From contig JBJNIA010186278.1 in NCBI GenBank assembly GCA_046118255.1, positions 1 to 35,504 of the forward strand: 35,504 bases of DNA, written 5' to 3'. A program made the position numbers and the translations under genes. Origin of the DNA: Sluysia triapertura. Its lineage: Eukaryota. Of the stretch, positions 1 to 35,504 are shown piece after piece (position 1 is the stretch's first letter; the number at the start of each line of letters is the position of its first letter). Below the pieces are notes generated by a model that was not told the origin of the DNA, did no database searches, and was given only the letters and a program-made list of their open reading frames with translations.

Positions 1-30
<30 letters not shown>
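1..30. repeat. (AT)n microsatellite, truncated by the window edge
   Basis: Perfect AT dinucleotide run directly abutting the 160-bp element. Confidence 0.97.
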
Positions 31-33
<3 letters not shown>

Positions 34-189
34 AGACTTCGTAAAATGGACTGACCGGGGATCGAACCTGGGACCATCGTCTGCGCAGTCCGACTGCTCT
101 GCCACAGAGCTATCAGCCCCATCTAACAATTTCATTTTCAATATATTCAATTATACTACTTGGCACTTTTTAGGCCTTTTACTCCAACA
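30..189 (-). mobile_element. 160-bp tRNA-containing interspersed repeat, copy 1
   Basis: About 9 differences in 160 nt from 4082-4241. Ends are TGTTAGA...TCCAACA. Confidence 0.85.
47..119 (-). pseudogene. tRNA-like sequence (A and B boxes, defective anticodon arm)
   Basis: Minus strand reads GGGCTGA-TA-GCTC..TGG..GAGC...GGTTCGATCC...TCAGTCC-A followed by TTTT. Acceptor, D and T arms pair, but the anticodon stem TCGGA/GACGA has two mismatches. Confidence 0.75.
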
Positions 190-1013
190 TATAGACTAAA
201 ACAGAAAATGTAAATGTCGCACACAAATATGAAATAAAAATGATAAGTATGAAACAATAAAACAATGTTATTATTATGATTAACTGTTACCATAATCAAC
301 AATCGTTATATACCTAATGTGTGGAATGAGGGTATTTTGTGTATAGGTAAATAAAGTTGAAAAAAAGAAGTTGAGAAAAGTGTGTCATCTAAAAATCTGT
401 ATTATGATTTGTCGTGATTGATGGATAATTTTTTGTATACAATGTTAAATTTTGAATTATTAGATGAATTACAAGAGGGTTGAGTTTTGTAAAGTTTCGT
501 ATAAATATTTTAGTTCATAGTAATAAATCTTAGTAGGATTGTTGAGTTACTTTTTACTTAAAATAATCATGGATTTCTAACAAAACCTTAACGAAATGGT
601 TGTGAAATATTTAAATTTAAAATAAAAATTGTTTTTTGAAACATCTTAAAGATGTTTGCGTACTTTCTAAATTAAAATTCATATTTTTAAAGCAACACCT
701 TAAAGAGGGTTGCGTAATTTATTACCTTTTCTTAAAATTTATATAAACGATACCTAAAAAAGGATTGTAACATAATTTTGAAAGAGACGTATAAGTGATT
801 AATTATTTTGTCCCACGCAGTAAGGTATAAGTAAATTTTAAGTTAAGTATAATTTATAAAAAAAATCCTAATAACACGTCTCTAACAGTGGTATAAACCG
901 TGTATATTAGGCGAAACGACTGATCAGACATTTTGTAGGTAGGTTAAGTTCTTTTAAAGAAAACACTTGCATATAGCAGTTTTATGGCAATTAGTGAAAT
1001 TAAAAATCAGAAA

Positions 1014-2900
1014 TTAAAGCTGGCGATTTTCTTTTGGTGGACTAATTTCGCCGATTAAATGTTGTTGACCCCTTACTCTAGTAAAGTCTTGAGTAAACAT
1101 ACGTTGCCTTAGTTTTCTACAATCTCTTGCATTATGTCCTTTTTTGTTACAGTTGGCACAGATTATTTCTCCATCTATATTAGTTTGTGTCTTATTATTG
1201 TTTTCGTATCTCATCGGATTCTCGCTTCTATTCCTGTAAGTATTATTAAAATTAGAACTAGGTGGTCATCTCAGTGCTGTTCTCTGTTCATAATTAGATG
1301 CACCATAATTACTTGCTCTATTATTCTGAAATCCTCTACTTCTATTATTATTATCATTTTCTCTATAACTATTTGAAGTGCCTCTATTAAATCTACTGCA
1401 ATTATTATTTCGATTATTATATCCATCGTAATTTGAGGAATAATTCGTACATCTATTATCATTATAATTATGAAAATTATCATTATTTCAAAATAAATTT
1501 TTGGCTTTTATCTCTTTTATATTTATCATCATTATCACTTATATAATTAATGTTATTTCTCTAAATATTGACATTGGCATTGATTACCGAGATATTGATT
1601 AGAACTTTATAAAATGTGAATCTTATGAATTTTGAATTGATTATAAATATTTATTGATTATTATATTATTTTATGAATTAATTTATTTTTGAAAAGACAA
1701 TTATTTTATTAATCTGGAATTAATTATTAATAATTATTTGTTAATCTGGAATTGATTGTTAAAATAGTTATTAATCTGGAATTGATTGTTAAAATAGTTA
1801 TTAATCTGGAATTAATCATTATAAAACTAACGTAAGTATTTAAATATTTTAATTGCATGTCTAATTTAAAAATTATTTACAAGATCAAGGTCAGCCTAAT
1901 AAGTATATAAGCTTTACAAAAAATGCACTGTTTCACACCATTTTTAGACTATAATTTTTAAAATACACTCTTGTTGAACATAATTATAAAAACAATTATT
2001 TTGTTCACACAATTTTTGTAACACTGGATCTTGGACGTAATTACATATTTCGATATTGTCAACTACTATAATTCTACTTTTAATACAATTTCACTTGTGC
2101 AGTACTTCTGATTCCACAGGAAACCCACAAATCGATCAAATTGATTATAAAATAATTATTACGTTAGTTTATATATTAAGTTTATGATAATATTAGGTAT
2201 CAACACAAAATATAGGTAAAATAATTTTTGTAAGACATTATTGAAACTTTTAACAGTTTCAGCGTAAACTACATTTTAAAATCTCTCTTTTCAAAAAATT
2301 AACAAATATTTAATTATCGTAATACTTGTTCTGTTATATTGTTATATTACCTTTATTATTTTTACTTTGTGAATATACCTTACATAAAGAAATGTTTCTT
2401 GTTATTGAGTAATTAATTTCTATAGATTTAAAATTTATAAAATTATCCGCACAATGAAGTTTTATTTAGAGTATAATTCTGAAAACGCAAAATCAATTGT
2501 TTTAAAAACCTTTCATAGGATTTTCGCAAACTATTTTATAACTCTATCATTGCTATTAAATTATACTTAAGATATTTCCAGATCTCAATTTAATTTGACT
2601 AGCAAGCATCCGACACTTACAAACTTAATATCTCATTCACAGAATTTTAGTAAAATAATTTTTTATTACTTTATAAAATAATTTATAAAAATTACAGAGG
2701 TCTACATCTAGGCAAATTTGTATATATCTGCTAAATTTAATTCTTAGCTTAAGAAGCCTTTAAATATAACCTTATATTTAAATCGAACAAAGTTATGCGC
2801 TTCAGTGCTTTTTATTTATATTAATTCATTTAACCTTAAAGATCTGCACTTTCTTTAAATCTTATGACTTTAAAGGTCTTTAATAATTATCATTTAAATT
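1014..2900 (-). mobile_element. Degenerate LTR-retrotransposon gag-like region with CCHC zinc knuckle
   Basis: CANCNKKGHNARDC (C-x2-C-x4-H-x4-C) in ORF 1014-1214, preceded by Asn/Arg/Tyr-rich coding sequence with stops. The 5' boundary is approximate. Confidence 0.65.
1706..1815 (-). repeat. ~30-bp tandem repeat (3-4 units) within the gag-like region
   Basis: Unit ttattaatctggaattgattgttaaaatag. The minus strand reads YFNNQFQINN. Confidence 0.85.
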
Positions 2901-2928
2901 AAGTTTTATTTTAAGTACTTTTTAAATT

Positions 2929-2955
2929 CATTATTATTATATTATATTTAAATTA

Positions 2956-2992
<37 letters not shown>

Positions 2993-3035
2993 TTCATATT
3001 ATTTTATTTTTAATATTATTATCATTATTATTTTA
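2929..3035. repeat. Degenerate (ATT)n microsatellite
   Basis: Runs of tta/att triplets. Confidence 0.85.
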
Positions 3036-3611
3036 ATTTAATTGACGTTCGTTTTTTTTATTTTTAAGATTTTAAATTAATTATTTATGACTTAACAGTT
3101 GCTATCGACAAGGGATCAATGTTTTTTCAGACAACATATTTAAAGGCGCTTCTCAAATATAAATTCTTTTGTTTGGAGTTGGTAATTATTTATAATTTAA
3201 CTTTTAATGGTGAATTTAACAAAAATGGTTGTGTGCGCCGAACGTGAAATATATCAGTATTTTCATGAAGACAAAGAAAAATTAAACCCGAAAAAATTGT
3301 CTGTGTTTAGTTGTCGAGTTATATTTTGAAAATTTCTTCTCAGAACACTGTCATGAATTCTTTGAATTATTTTTTATTTATTTCCGAAATTATCACAAAC
3401 ATATGACAAGCACTTTAAAAATATTTTCCATCACTAAAGGTTTTACCATATTTTGCAATTAAATCTGAAATGATAAAACTAGCAATCGTTGTGTTTGATT
3501 CATTAGTTACGTATGTCATTTTATGTGTTGATTGTGAAATTAACTATTTTAGGTTTTCCTTACTTTTTCTAAGAATGCTGATAATTGTTTTCAATATGTC
3601 TTTTAACTTAT

Positions 3612-4040
3612 CACGGGCTGCTTAAAGTGGCGTGCCGAGGTCACGTCCCATGGAGGGGAAAGACCTCGACATGGCACCCCCAAACACTACCACCAGTGTT
3701 CACAAAACACCATACATTGACAATGTGTAAAGTAAAAAGTGTAAATAAGAAGAGTTTATTTTATCTTTTCCAATGCATGCAACGTGACATGCGACAAGGC
3801 TTGGCATTCAAAAACTTGTCTATCACACTATCAACATCTATAAGTTCGAATTCTTCTTTCTCGATGTTTAGTAATGCCAAGTTGCTGAGACGTTCCTGGC
3901 CAATTGTGCTCCGAAGGCAATTCTTGATCAATTTCATTTTGCTGAAAGAACTGTCACAGAAGCCCACAGATACAGCAACAGATAACAGTATGCGTAATGC
4001 AACTTGTAGATTGGGGAAGACGTCATAAATTATTTATATT
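3612..4040 (-). mobile_element. hAT (Tip100/ZMYM1-like) transposon 3' fragment with C-terminal dimerization domain
   Basis: FPNLQVALRILLSVAVSVGFCDSSFSKMKLIKNCLRSTIGQERLSNLALLNIE matches the hAT dimerization consensus (ERSFSKLKLIKNYLRSTMxQERLxxLALLxIE). A GC-rich terminal segment lies at 3612-3690. Confidence 0.88.
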
Positions 4041-4081
4041 ATAATTAGATCAATCCGCGTGGGTGTGGCAGATAATTATTT

Positions 4082-4241
4082 TGTTAGACTTCGTAAAATG
4101 GACTGACCGGGGACCGAACCCGGGATCATCGTCTGCGCAGTCCGACTGCTCTGCCACTGAGCTATCAGCCCCGTCTAACAATTTCATTTTCAATATATTC
4201 AATTATACTACTTGGAACTTTTTAGGCCTATTATCCCAACA
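4082..4241 (-). mobile_element. 160-bp tRNA-containing interspersed repeat, copy 2 (tRNA-like unit at 4099-4171)
   Basis: Near-identical to 30-189 and in the same orientation. T-arm CCGGG-TTCGGTC-CCCGG, followed by a TTTT terminator. Confidence 0.85.
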
Positions 4242-4699
4242 TATGTTGACACTAATGATCGTTATTTTAATGTGAGAAATAATCTGATTAAAAGTAGATC
4301 GGGTAGAATAAAAGAAAGAAATGGTTGATTATTCAATTTCTTATGTTATGCGTCTAATAAAGTTTTTTAATAGATGTTATGGTTGGTCTAATTCTCGAAG
4401 GAGGTTATAATGTTTTGTGTAAGATAATATAAATTATTATGTTTAATTCGATTCTTAATGTTATTCAGATTAATAAAAAATTAAAATAATATAGTTATAA
4501 TTATTATAACAATAGTAGTAACAATTGTTACTTATAAATTTAAACAATAAATATAATAATAATGTTTTATATATTTAAAATTATTAACAATAAAATTAAA
4601 TTAGTATGAAATCTCGACGTATTCGTAATAATAACAAAATGAATATAAATCAATGTCTGTACAAGATGAGTTAACAAAAATTCCAGGGTTTAACAAAAA

Positions 4700-6150
4700 C
4701 GTGTCTAAAATACTGTCGGAGCAGCCCTGAAGTTGCAATTTTTATGTTCCTGTCCTTTGTTGAAGCAGCCCAGACCCTAATTTAATATAAGCATTGAAAC
4801 ACTTATGTAATCTGTTATGTGTCGAGAATGCTTCGATCAGATAATGTTTACATTTCGTATTTTTAATTGCACCGGCCCGTCATTATCGTTAAGTTTGGAC
4901 CATTATATTACTATATATGCGAAGTATACATATTAGTTTTATCGGAGTTGTGCAAGTGTAATAACTTAAACAAATAGGAATATTCGTTTACTATATTTAT
5001 AAATACACGCACAAATATTGTCCTGATGCACACAATTGTTTTCTCCAACTTGAAAAGCGTAACAGATAGATTCTTATATTCCTCTCTCAACCGAAGATTA
5101 AGATACATCTAAAGGATTCTTTAATTATTGTAAAACGTTAGTTTATTTTGTAAGAATTAGATACTCATAAGTATCAAACGTAAAATACACTTAACTTCAT
5201 TTTGTAATAACATGTGGAACCTTTTCGTGGTTCTATCGAAAAATACCTTTTAAAATATTCCTTTGAATTAATTAACTACTAGTTAATTATGTAAATTATT
5301 TATTCATTATAATCGTACTATTGATTTTGTACTATAACATTTTATTAATTTTTGTAATATATAATTATAGTTCTTTGAATATATCTGATATAGATTCAAA
5401 ATTATAAAATTGCCAGAGCACTGAAGCTTTATCAGAATTTCATTCTGATTCGTAAAATAAAGAGTTAATACAAATCATTTTCGTATAAATTGTATAAAAT
5501 TGTATCATTTGATAGATAACGTGTAATAATTCTCATCAAATTATTAACCTCCATATTAAATTTTATAGTTTTAATTGATTTAAAATCCAACGGCTAGCCC
5601 TAACCGGTAAGCCTAGTACGTTGGTGAACTCATTAAAATTTTGTTTTATTCTGTAAGGTTAAGTAAAGAAAACCCCAGAAATAAGATAGTGAGTTGTTAT
5701 GTAAGTATGAGTAGAGACAGTAGGGGTTAATAGCGTTTAAAACTTCTGAGAGCCGATATTAATGCTTCACAGATGGTAAATAATAACACTTATAGAAATT
5801 TTAAATTTAAAAATCAGAGTCTAACATTATTGATAATAAGCTATATTCTAACTAAGTAAATTCTAGTTTAACGGCTTCATATACTAATACAATCGCGCCT
5901 AATTTTTGATTTCAGCTTTAACCGATAGTCGAGCACGATACCAGTTAGTAAACATCCTATCTATGATACCTTCTTGAATGAGAAAACTTTCACGACTATA
6001 GCTATTCTGATCATAAAGTTCATTACAAAGAGCGTACAAATAGTAGCAATAAATTCTTTTTTTTCGCTTTCAGATAATGTAGATTTGGCATCGACTAGAA
6101 CTATGTATTTCAGTATATCTTTCTGTTCTAGAAACCAAGTTCAGTTGTAC
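4700..6150 (-). mobile_element. Highly degenerate Ty3/gypsy RNase H-integrase remnant
   Basis: Eroded motifs occur in the expected order on the minus strand: VLVDAKS (~6090), KAE.N..EAVK (~5870-5940), LA/RWIL (~5580-5600), NGPN and KHYL..FNAYIK (~4780-4905). Confidence 0.5.
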
Positions 6151-6774
6151 ATCTGATTGTCTGTATATTATTAAGTACATTACAGTGAGAATGACAATAA
6201 ATTGAAAATATTTCACACAATAAAGTACAAATATGTTCGTACAATGAACAACTAATTAAGGAATTTGTATCAAAGAGAAAAACAGTAACAGTTACATCAT
6301 TACTGAGGAATAAACATCTTAAATACTTAAACAGGTTATAATTGAAAGATTTGATAAGAGCAAACGCGGTTCACTGTCTGAGCAGCCCCGACGCAAAATA
6401 TTGCATAAATACATAAAAACATAAATGTAATTAAATTAATAAATAATTTAAATTCGATTTGAATCAGGCGTTTAATTGTGAAAATTTTATGTTTTCGCTG
6501 GAATTAAGTAGGACCTCTACAGGAAATAAAATAGGATAAACTCTCACATAAGTAACCCAAAAAATCATTAGAAATGTAATTATTTAACTGCAAAAGTAAA
6601 AATTTAGAAAATAATTTGGCAAAACCAATCATTATAAGGTATAAATGAATAAATAAATACTTATCAAATTTGTTAAAGTGCATACTTAACAAAAACTCAC
6701 TTAATATCAGAGAAAAATTAATTTTTATTAAATGTCTTAATTTAAAGACTTGCTTTTTTAATAAAAGCTTAAAC

Positions 6775-8550
6775 CAGTGATTCCCAAAGTGGTCTATATC
6801 GATCCCAGGGTTCGATGTGTGGTAGCCATTCTTTTCACTCAAAGTCTTAAATTAACATATTATTATTAAAAAAACCACTTCATTACATTTCACCCCTATT
6901 CCTTCAAGAACCATTAAAACATGTAAATATTTCAAATATTTTAAGCTCATAATTTGATAACATGTAAAATCTGTAACATCAAAAATCATTAAAATCGCCT
7001 TTCAAAATTACTTTAAAATCTTAAACAAAATGGAATTTCTTTTAATAGTTTAACTTCACAATTTCTCTTTTCTCTAATTTTAATTATCCTTTTTTCTCAG
7101 TTTACGCAATTTATATAATTCAACGTTTAAATTCTCTTCAACAATCATTCTTGTCACAAAGATTTCAAATTTAACAAGTTCAACAACCTTAACATTACAT
7201 GACAGTTCAAAGATTTTAAAATAACTCAAACGTGTATTGAATCATACACTTCAGAAAACTTATTTATTTAATAAGACTTAATGAACAATTTAGCAAGAAT
7301 TGCAAAAAGACACGAACAGGCTATACATCTATGTTCACAAAAGTAAAGGAAGTTATCCATTGTCCTGATAAAACAAAAACAAAAAGTAATATAATTCAAT
7401 GCTTAGATAAAATAAGTTGTGAAGTTAATTTGATTAGTTTTTATTGTAAAATTAAAGTAAATGATTTAATGAACATTCTCGTATTTTTTATATGATTTCT
7501 CCTTGGTATTTAAAAATTTAGTATATAGTTATGTTTTTTAAAAATTGCCTGAAAGAATGCATTCTAATGTCTTTAAGTCAAGATGATTTTAGACTTATAG
7601 ATAATCCTATTCATACTGATGAATCTGATACTACAGATATTGGTAATCATTCCACGATTGTATCATCAATTGACTTTGGCGATCTTTATCGAAGACACAA
7701 ACGGACAGAACTGTGTCCACCTCAGGTGGATGAATTTGGCACGTGTCTTAAATTTGGCCCTTCCTTTAAAGAAGACATTTAGAACGAATAAACAATTTAT
7801 CAATTTCAATACAAATTAATCGAGTTAATGGTAATCCTACATCCAACAAAGACCTAATCGAGGCCCGGAATAACATCGATTCTAATATTCTTATTCATAA
7901 TCCAGAATTAAAAGCAATTTTTACTTATTATCAACACAAAATGTGATCTTGATTCTTGTTTTTTATTAAGAAATATGCAATTTATGAAAATTATAGTATG
8001 TCGAATTACAAACGTTTTTAACCCTTGTGTAGTTATTATAATTAGAAATGTAGTTAATAAATCTTTAGATCTTGACTTAATACCTTTATTCTGAAACGAA
8101 AATTATGATGAATTATTAAAATTGAATGTATTTGAGTTAATAAGTAACATTAAAAAAATTTTGAACTCTATTCATATTAATTTTATTAAAGGTAATAATA
8201 ATCAGATTGGAATAAAGATACATACTACGTACGCCCAAACGATTAAAACCTGAAAGTGGTCTACGTGGGCAAAAAATTGGGGGTCAATGACATGAAATTT
8301 CATAAATTGCAAAAAGTATAATTTTGGCATTAAAAAAATTACAATATAATATTAATATAATTAATATCATCGGTCTAAAACTGCTTTCACTTAGTCTCGG
8401 AGCATAGTACGACTCCTGGGGTTCGATAGAGACCACTTTGGGAATCACTGCTGTAGGTATTTCACTGGTGTTAGAAATTTAAATCTTCCAAAGTGAATAG
8501 CAGAGTGTCTATCTAAAATTGAAAAACTTTAAAAATTTTGGGAACCTCCT
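6775..8550 (+). mobile_element. Non-autonomous hAT (Buster/Charlie-type) element with an extra inverted terminus
   Basis: Left end CAGTGATTCCCAAAGTGGTC and right end TTTTGGGAACCTCCT. The 8-mer GCTTAAAC (nnnTAnnn) at 6767-6774 and 8551-8558 is a putative target-site duplication. An inverted copy of the left end ends at 8450. Confidence 0.7.
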
Positions 8551-8734
8551 GCTTAAACTTTTCACAATTTTCTCAAAATATCAAAAGAAAATTAAGTTTC
8601 TAAAACTTTTAGTGCAAAATATTGTTTTATGTTCTTTTTTATTCATTATGCGATTGTGTACCATGCATTACTTAACAAAATGTAACATAAATTGAAATAC
8701 TATTCGTGCTTTCAATCGCATTTTCGATAAATTA

Positions 8735-10102
<1,368 letters not shown>

Positions 10103-12699
10103 TTAAAACTATAATTATAAATATAAATGTAAAATCATTGTAAAACATTTTTAAATATTTAAAATATTAAATAAAGAAATTTTAAATTTTTCCTGTTTGA
10201 TTTCAAAAGAATTTTAATAAAATTTATAAATATATTGGGATGTATTAACAACGTATAATTTTAATTATTTAATTGAATTATTAAAACAAATTTTTATGTC
10301 TTAATTAGTTCTTTCTTATACTATATAATTTACCTTAATTCTGGACGTATAACCCTCACTTAATTAAATAAAAATAAAGGCATAAATTATGTAAAAAATT
10401 TATTCAATAAATTTACTTCTTATAGTTATAAAATAAAGCATTAGTTAGATATGAATGTTCTTTACATATAATTTTTCCCGACATAAAAACAAAAATTTTA
10501 ACCATTTCAGGTGTCCATAAATAGCGCATTGAAAAAGAACAAGTCTGCCTTTTATTTTTTTTCCTCGAATACTTTGTCTCCATAATTTTTTTCGAACAAA
10601 AATTTGTGTCGCGACAGCCTGAGACCTAATAAAAACTTTAAAAATTAGTTCATACAAATCAAGAAATAAAAGTTTTCGAAAGTTAAGTGTTTCGATAATT
10701 CACTATATTTTGAATATAAATAACTGGATTTGTGAGGTTCATTATTTAAATGGTTTAAACTTTAACTTCAAATGACAAATAAATTGGTTTATATGATTTA
10801 ATAAAAATATAAAAAATCAAAATCAAAACTCCAGTATTTATAACTGTAAACGAATTCAAAAATATTCCTTATCAACATCCTGCTCGTTTTCTACATTTAT
10901 ATTTTTTCTTTTTCTCCTTTTTCGTCTATTTCTAATCTGAATTGGGTTGTTCCACAAATCATCGTTAAAATCTTCTCCAAATTTATCAGTTTAACTTGAG
11001 TTATTATCACCAAAATTTTCTTTATCTTTAATATAATTTATCTCTTCGAGTTTAAATATGGAATCTTTGGCTTTTAATTATTCATAAGCAACTAAATGTT
11101 ATTCAGTACGGCTCACTATTTTCACTATTATCATCGCATATGGTCAGATAAACAATTGTTTCTACGGTTAGGAAGTGAAAAAAATTCAAATCAATCATAA
11201 ATTAGAGCTGATATAAGTAGTAAAACAAGGCGACTACAGTGTGAACTGCAATAATAATGTCAATATGTTGACAAATATACTTACATTGTTCGTAAAAGTT
11301 AGGGTTAGAAAATGTTACTGCATATAATTAAAATTTTAAATTTAATGAGCAGTCTTACACTTTTAATATTTTATGAGGTTCACTTTTGTTGAGAAGAGTA
11401 TAAGACTTAAGATAGTACCAAATATGATATTCCTAAGATGTATTGAGAAATAAGTTCGAGTTAAGGTTTGGGTATGTGAGAATGTATATATAAATGATAC
11501 AATATAATCCTAGGTAAAGGTTGAAAAACCACAAAAGTTGTGACTGTGTGTGAGTTTTGCAAGTGTTTGATGACTAAACTACCTTACAAAAAGAATTCAC
11601 GATACAAAGAATTCGCCTGTAGTCTACGATACACGTTGAATGTATTGACGTATCTGTTGGGATTGCTCAAATGGGATCAAAAGTATATAGAATATTATAA
11701 ACACTGTTGGTGTAATAATCATGAAGATGAAAACATCTATAGCAATGTATCAACTGAGGAATACCTTGGACTTATATAAGGTATTGAGACCTTATGTAAA
11801 CTTGGGATGTGCTTTGAAAACATTTGGTAATTTAAAACCTTTTTAACCTTTAAGAATCCTTGTAACCCTGATAAGCATTTAAGACCTTCGAGTAATCTTA
11901 TAAAGTAGCTGGAATATCATCGTTGCTAATATTGCTAAGTTTGATACAGTAATAATTAGCATAAAAAAGTAAAAAATAATTAGAGTAGTAACGGTGAAAA
12001 CATCTAGAGACTCGTGTATCTCGTATTTCAGAACCATAATAAAATTACGTCTAAAAATAGATTATTTAATTAAAATCTTAATAAATTTAATTAAGAAAAA
12101 GTACATTTTTGTGAATAACGTCTGAATACGGAATGCTACGTTAAAGTTGAAAATGTGTATGTGTTGTTTTAAAAAAGACTTTAAAAAGGAAAGTCTTAAT
12201 AATCAGCAAAGTCAAATTTAAATTAATTCTTAATTGTGGAATGTTAAAATTTTACACTTAGAATGATTCATATATAATGAATTGAATATGAGATGATTGC
12301 TATGAAAGAGGAGAATCTAGAAATGAGTTTGAAATGTTTGTAGAGCGGTTAGTTTGAGAATAAGAACCTTAAACATTTTTCATTTGAAAATTTGAGTGTG
12401 AAAAACTGAAAATCACTTAAATTCAAAAAACAAAAATTAACAATACTAATTAATGTTATTATAATTGAGAAGTAAGTTAAGTAAAGATAGATTCAGAAGA
12501 GTAGAAGAAAATTAGATGATTGTAAATCTTTTTTTATGCATCTAATAAACTTTTACAGGTTGTACCATATAATTGTCGGATTAATTCTCAAAGAATGTTG
12601 CGATGTTTTGTGATTCTTGAAAATATATCGAGATTTCGGACTAATTTAATTGTTTAGTTACTATTATTAATTTTAAATAAAGACACAGCACTATAGAGT

Positions 12700-13180
12700 T
12701 AGCGGTAATTGAGAATATGAGTCCACTACCAGAAACAATTAGCGGAAAAAAGTTTATTCTCTTATTTGCCTGTTTGAAAAAATGACCACAGATCTATCCA
12801 AGGCCAAATCAGAAAGTAGCACATATTCAGATTGAACATTTTATCTTCAGATGCGGCAAATCAAGAAAACTACTTACGTATCACGATAAAAATTTTACTA
12901 ATGATATGGCAAAATAAGTAGCAGAAATCTTTAATATCTTAAGAATTTAAATAACACCAAATCATCCTCAAACCGATGGACACAATTAATGAAATTTATA
13001 CATAGCATTATGTTTGTTTGCATAATGAAGTTCAATTCATTTGGGTACCAACACCATCCTACTTATTGTATGGAAGATGTTCCACCATACCACGTGACTC
13101 AGATTGGGTACTACTCATATCCCAATATTTAGAAACACCGGAATATGTAACAATAATTAGGGACCTCTTGTGAGATGTCT
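12700..13180 (+). mobile_element. Degenerate Ty3/gypsy integrase fragment
   Basis: MSPLPETISGKKFIL (GPLPxTxxGNKYIL), TPNHPQTDG and TPSYLLYGR motifs, with stops and frameshifts. Confidence 0.8.
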
Positions 13181-13369
13181 GCAAATAAAATATTTCTAGT
13201 AGTGCTCACTTGCCTTAAAATCGATAGACTCAATTATAGAACGTGAGTTATTTACGAACATTACGAAAATAACTTAATGAATCCATATGCAGTACGCTCT
13301 TCTTTGCAAACGAAGAACAACACATAATTGCAAGACTTCACTTTTTAAATAAAAGAATGAAACACTTAC

Positions 13370-14406
13370 ATTTCGCACTAAAACGTGCGCGAAAATTTTG
13401 AAAATATTAGAAATATTACTGTAGGATAAGGCATTGTGATACTAATTGTTGCCGCAATATTATTTATCATCATCGCGTTCGTTTCGAATAGATTCAAATA
13501 CGTACGTTTGACATCCGAACAATGGTGAAAATTATCATTGTACTATTCTGCATCATCATCATCATCACCAAGAATGCCATCTTTATCACTTTCAATTTGT
13601 GAGTCTCCATTTATATCTGATGGCGGGCACGTAACAAATTTAAGATCCACTTTGGTAGCTTGTATCTATTTGTCATTCATCTCTGATGAATACCACACCT
13701 ACGGAAGGTCTCAAAATACCAACGGAAAGTCTGAAGTAGGATTAGAACGAGAAAATTTAACACAAATTGTAGGTTTGAATTCCCAACCGATGTGATTAAA
13801 TCTCCGTCTTTAATAACTTTTCCCATCACTGATAATACTTCTTGATCTGTTAATTTATTCGTTACGAACTCTGATAACTATGCTCATGCTGACAAACATG
13901 TCTAATGTGTTCAATCTATCTAAAGACTTTTCGATTTTCTAGCAATAAAAATACACAAAGCTTTCTGGACAACTTAACTTTTTTTCTTAACCAAATATTT
14001 CTCTTTTACATCATACAAATTAAAATCAAAATCAGATTTAAACCCATCAATCGAAATAAACATTGTATCAGTGTTATTAAGTAGTTATGACATGCAATCC
14101 AATTTCTTCATTTGGCACGTTTGATATTGAATATTTTTAATTATTTTTTTGATTTAACATCTTATTCATTCGGCCAATTGTCGAAGCGAAACTGTCGATC
14201 CAGTGGTGCCAATTAAAATATTGAAATCGAGAACATCATTCATTGACATGTCCACATTATTGTCAGTGAATGGATACACAAATTCTTAAGAATTATTAGT
14301 ATTGGAAAATGTGTTTGACAATTGAATCGACGTGAATTTACTGTAGCAGTAGGAAGAATTGGTAGAATAAAACTGTAAAACTTGGATTATTGCTTGTCGG
14401 GGAATT
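13370..14406 (-). pseudogene. Orphan pseudogenic exon, no family recognised
   Basis: Begins after a TTTTAG acceptor and has long protein-like stretches (VYPFTDNNVDMSMNDVLDFNILIGTTGSTVSLRQLAE; NKLTDQEVLSVMGKVIKDGDLITSVGNSNLQFVLNFL; DDDDD tract), interrupted by stops and frameshifts. Confidence 0.45.
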
Positions 14407-14489
14407 CTAAAATTTATTATTATTAATAATAAGAATAATACCATTAGCTAGATAATAGTAAATAATAAACTTAGTTATACAGTCGCGTT

Positions 14490-15500
14490 TGGCTTTATTA
14501 CTTTATCTGTGCATTCTGATTTCAGGTTTGTATATAATTTCCAAATCGAATTCTGATAACTTAGTAAACCAACTATTTACTCTCCTTACTTCATCTCTAT
14601 GGTTATATAATTAAGTTAGAGGTTTATGGTCTGCATGCAAATAAACTTTTTGTTATAGTAAGCAATGTTTAAACAATTTACATGTATACACTATTGCTAA
14701 ATATTCTCTTATTATAGTAGGATAATTCATTTCGGCTTTATTTAGGCAGTAGCTTGCGTAATCTATAACTTCTTCGAGATTATTATTATCTTATGTCTCA
14801 AAATAGCTTCGAAAGCATAATAAAAGGTTTAATAATAATGTCCACGAAAATTATTATTAGTGCTGTGGTAAGTATTTTCTTTAATTAATGAGTACATGCA
14901 AGTGCTTGTTCATCAGTCTACATAAATTCAACATTTTTTCTAGTTTTTCACAGGAGTTATGCAATCTTAGTGAAATCTTTAACAGATATTCTATAATAAT
15001 TTGCGAGTCCTAACGTCTTTTTCAATGTTACGATAATTAAACGTAACATCACTTTTTCGACACATTATGTCCTGAAAACTCAACTTGTTTCTAGGTTTTA
15101 ATTTTTAATCCAGCTATCACTGGTCTTTTAAAAATATTATCAATAACTTTTGTATGGGTTTCGAAATTTCTTGAAAAAATTATGCAATATATATATATAA
15201 ACATTTTTACAAGTCGATAAAATGAAATTTATGCAACGCTGCTGAAAAGTTGCTTGGGAAACAATAATTCGGAAAGGCATTTTCTCACATTCATAAAATC
15301 CATCATTACATATAAAAACTGTTTTCCTTTTGCCTTTTCCTGCCAATAATGGTACGAGTCGTGAAATATGGCGCATTTCCTAACTAATCCAACATTTTAT
15401 CTATTATTGGCAGTTAAACACGTATTTTCTAGTTATTTTATTTAATTCCCTAAAACATATACAAAATCTCATTGTTTCATCTGCTAGTATTTTCTTATAC
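14490..15500 (-). mobile_element. Degenerate Ty3/gypsy reverse transcriptase-RNase H
   Basis: MRFCICFRELN, GFYECEKMPFR..QATFQQ, LGLANYYR..KDFTKIA, VIDYASYCLNKAEMNY and LSEFDLEIIYKP occur in canonical order. Confidence 0.88.
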
Positions 15501-16509
15501 TTTTGCAAATTGGTTACGATTACTAATGATCCGCCTACGGTATACGCTTTAATTCTAAGGAGATGTGCACGTAAGCTTAAAAACTTCTAGAATTATTTAA
15601 TTATCTGTGAATTTATACTTTTATCTTCTAAAGTAGTGAAAAATTATCAATTACTAGTGTATTGTTCTTGTAAAGCTTCTGAGGTTTTTTCTATAAATCT
15701 GCTACGGTAATTTATGTCTTAATTTCTTTAATAATAATCAACACGTAAGGGTTTATATTATTTACCAATAAACCTTTATTTTATTCCTTTCAAATATTAG
15801 TCCCGTTTTTAATATAAGTTTGTAGTTCTATTCTTAAAAATTTCTTTATAACTTTTGAAATTCAATTTCAACTATGTTTGTCTTTTAAAATTTATTAAGT
15901 AATAAGGTATTCAATATATTTAAACTTAATTTTTTCTTAGTTTAATAATTGAAATAATCAGTAGATTATGTAAGAATGGTACCTTAACAATTTTATTATT
16001 TGTATTACTATCTCTAACATCATCCAAATCAAATAAAAAGCATCAAATTCCAAAATTATATTGCTAAAATTGTCAAATAACAAATTGATCCAGATAATAA
16101 TTATAAAAATAATTTACGGTTATTATTAGAAAGAATACTTCTAAAGCAATTGAAGATTTTAAAAATTTATTTTATGTCTAGTGTAAAACTAAACTTGTAG
16201 TTCAAAATTTAAGTATGATTTTATATCTCCTAGCAGAGATAAAATCTATTATAAAAAACTTAATGATAGTTCTAAAATTTAACCACAGAAAAAAAATAAT
16301 TTTGAATAGTGCTGGAACCGAATTCAATAATGTAGATCAGGACACATAAAAATGGATTGATTTCCACCAAATAGTTTTGCTTAACCTCACCAAATAAAAA
16401 AACAATTGAATATCACCGATTGAAGTAAATATCACCAGATGATTCGAAAAAATGTTCAAGTCACGAATTTCTATTAGATTCAACTTCACGTAGTTTTTTT
16501 AAAGTGTAG

Positions 16510-16770
16510 TCTCAAATTCTTCCTGTGGCTTATTTACACTAATCGTAAGTAATAATTATTCATCACAAGATAATCATTATTTATTTTTTACGTACAAAGA
16601 AAATTTAGAAGCTATGCATACCAGTGTCAAATGAGGTAAATATTCATATTCACTAATTTATTTTTTGTAATTTCAGGTTATATAAGGTGAGTTTAACATT
16701 TATTTAACATTTATTATTCTTTTAGAATTCAGATGCATCCCGACAAAATTATATTCAGACAAAATAATTA
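16510..16770 (+). other. Run of three very short GT-AG introns separating 36-nt and 10-nt micro-exons
   Basis: GTAAGT..AAAG 16545-16599, GTAAAT..CACTAAT..TTTCAG 16636-16676 and GTGAGT..TTTTAG 16687-16725. Confidence 0.55.
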
Positions 16771-17169
16771 AAATGAGCAACAATTTTATATTAAATAATA
16801 AAATAACGAAGTTTAACAAATAAAATGTAAACACACAAAAATTAATCAACAATCTCGTAACAATACATTATTAGAACTCACTATAACATTATTAACTGAA
16901 TTGTCTTGTTTCTTATATTTCAATTTTCTTTCGTTCCCGGATACACCTTTGGTCGTATATAAGGTGGGGGGCATATATATAACAACAGTAGTTTTTTAGT
17001 GCATATCTTTTAATAATTGTTGAATAATTATTTAAAAAATAATATAATTTATTAATGATTATACCCTGTAATTTGATTATGACAAAAATACTTAATTATC
17101 ACATGAACGACATTTAATTTAAAAAGGAATTTTAGCGTATGACAGAAATATAACAACACTTAGTTTAAT

Positions 17170-17950
17170 AAAGTTAAGCTAGCATTAAGCTAACTAGATT
17201 TTTCATCTCCTCGAGGATGATTTCTTCCCAAGCAGAAAGAATGGCTGCTTTCAAATCCTTTGTGTCAAGTTTGCGTCCATTCCGGTAAATCTTCCGAACG
17301 AGTAAACCCCAGAGGTTCTCAACACAAAACCCGAATTTGGTTATCTTCAGACCATTTAGTTGTTTCCGCAGAGCAATGGATTGAACAATTGTCTTGTTGG
17401 AAGATCCAGTTTCGGCCTCCAATTTGACCTGCAAGGGGTTGAGAAAGTTATTGAGTGTTTGAATATACTTCTGTGAATTTTGTTTATCGTTTAAGAACCC
17501 ATTCCAACCAAAGGCTGCCCAGACCATCACCGAACCACCTCCAAATCCGGACTCTTCCTTAGATCATACCAATAAAACTGGCATCCATCGGCCATCAAGG
17601 TTAAATTTTTTTCTCGTCACTGAATATAATTTGATGCCATTTTAAAATCCATGGTGTGCATACTTGTGTCCAGGTGACCTGTGCCGATTGTGCGTTTCTG
17701 TGAGTTTTGGTTTGGGCTTCCCCTTCTCATATCTTAAGTATTGGCAATTGCCTACAATCCTTTGGACAGTTCTTATTGAACAAGGAAGCTGATGGACCAA
17801 TTTAATCTGTTTTGGAGATATATTTTTGTAAGTGATGTCCCTTGTTTGTCTCTCGATGTCAACTTTGGTTTCCGCCGTCTTCTTATTTCTTTCCATAATT
17901 CTCGGGATCTTGAAGAAATCAAGTGATTATGCTTGCATCTCTGTTAATGA
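17170..17950 (-). mobile_element. Tc1/mariner (Tc3-like) transposase pseudogene
   Basis: FSDEKKFNLDG, GGGSVMVWAAF, QQDN..IH and ENLWGLLVRKIY..LKAAILSAWEEI, plus the HTH segment CSIRTVQRIV. Frameshifted. Confidence 0.92.
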
Positions 17951-18239
17951 GACGTCCATTTTCTCTTATTTCCAAATTTGCATCTTTATAGGCCAAAAGT
18001 TGTCCAATTTCAATGTTGGGTATTGTTAATGATAATTATGATTTTAAAATTATGGTTGAAATTCAAATTAAAATTTCATTTATATTTATCTTTATAAATT
18101 ATATTATTAAGTTTTGTTAAAATTTTTCGATTCAAAATTTGTAAATCTAAACAAATTACTATATTTTCTTTAGATAAAATATGAAAATAAAGACACAAAA
18201 TTTTATTTGTTAGAGATTTAATTTAAATTCTTCACTCCT

Positions 18240-19844
18240 GCTTATGATTCTTCTTTTAGTTGTTTCGCCTACTAAATAATAATAATAATAAATAAACAAT
18301 AACAATAATAATAATTGATAACACAAAGGATATGAATATAAAAATTGTTTACCTTAATGTTATAGTCCATTAAAATACTTACAATGTTTATGCTTACAAT
18401 TTTCAGGGAAAATTTTACATATCGTTACTTTATGTTTCCAGATTATTTCTCTCTGGTATTCTTTATAAAAGTAAAGTAACTTAATCATTGATAACAATAA
18501 GTTTCGAATAATTTTTTTATCATTAACAAAAAGTATATTAAGTTTAATTAAAACAATTTTATTATATACGACAAAAAGTTTGTTTTTAGGAAATAAGTCT
18601 TCTATTGACTGGAATTTGTCCTGTACTACACATTGTTGCATTGCACCGATCCTAAGTCTAAACATGTTATCTAAAATGTAAAATGTTATAAATTCAAAAT
18701 CAAATCTTACATACAATATCTGATTGTGAACAAACTTCCTAATAGACTTCCATGGCTTCATTGATAATCAGTAATGTAGATAGGTATCGGCCAGACAAAA
18801 ATAAATTAATTCTTATAACTCGTGATGTAATGGAACACTTTAATATATCTTTTTTATCTCTGCGGCTGACCATACAATTGACCTTCAACTAAGACTCTTC
18901 AATGAATTTTTTGATAAATTAAACAAATATATAAAATGACTCGAATCTAATAAAATTGACGAACTTACGAACTCGGCGTCGACATATGTGGTACTTAAGA
19001 GAGTTGATAATTCATTTCTTTCTCGTTCATAATGAATAATTGATTTCATGACTACAAATAATTTCTTTTCTAGCATTACGACTAAATTAACTTTTTCTTT
19101 ATGTAATGAACTATGTATAGTTGACGAAAGGTCTTTTAACGCGTTCAAAAGTTTCTGTTTAAGTTTTCCATTCATATAAACTAACATATTATTTTTTAGG
19201 AATTTACGAAATATTTTAGAAGAACAATCGTCTTTATACAAATTTTCGCCAAAATCATCAGAGGCATCAAAGTAATTTAATAAAAGGATTATAAACTTTT
19301 AAATAAAACGAAAAAGATTACTTCTAACAACGTCTGGTATTAAGCAATTTATAATTAAATCATTTGCGTTCATTCGTGTCAATGTTTAGGCATCTGTTTG
19401 TTGTAATTCATCATGAGAAGTAAGTGAAACTTTATAACTTCGATATACATAATATTGATTGTAGGCGATACATAGACTGTTATAAAAGTCTTTATTACTA
19501 TAGATTTCTAAGTCATCTTTAAATAGTTTTACGTTATCCAATTGATTGGTTAAGATTTCATAAGTTTGATCAATTTTCTGTTGAACTGGTTCATTTGTTA
19601 ACTTTTCTCGTTCTGGTTTAATCGATGAATTTTCATTACAGGATGGTGATATTAGATGTGCATCACTTCGTGTGGTATCTAAATCATGTTTCATCATTAT
19701 TAATTGTTAATTTCTGAAAAATGTATCCCGTAAGTATAAAAATAAGATCTACAATTTGATTATTGAAAAACGCTAACTTGTTATTTAATTTTGTAATTTT
19801 TTTGCTGCCAAAATATTGCTTCTATTTTTGCTATTTTTGATCAT
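18240..19844 (-). pseudogene. Orphan intron-containing pseudogene; main exon is a single 446-codon frame with six internal stops
   Basis: ORFs 19386-19697, 18885-19241 and 18360-18761 share one frame. Candidate short introns flank it at 19714-19777 and 18272-18352. Confidence 0.6.
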
Positions 19845-20265
19845 CCAATCGGGGCCTTTAAAAAGTGATATACATGAAAGTAGGTCTCGATTGGATGAAG
19901 TGTGCAATAATTATATTAAAAATTAATAACGAACATGACTGATGTTTGACCATCATCAGTGTTGGCACTTTAATGAAAAATATAACATGTAGTGTCAACA
20001 CTGGTGATGGTAGCGACCAGGTTGATCGTCATTAATTGAAAATTTTTATATTTTGATGAATTGATGATAATAATACTAATAACAATAATAATATTGCTAT
20101 CATTATTGAATCTTGTTTTTAATAAAAATCACACGAGTTTTTCTTTCGACTTCTTGTATTTCTTACATATATAAGATAAATGAAAAGTAAAAACTATTGA
20201 TATTATGTGAAGGAGCAACGGTAACGTGGTATGCTATGCTTAAGTTATCGTTGCTGCCTTCCACA
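19822..20265 (+). ncRNA. Cluster of pre-miRNA-like hairpins (three strong, two weaker)
   Basis: Strong stems: 19841-19857/19882-19898, 19949-19969/19991-20011 and 20206-20265. Weaker stems: 20062-20105 and 20136-20195. Non-Watson-Crick pairs in the strong cores are G.U on the plus strand. Confidence 0.55.
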
Positions 20266-21769
20266 AAAGAAATGAATTTTTTAAAACGATATTAAATTTA
20301 TTTTGAATTTTTGAAGATGAAAATGGCTTGAGCTGCAAGTGAAACAAAGAATGTTAGAATAAATTCTTGAGGTTTAAGGTTTATAATTAAAAACAAGATT
20401 TATGCTTTGAATATAATGGTTTGAAAGGCTTGTTAAAAGGTTATGGTTTATTAGGTTTGAAAGACAATTGCAAAATAAATCTTGGCGTATTTACCATGTT
20501 GTTGTAAAATGTGGATAATGATTATGTGTAAATGAAATGAGTTTGACTTAGTGTAATTGATTCGAGGTTGTAACATAATGTTTTCTGTTTCAGGTACTTG
20601 TTAATGTTGTTAACTGGTGTTAATGTATTTGTGATTTAATGTTACGTTGTGGTTGTGATTTGGTTTGGGAGGATGACTATTGAGTGAATGTTATGGATTA
20701 TTCGGTATTAATTATCAAAGTATAGTGTAAGGTGAATGAGTGTATTAAGCCAATTGTTTGAGATGTGTATGTTGGATTGTTATAAATGTCAAATATTGTT
20801 TATGATGAATCAGTTAATGTAATTCGATAGTATGAAATGTGATTGATTTAGATGTTATGCTTTTTGTGAACTAGTTGTAATTTGATAATGTTGAGTGTGA
20901 TTGTGATTTAAATGTAAGGTTTTAGTGAATCTTGGACTACGCGTGTTGACCACTACAATTTGTATTACGTGACCAATTTCTCCTTGTAGTTAAAATTAGA
21001 AGTGGTTCTAACATAGATATTTTCGGAACATTTAGGCCAATTTCATCTAATTTTTCTAATAATATTGATTTAGGCATAATTTGTTCATTCATTCATATAT
21101 ATTCAATTAATAATTTGTATTAGTTTGTGTTTGTGCTTCCTAAAATTTGTTTTCCATTTCGTATGTTTTCTTGCGATATTTTCCTTTAATCGATAGCTTT
21201 TTTCATTCTCTAATTAAGTTTGTAAAATTCTAATTTTTGTTTCCTGTATTCAATTTTGACACCATTCATTTCCAAAATTGAGCGCATTTTGAGATTTCCT
21301 TTTTAATTTCAGACTATTTCCTTGAAGCTATTGAGGTTACTAAGATATCTATCACAAATGATTAATAAAATAAAAAGTTTTAAAATCTTTTAGATTAAAA
21401 TATCTTATTGTTGCATGTTTATAATAAGTTTTAAGACATTAATAGTTTATTATATTGTTTTCAATTTATCTCATTTTAAATGATTTGGTTGTTTCTATCA
21501 TGAAAAATGAATAAATACAATTATTTTGATTTTATTTTAATATTCTTAAATTAAAATTTCAATTGATTATTTTATTACAGGGTTTAAGTCTTATTTCGAA
21601 TTTTTTAAAATTATTTATAATAATGAACATAATTTGAACAATATAAAAATATATTAAGTTATAAAATTTAATCAATAATAATTTCACCTTCTCTACATCT
21701 TAATGTACACGGTAGCATATTCATGTAATATCCGTTGCGGTCACGCTCAGATTCTATTTCATTATTCGG

Positions 21770-22400
21770 TTTTATCCTTTTTACTAATTATTTTCATTTC
21801 GAAAAAGCATTCTCAGTGGGATTTAAAAATGGCGAATAAGGAAGTAAATATCCAAACTCTCACATTATCCATTATGAACAATATTCTTTCGCTATTTTTT
21901 CTCTAATTTTGTCGATCAAGTTATTAAGGAATAGAATGTAGGACGTGCAATAGAAGATTTCAGATTGGGAAATTGCACATTTCTAGACTTTATTTGTGAC
22001 ACAGTGATAACCGTAGACGAACTAATTGTCGCTCTTCCTCTTGATGTCCTCATTGAAACGTTGAGCCTTCAGTCTCATCTATAAATATAAGGTTCGAAGG
22101 AAATGTTTCTGTTCGATACTGCAAAAACCTTCTTAAATAAGCCTTTCTTTTATAAATATAATTTGTAGTGTTGCTGCGCTCTGGAATTAGTGAAACTCTA
22201 GTGAATAATTGAATAATTAGCAGTTGTAGTTGTAGAAACAGCTATATTAAAACCTTTGATCAATCCAGTCTTTCAGTGTGCTTATCTGGTCTCCATTTAA
22301 TAATGCAACACTTTGCACCTTTAGGCCTAGCCTTAGTTTTAATATAAGAATCCATTGTTTCTTTTTCATTCCAAAAATATATGATTTTATGATATTTTCT
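21770..22400 (-). mobile_element. IS630/Tc1-like DDE transposase remnant
   Basis: FIDET, NVSMRTSRGRA..QIKSRN and YLLPYSPFLNPTENAF (LPPYSPxLNPIE motif). Frameshifted. Confidence 0.82.
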
Positions 22401-22936
22401 CGTACTTCATTTTTTTTCATTAAAAAAAGTTCGAAGTAAGGGTTGATATATTTGAGAATATTTGAATAAATTATATTTGTACTTTCAAATTTTATCTAAA
22501 GATGAACTGCTTATTTTAATAATAATTATTAAATAATTTAATTATTTAATAATTAATAAATAATATTAAGAAACAAAAATTACAGTTTAATTTATTTATA
22601 AATTAAAACTTGTAATGAAATAATAATTCAAATGAACTTTTTTACAAATATGTTTTCACTTCGACATGTGCAGCTTTGAAAATTATTGAATTTTTTTATT
22701 TTAAATGTTACTAGTGACAAAATGTGTTGCCTAATTTCGTACATTGTGAATATTAGAAATTTTCTACAACTTATTAAAGACTTGATAAAATGCGTTTTTA
22801 AAGAAATTATTATGCTTTATTATAAAATACCTCAACATAACAAGTGAAATTTTATATTAATGAATTAGTAATATAAATTTTGTTATATTAAATTGTTTTT
22901 CAAAAATCTATCTTTATGCAAGTGTTTTAAATCTAG

Positions 22937-23094
22937 GTTTACAAAAGCAAGGTCTACATTGTTGCAAATGCAGATATAATTACCATAAAATATGTGCTTC
23001 TCAAATAAATATAGAAATCTGCCAGGAAAGTTGTGATGTGAATGAACCCGATATTTACAACAGCACTGTTTTTGGTATTCCTTTATCTAAACAA
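22937..23094 (+). CDS. Exon of C1-domain + RhoGAP protein (second half of C1 zinc finger and start of RhoGAP)
   Basis: TCTAG acceptor, then (G)LQKQGLHCCKCRYNYHKICASQINIEIC...STVFGIPLSKQ, then a GT donor in phase 0. GLxxQGxxCxxCxxxxHKxC is the C1 signature and VFGxPL precedes RhoGAP domains. Confidence 0.88.
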
Positions 23095-24024
23095 GTTATT
23101 TTATATTTATTGAAATTTTATTTCATTACATTAAATGTATTTTGTTTATATTTCAATCCATTTTACATCCCTTTACATTCATCATTCAGTAATCTACAGA
23201 AATTTATTAAGATCAAATGTATCGCTTGTAGTTAATAAATAAAAAATAATTTAGATTTTTTAACAAATAAGGTCGAAAACACATAATCGACTTCGAAAAC
23301 TATTTCAAGAACAAAAAGAAACTATGTTGATAAAAATTCATCAATTCGGAATAAATATGAGTGAAAGAACCATCGGTAATGTGTTGGATTTGTTTTCTTA
23401 TTCCCTTAGAACTAGACAAAAAAACACTCAAAATACCATTGAGGCTCAAAATTCATTCTAGTGTTTTTTGCTCACTTCAACAAGTTCACTAATAATCCCA
23501 AAATGTTGCATTAAATAGTGAAGATTTTTATAAATTTATTATTAGTTTGTGAAAAAATTGATAGTGAATTTAAAAGGTCTGTTAGTAATTGAAAATGCTG
23601 CTTTTTATAAGAAACATGAAATAAAGGATTTAATATAGCGTAAAGAAGATTAAATATTGTTTTTACTATATTATTCTCTTCTTGAATTCTACTGAATCTT
23701 ATCTTAAATAAAGGTCAAGTGGTGCAAATTCGAAAAAAAACTAAATATCGTGATGAAAGATTCCGTGGTTGAAATAACTTTCGAAAATTGTTCTATACAA
23801 CTTTAAATTAAGTATACAACTTTCTAAAGTATCAACAATGTACTTCTATTTTCATAATCCATGATATTATTCATTCATTATCGATCGCATACGTACAAAA
23901 ATCTAAATTCATTAAGCATATATGGTGATCATTTTTAGAATTTGTTTTAAAATGTTTTAATAAATATATTTTTGTTACTTATCATACAATTACATTTTTC
24001 GATATAAAAGTATAATTAAAACTA

Positions 24025-25430
24025 AACACACCGTACTGGGTCAATTGACACATTTACGGATTATTATGATTTTTTTACTAGGCCACCAATTATATTTATT
24101 TTTTTGCAATGACTTTTCTTGAAACATTAATTCCTTTTTCATGTAACGTTTTTTTACTTTGCTTTTTTCAAGAAAACAAATGCAACCTTGCATAAACTAC
24201 CATGAGGGGTCAATTGACCCTGATTTAAATTCCATACAAACGTGAGGTTTTCATTATGTTTTTATGTTATGAAAGGAAATGTTGAAAGTGCATTTTCATT
24301 GATTATTGATGACAGTTTGTTGGAAAAAATAATAAAATACACTGAAGCGGAAGCATTCCGAGTAACTGGAATTGTCTTTGGAAAAGTTGCAATCATTTAT
24401 TGGTATTCTCTATGCACGTAGTTCATACCAAGAAAAGAACTTGAACATGTCATATCTGTGGAACAAGAAATTGGAGCCTTCATTCTTCGCAAAAACTATG
24501 AGCAGAAAGGTTTTCTATGAGATTATTCAATTTATCCGATTTGATAATAAAATCCAACGAAGCAAACGCCTAGAAACTGCTAAATTTGCTCTGATTTCTG
24601 AAATATGCAATAAAAATAGCCAAGATTGTTTCAAGCCCGGCGAACGTATTACTGTTGATGAACAATTGTTTCCTACTAAAGCAAGATGCAGGTTTACACA
24701 ATATATGTCCAAAAAACCAGATAAGTTAGGCATAAAATTCTGGTTGGCATCCGATATAAAGACCAAATACATTGTACATGGTTTTCCATATCTGGTGAAG
24801 GATGAAAACAGAATGTCTTCAGTTCCATTGTCAGAATTTGTTGTTCTGAAACTAATTGAACCTTTACAGGATGTGATAGATTTATTACTACAGATAAATT
24901 TTTTACAAGTCTTTTTCTGGCTGCAAAGTTGCTGCAGAAAAGAACTACTCTTGTAGGAACTATCCGGGCGAACAAAAGAATTACCTAAGTTTGCCAAACA
25001 GGCGAAGGATAACATGCCCCTTTATATTCAAGTAAACTATTCATATCAGAACATTGTACGCTCACTGCTTACAAAAGTAAAGCAAATAAAAAACTTTGCT
25101 ACTTATTTCAAAGCATAAAACTATCAAAATTGAAGACACTAAAAAGTGTAAACCAGACACAATCAGGTGTTGATGTTTCAGATCAAATGGCAAGAGAATA
25201 AATCGTAAAATCTAAATCACGACGATGGCCGTTGCAGTTTTTTTCAAGAAGAGGAAAAAGAGAAAACTAAGAAAAGCAAAAGTACCACCAGTTTTACCTG
25301 CACGACAGCGGTGGCAGATAAAATTTTGCAGTGGAAACGAAACTACAACAATTTGTTCTAATGCAGTAAATATGTATGTTGCAAATGTGCTTATGAAAAC
25401 CCTATAAGCTGTAAAAAATGCATGGAAACC
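24025..25430 (+). mobile_element. Degenerate piggyBac (PGBD4-like) transposon
   Basis: IRFD, ITVDEQLFPTKARCRFTQYMSKKPDKLGIKFW, TDKFFTS, LVGTIRANK and GVDVSDQM, with a Cys-rich C-terminus. The subterminal palindromic motif GGTCAATTGAC occurs at ~24038 and ~24208. Confidence 0.93.
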
Positions 25431-26229
25431 AGTAAGACCTAAATATAGGGTTTTGTATAGCGTGTTGAAAAATGATTTCCAGAAAGTTATTGAATATTGC
25501 TTATCGCGCTATTTTTCCATTTTATCTTTTTCTTCAACTTGTTCTAAAATTAACTTGACGATTTCTTACATTGCTTACATTTGAGAAGGAATACTTGATA
25601 GAATGAAAGAATATAAATGAAATATAAAGATAATAGAATAGAAGGATAAAAAGACGATAACGATAATGCTTCATGTTTAATAGGAAGTGTAATGTTTTGC
25701 ATATAATAAGGATTATAATGCTGAATTTTAGGTTATAACTATGTGTATGTATTAATGTAGGTATCGTGATTGTTATAAGATTTTGTTGTGATTGTTGTGA
25801 GATTTTTAGTAATATTCTGTTTTGTCGTTTTGCAGTTTCATTAATGATTCTAACACTACAAACAAATGAAAACAATAGTTTAAGATTATCTAAAATCTAC
25901 GATTTTCCTAGTTCAAAAGTTAGAGTTTGATGATGGAGGTATAAGGATTGGTGTAATATTGGTGGAGTGATGTAATCGCAATTTAGACACCATATAAGAT
26001 TTTAAAATTATTCATTCCAGATTAAAGACAATGCACTGGCGTATAACATGTCAAAAATCTCCATCTGATTAGACCTAAAGTCATAAATTGAAAGTAATTC
26101 TTATAAATAAACATAGTTTGATCTCGATAGAAAAAAATAAATCGAAATTATGAATATAATTTAGTGAAAACAGGAAATATAATGGACTATGAAATCTTGC
26201 TTGAACGTAGACCATACATTTCTCAAATT

Positions 26230-26830
26230 ATTAATAAAATATTACTGTAGGTAATACATGAAAGTCATATTAGGATTAAAAAACCGAGTTAATTAAATCG
26301 TACTGCTGGTGACCGAAAATGAGCCATAAAATTAAAGAATATGTAAAGAAAAGCGATTGATTTTGTTGTGGAACCCCATGCCGTTAAAGATTATTGAGCC
26401 AGATAACATAAATGTTGGGATACTATCTCAATGCAGACTAAAGCAAAATTGCGAATTCGTAATTGTCGTAGATTTGCGTTCTAGTTCCCAATCCTGATGC
26501 AAATTAACAGAGCAAAATCAATCTGAAATTTGAATAATTTATTCTTCCTGCGTGGAATTTCAAGAATAGTTACTGATAATGTTATAGTATTCCGCAGTAA
26601 AGAATTTAAGAAATACCTGAAGAAATTAAATGTAAGATATGATTACACGACCATAAACTAATCACAATCAAATGGGATAGTGGAAAGATTACACGATGAC
26701 AAAATTAACGTTTAAACCGACAGTTATTTGAAAGCTCTGGCGAAAAGAATGCAAATCTCAAATACTATTTGATTCAAGAGTTACTACTGCATGTAATGTG
26801 AACATAAGTTCAGTCATTACAATGAAAACA
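26230..26830 (+). mobile_element. Degenerate Ty3/gypsy integrase fragment
   Basis: RIVTDNVIVFRSKEFKKYLKKLNVR..SQSNGIVERLH (TDNG and SNGxVER motifs). Confidence 0.82.
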
Positions 26831-26959
26831 CAAAAATATCGGCAAAAATATCAGTCAATTTGTTATAAAAGACATGTCATATTAAAATCTAATTTATGAA
26901 TATAATCTAAAATAGTCGTCCATTTTGGAGACTAATTTGTTTTTGTAGCTGTTGAATGT

Positions 26960-28200
26960 TTTTATAATTTACTGAGTTTTAACCGGAACTGTTGAGAAGA
27001 TTATTCACTTTTCGACATTGATTTGTTTTCTGTGCTTGTAGAATCGTCATCGTTTATTCATGGAAGTTCCAAAAGAAAACTCAGAAAAATGCAGTTCGCC
27101 GGTCTTCAGCATGTAGAATCTTATTAAAAGATCGTCGAGAAATCTTATTTTATTATATTCATTAACGTTTACTAATGTTTTATTGAATAAAATTTTGATT
27201 TTAACTACATCAGATACGTTTGATTCCAAGAAATACTTGATAATGTTTATTTCGTGCTTATGTACGTCATTTTTGTCTAAACTTTTTGTATAGATAACAA
27301 AAAAGTAACAGACTTACCAATACTTACATTCGACACCATAAACCCAATAAAGGTCCTACTTGAATCAGCTGTATTTGTCAACTTTAGTATAAAGTTTTGT
27401 CACTTGAGTATATATTTTCTTTTCTGTATTAACTTAACCATGAATAGGAACTTTATCTTTTGTTAGCCTATTTTTATAAACATAGCGTTAATCATTTTGC
27501 ATCTATATGACATATATATGAATTTTCAACTGATCTGTTTAGCATTTTAATCATTGCTTATGTTCTCACTACCTTCAAAATTTATAATCTTTCTTGATTT
27601 CACGATTGTTGCGTTTATGGACTTCTGTAGAATTTAATAGAGTTATGAACTTAACTTTTAAGTGCATTATTTGGTCGTTTGAAATAATAAGTTACGCGTC
27701 TCCACTTTTACTAATTTCATAACAAGACAATTTGAATTTAATAATAAATGATTCGCGATCAACTACGACAAATTTAGTATTTTTAAATAACAAAAATACA
27801 TTTAAAGCACTTCGAAAGTTTTTGCAGGGTGCTATCAGAAAATCAATTAAAACTTTAATCTTTTAATTTATATTGCAATGCATAACCATCAAAGGCCTTT
27901 GTTTGAATAACGTTTGTCGAATACATCTAATTTTTCGTTATGATAATTAAACTCGAACGATCTATAAAATCTATATAAAAGCTATATATAACATTTTCGT
28001 AAAATACAGTTTCCATACTTCATTGATTCACTATAATTTCAACATAGATTCAGGATGAACATAATAAACTAATTGAACATGTCATATATCAAAGCACAAA
28101 AAGAACTTGAATCTGATTATCGATAAAGCTTTCAGAATTAGTCATTTGAACGACTTCATCAGCATAATCAAGTTTGATGAATTTCACTAACTATTTTTCA
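26960..28200 (-). pseudogene. Orphan pseudogenic coding remnant with a ~41-nt intron
   Basis: GTAAGT..TTTAG intron at 27277-27317 joins TFIGFMVSNVSI to DKNDVHKHEINIIKYFLESNVSDVVKIK... Multiple stops; boundaries are approximate. Confidence 0.4.
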
Positions 28201-29908
28201 ATTAAAACCACTTCTAATTACTTCCTAGACTTTTAGTTATTATAAAAATTTAAAAAAACAGTCCAAATAAATTTATATATTATAATTATTAATATGTAAT
28301 ATAATTACATATTCTTATTTATTAAAACATTTATTATTTATTGTAATTTTAACATTAATGTTATTAATGTTATTATTATTGATGCATCTATTACATGTAC
28401 AATATGGAAATCGTAACAGCATAATATGTTCAAAAAGTATACAATCAACTACAGATTGATGCATAATAAATGCAAGGTTATGAAGTGCTTCAAAGGTGTT
28501 GCGTTTTCATTGTAAGTACATTGTGATATATTTAAATTATAGATTGCGTGCTTGAAAATGAATGTTTTTAAGAAATAGTAGACAACATAAACTAATGTTA
28601 AAGTTAAAACGTGAAAGATTATCAATAATTTATGTGATATCAATAATATATCCGAGATATGTTATGAAAAGTATGAATTTATTACTTATTTTAAGCGATA
28701 TGAATAGAATGAATCATTGAATTTTATTTTGCAAATATGTTCGTGATATTATTTGAATTGCAGATGTTTTATGTATGGAACTGTGTAATAAAGTTATAAG
28801 TTTAGGTTGGAGGCCCCCAACTAAATATCGTGGTTATACGTTTGGTATGCACTGCAATATTTATTAGGAATCTTATAAGGACTTTCTTTTTGAAGTTGCA
28901 TTTTATGTTTATCGAACCCGGAACTATTATTTGGTTAAAACATTGATATTTAATTCGCTGGGAATTGTTTGAAAAACTGACCATATCTAAGTGATACTTC
29001 ATTCTGTGATGTATAAAACTCGGCATTATACGTAGACATTAAATATTGTAGTTTTTGAAATGGATGTTGTCTTGGATTTTGATGATTCTGTGAGTAGATT
29101 TATTATTTCAAAAAATTGTATATCTATGTGCATCATACTTCTGTTTACTAAATTGAAGACAGCTAAAGAAGTGCGAGTCTGTGAGGATGAACTGTGGAGT
29201 TTATAATACAATGAAACATTTTATGTTTGCACAGACGTATTTTATTAGTACTTATATTGCTGCATAATTCTCTTATTCTAATTTTTATGTAAATTAAAAC
29301 GTTATATTGAAGTAAGTCGTGAACTCCATTGGAATTTAATTAAAAATTTTCTAACACTTAAAGCAATTGTTCTAACCATATTTTTTGCGAATACTCCTAC
29401 AAATTCCGATCTTATCATGGCAATTGTGTTATATTAATCGTATTGTAGTCTATTGTAATTTAACTGAAATTATTACACATTTATGAATAATATGGTATGC
29501 ATGTGGCATGTTGCACAGTCATCAAGTGATAATTACTATATTATGACAATCATTATCTTATATTACAATATTTTCTTTTACAATTATTGATTGTACTTTT
29601 AATGTTAGAAAGAAACGCATAACTAGAACATATCTCCTTACTGACGAATTATTTCTAAAGGTATGTTGCTTATTTCTGTTATTTCATCGTTTAATGCAAA
29701 ATTCTGTGTTTTCGTTTTAATTTAATTGTTCATAATATTGTTATTTTGTTTCGTTAAAGGCCTTAAGCCGAAATTAAACGTTTTAAATCTGAAAAAATAA
29801 TTTACCAAGTATTTCAAATAATTTTTAACTTAAACTTTAAAACAATAAATTTCGTAAAAGCAATTGTCAATTTATGCAGAAAAATAATAAATTATGTATC
29901 GCCTTCGA

Positions 29909-29909
29909 C

Positions 29910-29976
<67 letters not shown>
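29909..29976. repeat. (ATT)n microsatellite, ~22 units
   Basis: Perfect trinucleotide run. Confidence 0.97.
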
Positions 29977-30306
29977 GTGGGACTAATTTTGCAGTATTAA
30001 TTTTAAAACTAATTCATTTTGACTTAGTGAGGACGGATAGCGTGAAGTGAATTCATGTTATATCGTAAAATGTTCTGATATTAAGAAGTAAACAAAACCA
30101 CAAAAAGCAAAATGTAAGAAACACATTGGAACTCGTCTCACGTATTTAACAAATAGAACCAAAAATCATCCTTGATTTTGTTAAAATAGAATTAAAAAAA
30201 CAAATACTGACCAATACAACTACTAAATTGTACAAATAAATTTATAAACACTAATAATGTAAAAGAATGTGGCCATGATAATGAATGTATTAAAATCATT
30301 CATTAA

Positions 30307-30702
30307 CCCATTAATTGCCTAACTTTTTTGAATTTTTGACTCGAAAAGTTATGTAACAATATAATTATATTCAAATACAAAATACACTGTCTGCTATAAA
30401 CAATATTGATTGATATTAATATTAAATGATTAATACTATAAGGACCAATTGTGTCAATTGATGCAAATGACATATTTGAGTAATGCCATCACCGATTTTT
30501 ACCTGGAAAATTATGAAAAAAATACGACGATGTCATAACCTTAATTCCAACACACTTCTGAAAGTATCAATCAATTGCAATCATTTGTGTCAATTTACGC
30601 ACGTGTCTTCTATGTATTAAAAATTCTGCCCTTTTAGTGTTAAGCTGTCAAACGCACTTGATTAATTCGTCGTTTCAAATGGTGTACGTTATACTTAATG
30701 GG
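30307..30702. mobile_element. piggyBac-type MITE
   Basis: TTAA|CCCATTAA ... TTAATGGG|TTAA gives terminal inverted repeats with a TTAA duplication. Internal GTGTCAATT repeats are present. Confidence 0.8.
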
Positions 30703-32116
30703 TTAACTAAAGAAAGAAAATGGCCATATAAATGAATTTAATGTGTAGAAAAATTATCGTAGAATGGAATTTATTGGCCATAGTATAATATCAATGGAAA
30801 ATACTGCATAAAGTAGAGCTTCCACACATTTTTACAATTAATATTATTTTGTAAAGACCAATTTGTGCTCAAATAAAGTGAGTATTATGTGTACTACATT
30901 CATATTTATTTATGTGCTCTCCTTTTTGTTATTGACTGTATAATTTATTGTTGAGTATAAGAATTTGAAGCTTAGAGGGTTTGAAACAGCATTTTGAAAT
31001 GAATTTTAAATATGTAAATCACTTTCAAAAATTAATCTAAGCTTAAAATGCATTGTAATGAAATAATTGTTAAATCTTATTTAAGCGGTATATCAAAAAG
31101 TAGCTATAATTGATGAATAAAATACTAATCTTTCAATTTAATACTTTTTTCTATGTTCATAGAATTAAAAAGTGAAATTATTTTTTTACAAATTCAAATC
31201 TTGTATTTTTAATAATTACATTTCTATTTCTATCATCAGAACCAAATTCAGAACAAACCTCTGCGATGCAATTCGATTGACGTGGAATTACAATACACAC
31301 ACACTTTGCACACAATAATAGTAAAGATTAATAATCAAAAATAAAAAGTTTGTGCAACTAAATATAAAATACAAAGTAATTAAATTAATAAAGATATAAA
31401 CTTTACTACAAACTTATCAGTGTATCATAATATTTAAAATATAAAATAAATTTAAGTAACTTAAAGTAAAGTAATATATTAGAAATGTATATAATGCAGT
31501 ATTGTTAGTTCGGTTTTCTAGATAATCTATTTTTAATTCACTTTTCGTTAAACTAATCTATACGAAAGTCACATCAATATTTAAAAATTTTAAATTTAAT
31601 TAAGAAAATTATCTTATTAAAATCAATGAAACAAAAAATAGTAAATTTGACAATTTGAAAAAAAACATAGGAAACATTGAAATTGTTAGAAAATAATAAT
31701 TCAATAAAAATGTGTATAACTATGTGACAAAATTTAGTATATATAATATTAAGTAAAGTATCTAAACTTTATATATCAAATTATTGTTATAACAAATTCT
31801 GAATTAACATATGAATAACTAATATAAATGACCTAATTTTTGTAAACAATAACAATATATTTCAAATACAAAACGTTTAATTATAAATAAGTGTATTATC
31901 AAGAATAAATTTTTATTTGCAATGACGCTATTATAACTTCCATGTATAAACATTGTAGACATAAGTAGACATTAGTATTACAATTGAGTCTCTTTATCCA
32001 TCTACTTGATTTTATATATTTATATTTATATGATTATATATATGATTAATTATATAATGTGATTATATATTTATATTATTTTTGACTGATTTGTTTCAAT
32101 TTCTTTTTATCTACAG

Positions 32117-32429
32117 AAACTCGATGCGGATAAAGTACCGATATTTTTGAAATGTTGTATAGAAGAATTAGAAGACAGATGCCAAAAATTTAATAAATCT
32201 ATACTTGATATGTACAAACCATCAGCCGAAACATCACAGTTAAAATATCTTCAAGTAACCTTTGCACATCCTCAATATAATTCTGATGGAAGATTAGAAG
32301 GCCTGAGAGATTTATCTGATTTTTACATAGCAAAATTGATTAAATTTTTTTTCAAAGAATTACCAGAACCTCTACTGACATTCGGATTGTATCACAGTTT
32401 TATCAATTCTGTTAATACAAATAATACAG
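32117..32429 (+). CDS. Exon encoding the N-terminal part of the RhoGAP domain (continues exon 22937-23094)
   Basis: Polypyrimidine tract + CTACAG acceptor in phase 0. KLDADKVPIFLKCCIEELEDR...IAKLIKFFFKELPEPLLTFGLYHSFI is a typical RhoGAP core. Donor is CAG|GTGATT. Confidence 0.92.
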
Positions 32430-32762
32430 GTGATTGAATTGTATTTATCGAAAATTTGATTTAAAAGAAATTTTTATTAACTTTAATCAATTTAAATTAT
32501 GTAAATGAGTTCACACACAATATTCGGTTTATTTTTGTTAATAGTCAATATTGAAATAAACAAACGGTGAATTTTTAAAAAAGAAATATTCATTTTTTCT
32601 AAAAAAAATAACTTTTTGAAGATGATGAAAGAAATTCAAAAACACAAAAGTACAAATTTTACAATTTTACGTGAATTTCTTCAAATGGAAAATTTTGGTA
32701 ATTTTCATCAAAATAAATTCTAGAATTTTTAATTTACCTCTCCAAACAAATACAGTTACGTT

Positions 32763-34150
32763 TAGGGATTGCATTACCGGTTTTCGGTTAAACAGCCAAA
32801 ATTCATGTATAGTAAATACCTGTAAATTTTCGATAAAAATCCAAAAAAAAATCAAAATTTGAGTTAGAAATAATTCCTTTTAAAAACATCTAGTCATAAA
32901 TTTTAGAGATTAAATTTTTCTCAGAAATTTTGGTGGCAAAATTATACGAATTTTGTTCTTTATATGAGATTTTTTCTACACATTACATATTTTGTAAATG
33001 TTAAATTGAATAATTGGTAATTAACTTTATATTAGTGAGACTTGTAGTTTTTTTGTACAAAAATAGAAACTTAATACTTGATTTTATATTTTACAGAGGT
33101 AAAAAAATTAAATTTCAATTAAATTTAGAATAGTAAAAGTTGATAAAAATTGCTGTGGAATCTATTAAAAATGAAGGAAAAAAATCGGTACGGAAATGAA
33201 GCAAAGTACAGGCATTCGACAAAATACTAATGGTCAGTGATGATTCTACTAGTGGCTTACATTCGAACTTAAAGATACGAAAAAGAAGCCAGCCAATTGC
33301 TAGTACTTCAAAATATCTTAAAATAAATGTTGAATCATTTCCTGCTATAATTTCAAGAATGGTAACAAAGGATGGCACATCATTTATCAAGTGTTGTAAA
33401 GTGTAGCTTTTATGATTTAAGGTGATTGCTAATATCCAAATGATATATTGTGCCAAACTCAGGCAATAGTATTAAATCTAGTTAGAATTGATACAAAGTT
33501 TAGTCTTACATTTGACATGAATAATAAAATCCATGCAGTAGAAAAGTTTAAAATGTTTGGAACTAGTTAAACAAAAATGGAAATAGTTCGGCTTGGATTT
33601 AGAAAATGGTGTGGCTGTTACGAAAAACTTGGAAAAATTGTAAATAGCAAGCATCAATTGTGCTTAGTGCATGGAATGCAATTAGCCCTGACAATAAATT
33701 CGGATCTAGCGATGAAATTGAATCAGAGAATGAAGAAAGCGAATCCGAAATTACAGAAGGTTTAATTGTATCTCTGAATGATAATATTTTCCTAATAATT
33801 TCTGAAATAAGGCAGGTGGTGAAATAGTATAAAAGTTCTACAAAAAATGATAGTACTTCAAAAGAATATTTCACCCAATGGATATTTCATTTTCGGAGGA
33901 TGTTTTCAAAACAACCAATAGCATAATATTCGCACTATTGGTTCTAGAGTCATTATGTGAAGTGAATGCCGCCTTATTAAGTGCTGATGTATCAATCAAT
34001 TTCATGCTAAATGAATTATTAAATCAAAACACAACAATAAGTAAAAATTTAAAACAAATTGCTTAATTAACTAGCATAAAGACGTGCTCCGGTATCTTCA
34101 TGATGCATCGATCATTTAATATTAAAAGAATATTCTAAGAATATTTATTT
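32763..34150 (+). mobile_element. Degenerate hAT (hATm-like) transposon
   Basis: Left end TAGGGATTGCATTACCGGTTTTCGG. Transposase remnants: ESFPAIISRMVTKDG, FSLTFD, HQLCLVHGMQLA and LESLCEVNAALLSAD..FML. Confidence 0.78.
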
Positions 34151-34453
34151 AATAAACTAAATAAAGCAAAAAATCTGCCTGTTAAGAGTTCCAACGGATG
34201 AATTAAATAATACTTCTGAAATTAAGTATTAAGGTCTTATAAAAATGAGAAATATTTTCATGTTAAATATTATCTCGATGTTAAAACAAATCTAATATTT
34301 GTTTTATTTTTCTACTTTTTGCATGTAGCAGTGGTTGTTTTGTCAGAATGTGAAATAATGCATTGAATAAATAAAAGATATTTAAATGAACTTTTTTTTC
34401 TGAAATATAATTGCTATTGTGAAAATAATTATCATTTTGAAATCCTTTTTTAA

Positions 34454-34628
34454 CCTTCTATCTACCGTGCGGGTCTCTGGATCCACAAAAAAACAAAGTT
34501 AATTTTTTTCATTAAACAGATTTATTTAAAAAGTCAGTAAGTTAAAACAATTTTCATGTATCATATTACTAGTAAATAACTAGTGAAATTTACAGTTGGC
34601 TCTATTGGATCCGAATGGTAGGCGAAGG
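34454..34628. mobile_element. piggyBac-type MITE (175 bp)
   Basis: TTAA|CCTTCTATCTACCGT ... ATGGTAGGCGAAGG|TTAA gives imperfect TIRs, with GGATCC near both ends. Confidence 0.72.
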
Positions 34629-34849
34629 TTAAGGATTATGAGCTCTAATGGGTTAAATTAATATGTATTTGATATACTTTCAAGAATTTTTGGTCGAAAA
34701 GGAAGGATTTACAGATTTAGAACTAAATAGGTCAAATTAAACAAATATTCATTTTACATCTTAAAACGTAGGTAGAGTTAAATCTCAAATGTAAATTTAT
34801 TTTATTTTAATATCATTTATCATTTTTTTTAGTTTTACGATAAGGTTCA

Positions 34850-35504
34850 CATTTGACACGTTGCGCATTTTTTGAAGATAACGCTGGTTTTAAAGCCATT
34901 GAAGTTTCAAAACATTTAAAAACATCCAGTCTTTACAAGACTTATAATAATTAAAAAGTAGTTTCAAAAACAACTTTCTGGACGATTTTCAGAACTGTGT
35001 CTTTGAAGATACTCGTTAAATCTAATTCAAGTCTTTAGTTGAGAAATACAAACGTTTTAAATCATTTAAAACTACTCGGAAAAATGGCACTTGCGTTCCG
35101 CATAATTTAGTATCTGAGAAGTCTCTAAGTATCTCAATCGTAACTTTATTATCGCACCTGAATATTGAACCTTTTTTGAATGAATTGTTTCGAAAGCTGA
35201 AAAGTGTATTATATATTAATAAAAATTGAAATGAAGCAGTTGAAATCAACCAGATGAATCGATTCCTCAAAGTGACATAGATCCCAAAGGTTCTTTTTGA
35301 CTGGATTATGAATTATTGAAAATGGATAAAACAATATCCCTTGATAGTTATTGTTCACCCAACATTGGTCAATAAAAAAATTTAATTTTGCTTTGTGAGA
35401 ATGAAAGATATCATTCTTCAAAATTCAGTTATAGTTCATATATTTCTCTGTTTCACTCAATGCAACTCTTAAGGCGCAGAAAATTGGAAGAAGCAGATAT
35501 AAAA
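34850..35504 (-). pseudogene. Possible degenerate coding remnant of unknown family
   Basis: Overlapping 70-82 aa ORFs and higher sequence complexity than the flanks. No motif recognised. Confidence 0.25.

What the first reader, a model, noticed from the sequence alone, without database searches (positions are those of the whole stretch)
19822..20265. Compact array of unrelated ~60-nt hairpins with strand-specific G.U pairs: candidate undescribed polycistronic miRNA cluster
Seen in sequence: HP1 is TCATCCAATCGGGGCCT/AGGTCTCGATTGGATGA (17 bp, 2 G.U, 24-nt loop). HP2 is ACCATCATCAGTGTTGGCACT/AGTGTCAACACTGGTGATGGT (21 bp, 2 G.U, 21-nt loop, imperfect basal stem out to 19921/20037). HP5 is TGTGAAGGAGCAACGGTAAC/GTTATCGTTGCTGCCTTCCACA (1 G.U, two 1-nt bulges, 18-nt loop). 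Weaker hairpins lie at 20062-20105 and 20136-20195. The hairpins share no sequence, sit back to back, and the strong ones are GC-enriched over the background. All five substitutions in the three strong cores are G.U on the plus strand and would be A.C mismatches on the minus strand. Established knowledge: this geometry matches Drosha/Dicer substrates and animal miRNA polycistrons, whereas decaying DNA inverted repeats have no such strand bias. Inference: a lineage-specific small-RNA cluster, on the same strand as the downstream C1-RhoGAP gene and possibly intronic to it. I recognise no known miRNA family.
Basis: partly seen in the sequence, partly recalled or inferred. Interest (0 to 1): 0.8.

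Follow-up and report, generated by a model that had tools for sequence, protein, structure and literature searches.

The report
Conserved hairpins inside a mobile repeat
The hairpins are real and selection has kept their pairing, but they lie in the control region of a roughly 3-kb mobile repeat present hundreds to thousands of times in this genome, so they are parts of a transposon rather than a one-off microRNA gene cluster.

Summary
Observation confirmed. Three strong hairpins (HP1 19841-19898, HP2 19949-20011, HP5 20206-20265) fold far better than shuffled sequence. All five non-Watson-Crick pairs are G.U on the plus strand.

The miRNA-cluster reading is not supported. The whole stretch lies inside a ~3-kb dispersed repeat (window copy 18386-20960, left-truncated). 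One HP2 arm occurs 696 times in the genome. The repeat has TGTAG...CTACA ends, a fast-evolving orphan all-helical ORF on the minus strand, and a 640-nt C-poor conserved arm.

HP1 is a twin inverted CCAAT-box module about 150 bp upstream of that ORF. The genome holds 4,433 such modules against 84 for the control pattern.

Across 42-49 copies about 94% of stem cells stay paired. Changes shared by several copies preserve pairing (transitions to transversions 38:8; G.U on plus 16 against 5 on minus). Changes private to one or two copies break it.

I read the hairpins as selected cis-acting stem-loops of a mobile element, probably folding in a plus-strand single-stranded form. No RNA data could be laid, so small-RNA processing is untested. 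Earlier notes of this scan describe the same kind of cassette on other DNA of this genome.

The parts
18386..20960 (.). One left-truncated copy of a ~3.0-kb interspersed repeat. Full-length example: L026:6003-9047.
   Evidence: Own-genome searches gave 5,866 and 5,505 first-look candidates, of which 40 each were scored at 66-92% identity. The right end is sharp and flanks are unrelated among 8 copies. The left boundary at 18386 is a truncation: other copies run ~370-400 nt further.
19841..19898 (+). HP1: a 17-bp hairpin that is also a twin inverted CCAAT-box module (CCAATC at 19845, GATTGG ending at 19894). It lies ~150 bp upstream of the minus-strand ORF start.
   Evidence: Across 49 copies, 93.9% of cells are paired and 7 of 16 pairs changed on both sides. 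The genome-wide pattern count is 4,433 against 84 for the control.
19921..20037 (+). HP2: a 21-bp core (19949-20011) with an imperfect basal stem. It is the best conserved hairpin, loop included.
   Evidence: Across 47 copies, 93.9% of cells are paired, and two G-C pairs become A-U in one subfamily. SCI is 0.81 on the plus strand against 0.62 on the minus strand. The 5' arm occurs 696 times in the genome.
20055..20112 (.). AT-rich microsatellite palindrome, (ATA)n then (TAT)n, of variable length.
   Evidence: Present in nearly all of 52 copies, with a median of 23 pairs and lengths of 54-138 nt. It gives no strand information.
20206..20265 (+). HP5: the conserved core is 20209-20225 paired with 20244-20260. 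The outer 4 pairs hold only in some copies.
   Evidence: Across 42 copies, 94.3% of cells are paired and 6 of 16 pairs changed on both sides. SCI is 0.77 on the plus strand against 0.49 on the minus strand.
20330..20960 (+). C-poor (G 147, C 39) terminal arm. It is the most conserved part of the element and ends in CACTACA.
   Evidence: Column conservation is about 0.84-0.96 (mostly at or above 0.9) across 13 copies from different subfamilies. GC skew is +0.58. There is no conserved fold, and the minus-strand RNA would be almost unstructured.
18360..19697 (-). Three open frames (19697-19386, 19241-18885, 18761-18360). They are decayed pieces of the element's single ORF, which is up to 501 codons in L030:5703-7205:+.
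   Evidence: dN/dS is 0.3-0.6 between subfamilies and 0.8-0.94 between close copies. No Pfam family, no homologue, and one weak relative among 1.84 billion representatives.

Best explanation
The stretch is the non-coding control region of one copy of an abundant, unclassified ~3-kb mobile element.

Read in the direction of the element's own gene (the window's minus strand), the order is:
1. A conserved terminal arm starting TGTAG.
2. HP5.
3. An AT-rich palindrome.
4. HP2.
5. HP1.
6. About 150 bp further on, the start of an orphan, all-helical ORF.

HP1 is the element's twin inverted CCAAT-box module. This promoter-like part recurs thousands of times in this genome. HP2 and HP5 are stem-loops specific to this family.

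Shown: the hairpins are copied with the element. Their pairing has been kept in the lineages that went on copying and decays after insertion.

Inferred: they act as folded single-stranded signals (RNA or DNA) of the window's plus strand, that is, antisense to the ORF. The most plausible carrier is a transcript or intermediate that runs from the CCAAT module through HP2 and HP5 to the element's end, and serves the element's expression or mobilisation. They are not host miRNA genes.
For: Repeat nature:
- Dozens of scored copies at 76-92% identity over the 451-bp stretch.
- A 2.6-kb unit with a sharp right end and unrelated flanks.
- 696 genomic copies of the HP2 arm against 0 for the reversed control.

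Element anatomy:
- Ends TGTAGTG...CACTACA. This is the TGTNR pattern reported for Gypsy LTRs and Ginger transposons (PMC2836005).
- The ORF is real. Open frames reach 345-501 codons in 27% G+C DNA, and dN/dS is 0.3-0.6 between subfamilies.

Selection on pairing:
- 93.9%, 93.9% and 94.3% of cells are paired in 49, 47 and 42 copies. The slid controls give 22-72%.
- States shared by at least 4 copies: 62 Watson-Crick, 16 G.T on the plus strand, 5 A.C, 4 other mismatches.
- States private to at most 2 copies: 12 Watson-Crick, 15 G.T, 24 A.C, 69 mismatches. Fisher p = 0.007.
- Shared substitutions in stems are 38 transitions to 8 transversions, against 138:143 outside the stems. Private stem changes are 34:64.
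- Background transitions are strand-symmetric.

Strand:
- Five pair positions hold G.T as the majority state across subfamilies and none holds A.C.
- Structure conservation index is 0.81 against 0.62 (HP2) and 0.77 against 0.49 (HP5) for plus against minus.

HP1 as a promoter-like module:
- CCAATC-N30-46-GATTGG occurs 4,433 times against 84 for the control.
- Another such module lies ~165 bp upstream of an unrelated ORF in L027.
Against: - No RNA evidence at all.
- The plus-strand preference rests on modest numbers (16 against 5, p = 0.027). It could partly reflect the same pressure that strips C from the plus strand of the adjoining arm: the non-stem GC skew in the hairpin region is already +0.19.
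- The ORF is on the other strand, so a plus-strand function needs a second, unproven transcript or a single-stranded DNA intermediate.
- HP1 differs so much between subfamilies, and its surroundings at 19706-19940 align so poorly, that its 'compensatory' changes may be whole-module swaps rather than stepwise changes.
- No transposase or reverse transcriptase was found. Target-site duplications could not be resolved. The mobilisation mechanism is therefore unknown.
Confidence: 0.6

Rival explanations
1. Double-stranded DNA sites only. The palindromes are binding sites for dimeric or paired factors: twin CCAAT boxes for NF-Y-type factors in HP1, other factors at HP2 and HP5. Together they form the promoter and enhancer of the element's ORF, and nothing ever folds.
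For: - The invariant core of HP1 is exactly CCAAT/ATTGG.
- The module is 50-fold enriched genome-wide with a fixed span.
- It sits ~150 bp upstream of the ORF start, here and in L027.
- HP2 is conserved in sequence, loop included.
Against: - Host factors do not co-evolve with each transposon subfamily. Yet shared stem changes are pair-preserving and almost all transitions: 38:8 against 138:143 outside the stems.
- G.T is kept as the majority state at five positions and A.C at none.
- The arms pair well beyond the CCAAT motif.
Confidence: 0.2
2. Small-RNA precursors carried by the element. A plus-strand transcript of many copies is cut by Drosha/Dicer-type enzymes into miRNA-like or endo-siRNA species.
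For: - Hairpins lie back to back on one strand with plus-strand G.U pairs.
- HP2 with its basal stem reaches pri-miRNA size.
- Transposon-derived miRNA genes are known, for example mir-548 from Made1 (PMC1784062).
Against: - The stems of HP1 (17 bp) and HP5 (about 20 bp) are too short for canonical animal processing (established knowledge).
- Near-perfect stems and hundreds of copies are typical of transposon repeats.
- No Rfam miRNA family comes near its threshold. The best is mir-H11 at 31 bits against a threshold of 70, a match of generic hairpin shape.
- No small-RNA data exist here.
Confidence: 0.12
3. No function. The palindromes are passengers, kept symmetric by youth of the copies or by template-switch (quasi-palindrome) mutation during replication.
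For: Copies share descent, so many 'paired cells' are inherited rather than independent. The tool itself warns that shuffles overstate significance for related sequences.
Against: - Subfamilies whose ORFs have diverged to 31-56% amino-acid identity still keep all three stems.
- Private changes break stems at the background rate, whereas shared ones do not.
- Template switching would erase the long-lived G.T pairs.
Confidence: 0.06

Closest known systems
Leader stem-loop arrays of retroviruses and LTR retrotransposons (packaging, dimerisation and primer-binding hairpins between the LTR and gag)
   Same: A run of unrelated stem-loops lies between a TG...CA-ended terminal arm and the first ORF. 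The stems are kept by compensatory change while the loops vary.
   Different: - No reverse transcriptase, integrase or gag homology.
- No second arm in direct orientation within 10 kb.
- No shared primer-binding flank.
- The wobble pairs favour the strand opposite to the ORF.
Integrase-type ends: Gypsy LTRs and Ginger1/Ginger2 DNA transposons (PMC2836005)
   Same: The termini follow TGTNR...YNACA (TGTAG...CTACA).
   Different: - Ginger elements have 40-270-bp terminal inverted repeats, 4-bp duplications and an integrase-like transposase.
- Here the inverted ends are 7-12 nt, no duplication was resolved, and the ORF is an orphan helical protein.
Transposon-derived miRNA genes such as mir-548 from Made1 MITEs (PMC1784062)
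   Same: Hairpins of pre-miRNA-like size are supplied by a mobile element in many copies.
   Different: - In those cases the hairpin is the whole palindromic MITE, and processing was shown by cloned small RNAs.
- Here the hairpins are internal, mostly shorter, conserved for the element itself, and without expression data.
Paired CCAAT boxes of NF-Y-dependent promoters
   Same: HP1 carries two CCAAT boxes in inverted orientation about 45 bp apart, upstream of an ORF. The flanks match the usual CCAATCA/G form.
   Different: The arms are complementary for up to 17 nt, well beyond the factor's motif. The module is spread by repeats: 4,433 sites.
Strand-specific hairpins of rolling-circle and single-strand transposons (Helitron 3' hairpin; IS200/IS605 subterminal hairpins)
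   Same: These are hairpins in mobile DNA whose function depends on one strand being single-stranded.
   Different: - Those hairpins lie within tens of bases of an end and go with HUH or Rep enzymes.
- Here they lie 700-1,100 nt from the end, and no such enzyme or Helitron-type terminus is present.

Membership tests
Animal miRNA gene / polycistronic cluster | Hairpin with about three helical turns (~33-35 bp) of imperfect stem, suited to Drosha and Dicer | tested here: not met
   HP1 has 17 bp and unpaired flanks. HP5 has about 20 bp. Only HP2 with its basal stem reaches that size.
Animal miRNA gene / polycistronic cluster | Arm-specific ~22-nt reads with uniform 5' ends and 2-nt 3' overhangs | not testable with these tools
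   One run of unknown kind was found.
Animal miRNA gene / polycistronic cluster | Match to a described miRNA family | tested here: not met
   Rfam gave nothing at gathering score. The best sub-threshold hit is 31 bits against 70.
Animal miRNA gene / polycistronic cluster | A discrete locus rather than a dispersed high-copy repeat | tested here: not met
   (696 copies of one arm).
Interspersed mobile element | Many copies with defined ends and unrelated flanking DNA | tested here: met
   The right end is sharp in 8 copies with unrelated flanks. The left end of a young subfamily is sharp in 5-6 copies.
Interspersed mobile element | Target-site duplication | tested here: inconclusive
   Four complete copies are old, with blurred left ends. 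No more DNA could be fetched.
Interspersed mobile element | Encoded or identifiable mobilising enzyme | tested here: not met
   - The ORF has no Pfam family.
- No word-search homologue.
- No PDB relative.
- One weak ARM-like relative.
- The AlphaFold model is all-helical with pLDDT 57.
The element is likely non-autonomous.
   The hairpins are internal, 700-1,100 nt from the nearer end of a ~3-kb unit.
LTR retrotransposon (unit as an LTR) | Two direct copies flanking an internal gag-pol region, with shared primer-binding or polypurine flanks | tested here: not met
   No second copy lies within 10 kb in L026 and others. The flanks beyond both ends are unrelated. Short contigs limit this test.
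Ginger-type DNA transposon | TGTNR ends | tested here: met
   TGTAG...CTACA. The pattern definition is from PMC2836005.
Ginger-type DNA transposon | 40-270-bp terminal inverted repeats and an integrase-like transposase | tested here: not met
   Only 7-12 nt of inverted identity. No integrase domain.
Helitron | 5'-TC ... CTRR-3' ends with a hairpin 10-20 nt from the 3' end | tested here: not met
   The ends read TGTAG and CTACA. There is no terminal hairpin.

The most novel reading that the evidence does not exclude
The twin CCAAT palindrome acts as a two-way promoter. On one side it drives the orphan ORF. On the other it drives a plus-strand non-coding RNA made of HP2, the AT palindrome, HP5 and the C-poor tail. 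That RNA is either cut into small RNAs or is itself the template or signal for copying. The element would then spread a ready-made, selection-maintained hairpin cassette through the genome. This would be a transposon-encoded polycistronic hairpin RNA, not a host miRNA locus.
Probability: 0.12. Interest if true: 0.7.

Novelty: new variant of a known kind. Interest (0 to 1): 0.35.

Why it matters
It removes a false candidate for a new miRNA family. Any small-RNA mapping in this genome will pile multi-mapping reads on these arms, and they should be annotated as repeat-derived.

It also documents, with copy-level evidence, an abundant unclassified element type whose non-coding hairpins and terminal arm are under tighter constraint than its own gene. 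That points to a nucleic-acid signal as the core of its life cycle.

The split between shared changes (which preserve pairing) and private changes (which break it) is a simple way to tell functional transposon hairpins from decaying inverted repeats.

Tried and rejected
- **Rfam.** Only two tRNA-like hits elsewhere in the window. Sub-threshold miRNA hits reflect generic hairpin shape.
- **The ORF.**
  - Pfam found nothing.
  - The word search found nothing.
  - The ESM Atlas gave only weak ARM/HEAT-like leads.
  - The AlphaFold2 model has low confidence (pLDDT 57), so I ran no fold search.
  - The profile search of 1.84 billion representatives gave one hit at E = 2e-6, an intron-bearing host-type gene of another eukaryote.
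- **Element class.**
  - No long terminal inverted repeats.
  - No second arm, so no LTR pair.
  - No clear target-site duplication.
  - The apparent 5' truncations turned out to be alignment breaks at the variable HP1 region and at the microsatellite palindrome, not truncations.
- **Viral link.** One exact 19-mer hit in a G+C-rich phage contig is chance: only 24 nt match.
- **Mutational strand bias as the cause of the G.T excess.** Background transitions are symmetric. A compositional pull from the C-poor arm cannot be excluded.
- **The C1 domain of the neighbouring gene.** A regex scan of all six frames found none in a single exon. Only the RhoGAP exon is confirmed.
- **Bacterial promoter and terminator scan.** Uninformative here.

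Full report
**The observation**

- HP1 arms are 19841-19857 and 19882-19898: 17 nt, two G.T pairs, 24-nt loop.
- HP2 arms are 19949-19969 and 19991-20011: 21 nt, two G.T pairs, 21-nt loop. An imperfect basal stem extends to 19921/20037.
- HP5 is 20206-20265, with one G.T pair and two bulges.

As RNA the plus strand folds at -29.2, -47.2 and -29.5 kcal/mol, with z-scores of -5.6, -7.7 and -6.2. No shuffle out of 200 does as well. The minus strand is weaker each time.

Stems are 47-59% G+C in a 22% background. Nothing comparable lies elsewhere in the window. Of the two weak hairpins, one is a variable (ATA)n/(TAT)n palindrome present in nearly all copies. The other is not conserved as a structure.

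**It is a repeat**

The 451-bp stretch matches dozens of places in the window's own 619-Mb assembly at 76-92% identity, out of 2,282 first-look candidates.

Homology runs from 18386 to about 20960. The right end is sharp (...CACTACA) with unrelated flanks in eight copies. The left boundary in the window is a truncation, because other copies go on for another ~370-400 nt. A full unit is about 3.0 kb, for example L026:6003-9047.

A young subfamily starts sharply with TGTAGTG. The ends therefore read TGTAG...CTACA. This is the TGTNR pattern reported for Gypsy LTRs and Ginger transposons (PMC2836005).

The left end carries three or four ~27-nt tandem units. One 19-nt arm of HP2 occurs 696 times in the genome with at most one mismatch; the reversed control occurs 0 times.

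**What the element carries**

The minus strand holds the element's only gene.
- The window has three decayed frames: 19697-19386, 19241-18885 and 18761-18360.
- Other copies keep open frames of 310-501 codons. Such frames are vanishingly unlikely by chance at 27% G+C.
- dN/dS is 0.3-0.6 between subfamilies and 0.8-0.94 between close copies. This is the usual pattern for a transposon gene.

The protein is all-helical in a low-confidence model. It has no Pfam family, no homologue by word search and no PDB relative. One weak relative turned up among 1.84 billion representatives, an intron-bearing ARM-like gene of another eukaryote. No transposase or reverse transcriptase was found, so the element looks non-autonomous.

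The last 640 nt (20330-20960) are almost free of C on the plus strand (G 147, C 39). They are the best conserved part of the element, with column conservation about 0.84-0.96. That is better than the gene.

**The hairpins across copies**

I aligned 42-52 copies from at least three subfamilies.

All three stems are kept: 93.9%, 93.9% and 94.3% of cells form standard pairs. When the partner columns are slid, the figure is 22-72%.

HP1 shows three different inner stems in the three subfamilies, each self-complementary; 7 of 16 pairs changed on both sides. In one subfamily HP2 changes two G-C pairs to A-U and one U.G to U-A. HP5 shows six pairs with double changes and several wobble changes.

The sharpest test separates states shared by at least four copies, which arose in lineages that went on copying, from states private to one or two copies, which reflect decay after insertion.

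| State | Shared by ≥4 copies | Private to ≤2 copies |
|---|---|---|
| Watson-Crick | 62 | 12 |
| G.T (plus-strand wobble) | 16 | 15 |
| A.C (minus-strand wobble) | 5 | 24 |
| Other mismatch | 4 | 69 |

Fisher p = 0.007 for the G.T-to-A.C balance in shared against private states.

Substitution types tell the same story.

| Class of change | Transitions | Transversions |
|---|---|---|
| Shared, in stems | 38 | 8 |
| Shared, outside stems | 138 | 143 |
| Private, in stems | 34 | 64 |

This is the signature of selection for base pairing while the element replicates.

**Which strand folds**
- Five pair positions hold G.T as the majority state across subfamilies and none holds A.C.
- Shared wobble states favour the plus strand 16 to 5 (p = 0.027).
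- The structure conservation index is higher on the plus strand: 0.81 against 0.62 for HP2 and 0.77 against 0.49 for HP5.
- Background transitions are strand-symmetric, so a simple mutational bias does not explain the excess.

One caveat remains. The neighbouring arm is strongly depleted of C on the plus strand, and a weaker skew (+0.19) reaches into the hairpin region. The same pull could create some G.T pairs. I put the plus strand at roughly 70%.

**HP1 is a known kind of module in this genome**

Earlier notes of this scan on other DNA of the same genome describe the following:
- a hairpin plus twin inverted CCAAT boxes in front of intronless ORFs inside ~3-kb high-copy repeats (s1-463086, s1-463103, s1-468193, s1-474802);
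- another hairpin trio judged transposon-borne (s1-463108).

I treated these as leads and tested the core claim.
- The invariant columns of HP1 are exactly CCAAT and ATTGG.
- The pattern CCAATC-N30-46-GATTGG occurs 4,433 times in the genome against 84 for the reversed control. In many families the arms pair beyond the motif through different letters.
- In the window the module ends about 150 bp upstream of the ORF's ATG at 19697. In L027 an unrelated module lies ~165 bp upstream of an unrelated 339-codon frame.

HP1 is therefore best read as the promoter-like module of the element's gene. The poor alignment of 19706-19940 between subfamilies also means that part of HP1's covariation may be module replacement rather than stepwise change. 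I could not confirm for this family the KDM1B origin that one note reports for a similar repeat.

**Reading**

The hairpin array is the control region of a mobile element, not a unique miRNA cluster.

My best account (0.6) is a set of cis-acting stem-loops kept by selection on the element. They probably fold in a single-stranded plus-strand form, RNA or DNA, that runs from the CCAAT module to the element's end.

The rivals are:
- double-stranded protein sites only (0.2), weakened by the transition and wobble pattern;
- small-RNA precursors carried by the element (0.12), weakened by short stems and untested for lack of RNA data;
- functionless palindromes (0.06), weakened by the contrast between shared and private changes.

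**Limits**
- There are no expression data. I kept those places out of all later searches.
As a result, target-site duplications, the exact left terminus of old copies and any autonomous partner remain open.
- The copies share descent, so cell counts overstate independence. The split into shared and private states is my attempt to allow for that, but it is not a full tree-based test.
The neighbouring genes are SRP54 and a RhoGAP exon.

Noticed in passing
window:20330-20960: A 640-nt stretch almost free of C on the plus strand (G 147, C 39) is more conserved between subfamilies than the element's own gene. As minus-strand RNA it would be nearly unstructured (mean -2 to -6 kcal/mol per 120 nt). 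Its role is unexplained.
   Followed up: partly
genome-wide; example L027:412-456: Twin inverted CCAAT modules (CCAATC-N30-46-GATTGG) occur 4,433 times against 84 for the control. In many different families the arms pair beyond the motif. One lies ~165 bp upstream of an unrelated 339-codon frame in L027.
   Followed up: partly
window:19939-19959: The 5' arm of HP2 can also pair with the 8 nt just upstream (CTGATGAT / ATCATCAG, 5-nt loop; 7 of 8 pairs in the window copy). This is a conserved alternative helix that excludes HP2. There is no covariation with which to test it.
   Followed up: partly
window:8732-10096 (-): Single-exon SRP54 gene: the SRP54 GTPase, N and M domains match at E = 1.8e-76, 5.8e-16 and 1.1e-23.
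   Followed up: yes
window:24372-24956 (+): Fragment of a piggyBac-type transposase (PF13843, E = 1.8e-25).
   Followed up: yes
window:32147-32437 (+): RhoGAP-domain exon (PF00620, E = 6.7e-8). Whether the repeat is intronic to this gene was not settled.
   Followed up: partly
window:17174-17896 (-): Two open frames next to the truncated left edge of the repeat recall, from memory only, the C-terminal part of Tc1/mariner transposases. Pfam found nothing.
   Followed up: partly
window:12026-12577 and window:4242-4350: Another dispersed repeat is shared with L026, L032, L033 and L034 at varying distance and orientation from the hairpin element. It lies near the tRNA-Arg(GCG)-like units at 47-119 and 4099-4171.
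   Followed up: no
window:21751-22411: This stretch also lies just to the right of another copy of the element in contig C22046 (3611-4376), at 83 nt instead of 790 nt from the element's end. It is either a second repeat or a longer form of the element.
   Followed up: no
L079 (GCA_030265305.1, JASAOG010000348.1): This locus encodes the only detectable relative of the element's ORF, a 370-aa intron-bearing helical-repeat protein of another eukaryote. It lies next to a TIR-domain gene.
   Followed up: partly
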